The position numbers and the translations under genes are program-made. The notes beneath the pieces were generated by a model that saw only the letters and a list, made by a program, of their open reading frames with translations, ran no database searches and was not told where the DNA came from. This document shows, one piece after another, positions 1 to 64,000 of a stretch of 64,000 nucleotides of DNA (position 1 is the stretch's first letter; each line of letters begins with the position of its first letter). Source of the DNA: Hormoscilla sp. (GTDB lineage: Bacteria > Cyanobacteriota > Cyanobacteriia > Cyanobacteriales > Desertifilaceae); NCBI GenBank assembly GCA_051439505.1, contig JBFRWI010000009.1, positions 25,813 to 89,812 of the forward strand, given 5' to 3'.

Positions 1-20
1 GCAACGCCAAATTAACAAGA

Positions 21-419
21 TTAGGGAGAATTTTTGAGGATGGCGAGGGCCCGATCGAAGGGAAATTCCCTGGCCCGAGTTTGCATAATTGCTTGCACAA
101 TGTCGAGAAAATTACAGTCAACATTGTTGTCGGCGTGGATAATTTTGCTAGCAGGATGTTTAGATGGGGTTGTGTGATTTTCAAAAGTAAAACCGGTTTC
201 TAGTCCGGGTTGGTGTTGATGCCAGGTAAGACATTGACCTCGCAAGGTAAACTGAAACCAGATAACTTCATTGTCGAGCAAATCAAAAAATACGTCAAAA
301 TAAGGCTCTTCCCCTTGATACCAAATTCGCTCGCTCTGATTGGACTTGGCAGTTTTTAAGAGTTTGCGATCGATCCGGCGCAGAGTGGCCCCAAGGGCCC
401 TAATCTCATTTTGATTCAT
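21..419 (-). CDS. conserved hypothetical protein
   Basis: 132-aa ATG ORF with plausible globular sequence (WYQGEEPYFDVFF..WFQFTLRG); no motif recognised. Confidence 0.6.
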   Translation of the reverse strand: MNQNEIRALGATLRRIDRKLLKTAKSNQSERIWYQGEEPYFDVFFDLLDNEVIWFQFTLRGQCLTWHQHQPGLETGFTFENHTTPSKHPASKIIHADNNVDCNFLDIVQAIMQTRAREFPFDRALAILKNSP

Positions 420-420
420 G

Positions 421-472
421 GGTTGTCAGTTGTCAGTTATAAGTTGTAAGTTGTAAGTGGTCAGCTATCAGC
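421..472. repeat. 7-bp short tandem repeat (STRR-like)
   Basis: gttgtca gttgtca gttataa gttgtaa gttgtaa gtggtca gctatca. Confidence 0.7.
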
Positions 473-515
473 GTTATGGTAGCGATCGCTATTGCGGTTT
501 CAAATCTCAACTATT

Positions 516-1088
516 ATGACTGATTGTCGTAAGGGACGTATTTTGGCAGCGATCTGCCTGTTCGTGTTGTCTGTCACCCTGAGCTGGATGCCGTTGCTGG
601 GAACGCCACCGGCGCTAGCGGGGATTAATGATGATAAGTTTGATGGCAATATCTTTGCTCTCTATGGCGGCAATGGTTCATTGATACCGCCGAAAGTGAC
701 ATTGGCGCAGGCCCTGAAGCGGGATAAACCCATCCTGCTGATGTTTTACGTGGAGGACAGTCGCGACTGCAAGCAATATTCGACTGTGGTTTCCCAACTT
801 CAGGCATCTTATGGGGTGCCCGCAGATTTTATCTTGATCGATGTGGATGCGATCTTGCCCAAATCGACCTATGAACCTACGGAACCGGGATATTATTATG
901 AAGGCTTGGTGCCTCAAACTCTGATTCTGGATTCCGCTGGTAAGGTGGTTTTTAAGGCTAGCGGCAATATCCCCTTTGAACGGGTGGATGATGCCTTCCG
1001 AAAGGTGTTTGATTTGTTGCCCCGATCGGAATCGGTCGAGTTAAGGCGGCGACCGGTGAATGAAATTAATGTGGAGTTGACTCAATAA
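516..1088 (+). CDS. thylakoid photosystem I accumulation factor-like thioredoxin-fold protein
   Basis: Signal peptide, then DDKFDGNIFALYGGNGSLIPP, FYVEDSRDCKQY, YYEGLVPQT, RPVNEINVEL; ATG at 516 preferred over TTG at 492. Confidence 0.75.
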   Translation: MTDCRKGRILAAICLFVLSVTLSWMPLLGTPPALAGINDDKFDGNIFALYGGNGSLIPPKVTLAQALKRDKPILLMFYVEDSRDCKQYSTVVSQLQASYGVPADFILIDVDAILPKSTYEPTEPGYYYEGLVPQTLILDSAGKVVFKASGNIPFERVDDAFRKVFDLLPRSESVELRRRPVNEINVELTQ

Positions 1089-1322
1089 CTGGGACGTTGC
1101 ATAATTATGGGGAGATTTGTCAAGGCGATCGTCCCATAATTGTGCAATCGGCCCCGGCTCGTCTCTTTGGATAACCAACAACTCCTCCATGCTGAAGGAG
1201 AACCTGCCATTTTGCCGATGGTTTCAGCGTCTACATCCGATGATAAGGGGTTGCTAATTGCTAATGTTAAATGATTGCTCTCTCTAGTCATTAGTAGTCC
1301 TGAATAGATGGATTTACTCTTG

Positions 1323-1356
1323 GCAATTAGCAATTAACAATTAGCAATTAGCAATT
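1323..1356. repeat. 7-bp STRR (CAATTAG)n
   Basis: About 5 tandem caattag/caattaa units; related tracts near 6932, 17610, 58680 and 63495. Confidence 0.7.
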
Positions 1357-1426
1357 TTAAACAATTGGCTGCTATCATCGGTAAAAATGTGCAACGCCTT
1401 AATGTTAAATTTTCCTGCTGTTAAAA

Positions 1427-3415
1427 TCAGGTTTCATCTTCAGCTAAAGTAATCAAGGCATCATCGAGAGTGAGATTTAGCTGCTGATGCAGACTGGGAA
1501 TTAAGTCAATACCAAAGTTTTTATTCTTATCCTCAGCTTGGGCACGAAGTTTTACACCAATACAGAGCTCGTCCCGGGCCAAAGCCGCCTCGACGCAGTC
1601 AGCAAAGGTAAGTTTGCTTAGTAGTTTGGGTGGAAAGTATAGGGACAGGGGCTTGATGTACAGTTCGCAGCCATTGATGTCGAATAAATGATTGTAGATT
1701 AACATCACATCAGGCTCTTGGGATGCCTGGGCTAAAATTTTAGACACAATTTGATTAGAAAGCAGGAAGTCTTTAACACCGGCTTTAATTACCAGGTCCG
1801 TGTCTTCAGAGTTAACTATCTCCGCAATTAATTCCGTGGTGATTTGCTGGCCCGTTTTCCGGCTATACTCTCGGAAAATTTGTCGCAGTTGCAGTAAGAC
1901 TGTCAGGGTCTTGGCATCAATTTCATCGGGGTTTTCCCCACTGCCAGCTAAAATGGGGATGCTGTTAAACTCATAGGGCTTTAAGTTCCACAGTTCCTCG
2001 ACTGAGTCTACATTCACCTGCATTGCTTCCATCCTGACATCGGGGTAGGATTTGGCTATCTGGTCAAATTCAGCTTGCATCTGCGGGGTTAAATCCTTCA
2101 CCGCCAGGTTTACTTGCGAACCACGCAAGGCGTATTGGGCATATTCTCTCAGGGCGATCGGGGCTTTCGGGTTCCAACCAATCAGCAGATGCTTTTCCGT
2201 TTGGCGAACTGCGCAGCGTCGATAGTCAGCATAGCCGAGGTTCCGAGGCCGTGCGAGAATTTCGGGATCAAACTTGATGGTCGAGTCATCTTCTGCGAGG
2301 ACAATAATTTCATCATCGTCAGCTAGCTGGTAATCTTTACTCGGTCTGAGGGAAATAGTGCCATCTGCATGACGCACCCCTAGGGGCATACTTCTGAGGA
2401 AATGAAAGATCGACTCACCGAAAGAGAGATTCGGCCAACCGGTGGAGGGGCGATAGAAATAAAATTCGTTTCCTTCAAAGCCCACCAAGTTTAAGTATAC
2501 TGCCGCTAGCCCCACGTTGCGGGAAGTCTGAACTAAAATCCGAGCTAAAATATCGGCTTCATTCAGAGTGGTGACTGCTCCGGGAGCAATGTTTTCCGCA
2601 AGAATGCGATATTGCCCTGAGTGTAATTCTACCACTATTGCTGGCAAGGAGGAGCCTTCCTCATTTGCTGCTACCACAGCCAGAATGGCCTTCACCACCC
2701 GAGCATCGGATAAAGTCTTGAATTCCTCGGGGTCCGATCCCTTGGCATCATTCAAGATAATCACAGATTTAGCCAGTTGGACTGCGACTTTATTCAGATT
2801 CTGCAAATTCGTGACTGCGCCATTTCTGGTAACTACTCTGGTAGTTTTGAGGTCTCCGATTTCATTGCGAATAAAATCATCCATATCCTCCTTATCTGCT
2901 TCCGACAGGATGACAACAACTGCATCTGGTTCTGATTCATTCGCCAACACTAACTCTGTAATAATATCTCCGCTCCGGTCATTGAATCCTAAAATTAAGG
3001 TATGGTTTTCTTCCACTACCATGCTTTTACCCTTGCGCAGCAATTGCAGTCGGGATTCAAATTCCTCAGTAATGAAGGCTACCAGACTGGAGAACAGCAC
3101 TAAGCCGACAAAAATCGCGATCACGCCCACCAGTTTGGCAGCAAAATTGGCATCGTCCCCCGTGTCTCTCAGCCCGATCAGCTGCACGAATATTTCCCAT
3201 GATAAATCAGATGAATTTTCAATATATTCATTGGGAAAAAAGACTTCTGCCAAGTAACGGCATATTGCCAGTAGCAAAAAGGCTACAAAAAAGGCTGACA
3301 ATAAAGCCAGAAATACTGACAAGCCCCCACGGGACATAAAGTTGTCAAATTTGTACTGGAGGCGATTTTGCCAGGAAACTTTGTTTGACGTTGACATACT
3401 ATTGTGTTTCTCCAC
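1427..3415 (-). CDS. CASTOR/POLLUX (DMI1)-related putative cation channel with tandem RCK domains
   Basis: RLQYKFDNFMSRG, TM-pore (RDTGD)-TM, LRKGKSMVVEENHTLILG, LVGFEGNEFY, second RCK (LLIGWN; DAKTLTVLLQLR; IAEIV; GCELYIKP). Confidence 0.85.
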   Translation of the reverse strand: MEKHNSMSTSNKVSWQNRLQYKFDNFMSRGGLSVFLALLSAFFVAFLLLAICRYLAEVFFPNEYIENSSDLSWEIFVQLIGLRDTGDDANFAAKLVGVIAIFVGLVLFSSLVAFITEEFESRLQLLRKGKSMVVEENHTLILGFNDRSGDIITELVLANESEPDAVVVILSEADKEDMDDFIRNEIGDLKTTRVVTRNGAVTNLQNLNKVAVQLAKSVIILNDAKGSDPEEFKTLSDARVVKAILAVVAANEEGSSLPAIVVELHSGQYRILAENIAPGAVTTLNEADILARILVQTSRNVGLAAVYLNLVGFEGNEFYFYRPSTGWPNLSFGESIFHFLRSMPLGVRHADGTISLRPSKDYQLADDDEIIVLAEDDSTIKFDPEILARPRNLGYADYRRCAVRQTEKHLLIGWNPKAPIALREYAQYALRGSQVNLAVKDLTPQMQAEFDQIAKSYPDVRMEAMQVNVDSVEELWNLKPYEFNSIPILAGSGENPDEIDAKTLTVLLQLRQIFREYSRKTGQQITTELIAEIVNSEDTDLVIKAGVKDFLLSNQIVSKILAQASQEPDVMLIYNHLFDINGCELYIKPLSLYFPPKLLSKLTFADCVEAALARDELCIGVKLRAQAEDKNKNFGIDLIPSLHQQLNLTLDDALITLAEDET

Positions 3416-3557
3416 GATCGGATACCATCGGTTTGGGGGTAGTATAGAGGAATTGACTACCTCCAGTCAAGTCGGGGTATTTTGGTGCTACTTGACAAAG
3501 AAAGGGTTACGCTAGGGTAGCAGGGTACTCACCAGTATAGTACCCGATCGCCATGAA

Positions 3558-4676
3558 ATGACACCAGACGAAGAGAAATTTATGACTAAGAGAAGGCCAC
3601 GCCCGTCTATCGGTTTTTTAGCAGGAGTGCTATTCCTGAGTGCGACCGCCTGTGGCGGCAATCAAAAGCAAAATACTACTACCCAGATAGTTGCACCACC
3701 CCCAGAAGAACGATTGAGTAACTATGTACTGGCCGATGGTTCCAGTACCGTCTTCCCGATCGCGGAAGCCATGGCACAAAAGTTTATGAAAGCTAATCCG
3801 ACAATTGGGGTAACGGTGGGCATATCCAGTTCGGGAGTGGGGTTCAAGAAGTTCTGCATTGGAGACACTGATATCTCTAACGCTTCTCGTCCCATTAAGA
3901 AATCCGAGATCGCATTTTGTGAGGCCAACAAAATTGAGTACGTGGAAATTCCCGTGGCCTTCGATGCGATCGCGGTGGCGGTCAACCGCTACAATGACTG
4001 GACAAGCTGCCTTACCCCACAGCAGTTGGGCAAAATTTGGGAACCTGCTGCAGAAGGGGAAGTAGTCAACTGGCAGCAGATCTCAGAGGAGTACCCCGAT
4101 GTACGTCTGGGTCTCTATGGTGCTGAAAGTGATTCCGGTACCTACGATTACTTTACCGATGCTATCACGGGGGAAGAGGGTAAAAGCCGCAGTGACTACA
4201 CCGCTAGTCCCGATGATATCGTCACCATTCAGGGGATCGAGTCGGAGTATGGCTCTTTGGGATTTATCAGCTTGTCTTCCTATGAAAAAAACAAGGATGC
4301 TTTAAACTTGATTGCCATTGAAAATGAAAGCGGCGAATGCACCGAACCAAGCCCAGAGACGATCGGCAAAGGCACCTACAATCCCTTGGCACGTCCCTTA
4401 TTGCTATATATCAACAAGGAGTCTCTAGAAAAAATACCTGCGGTCAAAGCCTTTGTTGAGTACCTTCTCAATGCTGAACACCAAGCTGTAATCTCAGAAG
4501 CAGGATATGTACCTTTGCCAGAGAATCTGTTACTAAAAGTGCGGGAACGGATTGCCGATCGCATCACTGGTTCAATGTTTGTAGATGGGTCTTCAGTTGG
4601 TGTCGATTTATCAGAGAAGCTGTCGGAAACAAAAAAGAACAAACCAATAAACAGCCCTGAATCTAACGGTAATTGA
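3558..4676 (+). CDS. PstS-family periplasmic substrate-binding lipoprotein (orphan, divergent)
   Basis: Lipobox ATAC, DGSSTVFP, DISNASRPIK, DSGTYDYF, YNPLARPLLLY; no pstCAB in window. Confidence 0.85.
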   Translation: MTPDEEKFMTKRRPRPSIGFLAGVLFLSATACGGNQKQNTTTQIVAPPPEERLSNYVLADGSSTVFPIAEAMAQKFMKANPTIGVTVGISSSGVGFKKFCIGDTDISNASRPIKKSEIAFCEANKIEYVEIPVAFDAIAVAVNRYNDWTSCLTPQQLGKIWEPAAEGEVVNWQQISEEYPDVRLGLYGAESDSGTYDYFTDAITGEEGKSRSDYTASPDDIVTIQGIESEYGSLGFISLSSYEKNKDALNLIAIENESGECTEPSPETIGKGTYNPLARPLLLYINKESLEKIPAVKAFVEYLLNAEHQAVISEAGYVPLPENLLLKVRERIADRITGSMFVDGSSVGVDLSEKLSETKKNKPINSPESNGN

Positions 4677-4700
4677 TTAGTCTCATCTCGCACTGGGTAT

Positions 4701-4742
4701 AGGAAACCCGGTTTTTTGCTCGTACCGGGTTTCCGAGTTTCC
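4701..4742. repeat. palindromic REP-like hairpin, possible terminator between convergent genes
   Basis: ggaaacccgg ttttttgctcgta ccgggtttcc. Confidence 0.5.
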
Positions 4743-4758
4743 CCAGGGAGAATCTCAA

Positions 4759-6927
4759 TCAAGCAAATACCAAAATCGTGATTACCAGCAATGTCTTCAG
4801 AAGTGTAGGCCAGTAAAGCAACTTTGATATCAAGTTATCCTTATACTTGATGAAAGGAGCGTTAGGATGAGAGAGCAACAGGATAGCATTAACTGCCACC
4901 AGGAAAATGTAAAAATAGATCACGAAGTAGAAATACTCGAAGTAAAGAATTCCTTTCGTGACGATCTGTTCTCTCACGGCGATCTGGTCGAGGATGACAA
5001 TAAAGACAAAACCAGCACAAGCTGCCAAAACCTCCGATGCCTTCTCCTCATCGGCGATCAGCAGCATCGCAAAGAGCAGAGTGACGACAACGAAGAGTGG
5101 TCCGACTCTCGAAATAAACGGACCGATGAAATCCCTTTGCAGCACGATCGTGAAATTCAGTTCGGGAAAGTTAGTTTTGAACACATTACTTTTGATGCCA
5201 AAATTGGTATCATAGGTTTTGAACCTGTACTCGAAAAAACTATCACTCAGATTCCAGTTGCCCAAGACAATATCTTTATCTACACCAGGTTTAGTTCTGG
5301 GATTGATCACTTGGTAGCCCCCGAGGTCTGGAACCAGAATTACCTGGCGGTTTAATTCCCGACGATTAAAGTCCTGGTGTAATAACCTAATCTTGACATC
5401 TTTATAGTCAAAGGGATAATTGGAAAAATCTAAGTCCTGACGCAAGGTAGCTTCAACATACCAACCAATCACCTCAACATCATCATTTTCCTCCTGGTGG
5501 CGATAAGCTTCCGTCACTTCCAAATCATTGGCATCAATAGCATCGGGTAGGATAAAACCACGCTCCAACTCATCATGGATTCCCTCCTGGTATTCCTGCC
5601 AGATATAGCCAGTCACGAATACGTCGTTAGAACTGGTAAAATCCAGGGACTGAATATAAACTCCCGTGGGTACTAACAGCGGTGGTTTCTGGTTTAATTT
5701 GGCGCTTAACTCAACTTGAGGAAGCAATAACTGATCTACGCCAGTCTCATTCAGCAGCAGATTCCGAGTCGAGGTATAGGTACGTGTTTTGATCGCCAAA
5801 CTCCAGATAAATCCGATTTCTGCTATAAACAACAGGCTGGCAGTAGAGGATAGTACACTAAGACGCTTGACAGTACCCTTGTCAGTCCGGAATAGGAGGA
5901 CAAAGAGAAACACGAAAAACCACACAAATGCCAGACTGAGGAAGATGAGTTGGCGTCGCGTGGTTTGGTTGTCGGGCAAAACTTCGTCCTGAATAAAGAC
6001 TACTCCCACCACCCATCCATTCTGATTTGCTTGTCGCAGGAATACCCAGGAATTTTGACCCGTGATGTTATCGCTCAAATCTGCTTCTACCGGTTCGCCA
6101 CGCAAGGCTCTCGCTACTAAATCTACTAAAGGACGAACTTGTGATTCGTTGCGATCGTATACGAGATCGAAGATGTTTGCCTGACTTTTGACATACTCTT
6201 CATTGGGATGATAGAGAAAATTTCCCGTCCGAGAAACTAGAAAGCCGTAGCCAGTTTTGCCGAGATCGAGGGACTTGACTATATCTGAGATCGTCTCCAC
6301 AGAATAGTCGGCGTAGACTATTCCTCGCGGACGCTGCTTGCGATCTCCTCGACTATAAAAAGGCGCTAAATATCCCACTGCTGGCTGATTGAATAAAGAA
6401 TTGTCCTGCCAAAAGTATGGTTCTCCCCAATGAGCCCCCTTGCTGAGAGTGTTCCGATACCAAGCATACTTAGGGCGAGTGTAGTTGTATTTAACTTCCA
6501 GGGATTGCAGTTCGCCGTTTAATCTGGCATAATAGGGCGCATACAGCATCACATTCGGATCGTAGGCGCGCGGTTCATAGGCAAGGCCCACATCTAAAAG
6601 CTGAGGCTTTTTCTCCAGTTCTGCTTTGAGTCGGCTTAATACCTGGGCGTCATTTAATCTGCCCGAAGTCAAATCGTTGGCGATCGCCAGGGTTGTGTCT
6701 TTAGCCACACGCAGTTCTCGGTCAATCTCCAAAGCCGCCCGGACTGTTTGTCGCTTGGCTGTTTTTCTCGCCTCTGAGATTATTCGCTGCTGTTCTCGCG
6801 AGTACAAAAACAGCCCGCCTGTCGCCAAGACGAAAGTGGTGGCGCAGAGGAGCAATGACGTGTAAAATGTCAGTTGTTGCCACGGTTTCTGTTTCTGTTT
6901 CTGTTTCTTTTTGACTTTCTGTTTCAT
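4759..6927 (-). CDS. dCache domain fused to pentameric ligand-gated ion channel (pLGIC) domain
   Basis: N-terminal TM; Cache motifs (WY..WGEPY; GKTGYGFLVSRTGNFLYHPN); 2 TMs; beta-rich extracellular domain with Pro-loop DFSNYPFD; LNFTIVLQR then 4 C-terminal TM helices. Confidence 0.75.
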   Translation of the reverse strand: MKQKVKKKQKQKQKPWQQLTFYTSLLLCATTFVLATGGLFLYSREQQRIISEARKTAKRQTVRAALEIDRELRVAKDTTLAIANDLTSGRLNDAQVLSRLKAELEKKPQLLDVGLAYEPRAYDPNVMLYAPYYARLNGELQSLEVKYNYTRPKYAWYRNTLSKGAHWGEPYFWQDNSLFNQPAVGYLAPFYSRGDRKQRPRGIVYADYSVETISDIVKSLDLGKTGYGFLVSRTGNFLYHPNEEYVKSQANIFDLVYDRNESQVRPLVDLVARALRGEPVEADLSDNITGQNSWVFLRQANQNGWVVGVVFIQDEVLPDNQTTRRQLIFLSLAFVWFFVFLFVLLFRTDKGTVKRLSVLSSTASLLFIAEIGFIWSLAIKTRTYTSTRNLLLNETGVDQLLLPQVELSAKLNQKPPLLVPTGVYIQSLDFTSSNDVFVTGYIWQEYQEGIHDELERGFILPDAIDANDLEVTEAYRHQEENDDVEVIGWYVEATLRQDLDFSNYPFDYKDVKIRLLHQDFNRRELNRQVILVPDLGGYQVINPRTKPGVDKDIVLGNWNLSDSFFEYRFKTYDTNFGIKSNVFKTNFPELNFTIVLQRDFIGPFISRVGPLFVVVTLLFAMLLIADEEKASEVLAACAGFVFIVILDQIAVREQIVTKGILYFEYFYFVIYFYIFLVAVNAILLLSHPNAPFIKYKDNLISKLLYWPTLLKTLLVITILVFA

Positions 6928-6981
6928 TCTGTTAATTGCTAATTGCTAATTTACCGATTCTCAATTTTAAATTCTCCATTC

Positions 6982-8157
6982 TCAAAAACCACTGATGTTG
7001 ATTAAAAACCCAAACACAGCACCACCCAAAACTAGCCATGCTGCGTTAATTTGAAAGCGAATGGCTCCAATAGCTGCGGCAATAGCAATGAGGATAGTTG
7101 CTATATCAATCAGGGTACCTCGTGCCAACTGAATTGTCACCACTGCCATTAAGGCTACGGCCCCAGCATTGACCGCATCTAAAAATGCTGATGTCCACTT
7201 GGATGCCCGCAAGCGGGGAATCAGGGGATTTAAGGCAGCAACAAATAAAAATGAGGGCAGGAATATTCCCATTGTCGCAACTGCGGCACCAGGTAAACCA
7301 GCAATTAGGTAGCCAATGAATGTAGATGTGGAAAGCACCGGACCTGGGGTGAATTGACCGATCGCGATCGCATCCAGCAGTTGCTGCTGAGTCAACCAAC
7401 CATAGTCTCTGACCAAGCCATTTTCCAGAAAGGCCACCAGGACATAGCCACTACCAAATAAAATGCTTCCCACCTTCAGGAAAAATAACCCCAACTGCCA
7501 CAATGGCACCTGAGTTGCAGTCTTAGCAGCAACTGAGATCGCGGTTATGTCTGACAGGGCCGCACTGCTAGTTAACCCCAGGGCTACCAAGGCAGTATTC
7601 TGATGATTATCTCCTGCCGCCAGTCGCAGGCCGATCGTCCCCAAAACTCCCCCCAATAATAGCGCTGCTACCTGGTTTAATCCTAAGAATAGGGAAATGG
7701 CTACGCCCAAGGCAATAATGAGCAATTTCCAGTTTTTCACTGCCTTTTTCCCCAGACGCCACAAAGCATTCAAGATAATTGCCAGCACAGCAGGTTTAAT
7801 GCCGTAAAGTAAAGGAGCAACTTGGGGTAGAGTGCCAAAGGAGACATAAACCCAGGCCAGGATAGCAGTGATAGAAACTGCTGGGAGAATAAAACAGACC
7901 CCTGACACCACCAAACCGGGCAAACCTTTATAGATATAGCCGACATGGATGGCCATTTCGGTGGAATTGGGACCGGGAATGAGGTTGGTAGCACCAATTA
8001 AATCCAGGAAATGTTCCCTGGTTAACCACTGGCGTTTTTTGACGACCTCCTCCTCCATCATGGCAATGTGGGCGGCGGGGCCACCGAAGCCGATCGCCCC
8101 TAGTTTCAGAAATAATTTTGCCAGTTCGCCCAGATGCCCTTGATTTGAGTTTCTCAT
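6982..8157 (-). CDS. chrA: chromate efflux transporter (CHR family)
   Basis: LKLGAIGFGGP, IPGPNSTE, FGSGY, GQFTPGP; ATG at 8157 avoids overlap with the upstream gene. Confidence 0.9.
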   Translation of the reverse strand: MRNSNQGHLGELAKLFLKLGAIGFGGPAAHIAMMEEEVVKKRQWLTREHFLDLIGATNLIPGPNSTEMAIHVGYIYKGLPGLVVSGVCFILPAVSITAILAWVYVSFGTLPQVAPLLYGIKPAVLAIILNALWRLGKKAVKNWKLLIIALGVAISLFLGLNQVAALLLGGVLGTIGLRLAAGDNHQNTALVALGLTSSAALSDITAISVAAKTATQVPLWQLGLFFLKVGSILFGSGYVLVAFLENGLVRDYGWLTQQQLLDAIAIGQFTPGPVLSTSTFIGYLIAGLPGAAVATMGIFLPSFLFVAALNPLIPRLRASKWTSAFLDAVNAGAVALMAVVTIQLARGTLIDIATILIAIAAAIGAIRFQINAAWLVLGGAVFGFLINISGF

Positions 8158-8200
8158 CACTTTCCTCACAAGCGCAAAGCGTGCTGACGGGTGAACATGT

Positions 8201-9274
8201 CTAAAGCTGCGACATAGGATCGAGGGTAAGCAGGCGGCTAATTTCATCAGTTTGAAAACCTAAAGCCATGGGTCGGCGTACCCCTGGTAGAACCTGCACG
8301 TCATATAATTCTGTAATCACCCCTTCTAGCCTGAGCCAATGGACGATCGCACCAGTGTGAATATCAATTACCATTAAACCACAGCGAGGTTCGGCATCTT
8401 TAGCGATTAACCGCTCGTCTAATGCTAACCCCGAAAAAGTTTTATCTCCTCCCCGGGGCTTCGACAAGCCCGCGATCGCATAATTCCCCCAAAAAGTCAA
8501 GCCCCGCAGATAGCCAGGACAGAAAGCAACTGGTTCAAACCGTCCAGTTTGCAAGTCCCCATAGCCAAACTCGCCAGTACCCGAATTGTGCAGCCACAAC
8601 TTTCCCTGATACCATCGAGGGGAGTGGGGCATGGACAAACCAGTGAGAATAATTTCGTTAGACTGTAACTCTAGCACGCAACCGCCCGATCGCCTTTTAT
8701 CCCGCCAACCATCCACCACATCCGATCGACTACAGACCGTCACAAAACCAGGTTTGCCCTCTACCATAGCCAAACCATTCAGATGACAGCGGTCTTCATT
8801 CACCAGTTGAGAAATAAACGGCGGTTTCCATAAGGGAGTGCAACTATGGCGCTGACTCACCGTCGCCAGACAATTCAACAGACTACTGACAAAAATCACC
8901 CGCCCAGTGCTATCTACTACCAGATCGTGGATATCCAAATCCCCAGTACTGTAGCCAATACGGGGCACGTAAAGTTTGTCGTAACCGTTGTATAATTGCC
9001 CCGCAGACAGCACATTATCGAACTGCCACAGCTGATATTTAGAACTCATATACAAGCGTTCTGTGGTAGCATATAAACCCATCGCCCGATCGAACAGGCG
9101 CTCAAATCCAGAAATTCTTCCTTCCGGATTAACTCCTAGGAGAATGAGTCGCGAGGTTTGATAGGTAGTCAGGGCGAAGCAGATCTGCTGCCCAGTCATC
9201 CAGTCGAGTAACTGGCGAGAACAGAATACTTCCAGAGGTGGAGATGCTTTTGTTACTGGTTGCAATTGATTCAT
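8201..9274 (-). CDS. TIGR03032 family (DUF4915) protein
   Basis: TTYQ, FDRAMGL, TGDLDIHD, EDRCHLNGLAM, GLSMPHSPRWY, FCPGYLRG, ELYDV. Confidence 0.85.
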   Translation of the reverse strand: MNQLQPVTKASPPLEVFCSRQLLDWMTGQQICFALTTYQTSRLILLGVNPEGRISGFERLFDRAMGLYATTERLYMSSKYQLWQFDNVLSAGQLYNGYDKLYVPRIGYSTGDLDIHDLVVDSTGRVIFVSSLLNCLATVSQRHSCTPLWKPPFISQLVNEDRCHLNGLAMVEGKPGFVTVCSRSDVVDGWRDKRRSGGCVLELQSNEIILTGLSMPHSPRWYQGKLWLHNSGTGEFGYGDLQTGRFEPVAFCPGYLRGLTFWGNYAIAGLSKPRGGDKTFSGLALDERLIAKDAEPRCGLMVIDIHTGAIVHWLRLEGVITELYDVQVLPGVRRPMALGFQTDEISRLLTLDPMSQL

Positions 9275-9325
9275 TCACCTGATATATCCTGTTGCCTGGG
9301 GGGCGAGCATCGGTCCTGTGATGGC

Positions 9326-9398
9326 TAGAAACCCCGGGTTTCTTGCCCATCTGAACAGGATATTTCAATGCTCTCACGCCCAAAAACCCGGTTTCTTA
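9326..9398. repeat. REP-like doublet (AGAAACC(C/G)GGTTTCT family)
   Basis: Two palindromes about 60 bp apart: agaaaccccgggtttct and aaaacccggtttct. Confidence 0.6.
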
Positions 9399-9405
9399 AC
9401 CGACA

Positions 9406-10203
9406 TTAGGATGTACGTGGGAAATGCTCAATTTGAGCGTAGCCGCTGAACAGCAATTTTTTCCCTTGAGTTTCTAGGCGATTAATACGCAATTTTACTC
9501 CATCCAGGTCAAAGCGATCGAGGTCTACCATATCATTCAAAATTTCATCAAGTACCCCTGTCAACTTTTCCGAGAGCTGCCGGACCTCCTCGGGCACCAA
9601 TTCTGGCTCAAACTGAGCTTGACTAAAGGTAATGCGGCGTCTACGCTCAACTGCCAGGGTTGAGGTCATGACAATGGGCACCGGTTCGCCGGCACCTAGA
9701 TGACATTTCGCAAATAGCCGAATTTTGTTGTTGGCCAGTAACTCTATCTGCACGTCCTGAAAGGAGACCGGTTTGCCGCCAGAGAGTTCGGTCAAAGTTG
9801 GTACAGAAAGATTTTCCAGGCGTTTGGTCACCAGTTGGGCCTTGAAGGCATGGTTGATACCCTCTTCAGAAAGGGAGATCAGGGCAACCGCTTGGGTGGG
9901 TTGCAACAGGCGAATTTCACCCCTGAGCACAGATGCCACATCAATAGCAACGGCGTCGGTAGTAAAGGACATTTCCGAAACCGGGAAATCTTTGCGGATG
10001 ACCAGACCGCGACCAGTCATTTGCAATCCATCTATTCTGCCTTGCAACAGTTTGCTGGAGGGGTTGCAGCGGATCGAGACATCTACCGAATCACTGCGGG
10101 TAAACAAATGACGAATGCCTTGGCTTGCCACTTTATTGAGTAGCTGCTCTCCCATATCCGTATCCCTGGAAAATGGAAATACACCAGTGATGCCAGTAAA
10201 CAT
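9406..10203 (-). CDS. DUF2993 (LmeA-like) domain protein
   Basis: PSSKLLQG, GRGLVIRKDF, PTQAVALISLSEEGINHAF, MVDLDRFDLDG. Confidence 0.75.
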   Translation of the reverse strand: MFTGITGVFPFSRDTDMGEQLLNKVASQGIRHLFTRSDSVDVSIRCNPSSKLLQGRIDGLQMTGRGLVIRKDFPVSEMSFTTDAVAIDVASVLRGEIRLLQPTQAVALISLSEEGINHAFKAQLVTKRLENLSVPTLTELSGGKPVSFQDVQIELLANNKIRLFAKCHLGAGEPVPIVMTSTLAVERRRRITFSQAQFEPELVPEEVRQLSEKLTGVLDEILNDMVDLDRFDLDGVKLRINRLETQGKKLLFSGYAQIEHFPRTS

Positions 10204-10533
10204 AGGGGTGATTGTTGCTAATTGTTTTCTCGATTCGCTTCTAATGTAACAAATTGTAAAAATATCGACAAGTTTAAGGTAACTTATAGTATATATAAGC
10301 CCTCCGGACAGGGGCGACAGCCGCTATCCCGTCGGTTGAGGGTCGATATCGCCCCCGATCGTCAACCCAGCAGGAGCCGGTCAGGAGAGACTATAGCACC
10401 GGTGCTATTGATAGCACCGGCAGCCAAGATATTAAGAAGATCTGCAAATTTTCAATTGCTCTTTATTCTTAGGGCAGCTTAGTAATAATAGAGAGTAGAG
10501 TTTACCACCAACCAAATTTACCTTTTTTCTCAG

Positions 10534-11013
10534 ATGCATACCCTCAATCACACCCTAGAACAAAGCCTGATCGAAGCGGACGGTCGCTATCTCAGCTCCA
10601 CCGAACTCTACCCGCTAGAGCAGTATATTCAGAGTTACACTACCAGGCTGGAGACTTACCAGCAACTGAGCCAGCACGGCGAAAAACTGACCATCCAGGC
10701 GCTGCGTAAATTCGCGCAGGCTTATCCAGAACTGATTCGCCAGCATGGAGGACGCTGCAAATATGACATGTCTGAAGTGCTGCGCTACATCGCCTTGTCG
10801 ATTTTGCGAGACGACGAACTGTTGTTTAAGGAACAGATGATCGTCTGGTTAGATACAATTCTGATGGCTCACAAACGCACAAATCATTGCCTCCCGGCTT
10901 ATCAGAATTTGCAAGAAGTAATAGATGCTACTTTGCCCCCTGCATGTAGTAGTTTAGTGCGTCCTTATCTGGACATTGTGACTCTGGCGTTCAAGTCCCA
11001 CGCGAAAAAGTAA
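10534..11013 (+). CDS. phycobiliprotein-like globin-fold protein
   Basis: EADGRYLS and RCKYDMSEVLRYIA, matching phycobiliprotein CxRD..LRY; 159 aa. Confidence 0.75.
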   Translation: MHTLNHTLEQSLIEADGRYLSSTELYPLEQYIQSYTTRLETYQQLSQHGEKLTIQALRKFAQAYPELIRQHGGRCKYDMSEVLRYIALSILRDDELLFKEQMIVWLDTILMAHKRTNHCLPAYQNLQEVIDATLPPACSSLVRPYLDIVTLAFKSHAKK

Positions 11014-11096
11014 TGAATTGGGATCACTTTCAGAAGATATCTAGGCACCGACTGAGCGCGAATTCAAAACTGAATTAACAGAAAAGAGGAAATAAA

Positions 11097-11822
11097 ATGA
11101 AGGGAATCAAACCATTGCAAGTTAGCCGCAGCTCCTCATTAGAAGAACGGCAGCAGGCACTGTACCAAATTTACCGTCAAGTCCTGGGTCGTCAGCCTTA
11201 TGCTTTTGAACGACGGATTTTAGCCAAGGCGGAGAAAGACTTTCTCAAGGATAAAATCGGCGTGCGACGCTTTCTCAAGGAACTGGGGCACTCGGAAGTT
11301 TATCTGGATACCTTTTATCACGGTTGTGCTAACTTGAAGTTTCTGGAATTGTGCTTCAAGCACTTTTTAGGTCGGGCCCCGAAAAATCAGAAGGAGGTGC
11401 AAATTTACTGCGATATTCTGATGCACGAAGGGGTTAACCAGCTAATCACTGCTATTTTGGACTCGGAAGAATACCGCAAGGTGTTTGGCTGCTTTACGGT
11501 GCCCTATCCTCATCAACCAAAGTACTACGAATCTCCGAAAGCGTACTTAGAATCTCATATACTCAATCAGGAACAGATCGCTCAGCGGGGTATGTCAGTG
11601 CCAACGATGTACTGGCATCAGCTTGGTTTGAACTGTGAGGCGGGGGTCTGTCGTCACCCAGAAGCGGATGAAGTGCTCGAACCCCTAGTATCGGTAGAAG
11701 CCGAAATGTTGCAGGTGAAGTTGCAGGAGTTGCTGAAGCTATTGGAGTCCGATCGGGGAAAACAGGCGTTGGCTGAGTTGCCTCCTCAACAGGTCCAAAA
11801 GCTGCGTCAAGTCATTGGTTAG
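11097..11822 (+). CDS. phycobilisome rod-core linker domain protein (CpcG-like)
   Basis: IYRQVLGR, VRRFLKELGHSEVY, FKHFLGRAP, LDSEEY..FG..TVPY. Confidence 0.8.
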   Translation: MKGIKPLQVSRSSSLEERQQALYQIYRQVLGRQPYAFERRILAKAEKDFLKDKIGVRRFLKELGHSEVYLDTFYHGCANLKFLELCFKHFLGRAPKNQKEVQIYCDILMHEGVNQLITAILDSEEYRKVFGCFTVPYPHQPKYYESPKAYLESHILNQEQIAQRGMSVPTMYWHQLGLNCEAGVCRHPEADEVLEPLVSVEAEMLQVKLQELLKLLESDRGKQALAELPPQQVQKLRQVIG

Positions 11823-11896
11823 TTGTCAGTTGTCAGTTGCTTCTGGGTGCATCTGAAGGAAACCCCCTGCTTTCTTCAGATGCACCCACTGAATAC

Positions 11897-12667
11897 TTAG
11901 AAGTTACAAGTTTGAAGAATTTGATAGAGGTCAACGGATCTTTCCAATAGACAGGCGTGACAGCTATCAGACAGCACTACCATCTGGGCATTAGGGAGGC
12001 AGTTGTTTAGGCGTTGAGCTTCTGTGACAGAAGGAAGGAGTCGGTCTTCACCACTAGCAAGAAGCAGCGTGGGTTGGGTGATGCGACTCAGGTGGGTTTC
12101 ACTGATATGAAACTCCCTGAGCAAAGACAAACGCCAAATGAAGGTGCTTTGCGGTAGGCCGTGGATAGCAGACCACAGGGCGCGGACTTCCCAGGAGGCA
12201 ACCCGTCCCCAGTCGGCTAAAAATGGCAGTATCCCCAGTTTAGAGACTCTGTAAAGGGCTTCGGGCAATGCGCGAGTAATTGGCTCTCCTAAACTCATCC
12301 AGGGATATAATTTAAAGGATGAGGCGGGATTGATGAGAATCAGTCGTTCTATTAGTCCTTTGGCCTGCATTATCACTTTTTGGGCTAAACAACCGCCAAA
12401 GGATTCGCCGCATAGATAAACTGTACGCTGATAGAGCAACTCGCTTTCAATTAGGGCAATTACCTGTTTGGCCATGGCATCCCAGTCAGCGAGGTGATCG
12501 GGTGGGATGGCCAGACAGCGAATATCAAAATCTTTCTGTAAGCTAGGTATTTGTCGGTGCAGCAGCCTCCCGGTGCCATCCATTCCTGGCAGGAAGACAA
12601 ACAGGGGATAGTCTGGTTTGGGTTGGCAAGGGGAGAGAAAACGGAGACAATTTTTCAGGTTTGGCAT
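11897..12667 (-). CDS. alpha/beta hydrolase
   Basis: FLPGMDG, nucleophile elbow GESFGG, DRLLPS, H in SCHACL. Confidence 0.85.
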   Translation of the reverse strand: MPNLKNCLRFLSPCQPKPDYPLFVFLPGMDGTGRLLHRQIPSLQKDFDIRCLAIPPDHLADWDAMAKQVIALIESELLYQRTVYLCGESFGGCLAQKVIMQAKGLIERLILINPASSFKLYPWMSLGEPITRALPEALYRVSKLGILPFLADWGRVASWEVRALWSAIHGLPQSTFIWRLSLLREFHISETHLSRITQPTLLLASGEDRLLPSVTEAQRLNNCLPNAQMVVLSDSCHACLLERSVDLYQILQTCNF

Positions 12668-13054
12668 TTAAGGGAAGATAATTTATCAGTTCTCAGTTTC
12701 ACTCGTAACTGACAGCTGACCACAAAATCGCGATCGCCAGATCGTCATTAATATACTTTACACTTCTCAAGCTGGGATTGGTAAAGTCCTGCGGTTATCC
12801 TTTCTCTCCTGAACCACCGGCGATAGTGGATGACAGCTAGTGCTGACCTCCTCCTTGGGGAGACGGCAGTCAGAACGATCGTACCCTGGGGCCTGCTTCC
12901 ATGGCTGCGCCGCTGGCTCCCGGTCGTCCCTGGGCCCAGGGAAAGCTAAAATAATTAAGTATTTATTGGTAAATCTCGCTCAGTTCTAGAGAATAACCAG
13001 TAAAATGCAGAAATAGTTTAAGTCCCAGATTTGACAAGGATTGTTGAAAAATAG

Positions 13055-14659
13055 ATGAATTATACCGATCGAGAAAAACGAAGATTTGCTGTTACGACGC
13101 CTCTTTATTATGTCAATGATTTGCCTCACATCGGTAGTGCCTATACGACGATGGCGGCAGATGTATGCGCTCGCTACCAGCGGTTGCGGGGCGGCGAGGT
13201 GCTGATGATTACGGGGACGGACGAACATGGACAGAAAATTCAGCGCACAGCTCAGTCTAAGGGCCGCGCTCCCCTCGAACACTGCGACCAAATTGTCACG
13301 GGCTTTGAAAAGCTTTGGCAGTTGCTGAACATCCAGTACGATCGCTTCAGCCGCACCACAGCTCCTCGCCACGAGGCAATTGTTAAAGAATTCTTTAGTT
13401 TGGTTTGGGAAAAAGGAGACATTTACTTGGGGCGTCAACAGGGCTGGTACTGCGTATCCTGTGAAGAATTTAAGGAAGAACGCGATCGCACTCCAGATAA
13501 CCGCTGTCTAATCCACCCGAACGTGCAAACTGAGTGGCGAGACGAACAGAACTACTTTTTCCGACTGTCTAAGTACCAACAGCAGCTAGAAGCCCTTTAC
13601 GAAGAACGACCGGATTTTATCGGGCCAGAGAGTCGCCGGAACGAAGTCCTCAGCTTTGTCAGCAGGGGACTGCAAGATTTTTCTATCTCGCGGGTGAATC
13701 TCGACTGGGGATTCCCGGTGCCAGTAGATTCAAATCATACTATCTATGTTTGGTTTGACGCTTTGTTAGGATATGTAACGGCACTCCTAGAACCAGAGGA
13801 TCCGCCGACTTTGGCCAATGCCTTAGCCAAATGGTGGCCCATTAACTTGCATTTGATTGGTAAGGATATTTTGCGCTTCCATGCAGTTTACTGGCCAGCA
13901 ATGCTGATGTCAGCGGGTCTGCCAGTACCGGAGCGGGTGTTCGGACATGGGTTTTTAACCAAAGATGGTATGAAAATGGGTAAAAGCTTGGGGAATACTA
14001 TAGATCCGATCGCTCTTGTCAATAGATATGGAGCTGATGCCGTTCGTTACTACTTTATGAAGGAAATAGAATTTGGCAAGGATGGGGATTTTAATGAAAC
14101 CAGGTTTGTCAATATTCTGAATGCCGACTTGGCAAATGATTTGGGCAATTTGCTGAATCGCACCTTAGGCATGGCCAAGAAATACTGCGGCTCCACCGTG
14201 CCCTCTGTTGCGGAACTGCCCGCAGACAATCTGTTGCAAGAAATCGGAAGAAAATTGGGAGATCGGGTGTGTGCGGCCTACGAAGCGCTAGCATTTAGTA
14301 AAGCCTGCGGTGAAATTCTGGCTTTGGTACAAGCGGGCAATAAGTACATTGACGAGCAGGCCCCGTGGAAGCTGTACAAGGAGGGAAAACAGTCAGCTAC
14401 AGAACAGGTGCTCTACGCGGTTTTAGAATCGGTGCGATTGGCCGCCTATCTGCTCTCGCCAGTCATTCCCCGTGTCAGCAGTGCCATCTATCAGCAACTG
14501 GGTTTTAACATCGATTTTGACCAGCAAAGTTCCATTGACACGGTGCAATTCGCTCTTAATGCCAGCTGGGGAGCATTACCTGCAAACCAGAAGTTAGGCA
14601 AAGCCCAGCCAGTGTTTGAGCGTTTGGAACTTGCTTCGGAGGCTGGGCCGGAAAATTAA
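13055..14659 (+). CDS. metG: methionine--tRNA ligase
   Basis: YYVNDLPHIGS, GTDEHG, YVWFDAL, GKDILRFH, KMGKS. Confidence 0.97.
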   Translation: MNYTDREKRRFAVTTPLYYVNDLPHIGSAYTTMAADVCARYQRLRGGEVLMITGTDEHGQKIQRTAQSKGRAPLEHCDQIVTGFEKLWQLLNIQYDRFSRTTAPRHEAIVKEFFSLVWEKGDIYLGRQQGWYCVSCEEFKEERDRTPDNRCLIHPNVQTEWRDEQNYFFRLSKYQQQLEALYEERPDFIGPESRRNEVLSFVSRGLQDFSISRVNLDWGFPVPVDSNHTIYVWFDALLGYVTALLEPEDPPTLANALAKWWPINLHLIGKDILRFHAVYWPAMLMSAGLPVPERVFGHGFLTKDGMKMGKSLGNTIDPIALVNRYGADAVRYYFMKEIEFGKDGDFNETRFVNILNADLANDLGNLLNRTLGMAKKYCGSTVPSVAELPADNLLQEIGRKLGDRVCAAYEALAFSKACGEILALVQAGNKYIDEQAPWKLYKEGKQSATEQVLYAVLESVRLAAYLLSPVIPRVSSAIYQQLGFNIDFDQQSSIDTVQFALNASWGALPANQKLGKAQPVFERLELASEAGPEN

Positions 14660-14725
14660 GTAGATGATAGCATGAATAAAGAGGAAAAAACTCAAATCAA
14701 TTTAAGAAAAATGAGGAATTTAACA

Positions 14726-15343
14726 ATGTTGGATCATCCAGAAAATCATGACCTGTTCTCAGCAGAACAGCTGTTGTCAAATAGAGGGAGAGTGGCGATA
14801 TTCATCGATGGCTCGAATCTGTTTTATGCGGCCCTGCAATTGGGAATAGAAATCGATTATACCAAGCTACTATGTCGCTTGACCGCTGGCTCCCGATTGC
14901 TACGCTCTTTCTTTTACACCGGTGTCGATCGGACGAATGAGAAACAGCAGGGTTTCCTGTTGTGGATGCGTCGGAACGGCTATCGCGTGATCGCGAAGGA
15001 GTTAATACAATTACCGGATGGCTCGAAAAAAGCTAATCTGGATGTGGAAATTGCTGTAGACATGATGGCCTTGGTGGGTGCTTACGACACGGCAGTCTTA
15101 GTCAGTGGAGATGGAGATCTGGCTTATGCTGTAGATGCAGTCAGTTATCGCGGCGTGCGGGTGGAGGTGGTGAGTCTGCGATCGATGACCAGTGACAGCT
15201 TGATTAATGTAGCAGACCGCTACATTGATTTGGAACAGATCAAGGGGGATATCCAAAAGACTAATTCTCGCCCCACTAGCTATTCCTACCGTCCTCTATC
15301 TGGTATCGGGTTAATTGAGGAGATCAAGGACGGGCATTGTTAA
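14726..15343 (+). CDS. labA: LabA-like NYN domain protein
   Basis: IFIDGSNLFY, KKANLDVEIAVD, LVSGDGD; metG-labA-lptC order; start uncertain (14672/14711/14726). Confidence 0.8.
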   Translation: MLDHPENHDLFSAEQLLSNRGRVAIFIDGSNLFYAALQLGIEIDYTKLLCRLTAGSRLLRSFFYTGVDRTNEKQQGFLLWMRRNGYRVIAKELIQLPDGSKKANLDVEIAVDMMALVGAYDTAVLVSGDGDLAYAVDAVSYRGVRVEVVSLRSMTSDSLINVADRYIDLEQIKGDIQKTNSRPTSYSYRPLSGIGLIEEIKDGHC

Positions 15344-15437
15344 TTGTGAATTGAAAATTGTGAATGGCGAATTGTTTTTGCCATTCCACTGGTTCCCGGG
15401 GTCGGCCTGGGAACTAGCCATTAGTAAATTACCAATA

Positions 15438-16685
15438 ATGCTCAACTTTTCTAATTGGCAAATTCGGAAGATTATCAGACCCACCCTCAAGGGTGGGTCT
15501 ACAAACACAAAGCAATGTCATTGCGATTTTTCGCGCAGCGTGCGCAGCGTGGCAACCGCCTGCGCGGGCTATTTAGCAGCGGTTTTGGTGGCGCTGCTAG
15601 TAGGTGGTTGTGCGGGAGAAAAGCAGATAGAAAATAAGTTGACTGAGGATGGTTCTGACTCGCAAAAACTGGAAAACAGCTTGATTTTTAATGATGTTAC
15701 TCTTGAGCAGGTGGATGAACAGGGGCGTCTGTTGTGGAAAGTGGAGGCGAAAGAGGCTACCTACAGCCGGGATGATAAAATTGCTATTGTTCATCATCCT
15801 AATAGCGAACTTTATCAGGATGGGAAGTTAGCGTTTCAGGTGACGGCGCAGAAAGGGGAAATTCATCAGGATGGGAAAAAGATCTTCCTGAAAGGAGAAA
15901 TTCTGGCTACGGCGGTTGCAGATGGAGCTATATTGCGGGGCGAGGAGTTGGAGTGGAGTCCCCAGGAAGATATTTTAATTGTTCGCAATAATTTGACTGG
16001 TACCCATCCGCAGGTGGAAGCATCTGCTGCTGAGGCGAGAGTTTTTAGCCGCGATCGCCGCATGGAATTACTCGGTGATGTGTCCGCGACGACGACGTCT
16101 CCCAAGTTACAGATGCAAACTGAGAAACTGGTCTGGCAGATGCAGGACGAGCGGGTGATGGGCGATCGGCCCATACAGATCGATCGCTATGAGGGGGAGA
16201 AGGTAACAGGTAAAGCAGTGGCAAATGTCTCATTAGTGGATCTGAAAGCTAACACGCTGACTCTGAAGCAAGATGCTAAACTGACGATATCAGAACCGCC
16301 TGCGATCGTGACAAGCGAGTCAATGACTTGGAATTTAGCAACAGAAACGATCGCATCAGATAGTTTAGTGAAGATAGATTATCCTCAGCAGCAAGTTGAG
16401 ATCGCAGGTGACAAGGGACAGGTAGACTTAAAAAAGCAAGTTGCGTCTATTGTGGGTAACGCGATCGGCCTTGCGAAAAAAAATCAATCTCAATTACAAG
16501 CAGATAAAATTATCTGGTACATTGCTGCGGAAGAAATAGTAGCGGAAGGGAATGTTAATTATCGTCAGGTAGATCCACCATTAAATTTAAAGGGTGCTAA
16601 AGCTTTTGGGAAACTCCCAGAGCAAAATATTGTGGTGAAAAGCGATCCGAGTGGTGGGAGAGTGGTGATGGAAATTATTCCTTAG
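15438..16685 (+). CDS. lptC: LPS export periplasmic protein LptC
   Basis: Lipobox LVGGC, LEQVDEQGRLLWKVEAKEATY, repeated beta-jellyroll motifs; start uncertain. Confidence 0.8.
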   Translation: MLNFSNWQIRKIIRPTLKGGSTNTKQCHCDFSRSVRSVATACAGYLAAVLVALLVGGCAGEKQIENKLTEDGSDSQKLENSLIFNDVTLEQVDEQGRLLWKVEAKEATYSRDDKIAIVHHPNSELYQDGKLAFQVTAQKGEIHQDGKKIFLKGEILATAVADGAILRGEELEWSPQEDILIVRNNLTGTHPQVEASAAEARVFSRDRRMELLGDVSATTTSPKLQMQTEKLVWQMQDERVMGDRPIQIDRYEGEKVTGKAVANVSLVDLKANTLTLKQDAKLTISEPPAIVTSESMTWNLATETIASDSLVKIDYPQQQVEIAGDKGQVDLKKQVASIVGNAIGLAKKNQSQLQADKIIWYIAAEEIVAEGNVNYRQVDPPLNLKGAKAFGKLPEQNIVVKSDPSGGRVVMEIIP

Positions 16686-16768
16686 AGAATGATTGCTAAT
16701 CGCCAACGGGAGCATCTCACAGCAAGCAAATATATCCTCGGTAGCAGATGGCTGCTTTGGTGGGTGGT

Positions 16769-16788
16769 GTGGGCGGTGCCCACCCTAC
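16769..16788 (-). repeat. GTAG-type REP-like hairpin
   Basis: Reverse copy of GTAGGGTGGGCACCGCCCAC. Confidence 0.7.
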
Positions 16789-16929
16789 GAATTATTAGTT
16801 TTAACCCCCTGCGGGTGACCTGGTACGCGATAATTGGCAACTTGTGCGCCAGACTACCGCAGACAGCACTATTGAGATATACTCCAAAATAGAAGCTGAT
16901 TAATGTAGTTGAATTTTCTGAGGTCCGAT

Positions 16930-17607
16930 ATGAGATCCTCCTATGCAACCTCCTCTGCTAGAGCAGAAATGAACGAACTGCGGCGCTTGAAAGGCTTGCT
17001 GCCGCCGGAATTGCAGAGTTGGGTCATGGTGGAAGGAAGCACTGAGGTGGCCCCTCCCTTGATCCGCTCTGAGGAAATTGGTAATGATGAAGTGGAAATC
17101 CAAATTGACCTGGCCAAATGGGACCAACTGGCGATCGACCAGCGGAATCTCCTATTTTGGCACGAAGTGGGACGCATACAAAATGACACCATTCCTAAAG
17201 ATGGTTGGGAAATGGCTGCCCTCGCGATCGGGTTAGGGGGTGCGGTGGGCGAACTCTGGGTACAAGATGGTTTGCTGCTGATCTTGGCCCTGGCCCTGTG
17301 CGGCATTTCCGGCTACCGCTTGTATCAGAAAAATAGCGGCGAGCGGGTATTAAATGATGCCATTGATGCCGATGAAAAGGCGATCGCGATCGCGACTCGC
17401 TTTGGTTACACTCTTCCCAACGCCTACAAGAGTTTGGGTAGCGCCTTAAAGGTGTTAATCGAACAAACCCCCAAAAAGCGGAATCGAATTAAATACGAAG
17501 CGCGACTGCAAGCATTAAAACGCAGCGCTGCCAAAGCTAAATCTAAAGTCAAAGCTAGCAGCAATTCAAGAGAACCTTCGAGGAAATCTGAGAATATCTT
17601 CAACTAA
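16930..17607 (+). CDS. DUF3318 family protein
   Basis: ELRRLKGLLPPELQSWV, DQRNLLFWHEV, AIGLGGAVGELWVQDG. Confidence 0.8.
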   Translation: MRSSYATSSARAEMNELRRLKGLLPPELQSWVMVEGSTEVAPPLIRSEEIGNDEVEIQIDLAKWDQLAIDQRNLLFWHEVGRIQNDTIPKDGWEMAALAIGLGGAVGELWVQDGLLLILALALCGISGYRLYQKNSGERVLNDAIDADEKAIAIATRFGYTLPNAYKSLGSALKVLIEQTPKKRNRIKYEARLQALKRSAAKAKSKVKASSNSREPSRKSENIFN

Positions 17608-17690
17608 GGCTAATTGCTAATTGCTAATTGCTAATCGCTAATTAGTGAACTGACGCAAATAGCAATTTTTCTACATTGCTGGTAGCCTCC

Positions 17691-17927
17691 CGTAGGTTGG
17701 GTTGCTCTCAGGGCGAAACCCAACCTACAAGGAATTTCACTGACTTAAGAAAAAAAGCCGGAGCCATGTCATTGCGAGGGGGGGGGTGGAAAAGCTGTCG
17801 ATTATTATTCAAATTATCTTCCCCCCCGAAGCAATCTCCTGCTGCTGAACAGGGGAGATTGCTTCGGGGGGGGATGTTAATCGGTTTCGCATAAGTCGAT
17901 CGCGGTTGTCCCCCCCCTCGCAATGAC
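17691..17927. repeat. cluster of REP-like palindromes (GTAG-type and GTCATTGCGAG-type)
   Basis: gtaggttggg..cccaacctac, then nested gtcattgcgag..gaagcaatctcc..ggagattgcttc..ctcgcaatgac. Confidence 0.75.
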
Positions 17928-17978
17928 TGCATAGGAGGTAACGGCAATAGTCAGTGCCATTCCCACCTATAAGTGCAA

Positions 17979-18869
17979 TTAAATTTCTGCAAAAGCGCGA
18001 TTAATCAAGCTGCGAGCCAGGGTTTGAGTGCCAGTATGTTCCATGTAGTTTGTGGTCATATCCAGAAAAGCCCCGACATAGTCCAACTTGTCATCGGCAA
18101 TGTCAATGAAATTTTGCAGGTTATCCATGACCCCTTGTCGGGTGATGCCCCGATCGGCGACAAAATTGCCCATCCAGTCACTTACCGAGCCAAAGCTGTC
18201 ACCAATAAAGCCCAACTTGCCACCGAGATCGCCCCCAGGAATGAAATTGCTGATGCTGCTGAAAGTGGGATTGTCTTCTAGGGTCGAGGGGCTCAACCCA
18301 GAGATAGTTTCGCCTACTTTCTTGATAAAATCGGGACCCAGGGGAAGGATGCCGTCGAAGCAAACTAGGGCCGCCATCCGCATCAGGGAGGGACCGCTGT
18401 ATTCCTCAACTAGAGACTTGATAAAATCGCCAACGCTGTCCCCAGGAATACCATTAATTTGGCAGTAGGCAACGATCTCTACCACTAATTTGATCGCCAG
18501 ATCGATGCTTTGAGCTTTGTCTGCTTTGGGCGTGATTTTGGTCAAGAAGGACAGCAAGCCGATCTTCTGCCCGATTTTATTAGCTAAGGCCGCTGCACCC
18601 AAGGCTGTATCGGCATTATCTACCGTTTGGTACAGCCACATCGCCCGTTCGTATCCCTCGTCGGAATGGTGGTACAGATAGACCGCCCGTTCCCTGATCT
18701 GCTGAACGAGTTCTGGATCTGTCTCGCCAGTTGCGTCTTCAATGATGTTGTTAAAGCCAATGATGTTGTTCCACTCCCCCGGCACGATATAATCTAAGGC
18801 TCGCAGGGACATGGTGGTGATGTTCTTCTCGGGCAGGCGATCGGCCAATTCGATAATCGATTTGCTCAC
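17979..18869 (-). CDS. conserved hypothetical protein
   Basis: 296 aa, GTG start after GGAGG; INGIPGDS, RMAALVCFDG, TNYMEHTG. Confidence 0.75.
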   Translation of the reverse strand: MSKSIIELADRLPEKNITTMSLRALDYIVPGEWNNIIGFNNIIEDATGETDPELVQQIRERAVYLYHHSDEGYERAMWLYQTVDNADTALGAAALANKIGQKIGLLSFLTKITPKADKAQSIDLAIKLVVEIVAYCQINGIPGDSVGDFIKSLVEEYSGPSLMRMAALVCFDGILPLGPDFIKKVGETISGLSPSTLEDNPTFSSISNFIPGGDLGGKLGFIGDSFGSVSDWMGNFVADRGITRQGVMDNLQNFIDIADDKLDYVGAFLDMTTNYMEHTGTQTLARSLINRAFAEI

Positions 18870-18940
18870 AATTTCCTCCTGATGTGATGGTTGCGATCTG
18901 CGGTTCGACGAAGCTACCGCAAGTGGGCTGTAGCTTGAGT

Positions 18941-19459
18941 TTAGCGGAGTTGAGCCAGACCGCTGAGTTTAAATTTTGTTAACCAGTCTTCCCGATCGCT
19001 CTCGGTAAAGGAGGCTTTGTCCTTTGATTGCACCGAGACCTGGAAGCGATCGGCCACCAAGATCGAGGTTTTGGAGCCCACGGTAGCGGCGGGATAACCG
19101 GCAATTCTCTTGCTGCTGTTGTTGAATTTCCTGACAGCGCTGGGATTGTTTGCTGTATCGGAGATTGACAGCAATGCCACTAATGTGTCTCCTTTTTTCA
19201 AGTTTGCCTGGGCAAAGCCAGTTTTCTCTTGGGTAAAGGCGCGACTGTACCCACCAGCAGAGGCAGGGAAGAATTTGTTTAGTTCGCCCCCTGCCACTGG
19301 CTGTCCAGCGGTATTTCCGGTTGGTGAAACCCCCTGCTGAGTAGTGTCCGGCTGCTGGGTGCTTGTGTCTGGGGGCGGTGGCGGCGCACAAGCGCTCACT
19401 AGGAGCAATGTGGCTAGCAGTAACGGTGCTAGAGTTTTCTTCGTGCGGGATAAGAACAT
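18941..19459 (-). CDS. hypothetical lipoprotein
   Basis: Lipobox LVSAC, Pro/Gln-rich linker, co-oriented with 17979..18869. Confidence 0.7.
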   Translation of the reverse strand: MFLSRTKKTLAPLLLATLLLVSACAPPPPPDTSTQQPDTTQQGVSPTGNTAGQPVAGGELNKFFPASAGGYSRAFTQEKTGFAQANLKKGDTLVALLSISDTANNPSAVRKFNNSSKRIAGYPAATVGSKTSILVADRFQVSVQSKDKASFTESDREDWLTKFKLSGLAQLR

Positions 19460-19767
19460 CGCGGCCTCCTGATAATTCAGTTCTCCGATCTATTGTCGCT
19501 CATATTTGCCCTTCTGTACCACCCGATCCCAAATTTCTTTCTTATAGCCTATGCCAGCAGATATGAGCTTCCCTTTGTAGGATCTGATTGGTAGTAGCAA
19601 TTAACTTAAGTTCATTGGTGTACCGACCCGGGGGTTTAGCATCCCCTGCGATCGCAGTTTCGCCACCAAAGGGGATGGCCCTGCTTCTAGGCGTCTTCTT
19701 TCCTCATCAGTGAAGCCCTATTTATCTTAGCATATGCTGTGCCCATTGCCTGCGCTCAAAACATTTT

Positions 19768-19830
19768 TTATGCTGCTTTCGGTAACTCAATAGGTACGAA
19801 ATACTCTGCCGGGTATAGGTAATCTTCTCC
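19768..19830 (-). pseudogene. remnant of a small hypothetical gene
   Basis: Minus strand reads GEDYLYPAEYFVPIELPKAA*, resembling the C-terminus of a small hypothetical protein family (from memory); no intact start. Confidence 0.4.
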
Positions 19831-20068
19831 TACTGTCAGAGAATTTACCAATGCTCCTTAGACCAGATGCCTGTATTACTTTAATCTTATCATATACTAT
19901 CGGATCTTGCTTGTCAAGACACATGCAAGCCGACAACGGGGCAATAAACGGCGATCGCCATCAGCAGCGGTGGGAAAATTAAGGTAAAATAGCTGCACAA
20001 TCCTCAGAAATAGGGTTTCTGGATGTTCGGTCAAGATTTGAGATAGACAAGTCAGGAGTTCCTACCAA

Positions 20069-20734
20069 ATGAAAAGTCGTAAATGGCAGCGCTTCTTTAC
20101 TCTCATCTTAGCCTCCCTGCTAGTAATCACCAGTTGCGGCAGTAATATCAATGGGGTCAAAAACCTGCAAGCGGGTACGGGCGAACAAGTGATAATCTTA
20201 GGGGATAGCATTGCCTCTGGATATGGGGTCGCAGCAGAACAAGCTTTCCCAAATATCCTGAGTCGGAAACTGGGGATCCCGATCCTCAATCGCGGTGTCA
20301 GCGGCGATACAACTGCAATGGGTCTGAGTCGGTTACAAGCGGATGTTATAGATGCCGAACCTTGGTTAGTAATCGTCGAATTGGCAGGGAATGATTATCT
20401 GCGCAATGTCCCTAAATCTCAGACAGAAGAAAATTTGCGACAAATTGTTACCGCGATTCAACAAGAAGGTGCTATTGTGGTGCTGCTGGGAATTAATGCA
20501 GGTAGAATTGGCGACGAATACAAAGAAATGTTCGATCGCCTGGCCTCCGATACCCAAGCATACCTGATTCCCCAAGTCTTAAAAGGGATCGTCGATAATC
20601 CCCAACATCGCCAAGATGATATCATTCATCCCAATGCCGCAGGACATGAGTTTTTAGCCACCCGCGTGGCGGAAGAATTACAGCCCTTGTTGGCAAAAGC
20701 GAAATGGCCCGCAACTCTGAAACAATTCAAATAG
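20069..20734 (+). CDS. SGNH/GDSL arylesterase lipoprotein
   Basis: Lipobox ITSC, GDSIASG, NRGVSGDTT, GND, DIIHPN. Confidence 0.9.
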   Translation: MKSRKWQRFFTLILASLLVITSCGSNINGVKNLQAGTGEQVIILGDSIASGYGVAAEQAFPNILSRKLGIPILNRGVSGDTTAMGLSRLQADVIDAEPWLVIVELAGNDYLRNVPKSQTEENLRQIVTAIQQEGAIVVLLGINAGRIGDEYKEMFDRLASDTQAYLIPQVLKGIVDNPQHRQDDIIHPNAAGHEFLATRVAEELQPLLAKAKWPATLKQFK

Positions 20735-20754
20735 GATTTACCTTCGTTGTTCCT

Positions 20755-20814
20755 CTCCTTACCAGGCGATCGCCTGGTAAGGAGAAATCGCAATAAAGGG
20801 TAAACTGGTAACTG
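20755..20814 (+). repeat. HIP1-centred palindrome plus tail, direct-repeat copy 1
   Basis: Perfect 30-bp palindrome ctccttaccaggcgatcgcctggtaaggag then aaatcgcaataaagggtaaactggtaac. Confidence 0.75.
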
Positions 20815-20930
20815 ATGAGGCTACTATCCCGGAGGTGGTATCTCTGAGGTCATGAATTTGTTGGTGTTGTCGAACTCGGTCCATAGAAGTGCCTCCTCGT
20901 GTTATGATTAAGAAAGTTAAGCATTACAAA

Positions 20931-21428
20931 ATGATGACTAAAGAAGAGATAATTTCAAAGCTCAAGCTGGTGAAGCATGTTGAAGGCGGTTATTTCTCAG
21001 AGACTTACCGGTCGGAAGATAAAATGGCGGTCGATCGAGTCGGAAAGGAAAGAAATGTAATGACTTCAATATTATATATGCTGACAGATGATAGACCGAT
21101 TGATTACTTACATAAAAACATTTCCGATGTCGTGCATTATTTTCATGCTGGCTCGGCGGTAACTTATCTGATTATCCATCCAGATGGAAAATTTGAGAAA
21201 ATTCAGTTGGGAATGGATCTGAATGCAGGTGAAGTGCCGCAAATGATTGTTAAAGGCGGATGCTGGAAAGCGGCGACATTGTTAAGTGGCGAATATGGTT
21301 TGCTAGGAGAAGCGGTTGCTCCTGGTTTTGAATACCGGGACATGCAAATTGCCGATACCAGTCTTCTGGATGAATTTCCTCACTTGAAAGATGAAATTAA
21401 AAATTACATCAAGCCCACATCGATATGA
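20931..21428 (+). CDS. DUF985 cupin domain protein
   Basis: HVEGGYFSETYRS, TSILYML, FHAG, EAVAPGFEY. Confidence 0.85.
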   Translation: MMTKEEIISKLKLVKHVEGGYFSETYRSEDKMAVDRVGKERNVMTSILYMLTDDRPIDYLHKNISDVVHYFHAGSAVTYLIIHPDGKFEKIQLGMDLNAGEVPQMIVKGGCWKAATLLSGEYGLLGEAVAPGFEYRDMQIADTSLLDEFPHLKDEIKNYIKPTSI

Positions 21429-21480
21429 TGCAAGTGCTACCCTCCCAGTAGTCAGAATAATCGGACTTACCCTCGTTCCC

Positions 21481-21540
21481 CTCGTTATCGGGCGATCGCC
21501 CGGTCACGAGAAATCGCAGTAAACGGTAAACTGGTAATTA
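21481..21540 (+). repeat. HIP1-centred palindrome plus tail, direct-repeat copy 2
   Basis: ctcgttatcgggcgatcgcccggtcacgag aaatcgcagtaaacggtaaactggtaa. Confidence 0.75.
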
Positions 21541-21579
21541 GCGGGGGGTTTGGGAGGATCCGCTGGTTTCCCATGTTAT

Positions 21580-21650
21580 CAACGGGTTGAAAATGCACCG
21601 TCCTTGAGCTGTTGGCATCATCGGGCATCCAATCATTTGGTGTTATACAT
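21580..21650 (-). pseudogene. decayed DUF5615 PIN-like toxin remnant
   Basis: ATG overlapping the end of the DUF433 gene; out-of-frame fragments TPNDWMPDDA and TAQGRCIF. Confidence 0.5.
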
Positions 21651-22041
21651 GAGCAGCCTCGATCGCTTGTTCGGCAGCAATAGCAGTCTCGATTTCCTGG
21701 CGGTGGGCGGCTGCGAAAGCAAGGGCATCATGCACTTGAGCTTCAGTTAAATCATACTCATCAGCGATCTGATGGGGAGATAGTCCCCATTGCTGGGCGG
21801 CGATGTATATTGTCTGCACCCGCAAGCTAGTTCCCCCCAGGACTGGCACTTCCTGACCGCTAGCGCCGCGACGGTAGGTAATATCAGGGAAGGATGGATC
21901 GTCAGTTGGCAGGTCGAATGTACCAACTTTCTCTGCTACAGCCGAGAGGATAAACCGATCGAGTGAAATGCCTCGTTCTGCGGCCAATTTCTCGGCTTTT
22001 TGCTGCAATTTAATTGGTAAATTTAATGGGTATGGTGACAT
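21643..22041 (-). CDS. DUF433 domain antitoxin-like protein with N-terminal RHH-like region
   Basis: LAAERGISLDRFI..AVAEK; PVLGGTSLRV; IADEYDLTEAQVHDALAF. Confidence 0.8.
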   Translation of the reverse strand: MSPYPLNLPIKLQQKAEKLAAERGISLDRFILSAVAEKVGTFDLPTDDPSFPDITYRRGASGQEVPVLGGTSLRVQTIYIAAQQWGLSPHQIADEYDLTEAQVHDALAFAAAHRQEIETAIAAEQAIEAAHV

Positions 22042-22115
22042 CGTTCGTAAAGATGGTAATTCATTATTTATATCTTCCGAAGCTCGACTTCAAGGTCGGC
22101 GGGATCCTCCCAAAT

Positions 22116-22193
22116 CTCACGATCGGGTCGAGTCCGGTCACGAGAAATCGCAGTAAAGGGTAAACTGGTAACTGGTAACTGGTAACTGGTAAC
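22116..22193 (+). repeat. direct-repeat copy 3 running into (TAACTGG)n STRR
   Basis: ccggtcacgagaaatcgcagtaaagggtaaactggtaactggtaactggtaactggtaac. Confidence 0.75.
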
Positions 22194-22198
22194 CGATC

Positions 22199-23161
22199 GT
22201 GAAAGGAATCTGGCTAGAAAACAACCAACTGCAACTGCGTACTAACCTCCCCGTACCGGAACCGCCACCGGGAGAAGCTCTGGTGCGGGTCTTGCGGGCT
22301 GGCATCTGCAATACTGATTTAGAACTGATTCGAGGCTACTATCCCTACAATGGTATCTTAGGTCATGAATTTGTCGGCGTTGTCGAGCAAGGCCCATCAC
22401 ACTTGATTAACCAGCGGGTAGTGGGAGAAATTAATGCCGCCTGTGGCCACTGTCGCTTTTGTCGCACCGGACAACCCACTCACTGCGAAAATCGCACTGT
22501 CCTCGGTATCGTTAACCGTAACGGAGCTTTTGCTGAATATCTTACCTTGCCTGCGGCAAATCTTCATCCCGTGCCCGATCGCGTCTCCACTGATGCGGCA
22601 ACTTTTACCGAACCCGTGGCAGCGGCTCTGGAAATTCAACAGCAGGTTAAGATAACAGAAGGCGATCGCGTGTTAGTAGTGGGAGATGGTAAACTAGGGC
22701 AGTTAGTGGCCCAAACCCTGGCCCTAACTGGCTGCGAATTGCTAGTAATTGGTCGCCATACCGAAAAGCTGGCTAACCTAGAGGCCCGGGGCATTAAAAC
22801 CGGGTTCGCCGATGCCGTGCCAGCAGGATACTTCGATATCTCCGTAGAATGTACGGGCAACCCCCAAGGATGGGCGATCGCCCGTCGGGCCTTACGTCCC
22901 CGGGGCATCCTGGTGCTCAAAAGCACCTACGCTGGCGACATCACCATCGATGCCTCTTCTCTGGTGGTAGATGAAATTACTCTCATCGGTTCTCGCTGCG
23001 GTCCCTTTCCGCCCGCACTCGACTTGCTATCACAAAACCAAGTCGATGTCAAGCCATTAATTCAGGCCCACTATCCCCTAGAAGAAGGACTCGCAGCATT
23101 CAAACATGCCCAGCAGCGAGGCGTCTTGAAAGTATTATTGGAGATAGGTAGCGAGTCTTGA
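22199..23161 (+). CDS. zinc-dependent MDR alcohol dehydrogenase-like protein
   Basis: GICNTD, GHEFVG, CGHCRFC..C, GDGKLG. Confidence 0.9.
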   Translation: MKGIWLENNQLQLRTNLPVPEPPPGEALVRVLRAGICNTDLELIRGYYPYNGILGHEFVGVVEQGPSHLINQRVVGEINAACGHCRFCRTGQPTHCENRTVLGIVNRNGAFAEYLTLPAANLHPVPDRVSTDAATFTEPVAAALEIQQQVKITEGDRVLVVGDGKLGQLVAQTLALTGCELLVIGRHTEKLANLEARGIKTGFADAVPAGYFDISVECTGNPQGWAIARRALRPRGILVLKSTYAGDITIDASSLVVDEITLIGSRCGPFPPALDLLSQNQVDVKPLIQAHYPLEEGLAAFKHAQQRGVLKVLLEIGSES

Positions 23162-23195
23162 TATAATCATGTCCGTTCGATTTTAAGTCTCCTGG

Positions 23196-23495
23196 CCCGC
23201 CCGGGGTTCAAACCCCGGGCTAATAGCTAAAGTCGGTTTCAACCGACTGAAAACCTTATATAGAAAGCGTTTTACCCTCATTAAGAGGCTCCGCCTTAAG
23301 AGCAAAGGTAAATTACAGGGCTAAATCCTCGATCGCGATAATGCGGACAGTGGGTTTTAACCCACTTAAGCTATTAGCCGTGGGTTTGAACCCACGGCGG
23401 ACTAGGAGACTAATTGACTAATTTACAATGGTGCATTCCGGTCAGTTTTAACCGACTTTAGCTAAAAGCCTTTGGGTTTGCAACCCCCGGCGGGC
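23196..23495. mobile_element. non-autonomous REP/MITE-like element with nested palindromes
   Basis: ccggggttcaaaccccgg..gctaatagctaaagtcggtttcaaccgact with inverted counterparts; core recurs at about 58801-59018, left end at 25437. Confidence 0.7.
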
Positions 23496-23555
23496 TATCG
23501 GGAAATTTGCAAGATGTAAGTACTACAAACGGTTCTACTACTCAAATTAAAAATC

Positions 23556-24104
23556 GTGCAGAAACTGCTGAGACTTTCCAAAATAATCGATCGCATCAAT
23601 CAAAGTATCGGTCAACTCACCCTCTGGTTAGTGCTAATCATGATAATTGTAGGAGTGTGGAATGTCATCGGTCGCTACCTCGGTAATGCGATCGGGCAAA
23701 ACCTGAGTTCCAACTCCCTGATCGAAACCCAATGGTATCTCTTCGATATTATCTTCCTGGTGAGTGCCGCCTACGCCCTCAAGCACAACGAACATGTCCG
23801 TGTCGATCTGTTCTACAGCGGATGGCCTCCCAAACGCAAAGCCCTCGTTAACTTCATCGGCACCCTACTGTTTCTCATTCCCTTCAGCATCCTGGTGATT
23901 TACTTTTCCTGGCAAGCAGTCTATTATTCCTGGAAGATCCTGGAAGCATCTCCCGATCCAGGTGGTTTACCCCGTTACCCGATTAAAACTATGATTCCGA
24001 TCGCCTTTGCATTGCTTATTCTCCAAGGCATCTCCGAAGCGATTAAAAACTTTGCTATTTTTACTGGCAAATTACCTGCCCGGGAGGAACGCGATGCCCT
24101 ATGA
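23556..24104 (+). CDS. TRAP transporter small permease (DctQ)
   Basis: 4 TMs, AYALKHNEHVRVDLFY, SPDPGGLP. Confidence 0.9.
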   Translation: MQKLLRLSKIIDRINQSIGQLTLWLVLIMIIVGVWNVIGRYLGNAIGQNLSSNSLIETQWYLFDIIFLVSAAYALKHNEHVRVDLFYSGWPPKRKALVNFIGTLLFLIPFSILVIYFSWQAVYYSWKILEASPDPGGLPRYPIKTMIPIAFALLILQGISEAIKNFAIFTGKLPAREERDAL

Positions 24105-25425
24105 TTGGTTAGGTCCGGCCATGTTTGCTGGCGCATTAGTATTGCTATCCTTTGGCTATCCCGTTGCCTTCTCCTTGGGAGGCGTTGCCATTATCTTCGG
24201 ACTCATTGGCATAGCCCTGGGCATTTTTGACCCCATCTTTATGACTGCCATGCCCCAACGGATTTTTGGCATCATGGCAAATTATACTCTCCTCGCTATC
24301 CCCTATTTTATCTTTATGGGGTCGATGCTGGAAAAATCCGGCATCGCTGAAAATTTGCTCGAAACTATGGGCATTCTCTTTGGCCGCTTGCGCGGTGGTT
24401 TGGCCCTCGCTGTTATCCTCGTCGGCACCCTACTCGCTGCTACTACAGGGGTTGTTGCCGCAACTGTCGTCGCTATGGGGCTCATTTCTCTCCCCATTAT
24501 GCTGCGTTACGGCTATAATAAGGAACTCGCTACTGGCGCGATCGTGGCTTCGGGTACCCTCGGACAAATTATCCCCCCTTCTGTTGTCCTGGTGGTTTTG
24601 GGAGACCAATTGGGTGTTTCCGTGGGAGACTTGTTTATTGGTTCGATCGTCCCGGGTTTGATGATGGCGGGGGCCTTTGCCCTTCAGGTACTGATTATTG
24701 CCTTTTTCCGACCCGACATGGCACCTCCTTTGCCCCCAGAAGTCAGGCAGATCGGCGGCAAAGCTTTGGGAATGCGAGTTGTAAAAGTCATGATCCCGCC
24801 ACTGTTGCTGATCTTAATGGTACTGGGAAGTATCTTTTTCGGCTTTGCTACCCCCACGGAAGCTGGGGCTGTCGGTTGCCTAGGGGCGATCGCCCTTGCT
24901 GCTGCGAACAAACAAGTTAACTGGGCCTCTCTGCGCCTTGTTTGTGACGTTACCATGCGCACCACCACTATGGTAATGTTCATTCTCATCGGTTCCACTG
25001 CCTTTAGTCTCGTTTTCCGGGGATTGAATGGCGATCGGTTCATGGAAGAACTCTTAACAAACCTGCCGGGGGGTCAAACTGGCTTCTTGGTTGTCAGCAT
25101 GGCAGTAGTTTTTCTGCTGGGATTTTTCATCGACTTTTTCGAGATCGCTTTTATCGTCGTCCCCCTCTTTGTACCGGTCGCCCAGCAGCTAGGAATAGAC
25201 CTAGTTTGGTTCGGCATCATTCTCGGGGCTAACCTGCAAACTTCCTTTCTGACGCCACCCTTTGGTTTTGCCCTCTTCTACCTGCGCAGCATCGCCCCTC
25301 CTGAAGTTACTACGGGTCACATTTATCGCGGGGCGATCCCCTTTATCGCGATCCAGATGATTATTTTAATGTTAATTATCATCTTCCCAGGCATTGTCAG
25401 TTTCCTGCCCTCACTCAGTCGCTAA
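24094..25425 (+). CDS. TRAP transporter large permease (DctM)
   Basis: LLAIPYFIFMG, ASGTLGQIIPPS, ATPTEAG, SFLTPPFG; ATG at 24094 overlaps dctQ end. Confidence 0.92.
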   Translation: MPYDWLGPAMFAGALVLLSFGYPVAFSLGGVAIIFGLIGIALGIFDPIFMTAMPQRIFGIMANYTLLAIPYFIFMGSMLEKSGIAENLLETMGILFGRLRGGLALAVILVGTLLAATTGVVAATVVAMGLISLPIMLRYGYNKELATGAIVASGTLGQIIPPSVVLVVLGDQLGVSVGDLFIGSIVPGLMMAGAFALQVLIIAFFRPDMAPPLPPEVRQIGGKALGMRVVKVMIPPLLLILMVLGSIFFGFATPTEAGAVGCLGAIALAAANKQVNWASLRLVCDVTMRTTTMVMFILIGSTAFSLVFRGLNGDRFMEELLTNLPGGQTGFLVVSMAVVFLLGFFIDFFEIAFIVVPLFVPVAQQLGIDLVWFGIILGANLQTSFLTPPFGFALFYLRSIAPPEVTTGHIYRGAIPFIAIQMIILMLIIIFPGIVSFLPSLSR

Positions 25426-25436
25426 ATTGTACTTCA

Positions 25437-25490
25437 CCCGCCGGGGGTTCAAACCCCCGGCTAATAGCTAAAGTCGGTTAAAACCGACTA
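25437..25490. repeat. REP-like end of the 23.2-kb element family
   Basis: cccgccgggggttcaaacccccggctaatagctaaagtcggttaaaaccgact. Confidence 0.7.
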
Positions 25491-25539
25491 GAAACTTTAT
25501 CGACAAAGTGTTTGTAATCCAATCCTGTCATTAAAAAAA

Positions 25540-25860
25540 ATGAACGATCGCATGAAAACGATCCTGACCAAAATAGATCGAGGTATCGTAAAAATATACG
25601 GCGAACGACTGGACAAAATTATTCTCTATGGTTCTCAAGCTAGAGGGGATGCGAGACTAGACTCGGATATCGATATCTTAATCGTGCTCAAAGAATCCTT
25701 TAGTTACTCTCAAGAACGCGATCGCATCAGTATGTTCATTGCCGATCTGTGCTTAGAATATGCTACAGTGATTAGCTGTATATTTGCGACTCGCCAGAAA
25801 TACCAAGAGTATGATAGCGGTTTTTTTCGCAATGTCCGTAGAGAAGGAATTTCGATATGA
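25540..25860 (+). CDS. minimal nucleotidyltransferase (MNT) antitoxin
   Basis: LYGSQARG..SDIDIL. Confidence 0.85.
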   Translation: MNDRMKTILTKIDRGIVKIYGERLDKIILYGSQARGDARLDSDIDILIVLKESFSYSQERDRISMFIADLCLEYATVISCIFATRQKYQEYDSGFFRNVRREGISI

Positions 25861-26246
25861 CTCCAGAACAGCAAAGATTACTTGATAAAGCAGATCGAAC
25901 TTTACAAGCGGCAAAACTATTAAAAGCTCAAGGTTTTTTTGATGACGCTGCTTCTCGCGCTTACTACGTTATGTTTTATATCGCAGAGGCATTCTTAGAA
26001 GGTGAAAGATTGTCTTATGCTCGACACTCGGCAGTTATAGGCGCTTTTGGTCAACAGTTTGCGCGAACTGGACGAGTTCCCGTGCTGTTCCATCGTTATT
26101 TAATTGATACACAAAACCTTCGTCTAGAAGCTGATTATAATGCTGACATAGAGATCGCCGAAACAGATGCAGAGCAAGGAATATCTCGTGCGGAGGAAAT
26201 GCTTAATTTTGCTATAGCTAATATCGATAATCTTCCGCCGCCATAA
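25857..26246 (+). CDS. HEPN domain protein (MNT-HEPN TA partner)
   Basis: ASRAYYVMFY, HSAVIGAFG, RLEADY; ATGA overlap with MNT gene. Confidence 0.85.
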   Translation: MTPEQQRLLDKADRTLQAAKLLKAQGFFDDAASRAYYVMFYIAEAFLEGERLSYARHSAVIGAFGQQFARTGRVPVLFHRYLIDTQNLRLEADYNADIEIAETDAEQGISRAEEMLNFAIANIDNLPPP

Positions 26247-26317
26247 GTGACCAAGTTCATAGCCCGATCGCAGAATCGTGAAGAAAGCAGGGCTATTTGA
26301 TTTTCTGCTGGCATGGG

Positions 26318-26857
26318 TTACAGATTTACAGATGCAGTAACCGGTAACTGACTTACCAGCGGGGTAACAAAAGCAGGACGGATAAATGCTTCTTTATCTG
26401 ACTGGGTAATGTAACCTTTATTGACTGCCATCTGCATCACGTCATTTAAGAAACCTCTTAGCACTCCTAAAACTTTATCTTTGTCCAGTTCCACAGTTTT
26501 TGACTGCCAAGAGTAGCCAAACTCTCCGATCTGACAAGATATTTTCTCACCTCTAGGCATGAATTTGAGAATTTGCCAACAACTCTCAGCAAATTCTATC
26601 TGCATGTTTTTTCCCTCCGCAAGCAGCGCAATTTGTTCTGGGAAGTTGTCTTCCAGCATCATGCATATGTCCGGATCTAAAAATACTCTGGTTGTGCTGG
26701 GCCCGATCGCGATCGCGACTGGTCGGTCCTGTTCGTAACAGAAGCGGCGCAGTCCCAATTCAAAATCTGAAAGTTCTCCCAGGGGATCTGATGGAGGGAG
26801 AGCCGAGTTTTCCAAACAAACTTCTCCTAATTGGATCTGAAATTGATGATTATTCAT
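26318..26857 (-). CDS. hypothetical protein, candidate immunity protein
   Basis: Acidic 179-aa ORF translationally coupled to the upstream toxin-like ORF. Confidence 0.55.
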   Translation of the reverse strand: MNNHQFQIQLGEVCLENSALPPSDPLGELSDFELGLRRFCYEQDRPVAIAIGPSTTRVFLDPDICMMLEDNFPEQIALLAEGKNMQIEFAESCWQILKFMPRGEKISCQIGEFGYSWQSKTVELDKDKVLGVLRGFLNDVMQMAVNKGYITQSDKEAFIRPAFVTPLVSQLPVTASVNL

Positions 26858-27236
26858 GTTCTCTCCTCTTGAAGGTGTAATTATCTACCACAGGATAAGC
26901 GTATTTCAGAGTGCCATCCAGCTTTCTTTTAATATTAACACGGGTAACATTTTCAGTTATGCTACCATCGGCATGATAAACTCGCCCTAGAGGACGCTGA
27001 AAATCGATGATATATCTGCCTGGATGTTTGGGAGTCACTTGTTCGGCCTTGACTAAATCCTGTAAGTTTAGCCACTGTCCTTGATCGGTGTTGGTACTTG
27101 CTATTCTACCCTGAAAATGACGGGGTTGTAGTTGAGGACCATGATGACGCAAAATATGATCGTAGACCTTGCTACATTTAGGATTGTTCCATTGGGGTTC
27201 TACGCCACGACCATTCCATGGACAACCACTTCCCAC
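26850..27236 (-). CDS. standalone toxin-like domain protein (possible RNase)
   Basis: Basic; DHILRHHG and C-terminal KYAYPV; frame stays open upstream to an ATA at 27302 preceded by GGAGG. Confidence 0.5.
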   Translation of the reverse strand: MGSGCPWNGRGVEPQWNNPKCSKVYDHILRHHGPQLQPRHFQGRIASTNTDQGQWLNLQDLVKAEQVTPKHPGRYIIDFQRPLGRVYHADGSITENVTRVNIKRKLDGTLKYAYPVVDNYTFKRREHE

Positions 27237-27567
27237 TTGGATACTCGGGTCGTCGATCTCCTGTTCGACAATTTCTATAGCTTCTAGATCTGAGTTAGAT
27301 ATAACGGCCGTCCTCCAACTGACACAACTGTTATTAGTATAGCATACAGCAGGACGTCCGCGCTACGGGATGATAAGTGACCGCCTACCGGGTCAAGCGA
27401 TCGCCAGTGGGGGCTCACCGCCAGCACATTCCGATGAGTCGAACTGACCGGTTTTGTTAAATTTATGTTAAATTTGCTCTGGGGGTTGCCGTTGGGCATT
27501 AGCTATGCTATAACAGAGTATATTGGTGCATCGCCGAACATGACTCGTTTTCAGGAGATGGAAAATT

Positions 27568-29697
27568 ATGGACCCTTTAATAGCGGCGACTGTGGCATTA
27601 GGTACGATAGTTGGTACCAAGGTTTTGGAAAAAACAGGCGAAAAAGTCGGTGAAGCGGTTTGGGATAAAGGTGCGCAATTTTTGGATTCTCTCAAGCTAG
27701 AGTCTCCCGATACGGTGATGGCGATCGAACAAGCGCCGGAACAACCGTTAGATTACGGGGAAGCCGTTTTGGAGTTATACTCTGCAGCTAAAGCGAATTC
27801 CGAAATTGCCCGCAGGATGGAGGAGTTGGCAGCGGCAGGAAAGGCTAATCATCATCCCAAGTTTGCTGAGGTGATCGAAAAAATTGAAGCAGCGTTACAG
27901 TCTCAACAGTCGCAAGTGAAAACAGAAAAAGATCGTATTAAAGAGACAGGAGAATTTAAGGCAGAAAAAGGCGGGTTTGCGGGCATCGGCAAGATGGGAA
28001 GTATAAAGCAAAGGCAGGCGGCAGAGAGTTTAGGGGAAATAGGTGAAGGCAAGGAGATGGAGATCGCAGCTTTAGTCAAGTTAATCCGTACTTCTGAGTC
28101 TGAATCTACTATTGAGGAGGCGGTAAGGAATTTAGGGAAAATAGGAAAAGGTAGCGATACGGAGATCGCTGCTTTGCTTGAGTTAATCAACAATCCTCAG
28201 TTTCTGGATACTCAGAGTAAGGGGCGTCCTTTTGTATGTATGAGGCGTAGTCGTAGCAGGTGGGTGGCAAGAAGTTTAAAGGCAATAAGTCAAGGCAACG
28301 AAAAGGCTGCGATCGCTGCTTTAGTTGAGTTAATCAGCAATACTCAGTCTGAGGAGATTTGTACGTGGGTGGCAAGGATTTTGGGGGAAATAGGTGAAGG
28401 CAACGAGACGGCGATCGCAGCTTTGGTTGAGCTAATCGGCACTTCTGAGTCTGAGAGGATTCTTCAGCAGGCGGCAAGTAGTTTAGGGCGAATAGGTAAC
28501 GGAAAGGAGACGGCGATCGCTGCTTTAGTTGAGTTAATCAGCAATACTCAGTCTGAGGAGATTTGTACGTGGGTGGCAAGGATTTTGGGGGAAATAGGTG
28601 AAGGCAACGAGACGGGGATCGCAGCTTTGGTTGAGCTAATCGGCACTTCTGAGTCTGAAGATATTCGTAAACAGGCGGCAAGTAGTTTAGGGCGAATAGG
28701 TAAAGGCAAGGAGACCGCGATCGCAGCTTTGGTTGAGCTAATCGGCACTTCTGAGTCTGAGGAGATTCTACAGCAGGCGGTAAGTAGTTTAGGGAAAATA
28801 GGTGAAGGCAAGGAGACCGCGATCGCAGCTTTGGTTGAGCTAATCGGCACTTCTGAGTCTGAAGATATTCGTAAACAGGCGACAGAGAGTTTGGATAAAA
28901 TAGGAAAAGGCAACGAGACCGCGATCGCTGGTTTAGTTGAGTTAATCAGCACTTCTGAGTCTGAGGAGATTCTTCAGCAGGCGGTAAGTAGTTTAGGGGA
29001 AATAGGAAAAGGCAGCGAGACGGCGATCGCTGCTTTAGTTGACTTAATCGGCAAGACTCAGTCTGAGGAGATTCTGCAGCAGGCGGTAAGTAGTTTAGGG
29101 GAAATAGGTGAAGGCAACGAGACGGCGATCGCTGCTTTAGTTGACTTAATCGGCAATACTCAGTCTGAGGCGACTCTTCGACGGGTGGCATGGAGTTTAT
29201 GGCAAATAGATAAAAGCAATGAAACTGCTGTCACTGCTTTGGTTCAGTTAATCGCCATTTCTCAGTTAGATGATAATCTTCAGTGGGCGGCAGATAGTTT
29301 AGAAAAAATAGACCCAGGCAATGAAATGGCGATCGTTGCTTTAGTTGACTTAATCAATAATTATCAATCTCGGTATAAGCGTAGGCAGGCAGTAATACGC
29401 TTAGGGGAAATAGGTAAAGATAATGAGACGGCGATCGCTGCTTTAGTTGATTTAATCGGCAATGCTCAGTCTGAGGATGATGAGGATACTCTTCTGTCGG
29501 CGGCAGATAGTTTAGGGAAAATAGACCCAGGCAACGAAACGGCGATCGCTGGTTTAGTTTATTTAACCGGCAATCGTCAATCTCAGTTTACTCGTCGGGA
29601 GGCGGCAGCGAGTTTAGCGAAAATCGACCCCGGCAACCCGGCAACCAAAGCAGCGATCGCTGCTTTGGTTGATTTAAATCGGCAATTCTCGGTTTGA
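27568..29697 (+). CDS. HEAT (PBS lyase-like) repeat protein, C-terminally frameshifted
   Basis: About 16 repeats of 34 aa (LGEIGxGNETAIAALVELI) after a helical N-terminal domain. Confidence 0.8.
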   Translation: MDPLIAATVALGTIVGTKVLEKTGEKVGEAVWDKGAQFLDSLKLESPDTVMAIEQAPEQPLDYGEAVLELYSAAKANSEIARRMEELAAAGKANHHPKFAEVIEKIEAALQSQQSQVKTEKDRIKETGEFKAEKGGFAGIGKMGSIKQRQAAESLGEIGEGKEMEIAALVKLIRTSESESTIEEAVRNLGKIGKGSDTEIAALLELINNPQFLDTQSKGRPFVCMRRSRSRWVARSLKAISQGNEKAAIAALVELISNTQSEEICTWVARILGEIGEGNETAIAALVELIGTSESERILQQAASSLGRIGNGKETAIAALVELISNTQSEEICTWVARILGEIGEGNETGIAALVELIGTSESEDIRKQAASSLGRIGKGKETAIAALVELIGTSESEEILQQAVSSLGKIGEGKETAIAALVELIGTSESEDIRKQATESLDKIGKGNETAIAGLVELISTSESEEILQQAVSSLGEIGKGSETAIAALVDLIGKTQSEEILQQAVSSLGEIGEGNETAIAALVDLIGNTQSEATLRRVAWSLWQIDKSNETAVTALVQLIAISQLDDNLQWAADSLEKIDPGNEMAIVALVDLINNYQSRYKRRQAVIRLGEIGKDNETAIAALVDLIGNAQSEDDEDTLLSAADSLGKIDPGNETAIAGLVYLTGNRQSQFTRREAAASLAKIDPGNPATKAAIAALVDLNRQFSV
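28300..29200 (+). repeat. 102-bp intragenic tandem repeats with near-identical 204-bp duplications
   Basis: Sequence from about 28309 recurs almost identically at about 28513; most units carry a HIP1 octamer encoding A-I-A. Confidence 0.85.
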
Positions 29698-29900
29698 GGA
29701 TATTCGTGGGCAGGCGGCAAAGAGTTTAGAGGAAATTGAGACAGATGTGAAATAATCCCAAATGCCAGAAGTAGTCAGCGCCTTAAAAAATTACTTCTCA
29801 GATGAAACTTACAAAAACAATCGCCGCCTATTCAATGAATGCTACAAAATAATCTGGAACTACGCCCAAACCCTACCCCACCCAATCTTCCATAGTCAAC
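29678..29900 (+). pseudogene. disrupted C-terminal tail of the HEAT protein
   Basis: Extra A in gatttaaatcggc; shifted frame reads IGNSRFEDIRGQAAKSLEEI, TAA at 29753, then in frame MPEVVSALKNY..CYKIIWNYAQTLPHP. Confidence 0.7.
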
Positions 29901-30230
29901 AACGCCCCCCAACTGCGCAAACACCTCCGCCCGATCGCGCAACAACAGGGGCGATCGCGCTTAGTAATCCTCATGCACAACTGCGAACCCCAACCGGAAA
30001 TCCAGCAATTCTGCCGCAAGATCGCGAACATCGCCCACATCGCCTGGATAACCGAAACCCCCCACCGAACCACCCTTGAGAGGATTTGCCCCCAGTCAGG
30101 AAGATTTAGCCGGCGCGATCGCATCTTGGTTGCAAGAATTAGGCATCGATGGGTGAGGGGCGATCGCTTAATCACTGACAACCATCAACTGACCACTGAC
30201 AACTAACCATTGACAACTAACTACTGACAA

Positions 30231-30602
30231 ATGACAACATTTCCACCCCGTTCGATAACTAACGAAGCGGAATTAATCGCCACCCAAAATCGGATTAATT
30301 CTATTTTGGATAAAGGACCGCTAACCAGAGACGATCGCGACTATCTCCATCTCCTAGGAATGTTAGTTTATGAATATGAAGAAAAACACGAACCAATGCC
30401 TCCTGCTATTTGTGGTGTAGAACTTCTCAAAGCTTTGTTAGAAGAATTCCAACTTCAACCTCAAGATTTAGTTCCAATTTTCCACGACGAATCTACGGTT
30501 TTGGAAGTTTTGAATGGTCAGCGCCAACTCCCTGCCAATCTTATCCAAGAGTTGGCAGATTTTTTCCATATTTCTCCATCGCTATTGGCGCCAGAGAGTT
30601 GA
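30231..30602 (+). CDS. HigA-like HTH antitoxin (orphan)
   Basis: PRSITNEAEL, LGMLVYEYEEKH, VLEVLNGQRQL..LADFFHISP; no higB seen. Confidence 0.8.
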   Translation: MTTFPPRSITNEAELIATQNRINSILDKGPLTRDDRDYLHLLGMLVYEYEEKHEPMPPAICGVELLKALLEEFQLQPQDLVPIFHDESTVLEVLNGQRQLPANLIQELADFFHISPSLLAPES

Positions 30603-30620
30603 GATCAAAACAAAACCAGA

Positions 30621-30823
30621 CAAGAAACCGGGTTTCTCCGACAATTTTGGCGAAGAAACCAGATTGCTAAAAGAAACCCGGTTTCTGGCCACCCGCGATC
30701 GCCGACTACATGCGATCGCCTCCCTCACGCCACCAGACAAGAAACCGGGTTTCTGCGATATTTTTTGTTACTCGCGCCCGAGTTTGTAAAAGAAACCCGG
30801 TTTCTCGCCCCCGCCCGATCGCC
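30621..30823 (+). repeat. two REP doublets (AGAAACCGGGTTTCT..AGAAACCCGGTTTCT)
   Basis: Copies starting near 30622 and 30739, each followed by a HIP1-like site. Confidence 0.8.
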
Positions 30824-30900
30824 GAATCTCTCCTATCCATCGGGGGCACGGCAGGAGATAATTCTTTCGTTGTGCCCACCAATTGATTGATGCCGTACCG

Positions 30901-31383
30901 CTACTGATGTCTATGGTCCTCTCGTACTTGATGGAAGGTGACAACGACGCTATGCTCTACTCGATCGCAGTTTACCTCAAAGCTGCGCTGGGGATACAGT
31001 ACTTTCAGACGACTTTGCCACATTTGGGCGATCGCCTTTCCCAGATAAAGGATATTTTCCATACCTACGGCCTGGGATCCTGGGAGAATATCATCTACGT
31101 GCTGATGGTTGATTACCCGCTCAATTGAGGTCATGTCGTTTCCTAGCTTAGCTTTCCACTGCTCGTAGATCTGGAGATCGAACGCTTCTGATAAAAATAT
31201 ACCACCTTCATGCTCGATCGTATCGGGCCAGAATAGTTTACTAAAAGCTATAGCAAGTTCGACGCTACCGACTCCAAACAGATAATCCCATAGGGAAAAG
31301 TCATCATTATTAACTTTTTTCCACTGCTGGAAGTCCGGAAGCTTGTCTGCGTGCAAATTTGTTCTCTGTTTTACTGTTATCAT
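30901..31383 (-). CDS. hypothetical protein, candidate immunity protein
   Basis: Starts 2 bp after the toxin-domain gene; LFWP..IEHEGGIFL..IERVINHQH. Confidence 0.6.
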   Translation of the reverse strand: MITVKQRTNLHADKLPDFQQWKKVNNDDFSLWDYLFGVGSVELAIAFSKLFWPDTIEHEGGIFLSEAFDLQIYEQWKAKLGNDMTSIERVINHQHVDDILPGSQAVGMENILYLGKAIAQMWQSRLKVLYPQRSFEVNCDRVEHSVVVTFHQVREDHRHQ

Positions 31384-31385
31384 TT

Positions 31386-31709
31386 CTAAAGAATCTCATC
31401 TACTCTTGCAGGTCTAACTATTTTCTCAGCTTGAACGAAGATGTTTCCCGCTGGGTTCTGGTTATGTTTGTATTCCACCACGTGAGGTGTCGGCACACCT
31501 GCATGTTCTTTTCCTGTTAAGTCTACTCGCTTGATCGCCCGTCCGTTTTCATCATAGACAATGTAGCTAGTTATATTGCTGCCATCCATACGATAACGTA
31601 CTGAGTTCGCACTTGCACCGTCAAGGGGGAAATAACCGCTAACTTGCGTGCCGTTGCCTATCAGGGTGCTAGCATTTATCCCAACTGTCCAGTCAACTGG
31701 TTTAGACAC
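31386..31709 (-). CDS. polymorphic toxin type 24 (Ntox24)-like domain protein
   Basis: YR..ITSYIVYDENG..IKRVDLTGKEHAGVPTPHVVEY; GTG start after GGAG. Confidence 0.7.
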   Translation of the reverse strand: MSKPVDWTVGINASTLIGNGTQVSGYFPLDGASANSVRYRMDGSNITSYIVYDENGRAIKRVDLTGKEHAGVPTPHVVEYKHNQNPAGNIFVQAEKIVRPARVDEIL

Positions 31710-31772
31710 ACCTATAGCTCCCTTTCACCAGATATCTTGTTGATATCTGCTTCTCCAAATATACAATAGACC

Positions 31773-31860
31773 TAGAAACCTGGTTTCTGCGATTAATTTT
31801 GCGTCATTCGCCAGATATGGTAACAGAAACCCGGTTTCTCGCCCGACCGCCCGATCGCCC
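31773..31860 (+). repeat. REP doublet, same family as 30621-30823
   Basis: agaaacctggtttctgcgat..agaaacccggtttctcgccc..gcccgatcgcc. Confidence 0.8.
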
Positions 31861-31871
31861 CCCGTCCGCCA

Positions 31872-33704
31872 TCAATCATTAACCATAACCGGAAAGTGAT
31901 ACAAAGGCACAGTGAAAGTGATAGTAGAACCCAAACCTTCTCCCATGCTGAAAAAATTTATCTCCCCTCCCATGGCTTCTATCAACCTTTGAGAGATCGC
32001 CAGTCCCAAACCCGTCCCACCATAGGTTCGGGTCCGTCCCCCATCTACTTGATAAAAGTTTTGAAACAGTTGCTGTTGTTTTTCCAGAGACACCCCGATG
32101 CCCGTATCTGCCACCCGGACTTTTACCATCCCAGGACACTCTTCCTTTCCCACACACACTGGTCTGCTGAGAATTTCCGTACTAATATTTATGCCCCCTT
32201 CCTTAGTAAATTTTATGGCGTTGCTCGCTAAATTTAGAATTACCTGCAATATGCGTTTATAGTCGCCATACATGATAATTTTATCGAGAGTTCGTGGCTT
32301 TTCAATCGTTAAATATAACTTTTTATGCTCCGCTGAAATTTTCATTTTTTTCTCCACATCCCTCAACAGATCGTCCAGTACCACAGGAGACAGGTCTATT
32401 TCCATTTTGCCTGCTTCAATTTTCGCAATATCCAAGACATCATTGATCAGATCCAACAGGTGCAGGGCCGAACGATAGGCTTCATCAATAAATTCTGCCT
32501 CTTCTTTAGGATCGTCTGCCATCCCATCCTGAATTAGCTTCAGAAACCCAATTATGCCGTTCAAGGGAGTGCGCAGTTCGTGGGAGGTACTGGCGATAAA
32601 ATTGCTTTTCAGACGGCAAGCTTCTTCTGCTTGCTCGTTTGCTAGTTCCAGTTCTCGATTTTTTTCCAGCATCTCTGCATTCACCCTTTGCAACTCCGAT
32701 GCTAGGGCTTGGCTTTCCGCAAATAAATTCGCATGGGCGATCGCCGTCCCCACTTGAGAAGCCAGTTCCCGCACAAACTCAATTTCCTCTGTCGTCCAGA
32801 GGCGAGAGTTTTGCTGGTGCCAATTATCTTTCCTCTTCCCTTGGTAGAGAATAATCAGACCATTGGGTTGGTCTTGATAGCAGGTAGCCGCCACTAGCAT
32901 TGACTGCCCATTTTCCCCCGATCGCGCCACTATTGCCACCGGTTCCAAGGTGAGCAATGCCTGACTCAACCCTTGCTCTTGAGCTAACAGCAGTTGGCTA
33001 CCGACTAGAGAACTTACCCCTGTCTGACTATACTCAGCCAGTACCTGCATTTCGTCTTTCGAGCCACTTTTGTAGTTACAGATCGCACAGCGATCCAGAC
33101 CTAGCGCCGTTCCCAGACCTATCACTGCTTGCTGCCAAATTGTCTCCAGATCCAGGGTGCGACGAATCTTGCGCGTGATTTCCTTCAGCAGTTTGGGGTA
33201 TCGATCGGAACTGGAAAAAGTCACAGCTTGATGGGATCCTGCTTCGGGCCACCCAAATGCCTGAGAGTCTGTCGAACTCGAAAGCAGACGTCCCATGACT
33301 AAGACAGTAGTTGCCGTGGCCTGACTTGTCAGAATTGGACTCACGACCAAATCAAACAGCAGGTATTGTTCCTCGTAGCGAAACGGATAGCAAAACCTTA
33401 CTGGTCTCTGGTCCTCTAGCACCTGCTGGCACCGGTTCAAGTATAATTCTGGGGCCACCGGGCTCAAAGTTTCACTCATCTGATGGTCAACTATTTCCGA
33501 TGGCCTAAGACCATAGCATTCAGCTTGGGACCAGTAAAAGGACAGGTACTCACCCAACTCATTTTGGATAAATACTAACTCCGATCCTATAGCTGACAAA
33601 CTTTGGTCTTGGCTAATGGCTGACGGCTGCTTTGCGCGCCCTTTCCCATTAGCAGGTCTAAAATTGGTCAATGCGGTCAGGGGTAAATCTGTAGATGCAC
33701 TCAT
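31872..33704 (-). CDS. PAS-like/GAF sensor histidine kinase
   Basis: GAF (IRRTLDL..LASQVGTAIAHA), H-box SHELRTPLNG, N-box NLASNAIKFT, DTGIG, GGTGLGL. Confidence 0.92.
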   Translation of the reverse strand: MSASTDLPLTALTNFRPANGKGRAKQPSAISQDQSLSAIGSELVFIQNELGEYLSFYWSQAECYGLRPSEIVDHQMSETLSPVAPELYLNRCQQVLEDQRPVRFCYPFRYEEQYLLFDLVVSPILTSQATATTVLVMGRLLSSSTDSQAFGWPEAGSHQAVTFSSSDRYPKLLKEITRKIRRTLDLETIWQQAVIGLGTALGLDRCAICNYKSGSKDEMQVLAEYSQTGVSSLVGSQLLLAQEQGLSQALLTLEPVAIVARSGENGQSMLVAATCYQDQPNGLIILYQGKRKDNWHQQNSRLWTTEEIEFVRELASQVGTAIAHANLFAESQALASELQRVNAEMLEKNRELELANEQAEEACRLKSNFIASTSHELRTPLNGIIGFLKLIQDGMADDPKEEAEFIDEAYRSALHLLDLINDVLDIAKIEAGKMEIDLSPVVLDDLLRDVEKKMKISAEHKKLYLTIEKPRTLDKIIMYGDYKRILQVILNLASNAIKFTKEGGINISTEILSRPVCVGKEECPGMVKVRVADTGIGVSLEKQQQLFQNFYQVDGGRTRTYGGTGLGLAISQRLIEAMGGEINFFSMGEGLGSTITFTVPLYHFPVMVND

Positions 33705-34145
33705 TACTCTGCCTTCCTGTCAACTGCTCAAACGATTGCCTGGTTTACTGATGGATGATGATTAATTTATTTTACCCGAACGCCAACCTGACAAGCTTTA
33801 TATAACTACCTTTTATCCCACATATATTCCTTATTCTGGTAGTGAAAGTACAGGAATAGAAAATTATATAGATCGCATCAGTATTATATATTTTATTATA
33901 GCAGGTTCAATCTTTTTGTCAATCTCAACGACCAACAATCTTGGCGAGTCCATTAGCCCTCGTTACGCACGGGACGCCTGGGAACGAGTTGGCGAATTTT
34001 TGCCCTACTCGCTCAAATGGGCGATCGCCAAAACCTTGTCGGGCAATTGTTAGGGGTAATTGGAGGGTTTCGCCCCCCAGGTAATCAACATGCTTGGCAT
34101 ATAGTCACCGACTGAGGGCCATCAGTTTAGCTGTGAGCAGAATAA

Positions 34146-34400
34146 TCAATCATTCCATTCACCTCTAGGGGACACTGGGGGATTTTTGGGCAGGGTGCGA
34201 GTCAGATCGTCGTCTCGCTGAGCGTCGCCTCTAAGCCACTGGCGCACGGCCCGTTCCACGATTTTGCTGGGATCCTTGGTCAAATGCTTGACTTGCTCCC
34301 ATAACTCGGCATCCAGGTAGAGGGAAACTTTCACCTTATCAGCAGTGTACCCATCGGGGACGGCCTGTTCGCGTACCGTATCGATCGCAGTATCGTTCAT
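34146..34400 (-). CDS. small conserved hypothetical protein (RHH-like)
   Basis: KVKVSLYLDAELWEQVKHLT..VERAVRQWL. Confidence 0.65.
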   Translation of the reverse strand: MNDTAIDTVREQAVPDGYTADKVKVSLYLDAELWEQVKHLTKDPSKIVERAVRQWLRGDAQRDDDLTRTLPKNPPVSPRGEWND

Positions 34401-34589
34401 AATTTGTGAAGTTCGTTCTTCAGTGGTATTGTACCCATGCCAATTAAAAGATAATCTAGAGCTGAGATCCTTTCAACTGCTCCGGCCACGGAAAAGATTA
34501 CAATATATTAAACCCAAAGGACTGCAAATAAGCGCCGACTGTTGTCAGATCGCGCTGTTCGACCACCATCTTCTCTCCCTTGAATCTCT

Positions 34590-36404
34590 ATGACTGACGC
34601 TACTGTCGCTCAAATTCGCAATTTTTCCATTATCGCTCATATAGACCACGGCAAATCAACCCTAGCAGACCGGCTGCTGCAAGCCACGGGCACGGTGGCG
34701 GCCCGCCAGATGAAGGAACAGTTCCTCGACAATATGGACTTGGAACGGGAACGGGGCATTACCATTAAGCTGCAAGCGGCCCGGATGAATTACCAGGCCA
34801 AGGACGGTCAGCAGTACGTACTGAATCTGATTGACACCCCGGGCCACGTGGATTTTTCCTACGAAGTGTCCCGTTCCCTGGCAGCTTGCGAAGGGGCACT
34901 GCTGGTGGTAGATGCTTCCCAAGGGGTGGAGGCCCAAACCCTGGCTAATGTCTATTTGGCCCTGGAACACAATCTGGAAATTATCCCGGTTTTAAATAAA
35001 ATTGACCTGCCAGGGGCGAACCCAGAACGGGTCAAGGCGGAAATCGAAGAAATTATTGGCCTAGATTGTAGTGGGGCGATCGAGGCTTCGGCAAAAGAGG
35101 GTATTGGTATAGATGAGATACTGGAGTCCATCGTCCATCTGGTGCCAGCACCGGTAGACAAACTGTCAGAACCGCTCCGGGCTTTGATTTTCGATAGCTA
35201 TTATGACAGCTATCGGGGGGTGATCGTCTATTTTCGGGTGATGGATGGCACGGTGAAAAAGGGCGATCGCATCCGTCTGATGGCCACGGGGAAGGAATAT
35301 GAAATCGACGAACTGGGAGTGTTAGCCCCAACGCAGGTGCAGTTACAGGCACTGCATTGCGGGGAAGTGGGCTATCTGGCAGCATCGATCAAAGCGGTAG
35401 AAGATGCCCGGGTGGGAGATACCATCACCCTTAAGGCAGAACCGGCGGCAAGTCCTCTGCCAGGCTACACCGAAGCGAAGCCCATGGTGTTTTGCGGCAT
35501 GTTCCCCACAGATGCAGACCAATTTCCGGAGTTGCGGGAAGCCTTGGAAAAGCTGAAACTCAATGATGCGGCCCTGTCCTATGAACCGGAAACCTCCAGC
35601 GCCATGGGGTTTGGCTTCCGCTGCGGCTTTCTGGGACTGCTGCATATGGAAATTGTCCAGGAACGCCTAGAACGAGAGTACGATCTGGACTTGATTATCA
35701 CCGCGCCGTCAGTGGTGTATCGGGTGACACTCAACAATGGCGAGGTCATCAATATAGATAACCCCAGCACTCTGCCCGAACCAAACGATCGCCAAAAGAT
35801 TGAAGAACCTTACGTGCAGCTGGACATGATCGCCCCAGAAACCTATGTGGGGGCCTTGATGGAACTCTGTCAAGGTCGCCGGGGGGTGTTCCGGGACATG
35901 AAGTATCTGACTCAGGGGCGCACTACTCTGATCTACGAGTTGCCCTTGGCAGAGGTGGTGACGGACTTTTTCGACCAGATGAAGTCCAGAACGCGAGGTT
36001 ACGCCAGCATGGAATATCACATGCTGGGTTACCGAGAAAACCCCCTGGTCAGGTTGGACATCTTGATCAATAATGACCCGGTAGATGCTCTGGTGATGAT
36101 CGTACATAAGGACAAAGCCTATGGTGTCGGTCGCAGCTTGACGGAAAAGCTGAAGGAACTGATACCTCGCCATCAGTTTAAGGTGCCCATCCAAGCAGCG
36201 ATCGGGTCTCGGGTGATTGCTAGCGAACATATCCCGGCCTTGCGCAAGGATGTGCTGGCAAAATGCTATGGCGGCGACATCTCCAGAAAGAAAAAGTTGC
36301 TAGCTAAACAGGCGAAAGGGAAAAAGCGGATGAAATCCATCGGGACTGTAGATGTGCCCCAATCAGCTTTTATGGCGGTGCTGCGCCTGGAACAAGGACA
36401 ATAA
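34590..36404 (+). CDS. lepA: elongation factor 4
   Basis: [41 protein letters not shown]. Confidence 0.98.
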
Positions 36405-36433
36405 TCAAAAATGGCAGTAAAGGGAGTACGTAG

Positions 36434-38323
36434 ATGCGAATTTTAGTTACGGGTGGAGCGGGTTTTGTCGGTTCCCATCTCGTCGATCGCTTGATGGAGG
36501 CGGGACATGAAGTGCTTTGCTTGGATAATTTCTACACGGGGAATAAGCGCAATATCCTCAAATGGCTGGATCATCCCTATTTTGAATTGATCCGCCATGA
36601 TATCACAGAACCGATCAGGTTGGAAGTAGATCAAATATATCATCTGGCTTGCCCGGCATCACCAGTCCACTATCAGTCTAATCCCGTAAAAACGGTGAAG
36701 ACTAGCGCGATCGGCACCCTGAATATGCTAGGACTGGCAAAACGGGTAAAGGCGAGATTCCTCCTAGCTTCAACTTCAGAAGTCTATGGAGACCCGGATG
36801 TCCATCCCCAAACAGAAGATTATCGCGGCAATGTGAATCCGATCGGGATTAGAAGTTGCTTTTCTGCTGATACAGAAGTTCTCACCAGTGAGGGATGGAA
36901 ATATTTTCACGCCCTATCAGGAGAAGAGGAAATAGCGACACTGAATGGAGAAGGGGCGAACACGGCTACGCCTGCGCGAAAAATCGAGTATCATCAACCA
37001 GTAGAAATAATTGCCGAAAGGTACAGAGGGAAAGTCATTCACTTTCAGAACCATGACTGCGACCTGCTGGTGACGCCCAATCACAAAATGTATGCCCAAA
37101 GCAGGAAGGATCCTAAGTTTGAACTAATTCGGGCAGATGCCCCGTTGCAGTGGGAAGCAGCGCAAATGCTGAAGGTGGCCCATTATCTTGGAGTTGAACG
37201 AGACTGGTTTGATTTATCCGGGTCTCCTTCAGACAGGATAAAAATGGATGATTGGGTAGAGTTCTTGGGATATTATATCGCATCGGGAACGATTGGCATC
37301 CAAGATGGAAAATATCAAGTGATATTGGCAGAGGCAGAAGAAAAATCTGAGCAGATGAAAGCATGTGTGGCAAGGTTGCCGTTCCCGGATGTAAAGATTA
37401 GCAAGCAGGAAATCAGCATCTCTTCTCAGCAGCTATACTCCTATCTGGAGAAGTTGGGTTCATCAGAGAATCGATATATTCCCAGAGATGTGATGTGCTT
37501 GTCTAGCAGGCAGCTCAAGATTTTATGGACAGCTTTGATGCAGGGGGATGGAACGGGCGCTTGCTACGAGTGCAAGTCGGCGAGACTGATAGGTGACGTG
37601 CAAGAACTGCTATTAAAATTGGGGTGTGCAGGCAATATAGAAGAGCAGGAGAGCCAGTCACAAGAAAAAGTATATCAGATTCAGGTGCAAGAAGTCCAGG
37701 AAAATCCCAGGTATGGAAAGCAAGCAGTTTCCGATTACGATGGTATGGTCTACTGCGTTAACGTACCCAACCACGTCATTTTTGTCAGGAGAAATGGGAA
37801 AGCCCTGTTTTGTGGAAATTGCTACGATGAAGGGAAACGCATTGCCGAAACTCTGTCCTTTGACTATCACCGGCAAAATAATGTAGACATTCGGGTGGTC
37901 CGGATCTTCAACACCTATGGACCCCGGATGTTGGAAAATGACGGACGAGTGGTGAGCAATTTTATCGCCCAGGCCCTAAAAGGCATCCCTCTGACGGTGT
38001 ATGGAGATGGTTCCCAAACCAGGAGTTTTTGCTATGTATCGGACCTGGTAGAAGGAATCATCCGGTTGATGAATGGCGAACATGTAGGACCAGTTAATAT
38101 CGGCAATCCCGATGAATACAGTATCTTAGAACTGGCTCACAAGATTCAGGAAATGATTAACCCAGAGGCGGAGATAATCTTTAAGCCCCTGCCACAGGAT
38201 GACCCCCGACAGCGACAACCGGATATTACTCGGGCGAAAACCTGGCTGGGATGGGAACCGACTATTCCCCTGGCAGAAGGGTTGAAACGGACGATCGATG
38301 ATTTTCGCGATCGCCCGTCCTAA
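36434..38323 (+). CDS. UDP-glucuronic acid decarboxylase (SDR) precursor containing an intein
   Basis: TGGAGFVG, HLACPASP, ASTSEVYG, GIRS|..|CYDEGK, RIFNTYGP; exteins total 308 aa; next to ugd. Confidence 0.92.
   Translation: MRILVTGGAGFVGSHLVDRLMEAGHEVLCLDNFYTGNKRNILKWLDHPYFELIRHDITEPIRLEVDQIYHLACPASPVHYQSNPVKTVKTSAIGTLNMLGLAKRVKARFLLASTSEVYGDPDVHPQTEDYRGNVNPIGIRSCFSADTEVLTSEGWKYFHALSGEEEIATLNGEGANTATPARKIEYHQPVEIIAERYRGKVIHFQNHDCDLLVTPNHKMYAQSRKDPKFELIRADAPLQWEAAQMLKVAHYLGVERDWFDLSGSPSDRIKMDDWVEFLGYYIASGTIGIQDGKYQVILAEAEEKSEQMKACVARLPFPDVKISKQEISISSQQLYSYLEKLGSSENRYIPRDVMCLSSRQLKILWTALMQGDGTGACYECKSARLIGDVQELLLKLGCAGNIEEQESQSQEKVYQIQVQEVQENPRYGKQAVSDYDGMVYCVNVPNHVIFVRRNGKALFCGNCYDEGKRIAETLSFDYHRQNNVDIRVVRIFNTYGPRMLENDGRVVSNFIAQALKGIPLTVYGDGSQTRSFCYVSDLVEGIIRLMNGEHVGPVNIGNPDEYSILELAHKIQEMINPEAEIIFKPLPQDDPRQRQPDITRAKTWLGWEPTIPLAEGLKRTIDDFRDRPS
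36857..37819 (+). mobile_element. intein (321 aa) with LAGLIDADG-like central domain
   Basis: Block A CFSADTEVLT, block B VTPNH, blocks C/E FLGYYIASG and LMQGDG, block F VYCVNVP, block G FCGN followed by Cys+1. Confidence 0.92.
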
Positions 38324-38338
38324 TTTATGGGTGCAAGG

Positions 38339-38440
38339 GTAGGGTGGGCACCGCCCACCAGAGGAAAATAGTAAGGGTAGGGTGGGCACCGCCCACCAGA
38401 GAAAGATAGGGGCAAGGGGTAGGGTGGGCACCGCCCACCA
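38339..38440 (+). repeat. three GTAG-type REP-like hairpins
   Basis: gtagggtgggcaccgcccacca at 38339, 38377 and 38419. Confidence 0.85.
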
Positions 38441-38472
38441 GAGAAGATAGTAACAAACAAAGGAGAATATTG

Positions 38473-39858
38473 ATGAAAGTTTGTGTGATTGGTACGGGTT
38501 ACGTGGGCTTAGTCACGGGGGCATGTTTAGCCCACTGCGGTCATCACGTGATCTGCGTGGACAACAATGAAGAGAAGGTGAAATTAATGAAGTCGGGACA
38601 GTCGCCGATCTACGAACCGGGACTGTCGGAGATTATGCAGGGTGCCAGTCAGGCGGGTAATCTGGAGTTCACCTCAGATTTGGCAATGAGTGTGGACCAT
38701 GGAGAAATTTTGTTTATCGCCGTGGGGACGCCAGCTTTGCCCAACGGTGAAAGCGATACTCGCTATGTGGAAGCTGTGGCCCGGGGCATTGGTCAGCATC
38801 TGACAGAAGGTTATAAGGTGATCGTGAATAAATCAACCGTGCCGATCGGGTCTGGGGACTGGGTGCGTCGGATCGTGTTAGATGGAATTGAAGATCGCCA
38901 GAAGGCGGGAGAGAGTGGCGTTTCCGGAGAAGAGGCCCTGAAAAAGATTAACGCTGAGTTTGATGTGGTCAGCAATCCGGAATTTCTGCGGGAAGGTTCT
39001 GCGGTTTATGATACCTTTAATCCCGACCGGATCGTCCTGGGCAGTGATGGCGAAAGGGCGATCGCCATGATGCAAGAACTCTACCGCCCGATCGTCGATC
39101 GCCAGTTTGGGGAAGACAAGTCCTTACCTCCGGTGCCAGTGGTGGTGACGGATTTGAGTTCGGCGGAGATGATTAAGTATGCGGCGAATGCCTTCCTGGC
39201 CACTAAAATTAGCTTTATCAATGAAGTTGCCAATATTTGCGACAAGGTGGGTGCGGACGTGACCCAGGTGGCGAAAGGAATTGGTTTAGATTCTCGAATT
39301 GGCAAGAAGTTTTTGCAAGCAGGCATAGGTTGGGGCGGTTCCTGCTTCCCCAAAGATGTTTCGGCTTTGATTCATACCGCCAAGGACTATAATTATGAAA
39401 CGGAACTGCTGAATGCAGCAGTCAATGTCAATCAACGCCAGCGGACGATCGCGGTGGACAAACTCCAGCAGGAACTGAAAATCCTCAAGGGGAAGGTTGT
39501 GGGACTGTTGGGTTTAACCTTCAAACCGGATACAGACGATCTGCGGGACGCACCTGCATTAAATTTGATTGAAGAACTGAATCGCCTGGGTGCTAAGGTG
39601 AAAGCTTACGATCCGATTATTTCTCAAACGGGAATGCGTCACGGTTTGTCCGGGGCGATCGTGGAAACGGAACCAGAAATGCTAGCAGATGGTTGCGATG
39701 CCTTAGTCTTAGTGACGGACTGGCAGCAGTTCCTGACTTTAGACTACGGCAAGATGGCAAAGCGCATGAGTCATGCAGTTATGATTGATGGTCGCAATTT
39801 CCTCGATCGGAAAGCTTTGGAAGCTGCTGGTTTCCGCTATGTGGGGATCGGTCGATAG
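38473..39858 (+). CDS. ugd: UDP-glucose 6-dehydrogenase
   Basis: GTGYVG, KSTVP, NPEFLREG, GWGGSCFPKD, FKPDTDD. Confidence 0.95.
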   Translation: MKVCVIGTGYVGLVTGACLAHCGHHVICVDNNEEKVKLMKSGQSPIYEPGLSEIMQGASQAGNLEFTSDLAMSVDHGEILFIAVGTPALPNGESDTRYVEAVARGIGQHLTEGYKVIVNKSTVPIGSGDWVRRIVLDGIEDRQKAGESGVSGEEALKKINAEFDVVSNPEFLREGSAVYDTFNPDRIVLGSDGERAIAMMQELYRPIVDRQFGEDKSLPPVPVVVTDLSSAEMIKYAANAFLATKISFINEVANICDKVGADVTQVAKGIGLDSRIGKKFLQAGIGWGGSCFPKDVSALIHTAKDYNYETELLNAAVNVNQRQRTIAVDKLQQELKILKGKVVGLLGLTFKPDTDDLRDAPALNLIEELNRLGAKVKAYDPIISQTGMRHGLSGAIVETEPEMLADGCDALVLVTDWQQFLTLDYGKMAKRMSHAVMIDGRNFLDRKALEAAGFRYVGIGR

Positions 39859-39868
39859 TCGAGTAAAT

Positions 39869-39939
39869 GTAGGGTGGGCACCGCCCACCATCCCCTGGGG
39901 TTCCTGATGACAAGAATGTCGGGTGGGCACCCCCCACCA
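39869..39939 (+). repeat. two GTAG-type REP-like hairpins
   Basis: gtagggtgggcaccgcccacca and gtcgggtgggcaccccccacca. Confidence 0.8.
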
Positions 39940-39998
39940 TCCCCTTAGGCACTCTTAAAAGGATCTGGAAACAGGCACAATTGGACAAGGAAGACTAA
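39939..39998 (+). pseudogene. HicA toxin C-terminal remnant
   Basis: Reads IPLGTLKRIWKQAQLDKED*, directly upstream of a hicB-like gene. Confidence 0.65.
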
Positions 39999-40030
39999 TC
40001 TGCGCAGCGGAGGGGGGCCCGGAGCGTGCT

Positions 40031-40234
40031 GTGGTAATCGAGAAAGCATCAGCAAATTACTCAGCTTATGTACCAGATTTACCAGGCTGTGTTGCTGTCG
40101 GGGATACTTTAGAAGAAATTGAGCAGATGATTCACGAGGCAATTGAGTTTCATCTGGAAGGAATGCAACTGAGGGGTGAGTCGATACCCGATCCATCTAG
40201 TCTGTGTCAGTATGTTGAGGTGTCCAGATGCTAA
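40031..40234 (+). CDS. HicB family antitoxin (start possibly damaged)
   Basis: VIEKA..YSAYVPDLPGCVAVGDTLEE..EAIEFHLEG..IPDP. Confidence 0.8.
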   Translation: MVIEKASANYSAYVPDLPGCVAVGDTLEEIEQMIHEAIEFHLEGMQLRGESIPDPSSLCQYVEVSRC

Positions 40235-40428
40235 TGGCTTATACGCAGTGCGCTACGTCGGATCGCTATTGTTAATGGATAATTGCTAGATGAAACCATA
40301 GCCATATTGGAGAAGCACAAACGGTGACTGTTGTCTCGATCGCTAGCGAACTAGCAAAAGTGGGACAAATGGACTTGCTACGGCGGATTTTTGGACAAGT
40401 CATTGCGCTCTGTAGACTAAATTGAGGG

Positions 40429-40546
40429 TGTGGTCAAAACCTGTTGCTTCTCACGATCTCTCCCAGTCGCCGGTTTCCCCCCAAACCACCCGCTAAGCTG
40501 GGAGGCTAAAGGAGCCTCCCAATTACCACGGGGTGGTTTGGGGGGC
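40429..40546. repeat. GC-rich palindromic element (CCCCCCAAACC..GGTTTGGGGGG family)
   Basis: Shares tgtggtcaaaacc..cccagtcgccgg..ccccccaaacc with 63880-64000. Confidence 0.7.
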
Positions 40547-40561
40547 TCTTTGTGCAACAAA

Positions 40562-40757
40562 TTGGGGTTTTAAACCTCTCGGTTGGGGTTTTAAACCTCT
40601 CAGTTGGGGTTTAAGACCTCTCGGTTGGGGTTTAAGACCTCTCGGTTGGGGTTGGAAACCTCTCCATCGGGGTTTAAGACCTCTCCATCGGGGTTTAAGA
40701 CCTCTCGGTTGGGGTTGGAAACCTCTCGGTTGGGGTTTAAGACCTCTCCGTCGGGGT
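40562..40757. repeat. 21-bp tandem repeat, 9 copies plus a partial
   Basis: Consensus ttggggtttaagacctctcgg; no spacers. Confidence 0.9.
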
Positions 40758-40759
40758 CT

Positions 40760-40975
40760 GGTCAGCCGAAATTCTGGAAAGATTTTGCATGTGGCCTCCA
40801 CTGCAGGATTTTTACCGGGACCGCTCCAGGCGGTGTATTACGCCACGAAAGCTTTCGTGGTTTCCTTTTCCCAGGCGATCGCCCAAGAACTGTCTGATAC
40901 TAATGTCACCTCAACGGTGCTCTGCCCTGGTGCGGTTGCTACGGGCTTTGTGGCAGCGTCCGACCTGGAAGGGAA
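40760..40975 (+). pseudogene. internal fragment of an SDR oxidoreductase
   Basis: GKILHVASTAG..PGPLQAVYYATKAFV..LCPGAVATGF; no TGxxxGxG N-terminus and no C-terminus. Confidence 0.8.
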
Positions 40976-41107
40976 CTCTGCGTCGCGCACTGCGTATACG
41001 CAATTAGCAATTTTCCATAAATTATCAGCATTTATTTATCTGTAACTCAGGGATGATTCAGAAATATCTCTGAAGATAGCAGCATCAGCTTAACCAAAGG
41101 ATATGCT

Positions 41108-42130
41108 ATGCAGAAATTGGCTAAAATGGTACTGGGTCTAGGGGCGATCGCCACCTTAAGCTTCAGTGCAATGGTAGTACAAGCGGGAGGTTGGGACAAC
41201 TTCAAACTGCGTTACTTTTCCCTCACCCAGCATCTCCACGACCAGAATAAAGAACTGTCGGACTTGCAAGCACAAAACATCGACCCGGAGAAGAACACTC
41301 GCATTGACTTAAACCAAATATTGAATGGCGGACCGCCCAAAGATGGAATTCCTTCTATAGATAACCCCAAGTTTGATACAGGGGAGACCACGCCTTTTGG
41401 TCCTGAAGAATTAGTGATCGGGATAGTGGTCAATGGAGAAGCCAAAGCCTATCCCTATGGGATCATGAACTGGCATGAAATAGTTAACGACAAGATTGGC
41501 GGCGTCAATGTCAGCGTTTCCTACTGTCCCCTCTGCGACACCATGCTAGCAGTCAAGCGGGGGAACAATAGCTACGGGGTCTCCGGGAAACTCTATCAAA
41601 GCTGTCTGCTAATGTACGATCGGGCCTCTGACAGTCTGTACGCCCAACCTTGGGGTTTAGGAGTAGTGGGAAGCAAAGTCAACCAAACCTTAGAGAGAAT
41701 ACCGGTCGTCAAAACCACCCTGTCCGCCTGGTTAGGCAAATATCCCAACAGCAAAATTCTCTCCACAGACACGGGTTACCGCCGCAATTACCAGGGCTAT
41801 CCTTACGGCAGTTACAATAGAGATCGGCGACTGGTATTTCCCGTCCGCCATCAAGACAAACTGCAACATCACCCTAAAGAAATTATCTCTTACCTGTGGG
41901 AACACGACCAACAGACGCCCCACAACCAGTTTTCTGGCACCAGTCTCCAATTCGTGCATGCAGAAATCGAGCAACTGGGGGAAAAAGTAGTACCATACAA
42001 TGGTAGGGAAATTAGAGTGCGGTGGGATAAAGAACTGCAAACCGCGATCGTCGAAGAACTAGACGGGACCACCATACCCAGTTCCACCGCCTTCGCCTTC
42101 GTGTATCCCGCATTCTTTGGCGATCGCTAA
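41108..42130 (+). CDS. DUF3179 domain protein
   Basis: Signal peptide, GGPPKDGIPSIDNP, WHEIVND, YCPLC, GVSGKLY..MYDR. Confidence 0.85.
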   Translation: MQKLAKMVLGLGAIATLSFSAMVVQAGGWDNFKLRYFSLTQHLHDQNKELSDLQAQNIDPEKNTRIDLNQILNGGPPKDGIPSIDNPKFDTGETTPFGPEELVIGIVVNGEAKAYPYGIMNWHEIVNDKIGGVNVSVSYCPLCDTMLAVKRGNNSYGVSGKLYQSCLLMYDRASDSLYAQPWGLGVVGSKVNQTLERIPVVKTTLSAWLGKYPNSKILSTDTGYRRNYQGYPYGSYNRDRRLVFPVRHQDKLQHHPKEIISYLWEHDQQTPHNQFSGTSLQFVHAEIEQLGEKVVPYNGREIRVRWDKELQTAIVEELDGTTIPSSTAFAFVYPAFFGDR

Positions 42131-42146
42131 TTGCTAATGCGAATAA

Positions 42147-42713
42147 TTAACAATTATTTTGGCAGAGAACCTGCCGCATTTGCCGCATATTTTTAGGCAT
42201 TTCCAACTGGAGGGCCTGTTGAATGAAGACCGCAGGAATAGGAAAAGAAGGAGTAGCTTCCACGGAGTAGGTGATTAAAGTGCCATTGCCGTAATCTTCC
42301 AAATCCAAATCAGCAGAGAAATTCTCAAAAGTGCCGGACTCCAGGCGGAACTGGATCTGTCGCGAGGGAATTTCCGTGACCTGCAGGTAGATTTCCACCA
42401 AGGCCGAGAACAAGATAAAATTTTTGCAGCCTATCTGGTGAATGCGTTTGCGACCTTGTCGATCGCGTTGTGGCAACAGCTGAGACTTAGTGAGGTTAGG
42501 GAAATATTCTACCCAACGAGGGTAATCAGTTAACTGCTGCCAGAGATGATGTCGCCTCAGGGGTAGGTGCATCCGGGCAATAGCGACACCACCACAAAGT
42601 TGATGGGGTTTTGCCTGCACCAAAATCTCACCTTGCATCAGGGCCTGACGCTCGGCTTTTGTCCAGACTGCAACAATCGGATAGTTTAATGATATAGTCA
42701 TAAATGGCTCCAC
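42147..42713 (-). CDS. SRPBCC/polyketide cyclase-dehydrase family protein
   Basis: [34 protein letters not shown]. Confidence 0.8.
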   Translation of the reverse strand: MEPFMTISLNYPIVAVWTKAERQALMQGEILVQAKPHQLCGGVAIARMHLPLRRHHLWQQLTDYPRWVEYFPNLTKSQLLPQRDRQGRKRIHQIGCKNFILFSALVEIYLQVTEIPSRQIQFRLESGTFENFSADLDLEDYGNGTLITYSVEATPSFPIPAVFIQQALQLEMPKNMRQMRQVLCQNNC

Positions 42714-43114
42714 AATAGATATTGAACGTCCGCAGCTGAAAATTTACTCTTCACCACCAGCTCTCATTTCACGCCAAGTAGAAACTCATTGCTATCACTT
42801 TACTAGCCCATCCGTGAAAATCTCGTGAAGGATTTCGCCGCTCGACTCGATAACGAGTAATCTGTGATATGATTCATTAGGGATGGTCTTCTTGAGAAGA
42901 CAGGGTGGATCCCACCCCTCGACAAATCAATTACCAATTGACAGCTCCTCGTCGAGGATATCGCGTTGACTCCGATGATGCGATCGGTCCCACAGATTGA
43001 TGAAGTACGGCGGTTTGCTTGCAGCATCAGGGTTGAGCGCGATCTGGCCAGATATCACGCGGGCAAAGAAAATGCTATATACTGGGATCCTGGAGGAATT
43101 GAGTATAAATAACT

Positions 43115-43378
43115 ATGACAACCCTAATTTCAACTGACCGATATCTAGTGACCGGCGCAGAACGACCTGTGGCAGGCGGCCAAAATGCCCTGAGAGGAAC
43201 CGGCAGTCTGTCCAAGTCGTTATATCAAGTTCCTCAACAAGTCAAGCTTCTGCATCTGCAAGCAGAAGTAGAATGCCTCTGGCAGCAGTTGCAAGCGATC
43301 GAACAGCAAAGACAGACATCCCAGGAGGGACAAGGACCGGTTATGGGTGTAGCCGACACCAATCAAGAGAAGAAATGA
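43115..43378 (+). CDS. small hypothetical protein
   Basis: 87-aa ATG ORF, SLYQVPQQVKLLHLQAEVECLWQQLQ. Confidence 0.5.
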   Translation: MTTLISTDRYLVTGAERPVAGGQNALRGTGSLSKSLYQVPQQVKLLHLQAEVECLWQQLQAIEQQRQTSQEGQGPVMGVADTNQEKK

Positions 43379-43526
43379 CGTTGTTGTCTGCAAGCTGTGA
43401 TATAAAAAATCAAGCCTTCCAGCCAGTAGGGCAGCTTGTGGGCAACAGCCAGAACCCACCGGAACTGGCCTGATGAACTGGTAGCTAGTGACATAATGGA
43501 GATCTGTAAGGAGAAAGCATCGATTA

Positions 43527-44564
43527 ATGACAGCAACTATAGTAAAGCCGCAAACCGATGAGCGGCAGTCTGACTTGCGGTTGAAAGACATCATTAAAAC
43601 ATTGCCGCGAGAGGTTTTCCTCAAAAACCAACGGAAAGCATGGACAGCTGTGGCCATCAACATGCTGCTAGTGATATTGGGGTACGCAGGTCTGGCGATC
43701 GGGCCCTGGTATCTGTTGCCGCCCCTATGGATATTTACGGGGACAGCCCTGACGGGTTTCTTTGTACTCGGTCACGACTGCGGTCATCGGTCCTTTGCCA
43801 ACCGGAAATGGGTAAACGATATCGTAGGACATTTAGCATTTCTGCCCTTGATGTACCCCTTCCACAGTTGGCGGATCAAGCACGATTACCACCACAAACA
43901 CACCAACAAATTAGATGAGGATAATGCCTGGCAACCCTTTAAGCCAGAATTTTACGATGATATGGGTCCAGTCATGCAGTGGCTGTATCGGAGAATGCGG
44001 GGTCGGTTTTGGTGGCTGGGATCGATCGCTCACTGGGGGGTGCTACACTTTAACTGGTCGAAGTTTGAAGGCAAGCAGCGGCAGCAAGTTAAACTGTCGG
44101 TATTAGTGGTGTTGATTGGTGGGGCGATCGGGTTTCCCCTGCTGATTGCCACCACGGGCATTTGGGGTTTAGTAAAATTCTGGTTAATGCCCTGGTTAGT
44201 TTACCACTTCTGGATGAGCACCTTTACGATCGTGCATCATACAGCGCCAGACATTCCCTTCAGCCCAGCAGATAAGTGGAATGAGGCTTTAGCTCAACTT
44301 GCGGGAAGTGTTCATTGCGACTATCCTCGCTGGGTAGAATACCTCTGTCACGATATCAACGTTCACGTCCCCCATCACATTTCCACAGGAATTCCTTTCT
44401 ATAATTTGCGCTTAGCTCATGCTAGCCTGAAGGAAAACTGGGGAGAATATATCAGGGAATCTAAGTTTTCCTGGTCTTTAATGAACGAGATTGCTGACAA
44501 GTGTCACCTGTATGACCCGGACGCCTGCTATAAGTCTTTCCAAGACTACCACGCTGGCAAATAA
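43527..44564 (+). CDS. desA: delta-12 acyl-lipid desaturase
   Basis: His boxes [27 protein letters not shown]. Confidence 0.9.
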
Positions 44565-44734
44565 CGACCAATTATGCTGTTGGGTGAAGTATGCAGGTTG
44601 AAGGGTGTAATTCGATCGCCGAAAAAATGACCAATTGCTCCTTCATCCTTGCTTGACCCACAGAAATCATGACGTAAGTAGGTGGACAGTAAATTTTACA
44701 GATTCGGTAGTCTGGGGAACTCGCGGCGATGAAA

Positions 44735-44755
44735 GGTGGGCGGTGCCCACCCTAC
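44735..44755 (-). repeat. GTAG-type REP-like hairpin
   Basis: ggtgggcggtgcccaccctac. Confidence 0.7.
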
Positions 44756-44769
44756 AAAAATTACTTAAT

Positions 44770-46101
44770 ATGGGGATTGAATTAGTAAAATATCTCAAAT
44801 CAGCAGGAGTTAAATTTCTGCGGGTGGCCTTTTGCGATAATGCTAATATCATCCGGGCCAAGGCTATTCACCTGGGGATCCTCGCAGAAAATATTGATTA
44901 TCCGGTCAGCATCACAGCGGCTCAACAAGCATTGCCAGTGATGTACGATGGGGTAGTTCCTGACAGTGGACTGGCCCCGGTGGGGGAAGTTTGGTTGGTT
45001 CCGGACTGGTCAACTGTGAATATTTTACCCTATGGGCCCAGCCACGCTAGGGCGATCGGGGATCTGATCAAAAATGGACAACCTTGGTCCTTATGTCCGC
45101 GACATTTTCTCAAACGAGCGATCGCGGCAGCGAAAGCAGCAGGGATAGAGGTGATGGCCGCGTTTGAAAATGAATTCTTCCTGCTGAAAAATAACGGTAA
45201 TCAGGAAATTCTCCCCACTGATGATACTGTGTTTGCCTCCAGCCTGGGAATGGATCTCAATCACCAAATTATTGATGCGATCGCGGATGCTTTGGTGGCC
45301 CAAGATATGATTGTAGAGCGATATTATCCTGAATCGGCCCCCGGACAACACGAAATTTCTATCAGATATGCTAAGGCATTGGAAGCGGCAGATAATCAGA
45401 TCGCGTTTCGGGAAACGGTGCGAGGTGTCGCGATCGAACATGGTTTAAAAGCCTCATTCTTACCAAAAATCTTTGCGGATAAAGCAGGAAGCGGTTGTCA
45501 CTTGCATCTGAGTCTCTGGCAAGAGGGCAAAAATATCACGGGGGATGGTTCTGGGAAACTTTCGAGTACGGCCCTGGCATTTATCGGGGGCATTCTCCAC
45601 CATCTCCCGGCCCTCATGGCCCTGACTACCCCGAGTACGAACTCTTACTGGCGCATTCGCCCCCACTTTTGGAGTGGAGCTTTTACTGCTTGGGGCTATG
45701 ATAACCGAGAGGGGGCAGTGCGGGTGCCCAGTAATCCAGTGCCACCTAGTCCTACCCATTTTGAGTTAAAAACTTCTGATGCTTCAGCTAACCCATATCT
45801 GGCTTTGGGAGCAGTGATTTTTGCCGGTTTGGATGGGATCGCTCGAAATCTCAATCCTGGAGACCCGGTAGATATCGATCCGGGGCTGTTTTCCGAAGCA
45901 GAACTTTCCGATCGCGGCATCGCAAGATTGCCCCAAAACCTCGGAGAAGCGATCGCACATCTGAGAGGCGATCGGCTGCTATTAGATGCCCTAGGTGCAG
46001 AACTAAACCGGGCTTACTTGGCGGTGCGAAAAGCGGAATGGGAGGCGATGAAAGACATGGAATTAGAAGCAGAAGTGAATCTTTTACTCGAACGCTATTA
46101 A
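44770..46101 (+). CDS. glutamine synthetase-like (gamma-glutamyl ligase, FluG C-terminal-like) protein
   Basis: FENEFFL, ESAPGQHE, SFLPK..GSGCHLHLSL, NSY, WGYDNRE..RVP, ANPYL. Confidence 0.88.
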   Translation: MGIELVKYLKSAGVKFLRVAFCDNANIIRAKAIHLGILAENIDYPVSITAAQQALPVMYDGVVPDSGLAPVGEVWLVPDWSTVNILPYGPSHARAIGDLIKNGQPWSLCPRHFLKRAIAAAKAAGIEVMAAFENEFFLLKNNGNQEILPTDDTVFASSLGMDLNHQIIDAIADALVAQDMIVERYYPESAPGQHEISIRYAKALEAADNQIAFRETVRGVAIEHGLKASFLPKIFADKAGSGCHLHLSLWQEGKNITGDGSGKLSSTALAFIGGILHHLPALMALTTPSTNSYWRIRPHFWSGAFTAWGYDNREGAVRVPSNPVPPSPTHFELKTSDASANPYLALGAVIFAGLDGIARNLNPGDPVDIDPGLFSEAELSDRGIARLPQNLGEAIAHLRGDRLLLDALGAELNRAYLAVRKAEWEAMKDMELEAEVNLLLERY

Positions 46102-46137
46102 TATAGCAGATCTCATCCTTTGTGTGATCTGCTGTTG

Positions 46138-46207
46138 GGGAGATTGCTTCGGGGGGTTAACTCATAAAGCATAAGTTTATCGCTACTTTCCCCCCCTCGC
46201 AATGACA
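46138..46207. repeat. half copy of the GTCATTGCGAG-type repeat
   Basis: gggagattgcttcggggg..cccccctcgcaatgaca matches the right half of the 17.8-kb repeat. Confidence 0.65.
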
Positions 46208-46264
46208 AATAGGCTCCGGGAATGTACCACATAAATTTGAGAAACGCTATAAAAATAAGGAAAA

Positions 46265-47410
46265 ATGATGGAACTTGCGGATATTCCTCTAATCGATCAA
46301 CACGCCCATAATCTCCTAAAACCAGAAATTTTCTCTGAATATTCTTACTCAGCTGCTTTTACCCAGGGGTATGACCCGAAGATTGTTAACTATCATGCCC
46401 GCCAGACTCTCTGTTACCGTCGCAGTTTGCGAGATATTGCCGCGCTGTTGGACTGCGAACCCAGGGAAGCAGAAATTATCCGGCAACGGGAACAGTTAGG
46501 ACTGGAAAAACTAACCGAACTTTGTTTCCAAGCGGCTAACATTGAAAGCATTTTCATGGATGATGGTTTTTTAGGCAATAAAATCATTCCCTTAGAATGG
46601 CATCAAAAATTTGTGCCAGTGCAGAGATTATTGCGTTTAGAAACCTTAGCAGAGACTATCTTTGAACAAAGCCAGTCTTTTGAGACATTTGTCAACGAGT
46701 TTAGAAATAAGCTTGAAAGTCCGCCAAAGGGGGTTATCGGGTTTAAGAGTATTGTCGCTTATCGGACGGGTTTAGCCATTGAATCAGTTGCAGAAACAGA
46801 GGCAGAATCTTGTTTTGACTTGCTCAAAGATACTTGCAAAGATCAGCCATTCCGACTCGCGAATAAATCCTTAATTGACTTTCTGCTAGGACAAGCTCTC
46901 GAAATTGCCGCCCGGCAGCAAATGCCGGTACAGTTTCATACGGGGTTTGGCGACCCGGACTTAGACTTGTTATTAGCAAATCCTCTACATTTGCGATCAA
47001 TATTAGAAGATAAACGTTATCAGGATGTGCCAATAGTATTGTTGCATGGGTCCTATCCTTACACCCGGAAAGCAGCATATTTTGCATCTGTTTATCCCCA
47101 GGTTTATGTAGATTTTGGGCTAGCAGTGCCCTCTTTAACGGTTTCCGGAATGCGGGAAACTGTGAGGATGCTGCTGGAGTTAGCACCTACTTCTAAGGTG
47201 ATGTATTCTTCGGATGCCCATCTAATTCCCGAGTTATATTATTTAGGTAGTAAATGGGGACGGGAAGTATTGGCACAAGTCTTGACAGGGGCGATCGCAG
47301 ATGGGGACTTGACTGCTAAAGAAGCAGATGCGATCGCCGTCTCTATTTTACACGATAATGCTCGCAATCTCTATAAATATCCAAGTTCGAGGTTTATATG
47401 TAACCCTTAA
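46265..47410 (+). CDS. amidohydrolase family protein (FluG N-terminal-like)
   Basis: IDQHAHN, GFKSIVAYRTGL, QFHTGFGDPD, LLHGSYPY, YSSDAH. Confidence 0.85.
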   Translation: MMELADIPLIDQHAHNLLKPEIFSEYSYSAAFTQGYDPKIVNYHARQTLCYRRSLRDIAALLDCEPREAEIIRQREQLGLEKLTELCFQAANIESIFMDDGFLGNKIIPLEWHQKFVPVQRLLRLETLAETIFEQSQSFETFVNEFRNKLESPPKGVIGFKSIVAYRTGLAIESVAETEAESCFDLLKDTCKDQPFRLANKSLIDFLLGQALEIAARQQMPVQFHTGFGDPDLDLLLANPLHLRSILEDKRYQDVPIVLLHGSYPYTRKAAYFASVYPQVYVDFGLAVPSLTVSGMRETVRMLLELAPTSKVMYSSDAHLIPELYYLGSKWGREVLAQVLTGAIADGDLTAKEADAIAVSILHDNARNLYKYPSSRFICNP

Positions 47411-47531
47411 CCAATAATAAAAAGTATAAATGCGGAGAAGATCGAGAAAAGATTAAGTTTTGTAAACAGCTAGAGATAGACAGAAGATGGGGGAATGTAG
47501 GCTATAATAGTAAAAAAATGGGTGTAACACA

Positions 47532-48326
47532 ATGAAAAAGCCAATATGGATGACAATATTAGCCTTCGGGACGCTGTTGGTAGGTAGTTGTACGGCCCAG
47601 ACGGCCCAGACGCCCCAGAACCAGACGAGTTCGCTCCAATCTGAGGTTACTACTCCAGGGCCAACAAAAAAATCCTTGCCAATAACAACGGCTGCAATTA
47701 ACGATGATTTGCGCAAGCTGCTAGGGGGGAACGGAATACCTTCGATAGATCCCGAAGAAAGGACTAAGAAAGTGAAAGCAGGTGGCAGGGATCCCTTTGC
47801 ACTGGTGCTGGTGCAGCCGGAAATTATCTTCCCCGATCCCCTGCCTCCAATACCACCACCACCACCACCACCACCACCGATCGTGGATCAACCAGGACTG
47901 ATCGATGATCCGTCCCAAATAGGAGGAATGGTGGTGGATGGAGACGACCTGCCGCGACCAATACCACCGGCACTACCACCAATTGAGACAGTCAGATTGC
48001 CAATTTTGACAACGCAGTCCTTAACAACGACTACGGGGCCGATCGCACCAGTTCCACCGGCTCCAGAAATAGCGTCGGCAGTGAAAGTAAGCGGGGTGAT
48101 AGAATTAGGCAGTGGCAAAAAGGCGATCGTCCAGGTGCCAGGGGAGAAAACACAGCGCTATGTAGCAGAGGGAGAATGGCTAGGACAGGGGCAAGTGCAG
48201 GTGAAACGGATAGAATTGGCCGAGAGGGGATCTCCAACAGTGATTTTGTCAGAAAATGGTCGAGAGGTAGTTAAAATGGTGGGCAGCAGCAATACGATAG
48301 CAGGGAGTTTCGGCTGGACGAATTAA
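47532..48326 (+). CDS. proline-rich hypothetical lipoprotein
   Basis: Lipobox VGSC, GRDPF, poly-Pro, VSGVIELG..AIVQVPGE..YV (PilP/GspC-like by inference). Confidence 0.65.
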   Translation: MKKPIWMTILAFGTLLVGSCTAQTAQTPQNQTSSLQSEVTTPGPTKKSLPITTAAINDDLRKLLGGNGIPSIDPEERTKKVKAGGRDPFALVLVQPEIIFPDPLPPIPPPPPPPPPIVDQPGLIDDPSQIGGMVVDGDDLPRPIPPALPPIETVRLPILTTQSLTTTTGPIAPVPPAPEIASAVKVSGVIELGSGKKAIVQVPGEKTQRYVAEGEWLGQGQVQVKRIELAERGSPTVILSENGREVVKMVGSSNTIAGSFGWTN

Positions 48327-48386
48327 AAAGGTTGGTAGTGGCGAACGCTGATCAAACCGTTTTAGGAAAAATATCAGGAGCAGGAA

Positions 48387-48791
48387 ATGGTGATAGCACT
48401 TGAAGTAGTGAAACTGGTTTATGAGCGTTTTGCTGAAGGCGATCTGGACGGGTTTCTGAAACTTTGCTCAGAAGATATAGAGTGGGTTGTGAATGGACCT
48501 TCAACATTAGAGAAGTGCCGAGCTTTTTATGGCATCAGTGGTGTCCGGAAATTCTTGGATATAATTGGAGAAAGTTGGGAGTTTAATTCTTTTGAACCAC
48601 GGAATTTTTTCGAGGATAATATGACAGTAGTTGTACTTGGCGAAGAAACAGGTGTATACAAAGCTTCAGGTGAGCCATTTCAAAATAGATGGGCACATGT
48701 GTTTGAAGTGCAAGAAGAGCGCATTGTGAGCTTTAGAGAATTCCTTTGTCACTGGACAGCTGGAAAAAAACCACTAGCGATGCACTGGTGA
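48387..48791 (+). CDS. SnoaL/NTF2-like protein
   Basis: YERFAEGDL..DIEWVV, VVVLGEE, WAHVFEV..IVSFREF. Confidence 0.8.
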   Translation: MVIALEVVKLVYERFAEGDLDGFLKLCSEDIEWVVNGPSTLEKCRAFYGISGVRKFLDIIGESWEFNSFEPRNFFEDNMTVVVLGEETGVYKASGEPFQNRWAHVFEVQEERIVSFREFLCHWTAGKKPLAMHW

Positions 48792-48981
48792 AAAATATCT
48801 TCCTCACCTAACTAGCGATCAATGATTGTTAATGGTTGATAGTTGATTGTTATTTGACGATTAACAATTAATCATAAGGGTATTGTCAAAAAAGTCCCCA
48901 AAATTATATGGTGGGGAGCAGCAGAAATTAAATCGCAGGGAGTTTCTGCTGAACGAATTAAAGTAGATAGGGCATCGGCAG

Positions 48982-49467
48982 ATGGTAGAGAAAAATAACG
49001 AGTCAGCTTTAAGCTATAAAGGGGTGTACAGTTGCCCGGTTTGTCGGCAAGGGGAGATTTCATGTTTGCCATTAATGGACGCCTTTGCCTGTAACTTTTG
49101 CCGCCATATTTTTACAGCAGATATAGAAAAGCAATGGTTGCAATTAGCAGATAGTTCCCAACCTAAAAGTTGGCGCTGGAATGGCTACAAGTGGGTGGCG
49201 ACATACCGCTCAAATGTAGATATGACCTGGGAAATTTGGCTGGTGGCGATCGCCTTAGTGCTGTTGCCCCCCAGCTTCATTTGGCTAGGATACCACATCT
49301 TTCCCCCCGAAACGGGCAGTAAGGGATATTGGTTTCCTCCCTTTTGGACATTATTGAGCTTTTTGAGTCATTTAGCTTTTGTCAGTTGGCTGATAGTAGA
49401 ATATTATCAGTTACCAATTTATGTATCATTGCGGGTGAGGCTGCGACAGCTATTGGGACGTCCTTAA
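48982..49467 (+). CDS. hypothetical zinc-ribbon membrane protein
   Basis: CPVC..CNFC then 2 TMs. Confidence 0.7.
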   Translation: MVEKNNESALSYKGVYSCPVCRQGEISCLPLMDAFACNFCRHIFTADIEKQWLQLADSSQPKSWRWNGYKWVATYRSNVDMTWEIWLVAIALVLLPPSFIWLGYHIFPPETGSKGYWFPPFWTLLSFLSHLAFVSWLIVEYYQLPIYVSLRVRLRQLLGRP

Positions 49468-49552
49468 TAAAGAATGGTGAATGGTAAATAGCGAATGGCG
49501 TTAGCTGAGTATTTTATCCTCAGAACCCCCCATTCTTTACGCAAAAATCCGG

Positions 49553-49582
49553 TTGACAAAGTGGTCAGTAAATGTGTATGAT
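49553..49582 (+). promoter_or_regulatory. candidate sigma70-type promoter in convergent gap
   Basis: TTGACA-18 nt-TATGAT. Confidence 0.35.
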
Positions 49583-49699
49583 AAGGGTGGATGGGTGGGG
49601 GGTTGGGGATGGTTTAAACAACTTTCATTAAAAAAAAATAAATTTTACCGTATTTTACCGTAACGAAATTTTTTTAATTAGCAATTAGGGATTAAGAAG

Positions 49700-51967
49700 T
49701 TACTCAAAACGTTGCCGATCGCGCGACCAACGTAGGAGGCGGTAAGAGTTACCGACCTCGACGATCAGACCGGGAGTGCCACCATCGGCAAGATCGGCGA
49801 TCGCGATCAAAGATTTAGAAATGGCTCCCTGAAATTCGCTGTAAATTAAACTGCTAGCTGTAGAATTTACAATTAGAGTACGCGGACCAGTTTGAGTATT
49901 GCCTAAAGAGGTAAAAACTTGCTCCGAGAGAGTCAGGACGATTTCCGGCTGGCGATCGCCCGTTAAATCAATCAATTGCACGGGCAAATTGCCGAGAACG
50001 AAAGGAAAAACATTGACAGAAGCTTCATAAGGAAGCAGTTGACTGAGAGTAGGAGGTGCCATAGAGGCTCTCAAGTTACCAGCAGCTTGCAACTCGCGCC
50101 ATAGCTGATGTAAGATAGCTGTAGCTAACTGGGGGCGATCGCGACTGAGATCGGCAAGAGTAATCACTTGTGGGTCCAGCCATTCCAAAGCCTTGGCCGT
50201 GAAAGCTAGGGGTCTGGGACCAGTCAAGTCGCGATCGGGTATAGCCCGGCCCGCGACTAATAACCGCAGCACACCTTGTTGAATTTGAACGGCTTTGACA
50301 GTAGCCACAATAGTTTTCTGTTTCGCATCTGATGTCCAGAAAGTCAGATAAACTTGGGGGTCAAGATATAGACCCAGCAGATGCCAAAGTCTCGGACCGC
50401 TATAACTATCGGCTAGCTGTTCGGAAAAGGGTTCTCTGAGCCAGCGTTGACCGTTATGAAAGCCAGCCACCCGCAACTGATACCAAACTTGAGAACTGTC
50501 TAATTTGAGAGTATCCTTGGCAGTGGGTAGCAACCAATCTTGCATCAGAAGCTCGTCTTTTGGTTCCACTGATGCCACAATGCGGCTGAGATGCGGTACA
50601 GATGCTTTCCAGAGAGCATTGTCCAGTTGAGCGAGTAATTTCTCAATTGCTTGATGGTTAATTGACGCTCTAGTCAGCTGTTTTTTGAGCCAAGCGCTAC
50701 CGCCGTAGCGTCCATCTTTGGCCGTGCGAATCAGCGCCCCCCAAGTGATAATATCGGACTTCCCAGATGTTACCTGTACCTGTAAGGCTGCCTTTACCCG
50801 GTTCCACAAACTGTCGGAATCCGTTTTGAGCAACCGAGCAATTTCCCTTTGATTGTGGGGCTTCTGGAAAACCTGCAAAGCTGACTGCCAGCGACCATCA
50901 ATAATCTGGGTGAGGACTTGCTGGCTGGGAGAGGCCCAAGATTTGTTAGCTTGGGCCTGACTCACCTGAGAGTGCATGCGAATTAAGTCTAGCTGAGCTT
51001 GGGCTCCTGGGGACCACTCTGGTGATAAGGTCAGAGGTTGCAACATTTTCAGAGCTGGCGTCCACAGACCGCTGCGAGCTAGCATGAGGGCATTTTGGTA
51101 GTGGGTTGAGGTCAGATCGAAAGGCGTCAAAGCAATTTCTACGAGCGCCACAGCTGCTAGTCGCTCTTGACGGGGCTGGATCTGATAAATCTTGAATTTG
51201 GGCTCGAAACCAATGGTTTGATTGACAATTAATTCCGGAGTGCGATCGCCCGTTACCGATGTCCAGAAAGCAGGCAATCCTGCCGGGCTAGCCCACTGGA
51301 TCATCTGCATCAGGTGAGTTTCCCTGGGATTGTAGTAAAATACCTGTCCATAGGCGATCATCCCATTCCCTGTGGTCAGTCGTCCCGTGAGATGGAGCCA
51401 CCGTCCCATTCCCATTTCTGGCTGTACTGAGGGCAGTTCTATCGAGGTTAGTTGCAGCTTACCAGAAGATGCGCGATCGCTCCCTTTGTCATCGAGGGCA
51501 GTATCAACCTCTGTATCTTCATAGGATACCGACATTTCGCTAACTAGCTGATAGTAAGCTCCTGCCGTGGAAAAATACTTGGGAGTGTCTACGCGCCTGT
51601 ATACTCTCAACTGGCTAATATATTCGCAGTCAGTCTGACAATTGGGGCGAACGCTGCGTATTGGCAGCAACAAATCCCGTACCCTGCCGGAAAAATCGGC
51701 AGTGTTTAAATCCAGGGGCTCTCCTGGTATCATGCCCATGCGCTCGACTAAGCCGCGAATTTCCGGCAGAGTACGCATGGTTTGAGGGTCAGTTACCAAA
51801 GATTCGGTTTGTTGAGGCAAAAGTTTATGCAGCCAGACTATCCCATCAGGATCTACGATCAGTTGGATAGCTAACCAAAGCCCAGCCGCGATCGCGCTAG
51901 CACTACTGCCCAAGAGTAATATTGCTAGTAAGGACGCGCCTTTATTACTAGACTGAGACTGAGACAT
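49700..51967 (-). CDS. conserved hypothetical membrane-anchored protein
   Basis: 755 aa, N-terminal TM, two TGDRxPE motifs. Confidence 0.75.
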   Translation of the reverse strand: MSQSQSSNKGASLLAILLLGSSASAIAAGLWLAIQLIVDPDGIVWLHKLLPQQTESLVTDPQTMRTLPEIRGLVERMGMIPGEPLDLNTADFSGRVRDLLLPIRSVRPNCQTDCEYISQLRVYRRVDTPKYFSTAGAYYQLVSEMSVSYEDTEVDTALDDKGSDRASSGKLQLTSIELPSVQPEMGMGRWLHLTGRLTTGNGMIAYGQVFYYNPRETHLMQMIQWASPAGLPAFWTSVTGDRTPELIVNQTIGFEPKFKIYQIQPRQERLAAVALVEIALTPFDLTSTHYQNALMLARSGLWTPALKMLQPLTLSPEWSPGAQAQLDLIRMHSQVSQAQANKSWASPSQQVLTQIIDGRWQSALQVFQKPHNQREIARLLKTDSDSLWNRVKAALQVQVTSGKSDIITWGALIRTAKDGRYGGSAWLKKQLTRASINHQAIEKLLAQLDNALWKASVPHLSRIVASVEPKDELLMQDWLLPTAKDTLKLDSSQVWYQLRVAGFHNGQRWLREPFSEQLADSYSGPRLWHLLGLYLDPQVYLTFWTSDAKQKTIVATVKAVQIQQGVLRLLVAGRAIPDRDLTGPRPLAFTAKALEWLDPQVITLADLSRDRPQLATAILHQLWRELQAAGNLRASMAPPTLSQLLPYEASVNVFPFVLGNLPVQLIDLTGDRQPEIVLTLSEQVFTSLGNTQTGPRTLIVNSTASSLIYSEFQGAISKSLIAIADLADGGTPGLIVEVGNSYRLLRWSRDRQRFE

Positions 51968-51969
51968 CG

Positions 51970-53244
51970 TTAATTGCTAATTTTTGATTTTTCTTTGCGA
52001 TCGTCCGAGAGTAGGACTTGCTCATAGGCTTCACCTGCTCGTTCCCAAGTATACTCAGTTTCAACTAACTGTCGCGCGTTCTGAGACAGGCGCTTGCGCA
52101 GGGCTGGGTCTGTAAATAATCTGCTAATGTTCACAATATACTCCTCAATCCGATTTGCCCGCAAGGCCCGCACTGGCACGTCACCACCATCTACAGATAG
52201 TCCTTCTAAGGCCCGATCGCTCCCTACCACGGGAGTTCCGGCGGCCATTGCTTCCAGGGTTTTATTTTTAATGCCATAGCCCGCCCGTAAGGGCACCACG
52301 CAAACGGTGCTGGCGTGCAGATACTCTGCTAGTGAGGCTACTTTACCTGTTACCGTGACTCCAGGGCGATCGCCCAGTTGCCAAACTTCTGCTGTCGGTC
52401 GAGTCCCCACAATAGTGAAGGTGCTGTCGGGGTAGCGCTGTTGCAGTTGGGGCAACACCTCCAAAGTAAAAAAGCGGACAGCGTCTATGTTGTGGGAAGC
52501 ATCCATAGCACCGACAAACACGAGCTTATGGCCACCAGGGTCAGCTTGCCGATAGGGAAACAGCTCCAGATCTACGCCATTAGGAATCACTCTGATTTGG
52601 GCATCGCGATTAAACTTTTCAAATTGCCTGCGGTCATCATCGGTAGTAACCACCAGGTAGTCGAACTTCTCGCTGTAGCCATTTTCGTAGCGCTCTAACA
52701 GTAAAGACAGATAGAGGCGATCGCGCAGAGCATTAGGGGACGCGCCCATTTCCAGATGATTACTAATCCAGGCATACACGGAGCTATGGATATTCACCAC
52801 CGTCCGTACCGAATTGCGGAACTCTGGACGGACGTAGATTTCATTCACGCTATGCTCGCAGGTAATCACATCACATCTGCCAGCTTGGACATAGCGATCG
52901 ACCCAATTCTGTATTTCCGGCGAGTAGCGATGTAGTACATTTGGGGGCGTTCCCTTCACCACTGATTCTGTAAAGCGTCCCACCTTGCCCAGTATTTCCT
53001 TAACTCCCGATCGCTTCTCGGGTGACGCTGGTAGGGGAAAAACCTCCAATTGACTTACCCACTTTCCCAGTTCTTCAACTTCGGCATCGGATACATCCGC
53101 GTCCCGCTGGGTTACCAGGGTGACATGATGACGCTGATGTAGGTATTTGAGCATATTAAAAGTTCTGATCTCAGTTCCTCCCCGGCTAGGCGGATAGGGG
53201 AACGTCGAGGATAGCATCAGAATATTCATGGGTTTTATTGCCAT
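51970..53244 (-). CDS. glycosyltransferase family 4
   Basis: FPYPPSRGG, IPNGVD, GIKNKTLEAMAAGTPVV. Confidence 0.9.
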   Translation of the reverse strand: MAIKPMNILMLSSTFPYPPSRGGTEIRTFNMLKYLHQRHHVTLVTQRDADVSDAEVEELGKWVSQLEVFPLPASPEKRSGVKEILGKVGRFTESVVKGTPPNVLHRYSPEIQNWVDRYVQAGRCDVITCEHSVNEIYVRPEFRNSVRTVVNIHSSVYAWISNHLEMGASPNALRDRLYLSLLLERYENGYSEKFDYLVVTTDDDRRQFEKFNRDAQIRVIPNGVDLELFPYRQADPGGHKLVFVGAMDASHNIDAVRFFTLEVLPQLQQRYPDSTFTIVGTRPTAEVWQLGDRPGVTVTGKVASLAEYLHASTVCVVPLRAGYGIKNKTLEAMAAGTPVVGSDRALEGLSVDGGDVPVRALRANRIEEYIVNISRLFTDPALRKRLSQNARQLVETEYTWERAGEAYEQVLLSDDRKEKSKISN

Positions 53245-53340
53245 TATTTGAAATTGCTTAATCTTGCACTAGATGCAATTCATCATACAAGGGGTTCGGT
53301 GGTCGATTATATTAATTACAAGCAAGGCTTGGGGGATTAC

Positions 53341-53586
53341 ATCGAAGCTATTGAGCTGAAGTTTCTGTTTGGAGGGAGTTTACCGGTTACCGGTCTTTCC
53401 CCGGAAGCTGTCATCCCCTGCTGGATTACCGGTGACTGCCATGGAAACAGGAGACACCGGCAGGCAGCAGCTCGACTCTCAGTCATCCTCAGTTTAGCAG
53501 CACGAGGCGCTCTGGCAGGCAGGAGAGAAAAAATCTAGGATATCGCGGCGATTGGCTGTTTTTTGTTATAGTCAACGAAAGTATAA
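53341..53586 (+). pseudogene. collapsed remnant of an rcaD-like gene
   Basis: 5' end atcgaagctattgagctgaagtt and 3' end ctgttttttgttatagt match the ends of 55786..56601. Confidence 0.65.
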
Positions 53587-53596
53587 GGAGGTCAAC

Positions 53597-55648
53597 ATGC
53601 CATCGATAGATGAGATTCTTAAACAGGCGGATAACCCCTTTGATAAATATATTACGGGTAACTTTTGTGGAGAAGAACAGAACCAAACCCCCATCGTGGA
53701 ATCAATTCATCAACAGGAATTTGCTAAAATAGCAAAAGTTCTCGATTGGGTAAGGAAAGACCATCGCCCGAGCACGGTAATGCTAGCTGGTGACTCCGGT
53801 ATGGGCAAGAGTTATCTCTTAAAGCGCCTCAAGCAGCAGTTCGACAGCAAAGCATTTTTTGCCTACATCGATCCCTGGGCAGACAGCGACTACATCTGGC
53901 GTCATACCCTGCGCTATACTGTTGATAGCTTGATGCACGTGCCAGAAAACCAACAAGAGTCTCAGTTGCTCGTCATGCTGAAAAGTATGCTGGCTGATAG
54001 CAGCTTGCTAATGGGCGAAAGAAAACATTTTATCAATCAACTGAGAGCAACCTATAGATCTGGTATTTACAACGCCAAAGAGTTTTTTGGGGTGTTATAT
54101 GACTTGAATAATCCCGAACTGAGGCTCGCCGCCTCTGACTGGTTGCGAGGAGATGACCTCGATGAAGAGGATCTTAACTCTTTGGGAGTCAAAAATGCTA
54201 TTAACAGTGAAGATGCAGCCCAAAAGGTGATGAGAAATTTGGGCATAATTTCCCCACGACCAATAGTGCTGTGTTTCGACCAACTCGATAACATCCCCCG
54301 CCTGCCAAATAGCAAGCTCCTAGATCTGCAAGCTTTGTTGAATATCAACTCTAGCCTGCACACTTATGCACGCAATTTTATGCCGGTCATTAGTATTATT
54401 ACCCAGACTTGGAAACGCAATATCAATGTAGAAGTTCAATCTGCCGACCAAGCTAGGATTAATGTAGTGGTTCGCCTGAGGCCAATATCTCTAGATCGAG
54501 CGGAAGAACTCTGGGCCAGCAGACTAGATCCTCTCCACCAGCAAGCTAACCCTCAACCCCCTTCGCCCATTTATCCCTTAACTCGACAATGGTTGGAGAA
54601 AAAAATCCCCCAGGGCAAAACTACTCCCCGCTATGTGCTGGCGGAGGGACGTAAGCTAATCGAAGAGTACAAAGAAACTCTAATTATTGCTACACCCAAA
54701 ATTACCCAAAAGACGCCTCCTCGCCCCAAACCGACTGTCAAGCCAGACTTCCAGGCAGCTTTAGTGCGGGAATGGGACCATGAATTCCAGAATAATTCCC
54801 AAAAAATTACCCGAATAGGGCATTACGATGGTCCGGAACTGATAAAGATGTTGCAATTGGCTCTCAAAGCCTTGCAGATCGAGGGTATTAAGTCTAAATT
54901 TCTGTCGGTCAGCCGCACATTCGCCAGTTATTCATTCAGTTATCAACCGCCAGATGGACAGGGACGGGTAGGATTAGTTTGGGTGGAAAATCCCAAAATG
55001 ACTAGCTTTGCTCATCTGATGAAAGCTTGCTTGCAAATAATTCAGAAAAATCTCTGTCAAGCTCTGTACTTGATTAGAAGTGAAGGAGTGGGTAAACCTA
55101 ACCAGAAGGGGAATCAAATATATCGGGAAATATTCACTGGTTCTCACCATCGTCACATTAAACCGGATCTGCATTCGGTATTGTACCTGGCAACCTACTA
55201 TAGCCTGGTGAAGAAGGCTAACTCTAAAGAGTTAGTAGTTGCCGATCGAGTTCTGACGCTAGAATTTTTAGAAAAACTGCTCCGTGACTCTCAGATTCTG
55301 CATAACTGTCCTTTGCTGCAAGATTTGGGAATTGTCCCCACAAGGAAGGATGACGAGCAAAATCCAGAACGCGCCACCCGATCGCCCGCCATAGCTAAAA
55401 GGGATAATATCGGACAGGAGGTTAAAGATTTTGTGTTGGATATAGTCACCAACAAGCATCAGTTGATCGGGCGTAATACCCTGATTGCAAATGCTTGCAG
55501 TCGGTTTCCCCAGGTGAAGTCAGCGGAAGTAGAACAGGTGATTCAGCAGCTAGTAGAAGAAAAGATCGTGAAAATTGTCAACCCCAAGGCTCCACTAGCA
55601 GAACAATCAATCTGTTGGGTGCCTGATGCTACCGGTAGGGTAAAATAA
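53597..55648 (+). CDS. P-loop ATPase, RcaG-like (copy 1)
   Basis: Walker A GDSGMGKS, Walker B VLCFDQLD; AAGGAGG RBS before ATG 53597. Confidence 0.75.
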   Translation: MPSIDEILKQADNPFDKYITGNFCGEEQNQTPIVESIHQQEFAKIAKVLDWVRKDHRPSTVMLAGDSGMGKSYLLKRLKQQFDSKAFFAYIDPWADSDYIWRHTLRYTVDSLMHVPENQQESQLLVMLKSMLADSSLLMGERKHFINQLRATYRSGIYNAKEFFGVLYDLNNPELRLAASDWLRGDDLDEEDLNSLGVKNAINSEDAAQKVMRNLGIISPRPIVLCFDQLDNIPRLPNSKLLDLQALLNINSSLHTYARNFMPVISIITQTWKRNINVEVQSADQARINVVVRLRPISLDRAEELWASRLDPLHQQANPQPPSPIYPLTRQWLEKKIPQGKTTPRYVLAEGRKLIEEYKETLIIATPKITQKTPPRPKPTVKPDFQAALVREWDHEFQNNSQKITRIGHYDGPELIKMLQLALKALQIEGIKSKFLSVSRTFASYSFSYQPPDGQGRVGLVWVENPKMTSFAHLMKACLQIIQKNLCQALYLIRSEGVGKPNQKGNQIYREIFTGSHHRHIKPDLHSVLYLATYYSLVKKANSKELVVADRVLTLEFLEKLLRDSQILHNCPLLQDLGIVPTRKDDEQNPERATRSPAIAKRDNIGQEVKDFVLDIVTNKHQLIGRNTLIANACSRFPQVKSAEVEQVIQQLVEEKIVKIVNPKAPLAEQSICWVPDATGRVK

Positions 55649-55785
55649 AAGATTTTGGCAGTTGTCCGGTTTGCTCGCTCTTGCAGGAGCTGGTTAATCA
55701 GACTTGGGCAATAGTGGTATATTACTGTAGGATATTATTATCCAAGCTAGATGGATTATATGAATTGTAAGGTAAGGGCGATCGC

Positions 55786-56601
55786 ATGGAAGCAATTGAG
55801 CTGAAGTTCATGTTAAAATTGTTGGAGTTCACTGGCTACCGGGCCTCCATCAGTAAGATTAAGCCTAATTCGAGCACGAAGGTGTCTCAAAGGGATAGCA
55901 TCTGCAAAAAACTGCGCGATCGCCAGTTGGTGGGCTGTGTAGAGGAGGTGGCCAAACTGAAGATCGCGCCTCCAGGCAAGGGGCTACTGGAACTGGAACC
56001 GGCTTCCTTGCCAGTGACGGCGTTAGAATTGAAGGCGATTAAAGCCTGTACGAAAGGTATAATTAACCCCTCTGACACCGGCATCAAAGCAGGCGATCGA
56101 CAGGCGGTGCTGCAAAGTTTAGTAGAACGGGGCTTGATTACGGCAGTCAAGACAAAAATCACCGAAGTCTGGCTGACAGAACGAGGACAGGAATTTTTGC
56201 GTTCGGAATTTGAATCCAACAGCAATGCCACCATCAGCTTGAAAATGCTGAGTGATTACCTGCGATTCATGCGACAATCGGTTATTAAACAGGAGACTCT
56301 GGAGCCAGCTACCTCCTCGCCACCGGCGATCGCCCCCAGCGACGAGGATATTTTGCAGCTGATTCGGGATTTAGACCAGCAGCTGCGCACGGACAATTAT
56401 CTGCCGATTTTCCATCTGCGAGAGAAGTTGCAACCGCCCCTGTCCCGGGAAGAACTCGATCGGGCACTCTATCGCCTAGAACGAAATAACCTGATCGAGT
56501 TGAGCGCTTTGCAGGAAGTCATAGCTTATACACCAGAACAAATTGACGCGGGCATTCCCCAAAATATCGGCGGTCGCCTGTTTTTTATTATAGTAGAATA
56601 A
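55786..56601 (+). CDS. RcaD-like winged-helix DNA-binding protein
   Basis: ELKFMLKLL..YR, VWLTERG, IRDLDQQL..NYLPIFHLREKLQPPLSREELD; recognised from memory. Confidence 0.65.
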   Translation: MEAIELKFMLKLLEFTGYRASISKIKPNSSTKVSQRDSICKKLRDRQLVGCVEEVAKLKIAPPGKGLLELEPASLPVTALELKAIKACTKGIINPSDTGIKAGDRQAVLQSLVERGLITAVKTKITEVWLTERGQEFLRSEFESNSNATISLKMLSDYLRFMRQSVIKQETLEPATSSPPAIAPSDEDILQLIRDLDQQLRTDNYLPIFHLREKLQPPLSREELDRALYRLERNNLIELSALQEVIAYTPEQIDAGIPQNIGGRLFFIIVE

Positions 56602-56660
56602 AGCCCGGTAGTCGAGCGATCGGGACGCAGTTAGTATCGAACAGGGAAGTAAATATCAAT

Positions 56661-58691
56661 ATGCCATCCATCGATCAAATCCTTCAACAGGGGTTAAACC
56701 CCTTCGATCCAGTCAGTTTTGCCACGGGGAACTTTTGGCAAGAACAACAGGATACTTCGCCCAGCATTAACTCAATTCACGAAGGAGAACTAGCCAGGGT
56801 AGCAGCAGTGCTAGAACAGGTGGCCAAAGACCATCGCCCCCGCACCATCATGCTGACGGGAGACTCAGGTTCGGGCAAGAGTTATCTATTAAAGCGGCTC
56901 AAGCAGGAATTTAACCGGCAAGCTTTTTTTGCCTACATCGGTCCCTGGGCAGATAGCAACTACATCTGGCGTCATACCCTGCGCCATACTGTTGATAGCT
57001 TGATGAAAGTGCCGAAGTACCAACAAGAGTCTCAGTTGGTACTCTGGATGAAGAGTCTATCGGCTTTCAGCGATGGTAGTCTGATGAAAAGGTTACTGGG
57101 GGAGCGGAAACAATTCATCTGGGACCTCAGAGAAACCTGTCCGTCGGGAATTTACAACGCGAAAGAGTTTTTTGGGGTATTGTACGACCTGAATAATCCC
57201 AAGCTGAAGATGACAGCCTATGATTGGTTGCGGGGAGACGATCTCGATGGAGACGATCTCAAAGCTTTGGGAGTAAAAAATGCGATCGACAGTGAAGATG
57301 CGGCCCAAAATATCTTGATGAATTTTGGCAGGATTTCCGTCGATACAAACCCGATCGTGCTCTGCTTTGACCAGCTGGATAACATCCCCCGCTTGCAAGA
57401 TAACTTCCTAGATATCCAAGCCTTGTTTAATGTCAACTCTAGCCTGCACAATTACTCGCCCAACAACTTTATGGCGATCGTAAGTATTATTAAGAATACT
57501 TGGAAACGCAATAGCGAGATGGTCCAATCTGCCGACCGAGTCAGAATTAATGAAACGGTTGACCTCAAGGAGATATCCCTAGATCAAGCAGAGGAACTTT
57601 GGGCCACCAGACTATATCCTTTACGCCAGCAAGCTATCCCCAAACCCGCTTCGCCCCTTTATCCCTTAACTCGCCAACAGTTGGAAGCAGAATACCCTCG
57701 TGGCAGAACTACGCCCCGATCGGCCTTGGTTTTGGGCTGTCAGCTAATTGGACAGCACAAAGAAAACCTGGTTGCTGCGTCCAATGAGGCCCAGTCCCCG
57801 ACTCTGGTTACATCTCCCGTACCGCAAGACGCTCTAGCAGCTTTCAAGTTAGTCTGGAAGCAAGAATTCGACAAAACTGCTGCCAAAATTACCCGCATTC
57901 GCGATTACGATGGTCCCGAACTGATCAAAATGTTGCAAGAAGCTCTCCAGGCATTGCAGATATCGGGAATTAAGTCGAAACTGTTATCTAGCAGTGCCAC
58001 ATTTGCTAGCCATTCCCTGAGTTACCAAGATGGGCAGAATCGGGTAGGATTGGTCTGGGTGGAAAATCCTAACATGAGTAGCTTTTTTCGTCTGATGGAA
58101 GCTTGCCAGAAAGTAATAAGCAAAAAGTTCTGTCAAACCATGTACTTGATCAGAAATGAAGGGGTGGGTCAATATACTCATCAAGGGAACAAAATCTATC
58201 AGCAAATTTTCCGGGGCTCTCCCCATCGTCACATCCAACCGGACCTGGAGTCTCTCCACTACCTAGCAACCTACCACAATCTGGTGAATGCTGCTTGCTC
58301 TGGAGAGTTGGTAGTTGCTAATCAAACTCCAACACTACTAGAGTTAGAGACTCTGATCCGGGACTCTCAGATCTTGTCATCCTGTTCTTTGTTGCAAGAT
58401 TTGGGTATTGTTGTCTCAGATGGTGGCGATGACGGCCAAGATCCGCAGGATAAGTTACTCCAGGAAATCGAGGAGTTTTTGTTGAATCTAGTCACCACTC
58501 AGCAGACGATCGGGCGTGATATTCTGCTCGAAAATGCTCGCAGTCAGTTTCCCCAGATAAATGCATCGGAAATTCCCCAACTGCTCGAACAGCTTTGTCA
58601 GTCAAATCGCCTGAAAATTGTCAACCCTGATGAATCAATTGAAAAACAATCCATCTCTGGGATAGATCGAGAAGAACTGGCTAATGGCTAA
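56661..58691 (+). CDS. P-loop ATPase, RcaG-like (copy 2)
   Basis: GDSGSGKS, VLCFDQLD; colinear paralog of 53597..55648. Confidence 0.75.
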   Translation: MPSIDQILQQGLNPFDPVSFATGNFWQEQQDTSPSINSIHEGELARVAAVLEQVAKDHRPRTIMLTGDSGSGKSYLLKRLKQEFNRQAFFAYIGPWADSNYIWRHTLRHTVDSLMKVPKYQQESQLVLWMKSLSAFSDGSLMKRLLGERKQFIWDLRETCPSGIYNAKEFFGVLYDLNNPKLKMTAYDWLRGDDLDGDDLKALGVKNAIDSEDAAQNILMNFGRISVDTNPIVLCFDQLDNIPRLQDNFLDIQALFNVNSSLHNYSPNNFMAIVSIIKNTWKRNSEMVQSADRVRINETVDLKEISLDQAEELWATRLYPLRQQAIPKPASPLYPLTRQQLEAEYPRGRTTPRSALVLGCQLIGQHKENLVAASNEAQSPTLVTSPVPQDALAAFKLVWKQEFDKTAAKITRIRDYDGPELIKMLQEALQALQISGIKSKLLSSSATFASHSLSYQDGQNRVGLVWVENPNMSSFFRLMEACQKVISKKFCQTMYLIRNEGVGQYTHQGNKIYQQIFRGSPHRHIQPDLESLHYLATYHNLVNAACSGELVVANQTPTLLELETLIRDSQILSSCSLLQDLGIVVSDGGDDGQDPQDKLLQEIEEFLLNLVTTQQTIGRDILLENARSQFPQINASEIPQLLEQLCQSNRLKIVNPDESIEKQSISGIDREELANG

Positions 58692-58800
58692 TGGCTAATG
58701 GCTAATGGTTAGGAGTAACAATTAGCCATTGACAATTAGCCAGATGCGGTAAATTCTTGCTTTTCTTCAAAATCTTCAAAATTGGGATGCACTTTTAATT

Positions 58801-59018
58801 GAAACCGACTATTACCTTATAGAGAAAGCGTTTTACCTCATTAAGAGGATCCGCCTCTTAATCTTGGGGAAATTCCGGGGATAAATCCTTTCTGCGATAA
58901 TGCGGACAGTGGGTTTTAACCCACTTAAGCTGAAAGCCTTAGGGTTTGAACCCACGGCGGACCAGGAAACATCTTGATTAATTGACAATGGTGCAATATT
59001 TCAGTTTTAACCGACTAA
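58801..59018. mobile_element. second copy of the 23.2-kb REP/MITE-like element core
   Basis: Shares agaaagcgtttt..cattaagagg, gcgataatgcggacagtgggttttaacccacttaagct, gggtttgaacccacggcgga, cagttttaaccgact. Confidence 0.7.
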
Positions 59019-59125
59019 AATCAAATTATATCAAGCATTTCTCCTCCGGACTAACCCAAAGACTTCCATTCGCTTGTGCGATCCCCGGGTCCCAATGGGC
59101 AATATAGATATAGTTCATCAGTCAG

Positions 59126-59368
59126 ATGACTCACGCAACCATGAAACATACTATCAAATCAGGGGCAATCTTGCTGACAATCGGATTCTTACTGTTCGTG
59201 TTTTTGGGCGATCGCTTCCTACCCGAACCGCTAGGACCAGCAAGCCTGAAGACCCGCACCACCTTAAACAAAGCCATGATGGGACTAATTCCCAACTGGA
59301 GGCCAAAAACCAAACGTTATCAGCGCACCGAAGAAGCCATAGAAAAAGAGTACGAAGGTGGAGACTGA
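59126..59368 (+). CDS. small hypothetical membrane protein
   Basis: TM then GDRFLPEPL..YQRTEEAI. Confidence 0.55.
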   Translation: MTHATMKHTIKSGAILLTIGFLLFVFLGDRFLPEPLGPASLKTRTTLNKAMMGLIPNWRPKTKRYQRTEEAIEKEYEGGD

Positions 59369-59463
59369 TATCAAGGCCGCGCCGGCGGCCTTTGTAATGT
59401 GGCCCCATCCCTTTAGGGTGGGGCGGCTGTATGGGGCGGCTGTATGGGACAGCTGAGTGGTGC

Positions 59464-59485
59464 TGGTGGGCAGTGCCCACCCTAC
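59464..59485 (-). repeat. GTAG-type REP-like hairpin
   Basis: tggtgggcagtgcccaccctac. Confidence 0.65.
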
Positions 59486-59496
59486 GCCTTCTTCAA

Positions 59497-60552
<1,056 letters not shown>

Positions 60553-60584
60553 TCATAAGCAGAACCTCAAAAGACCTAGAACCC

Positions 60585-61331
60585 ATGACTGACTCTCAAC
60601 AGCTGTATGAAGGCAAAGCCAAGATCGTATACAGGACGGACGACCCAGAGATTCTCCTGGCCTACTTTAAGGACGATGCTACCGCCTTTAATGCCCAAAA
60701 GCGGGGGACGATCGCTGGGAAAGGGGAAATCAACTGCGGCATTTCCAGCCAGCTATTTAGCCTGCTGGCAGCCCAGGGCATCCCGACTCATTATCTAGAC
60801 AGGCCGACCCCCAACTCGATGCGCATCCGCGCCTTGCAGATCCTGCCAGTGGAAGTGATAGTGCGTAACATAGCAGCCGGCAGCCTCTGCAAGCAGACAG
60901 GTTTGCCTTTGGGGATGAAGATCGACCCGCCCCTGGTGGAGTTCTGCTACAAAAACGATGCCCTTCTTGACCCCTTGTTGACCCGCGATCGGCTATTATT
61001 GCTAAAACTGGCAACGCCAGAGCAATTAGAGGATCTCCGCCTGTTAGCATTGCAGATAAATCAAATCCTCATCAAATTTTTCTTAGAGTGCGATCTGACT
61101 CTAGTAGACTTCAAACTAGAATTTGGTCTAGACAAACAGCAGCAATTGCTGTTGGCAGATGAAATCAGCCCTGACACCTGTCGTTTGTGGGATAATGCCA
61201 CCACGGACCCGAAGCAGCGAGTAATGGATAAGGACCGGTTCCGGCAGGATTTGGGAAATGTGGAAGCAGCATATCAGCAAGTTCTCCAAAGAGTTTTAGC
61301 ACAGATAGCGAAAGTTAACGAGCTTGCGTGA
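60585..61331 (+). CDS. purC: phosphoribosylaminoimidazolesuccinocarboxamide synthase
   Basis: LYEGKAK, FKDDATAFN, DFKLEFG, ADEISPDTCRLWD, DKDRFR. Confidence 0.96.
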   Translation: MTDSQQLYEGKAKIVYRTDDPEILLAYFKDDATAFNAQKRGTIAGKGEINCGISSQLFSLLAAQGIPTHYLDRPTPNSMRIRALQILPVEVIVRNIAAGSLCKQTGLPLGMKIDPPLVEFCYKNDALLDPLLTRDRLLLLKLATPEQLEDLRLLALQINQILIKFFLECDLTLVDFKLEFGLDKQQQLLLADEISPDTCRLWDNATTDPKQRVMDKDRFRQDLGNVEAAYQQVLQRVLAQIAKVNELA

Positions 61332-61390
61332 GGCAGTAAAATGACTTGAGTCGTCAGACTGAATGGTGTGTGGATATAAACGTGAAAACA

Positions 61391-63421
61391 ATGCGCTTTT
61401 CTCCCTTATTATTAGCAATAGTTACTGCCTCAGCTACAGTAGGCTCGATCGACTCTGCCAAGGGACAAACCTCTGGTGCAATGTTGGAGGGGGCCTTGAG
61501 CGAAGAGTTATCTGGGATGCGATCGGACGAAACACGAGACTCCCTCTCCGGGTTGAGTATAGTCTCGGTGGGCGGTGTGGTGGGCGGTACAGATCCTACG
61601 GAAGTGGGGCAAAGACCTACTTTCGGACAAGCGGAACCGCGAGTCCTAGTTGCAGAAGTAGTAGTACAGGGGGCACAAGACTCACTGGAAGATGAAGTAT
61701 ACCGAGTAATTAGCACTCAACCGGGACGAACAACTACCCGCAGCCAGATGCAAGCAGATATTAACGCTATCTTTGCGACAGGATTTTTTGCCAACGTGCA
61801 GGCAATACCGCAAGATACACCTTTGGGAGTGCGGGTAACTTTTGTCGTGCAACCTAACCCCGATCTCACACAGGTGCGAGTGGTCGCAAATCAAGAGGAA
61901 GGGCAGTCGGTGCTGGGACCAGAGGTAGTTGAGGAAATTTTTAGCTCTCAATACGGTGAGATATTGAATCTGCGGCAGCTACAGGAAGGGATCGAAAGCT
62001 TAAACCAAAGATATCAAGACCAGGGTTATGTCTTGGCTCAGGTAATTGGTTCTCCCCAGGTGGAGTCAGATGGTGTTGTCACCCTAATCGTCACGGAAGG
62101 GGTAATAGAAGATATCGAAATCCGTTTCCTGAATGAAGACGGAGAAGCTACTGATGAAGAGGGTCAACAGATCTCGGGTAAGACGCGGGAATTTATTATT
62201 ACCCGAGAGTTGCAACTGGAACCGGGAAAGCTGTTTAATCGCGATCGGGTGGAGGAAGATTTACAGCGGGTATTTGGTTTGGGGATTTTTGAAGATGTGT
62301 TTATAGAATTAAATCCCGGAGTTGACCCTTCCAAAGTGGTGGTGGTGATGAACGTGCAGGAGGGAAATACAGGCTCGATCGCGGCAGGTGCGGGGATCAG
62401 TTCTGCTAGCGGGTTGTTTGGTTCGGTCAGCTACCAGGAGAACAACCTGGGGGGCAATAATCAGACCTTGCGGGCTGAGGCCCAGGCAGGCACCCGGGAG
62501 TTGCTGTTCGACCTCAGCTTTACAGACCCCTGGATCGCAGGAGACCCGCACCGCACCTCCTATACGGCAAATATATTCCGACGCCAGTCTATTTCCCTGG
62601 TGTTTGATGGGGAGAAAAATGAAATCGAACTGGATAATGGCGATCGCCCCCGGGTGCTGCGGTTAGGAGGAGGAATTAGCTTTACCCGTCCCTTGGGACC
62701 AGACCCCCTGAACTCAGAATGGCGCGGGTCTTTAGGGTTGCAGTATCAACGGGTTTCTATTCGCGATCGGGATGGCGATGTGTCCCCCGAAAGCGAAGAT
62801 GGCGAACTCTTATCCTTCAGCGACGATGGCAAAGATGACCTGGTGCTGCTGCAATTGGGAGTGGTGCGCGATCGACGCAATAATAATCTCCAGCCCACCA
62901 GCGGTTCTCTGACTAGGTTGAGTATGGAACAGTCGGTCCCCATTGGCAAGGGCAATATCTTTCTCAATCGCGTCCGGGCTAGCCAAAGCTTCTACATCCC
63001 CGTTCAGTTTACCAATTTTACCGAAGGAGCCCAAGCCCTAGCTTTTAATGTACAAGCGGGAGCCGCGATCGGGGATTTACCCCCCTACGAAGCCTTCGTG
63101 CTAGGGGGCAGTAACTCGGTGCGGGGCTTTGCAGAAGGAGATTTGGGCAGCGGTCGCTATTTTATTCAAGGCACGGCAGAATATCGCTTCCCCATCTTCT
63201 CGGTGGTCGGCGGGGCCCTATTTTTGGATGTGGGCAGCAACCTGGGTTCGGGGGGTAACGTTCCGGGAGAACCCTCGGAAGTCCGAGACCTGGCGGGAAC
63301 CGGTGCGGGCATCGGTCTGGGGGTGCGCATTCAGTCTCCTTTAGGACCAATTCGAGTAGACTTCGGCTTCAGTACCGATGGGGGGAACCGCCTCCACTTT
63401 GGCATCGGAGAAAGATTCTAA
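61391..63421 (+). CDS. bamA: Omp85/BamA family outer-membrane protein
   Basis: POTRA repeats, GGSNSVRGF, SPLGPIRVD, C-terminal FGIGERF; purC-omp85-lpxC order. Confidence 0.9.
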   Translation: MRFSPLLLAIVTASATVGSIDSAKGQTSGAMLEGALSEELSGMRSDETRDSLSGLSIVSVGGVVGGTDPTEVGQRPTFGQAEPRVLVAEVVVQGAQDSLEDEVYRVISTQPGRTTTRSQMQADINAIFATGFFANVQAIPQDTPLGVRVTFVVQPNPDLTQVRVVANQEEGQSVLGPEVVEEIFSSQYGEILNLRQLQEGIESLNQRYQDQGYVLAQVIGSPQVESDGVVTLIVTEGVIEDIEIRFLNEDGEATDEEGQQISGKTREFIITRELQLEPGKLFNRDRVEEDLQRVFGLGIFEDVFIELNPGVDPSKVVVVMNVQEGNTGSIAAGAGISSASGLFGSVSYQENNLGGNNQTLRAEAQAGTRELLFDLSFTDPWIAGDPHRTSYTANIFRRQSISLVFDGEKNEIELDNGDRPRVLRLGGGISFTRPLGPDPLNSEWRGSLGLQYQRVSIRDRDGDVSPESEDGELLSFSDDGKDDLVLLQLGVVRDRRNNNLQPTSGSLTRLSMEQSVPIGKGNIFLNRVRASQSFYIPVQFTNFTEGAQALAFNVQAGAAIGDLPPYEAFVLGGSNSVRGFAEGDLGSGRYFIQGTAEYRFPIFSVVGGALFLDVGSNLGSGGNVPGEPSEVRDLAGTGAGIGLGVRIQSPLGPIRVDFGFSTDGGNRLHFGIGERF

Positions 63422-63438
63422 GAATGGTGAATTGACAT

Positions 63439-63460
63439 GTAGGGTGGGCACCGCCCACCA
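63439..63460 (+). repeat. GTAG-type REP-like hairpin
   Basis: gtagggtgggcaccgcccacca. Confidence 0.7.
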
Positions 63461-63521
63461 GGAACAGGTACAGCTACGTATAAGCAATTCACCATTAGCA
63501 ATTAGCAATTAGCAATTAGCA

Positions 63522-64000
63522 ATGATGGAAAAGTCGGGTGTGGGACTGCATACTGGCGTCCTGACTAAGGTCAGGGTGCTACCAGCAGCAGTAGGAGAGG
63601 GGCGCTATTTTGTGCGGGTTGACCTGCCTGGAGCACCGGTAATACCTGCCCGGGTAGATGCTGTAGTCTCCACCACCCTATCTACTGAACTGGGATGGCA
63701 AGATGCGCGGGTGCGGACAGTAGAACATCTCTTAGCAGCACTGGTGGGCATGGATGTGGATGATGCCAGAATTGAAATTGACGGTCCAGAACTGCCCCTA
63801 TTGGATGGTTCGGCAGCAGAATGGATAGAGGCCCTACCCAATGGGTTCCCAGGCAGATCCGTGGGAACGAGGGCCCAGCTGTGGTCAAAACCCGTCGATC
63901 GAACATCGCATACCCCAGTCGCCGGATCCCCCCAAACCCCCCTTAGAAAGGGGGGCTTCCGGAACCCCCCCCTTTTGGAAGGGGGGGTTTGGGGGGGATC
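63522..64000 (+). CDS. lpxC: UDP-3-O-acyl-GlcNAc deacetylase, partial (runs off window)
   Basis: Manual translation: [29 protein letters not shown]; no stop before 64000, so absent from the ORF track. Confidence 0.85.
63880..64000. repeat. GC-rich palindromic element inside the lpxC frame
   Basis: gatccccccaaacccccctt..aagggggggtttgggggggatc; homologous to 40429-40546. Confidence 0.75.

Follow-up and report, generated by a model that had tools for sequence, protein, structure and literature searches.

Cache (MCP-N) domains fused to prokaryotic pLGICs, together with neighbouring PBP-II genes, were described by Tasneem et al. (2004, PMC549065), and that report proposes that the two proteins cooperate; the word 'phosphate' is absent from its main text. 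Jaiteh 2016 states that none of the pLGICs of unicellular organisms has a known biological role, and PMC12664993 describes DeCLIC as the one pLGIC whose N-terminal domain (NTD) is partly characterised. Our literature searches, in a library lacking most subscription papers, turned up no experimental work on Cache-fused pLGICs or on bacterial homologues of CASTOR.

The stretch of DNA analysed here (the window, 64,000 nucleotides) has a marine cyanobacterium as its source. It contains a locus whose features are as follows.

1427..3415, minus strand: CASTOR-like channel gene, 662 aa, ORF intact
3416..3557, no strand: divergent intergenic region between the CASTOR-like and PstS-like genes, 142 bp
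3470-3441, minus strand: promoter-like TTGACT-18-TATACT, consensus match only
3558..4676, plus strand: orphan PstS-family lipoprotein gene, 372 aa, ORF intact; lipobox at Cys32, translation probably starting from Met9 (3582)
4692..4712, plus strand: terminator-like hairpin inside the 82-bp convergent gap between the PstS-like and pLGIC genes
4759..6927, minus strand: Cache-pLGIC subunit gene, 722 aa, ORF intact; seven predicted TM helices, in the order TM, dCache_1, TM, TM, beta-sandwich ECD, M1-M4
4762..5775, minus strand: pLGIC module, aa 385-722
5962..6801, minus strand: periplasmic dCache_1 domain, aa 43-322

The ORFs confirmed the layout given in the preliminary description, in which a CASTOR-like gene diverges from a PstS-like gene that converges on a Cache-pLGIC gene. 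Divergent and convergent neighbours exclude an operon, and the convergence of the PstS-like and pLGIC genes alone does so for that pair. As in the systems of Tasneem et al., the Cache domain is N-terminal to a Cys-less pLGIC and a stand-alone PBP-II gene lies nearby; unlike them, the partner here is SphX-derived, belongs to a clade of its own that is the mirror image of a single pLGIC clade, and converges on the channel gene instead of sharing an operon with it. Run X1 covered all 30 bins of positions 400-8300. Contigs of relatives ~90-95% alike bridged the junction between the CASTOR-like and PstS-like genes (runs X10 and X5, from two other studies) and, in X10, that between the PstS-like and pLGIC genes. 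Although X10 is recorded as RNA and its contigs span all three genes, it was rejected as evidence of transcription, as these contigs are those of a relative, reach 31 kb and may derive from DNA in the library. Promoter-like sites were no more frequent than chance (seven found, 8.9 expected), and the stretch from ~3448 to the start of the PstS-like gene is conserved in two genomes, G002 and G004, that both lack the CASTOR-like gene.

A structure model indicates that the gene at 4759-6927 encodes a fusion of a Cache domain with a pentameric-channel module, as had been proposed. Pfam and single-sequence searches detected the Cache half alone and missed the pLGIC module: querying the PDB with the channel half as a single sequence returned no pLGIC match, and a profile search of that half gave weak GLIC matches (E 0.03). 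The model (pLDDT 85) matched GLIC and GABA-A in Foldseek (best E 5.6e-12, TMt 0.74) and has the architecture that characterises the Pro-loop superfamily, an ECD beta-sandwich and, after it, a four-helix TMD. The [F/Y]PxD Pro-loop, pre-M1 Arg and M1 Pro by which pLGICs are recognised (PMC4795631) are all present: in the family alignment, the Pro-loop YPFD has P505 in 59/59 and D507 in 57/59 members, R598 precedes M1 in 58/59 and P610 lies in M1 in 44/59, while F642 of M2 is invariant. The beta-sandwich, Pro-loop and four-helix TMD are shared with GLIC and DeCLIC, and DeCLIC likewise has a periplasmic N-terminal module; the window protein differs from both in its ~14% identity, its three extra TM helices, a Cache domain in place of the DeCLIC NTD and the lack of an M2-M3 proline. 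That proline and a cationic 0' Lys/Arg, which are common though not absolute traits of the superfamily, are absent from the window protein (P0001) and are the majority residue at neither position of the 59-row alignment. The best Cache matches were Methanosarcina 3li8/3lib and domains of chemoreceptors, for example McpX. Comparison with the dCache_1AM residues (W155, F188/Y189, Y206, M215, S217, D235 and R103-D133 in PctD numbering) revealed a partial motif, with the aromatic box and D207 present and equivalents of S217 and R103 absent in our own mapping through 3LIB/3LI8 alignments; the terminal Asp is Asn in 30/59 and Glu in 17/59 family members. The Arg of Y-x4-R-x-W-Y, which we take to be the amino-acid motif of dCache_1AA, is absent, with Tyr154 at its position.

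Sequence features identify the middle gene as encoding an SphX/S-type phosphate-binding-type lipoprotein of the PstS family (TIGR02136 above cut-off). The window copy has the discriminator Ser, all eight phosphate contacts (S62, S63, T64, S92, S110, S193, G194 and T195) and the triad T64-D136-R279, judged by sequence spacing with the SphX sequence itself unaligned. In the description of Synechocystis SphX, an S-type PstS (PMC13614923), the contacts and the Thr-Asp-Arg triad occur at matching spacing, Thr45 corresponding to Ser92; unlike SphX, the window copy has altered second-shell motifs (SGTGGG to SSSGVG and YFGxAYY to FISLSSY), no pstCAB nearby, no Pho-box-like repeat, and relatives that have lost contacts. 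The pstS-pstS-pstC-pstA operon of the genome is on a separate contig, C59, making the window gene an orphan, as the preliminary description had stated. It thus differs from a Pst subunit, whose gene would accompany pstCAB and be Pho-controlled, although it could still serve the distant PstCAB. The 142-bp divergent region contains no Pho-box-like triple repeat; the window copy scored 18/24 (background level), whereas three other pstS genes in the same genome reached 21-22/24. Extra binding proteins are common in this genome, as shown by its seven PBP_like_2 genes. The candidate explanation of a decaying pstS was rejected, since its dN/dS of 0.34 is similar to those of the neighbours LmeA (0.27) and pLGIC (0.28). 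Linked PstS-like copies with changed phosphate residues gave values of 0.08 and 0.10, and these ratios indicate that the linked clade is under purifying selection.

Sequence and model together identify the product of 1427-3415 as a CASTOR/POLLUX/DMI1-like channel subunit, upholding the earlier view of it as an RCK channel of this type: it matched PF06241 (E 5e-25) and LjCASTOR (6o6j, E 8e-48), and two TM helices and the pore loop WEIFVQLIGLRDTG are followed by a tandem-RCK gating ring whose fold resembles that of Lotus CASTOR and Medicago DMI1 (PDB 6o6j, 7vm8; TMt 0.90). The Ca(II)/(III) ligands of CASTOR given in PMC6697748, E493, E552, D553, D554 and S345, correspond to E317 (54/54 family members), E375 (49/54), D376 (54/54), D377 (51/54) and S161 (51/54) here. 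Unlike the plant channels, the protein has only two TM helices, shares 26% identity with them and has lost the Ca(I) acids, pairwise alignment with 6o6j placing S266/Q268 at D442/D444. Plant CASTOR selectivity is not transferable to it because its pore loop, GLRDTG, carries an Arg. With this locus, a prokaryotic CASTOR is available in the context of its natural host.

Our main finding is that the PstS-like protein and the Cache-pLGIC are a linked, co-inherited pair. Of 45 pLGIC-bearing genomes, 12 have a PstS-like gene no more than ~4.6 kb from the pLGIC, and these represent 5 of 24 genera and five families and show three orientations; the chance of such a neighbourhood is ~0.2-0.5% per genome. 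All ten linked rows fall inside one 17-row pLGIC clade (support 98), and none of the 104 rows outside it has a PstS-like neighbour. The PstS-like proteins, in quick trees, form a 12-row clade (support 94-95) that mirrors the pLGIC clade, with a 6-row subclade matching a 9-row pLGIC subclade; the PstS-like clade has long branches, did not resolve under a mixture model and has a support of 73 in a 58-row tree. A reciprocal search with a profile of the linked copies gave matches in 106 of 401 genomes, and the best 30 loci yielded 11 new sequences, one of which (L222) joined the PstS-like clade. The genes pstC/pstA are present at 0/12 linked loci, versus 27/45 comparator loci. In the flanks available, many of them short, the PstS-like neighbour was absent from 33/45 pLGIC genomes and 78/78 metagenome loci. 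The genus g109 has an unlinked PstS-like orthologue, on a different contig from the pLGIC, in all seven of its pLGIC genomes, and the orthologue is missing from the four genomes that lack both channels. Scanning genome contigs with a single protein gave seven loci, and in L005-L007 distant Cache-pLGICs are followed by PBP-I genes. Because the linkage goes back to a single ancestral event, it counts as roughly one independent observation, retained afterwards, and could be explained by co-transfer alone.

We tentatively favour, at somewhat below an even chance, a binding-protein-assisted ligand-gated channel in which the PstS-like protein is the ligand-capturing partner of the pLGIC and CASTOR a separable companion. 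As the PstS-like protein likely captures ligand for the pLGIC, the channel would open in response to bound ligand. The lipid-anchored, SphX-like protein would bind phosphate or a related oxyanion with low (micromolar-type) affinity and would no longer mainly feed PstCAB; once closed, it may contact the periplasmic Cache or the ECD of a putative homopentamer and shift gating. A second, amine-like ligand is probably bound in the Cache pocket. With M2 numbered on GABA-A and GLIC motifs, which we presume to apply, a Glu falls at -1' and a Phe gate at 9', and the pore would pass cations. In other lineages the binding protein may have changed ligand by drift or acquired an SBP_bac_3 domain. CASTOR would be a Ca2+-regulated channel from the same ancestral cluster that could respond to ion flux, the pair being independent of it. 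Complex prediction with P0001 residues 40-600 and P0003 residues 50-345 scored 0.39, 0.04 and 0.13 in three runs against a mark of 0.32 and was counted neither way. Being co-inherited and having kept its phosphate site intact, the binding protein points to a candidate ligand for the Cache-pLGIC as well as a candidate partner.

The preliminary description went further, suggesting that the two channels may produce and shape one ion signal, and its expectation of linkage in other genomes was borne out for the PstS-like gene and the pLGIC but only by half for CASTOR, which adjoins the pLGIC only in the window lineage and one other genus (there with MscS). A full three-part circuit, in which the binding protein and Cache-pLGIC start cation/Ca2+ influx that the Ca2+-gated CASTOR-like channel amplifies or shapes, is nevertheless consistent with the retained Ca(II)/(III) ligands and with several distributions. 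Each of the three lineages in the 9-row pLGIC subclade carries all three genes (adjacent in G000; pLGIC and PstS-like genes adjacent in G016 and G052), and in g109 all three occur in 6/12 genomes (one CASTOR truncated) and none in 4/12, the pLGIC, MscS and CASTOR genes being adjacent in four of the seven pLGIC genomes. A close CASTOR accompanies the pLGIC in 12/21 genomes versus 33/380, counts that include kin, whose non-independence causes Fisher tests to overstate the association. A single clade for the CASTORs of the three-gene lineages is not rejected (p-AU 0.82), but neither is it supported. Against the circuit, CASTOR was not found in 4/4 congeners, the five g50 genomes or G030, the latter six all carrying the pair; it is unlinked to the pLGIC in 11 of the 12 sampled genomes with a full close CASTOR and pLGIC, lying 117 kb away in G263; and six of the 12 co-occurrences come from one family (f36), whose pLGICs are outside the linked clade. 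The four g109 genomes without the three genes may represent one loss, CASTOR genes also lie beside MscS, bestrophin or Ion_trans genes without a pLGIC, and all three genes are adjacent only in the window genome and close strains. CASTOR is likely a looser, separable companion of the pair, and a universal three-gene module was rejected. We regard the three-part circuit as unlikely, and quite improbable the version in which an ancestral circuit is intact here, an ABC-derived phosphate-binding protein gating the Cache-pLGIC and the CASTOR-like Ca2+-gated channel making calcium spikes. That version, if true, would give a Cache-pLGIC its first native route of activation by an agonist, and would be the first case of a role in bacteria for the plant symbiosis channel.

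The three genes might instead be unrelated membrane genes that moved once together among benthic marine cyanobacteria, with the PstS-like protein serving the PstCAB of C59 as a spare phosphate binder of low affinity and the channels working separately. The single origin of the linkage, the lack of an operon, the full set of SphX contacts in the window copy, the number of PBP_like_2 genes and the survival of an intact PstS-like gene beside a broken pLGIC in G002 and G004 all fit this reading. We consider it doubtful, however, as adjacency is kept at 38-46% PstS identity, despite rearrangement and domain fusion, and the window copy lacks a Pho-box-like repeat; moreover, a triad or partner residue is changed in 8/12 PstS-like clade members versus 4/57 others (two of the four maybe alignment gaps), and yet these proteins remain under purifying selection. 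An osmotic or ion-homeostasis cluster, in which sensing of an amine or osmolyte falls to the Cache domain alone, CASTOR, the pLGIC and (elsewhere) MscS are grouped as salt- or osmo-stress channels and the binding protein is incidental, seems improbable. The aromatic box and D207 point towards it, as do the best Cache matches, 3LIB and McpX being placed among amine sensors in the amine-motif paper. The amine motif is incomplete, however, and the mirrored PstS-like clade would be left unexplained. MscS is a neighbour of CASTOR in three genera, and in g109 and G117 it is next to the pLGIC, whereas the MscS-like matches of the window genome are on another contig, C182.

The three ORFs lie where the preliminary description placed them, with gaps of 142 bp (divergent) and 82 bp (convergent):

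1427-3415, reverse strand, CASTOR-like RCK channel
3558-4676, forward strand, PstS-like lipoprotein
4759-6927, reverse strand, Cache-pLGIC

This layout is not an assembly artefact, since relatives' contigs from two other studies, ~90-95% alike, bridge the junctions. The host is a cyanobacterium whose closest named loci are from Hormoscilla (88-89% identity), and the sequencing runs matching the window best are marine sediment metagenomes from a single study. Short repeats with TTAGCAA units at 1320-1400 have very high read depth, being a genome-wide repeat, and a TTTCTG run at 6880-6960 encodes the Lys/Gln-rich N-terminus of the pLGIC. The region 10534-11822 holds a gene for a divergent phycobiliprotein-like product of 159 aa, which falls under every NCBIfam cut-off, and after it a CpcG-like linker gene.

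Pfam detected Cache domains only in the 4759-6927 product. Its predicted structure (59-row alignment; pLDDT 85) has the order TM, dCache, TM, TM, beta-sandwich and four helices, with structural matches to dCache_1 sensors and to GLIC/GABA-A. Judging from the seven modelled TM helices, the Cache domain and the pLGIC ECD would both be periplasmic, on the same side as the lipoprotein. Counting from R652, which we take to be 19' of M2 in the prime-numbering convention, F642 is the 9' gate (59/59 rows) and E632 is -1' (43/59), residues that suggest a pore for cations. The protein has neither the Lys/Arg usual at 0' nor the usual M2-M3 proline. The Pro-loop signature of pLGICs, as named by Jaiteh 2016, is present (P505 in 59/59, D507 in 57/59 and R598 in 58/59 rows). 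In the Cache pocket, the Arg typical of amino-acid sensors is missing and, by our own mapping, the amine motif of bioRxiv 2023.04.06.535858 is matched only in part.

The PstS-like product scores above the TIGR02136 cut-off and is encoded by one of seven PBP_like_2 genes in the host genome, which has a pstS-pstS-pstC-pstA operon elsewhere (contig C59). The phosphate contacts and Thr-Asp-Arg triad described for Synechocystis SphX (PMC13614923) are intact with equal spacing, and a published account of C. perfringens PBP-1 gives a similar set. Against a Pho-box consensus, three other pstS genes of the genome have upstream scores of 21-22 out of 24, which 3 in 1500 random windows attain, and the region upstream of 3558-4676 scores 18/24, which 263 in 1500 attain. 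A second orphan PstS-like gene on contig C46 (L023:4244-6449), followed by aquaporin (MIP) and ArsC-like genes and having a Pho-box-like repeat, looks like part of an arsenic-related unit.

A pLGIC profile was searched against 401 genomes of the order, representing 144 genera, and matched 45 genomes from 24 genera; flanks of up to ~8 kb, several stopping at a contig edge, were compared for all 45. In 12 of the 45 a PstS-like gene occurs at a distance of up to ~4.6 kb; no such neighbour was seen in 78 metagenome loci.

Arrangement of PstS-like and pLGIC genes in the linked genomes
G000 (the window's genome), G002, G004, G016, G052: convergent pair
Five genomes of genus g50: divergent; SBP_bac_3-PstS fusion adjoins TPR-Cache-pLGIC
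G163: same strand; fusion frameshifted
G030: fusion, two genes from pLGIC

In a 121-row channel-module tree, which excluded the broken G002/G004 genes and rows with <300 aligned residues, all 10 linked rows fell within one 17-row clade (support 98), and none of the 104 rows outside it was linked. Of the seven unlinked members, six belong to genus g109 or to similar metagenome loci; the seventh is G388, in which the pLGIC begins 233 bp from a contig end and the fusion gene, on another contig, runs into a transposase. In a 69-row PstS tree, 11 linked proteins and an unlinked orphan from G392 formed a single clade (support 94-95), a 6-row subclade of which corresponds to a 9-row pLGIC subclade, although long branches weaken this correspondence. 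The linked PstS-like proteins show the pattern of a transporter subunit shifted to a new job, because pstC/pstA occur at 0/12 linked loci versus 27/45 comparator loci, the G-[YF]-x-G-x-x-Y motif is kept in 1/12 clade rows versus 57/57 others, a triad or partner residue is altered in 8/12, and dN/dS is still 0.08-0.10 in two clade lineages. At five loci (L124, L126, L127, L128, L130), ~1250-aa TPR-Cache-pLGIC fusions are divergent from tandem SBP_bac_3-PstS proteins whose phosphate contacts are partly gone.

Cache fusions and PBP-II neighbours were reported, and cooperation proposed, by Tasneem 2004 (PMC549065), which makes this a known kind of arrangement; experimental work on such a fusion was not found in the literature searched. 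Neither a partner clade derived from SphX nor an association with CASTOR turned up in the literature listings searched, mainly of open-access papers. Our preferred reading, held tentatively, is that the Cache-pLGIC would be a ligand-gated cation channel assisted by the PstS-like binding protein. For the window copy the first ligand candidate would be phosphate or a related oxyanion, and CASTOR would be a separable companion; gating, binding, ligand, selectivity and expression we infer. That the genes are instead a passenger cassette seems doubtful.

The CASTOR-like gating ring fits the LjCASTOR/MtDMI1 fold (TMt 0.90), and the pore loop is GLRDTG. Among the Lotus CASTOR site ligands given by Kim 2019 (PMC6697748), those of Ca(II)/(III) are kept, whereas the Ca(I) acids are not; the product is predicted to act like the CASTOR gating ring. 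Close homologues occur in 21/401 genomes, 12 of these with a pLGIC, six from one family. The supposed linkage to the pLGIC was borne out as adjacency in the window's genome and in g109 (3-5 kb apart in 4/7 pLGIC genomes, MscS intervening in the loci read), but CASTOR was not found in any of four congeners; three of these have a broken pLGIC, and a pLGIC was not found in the fourth. Each of the three lineages in the 9-row pLGIC subclade has all three genes in differing pairings, and 4/12 g109 genomes lack all three, which fits an ancestral cluster that later dispersed. The CASTOR tree does not show such a history, nor does it reject one. A full three-part circuit, as the preliminary description envisaged, appears unlikely. 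General clustering of channel genes may be enough to account for the proximity, because cyanobacterial CASTOR genes without any pLGIC adjoin MscS or lie between bestrophin and Ion_trans genes (L018, L189, L202, L203, L192, L195). An osmotic cluster in which sensing is by Cache only is the least probable reading.

Other-clade Cache-pLGICs adjoin a SLATT/DUF4231 gene (16 loci), often together with a gene for SLOG (LSDAT_prok; 7 loci), and these are the commonest neighbours found (L013, L014, L122, L125, L131-L137 and L142 of family f11; L034, L038, L062, L063, L065), which hints at nucleotide-signal or defence-type coupling. In acidobacterial and gammaproteobacterial loci (L005, L006, L007) a PBP-I (Peripla_BP_5) gene follows, with a carbon-nitrogen hydrolase gene additionally in L005. 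Tandem pairs (L033, L057, L108, L110, L131, L133) could give heteropentamers. In the three congeners the Cache-pLGIC is broken by a nonsense codon (G002, L001), a frameshift and split (G004, L002 and L015) or reduction to a fragment (G003, L016). Among the L001 neighbours, chrA and a TIGR03032 gene are in pieces, and a nucleotide-sugar epimerase-like ORF (L001:14174-16150) has an intein-like insertion apparent by eye.
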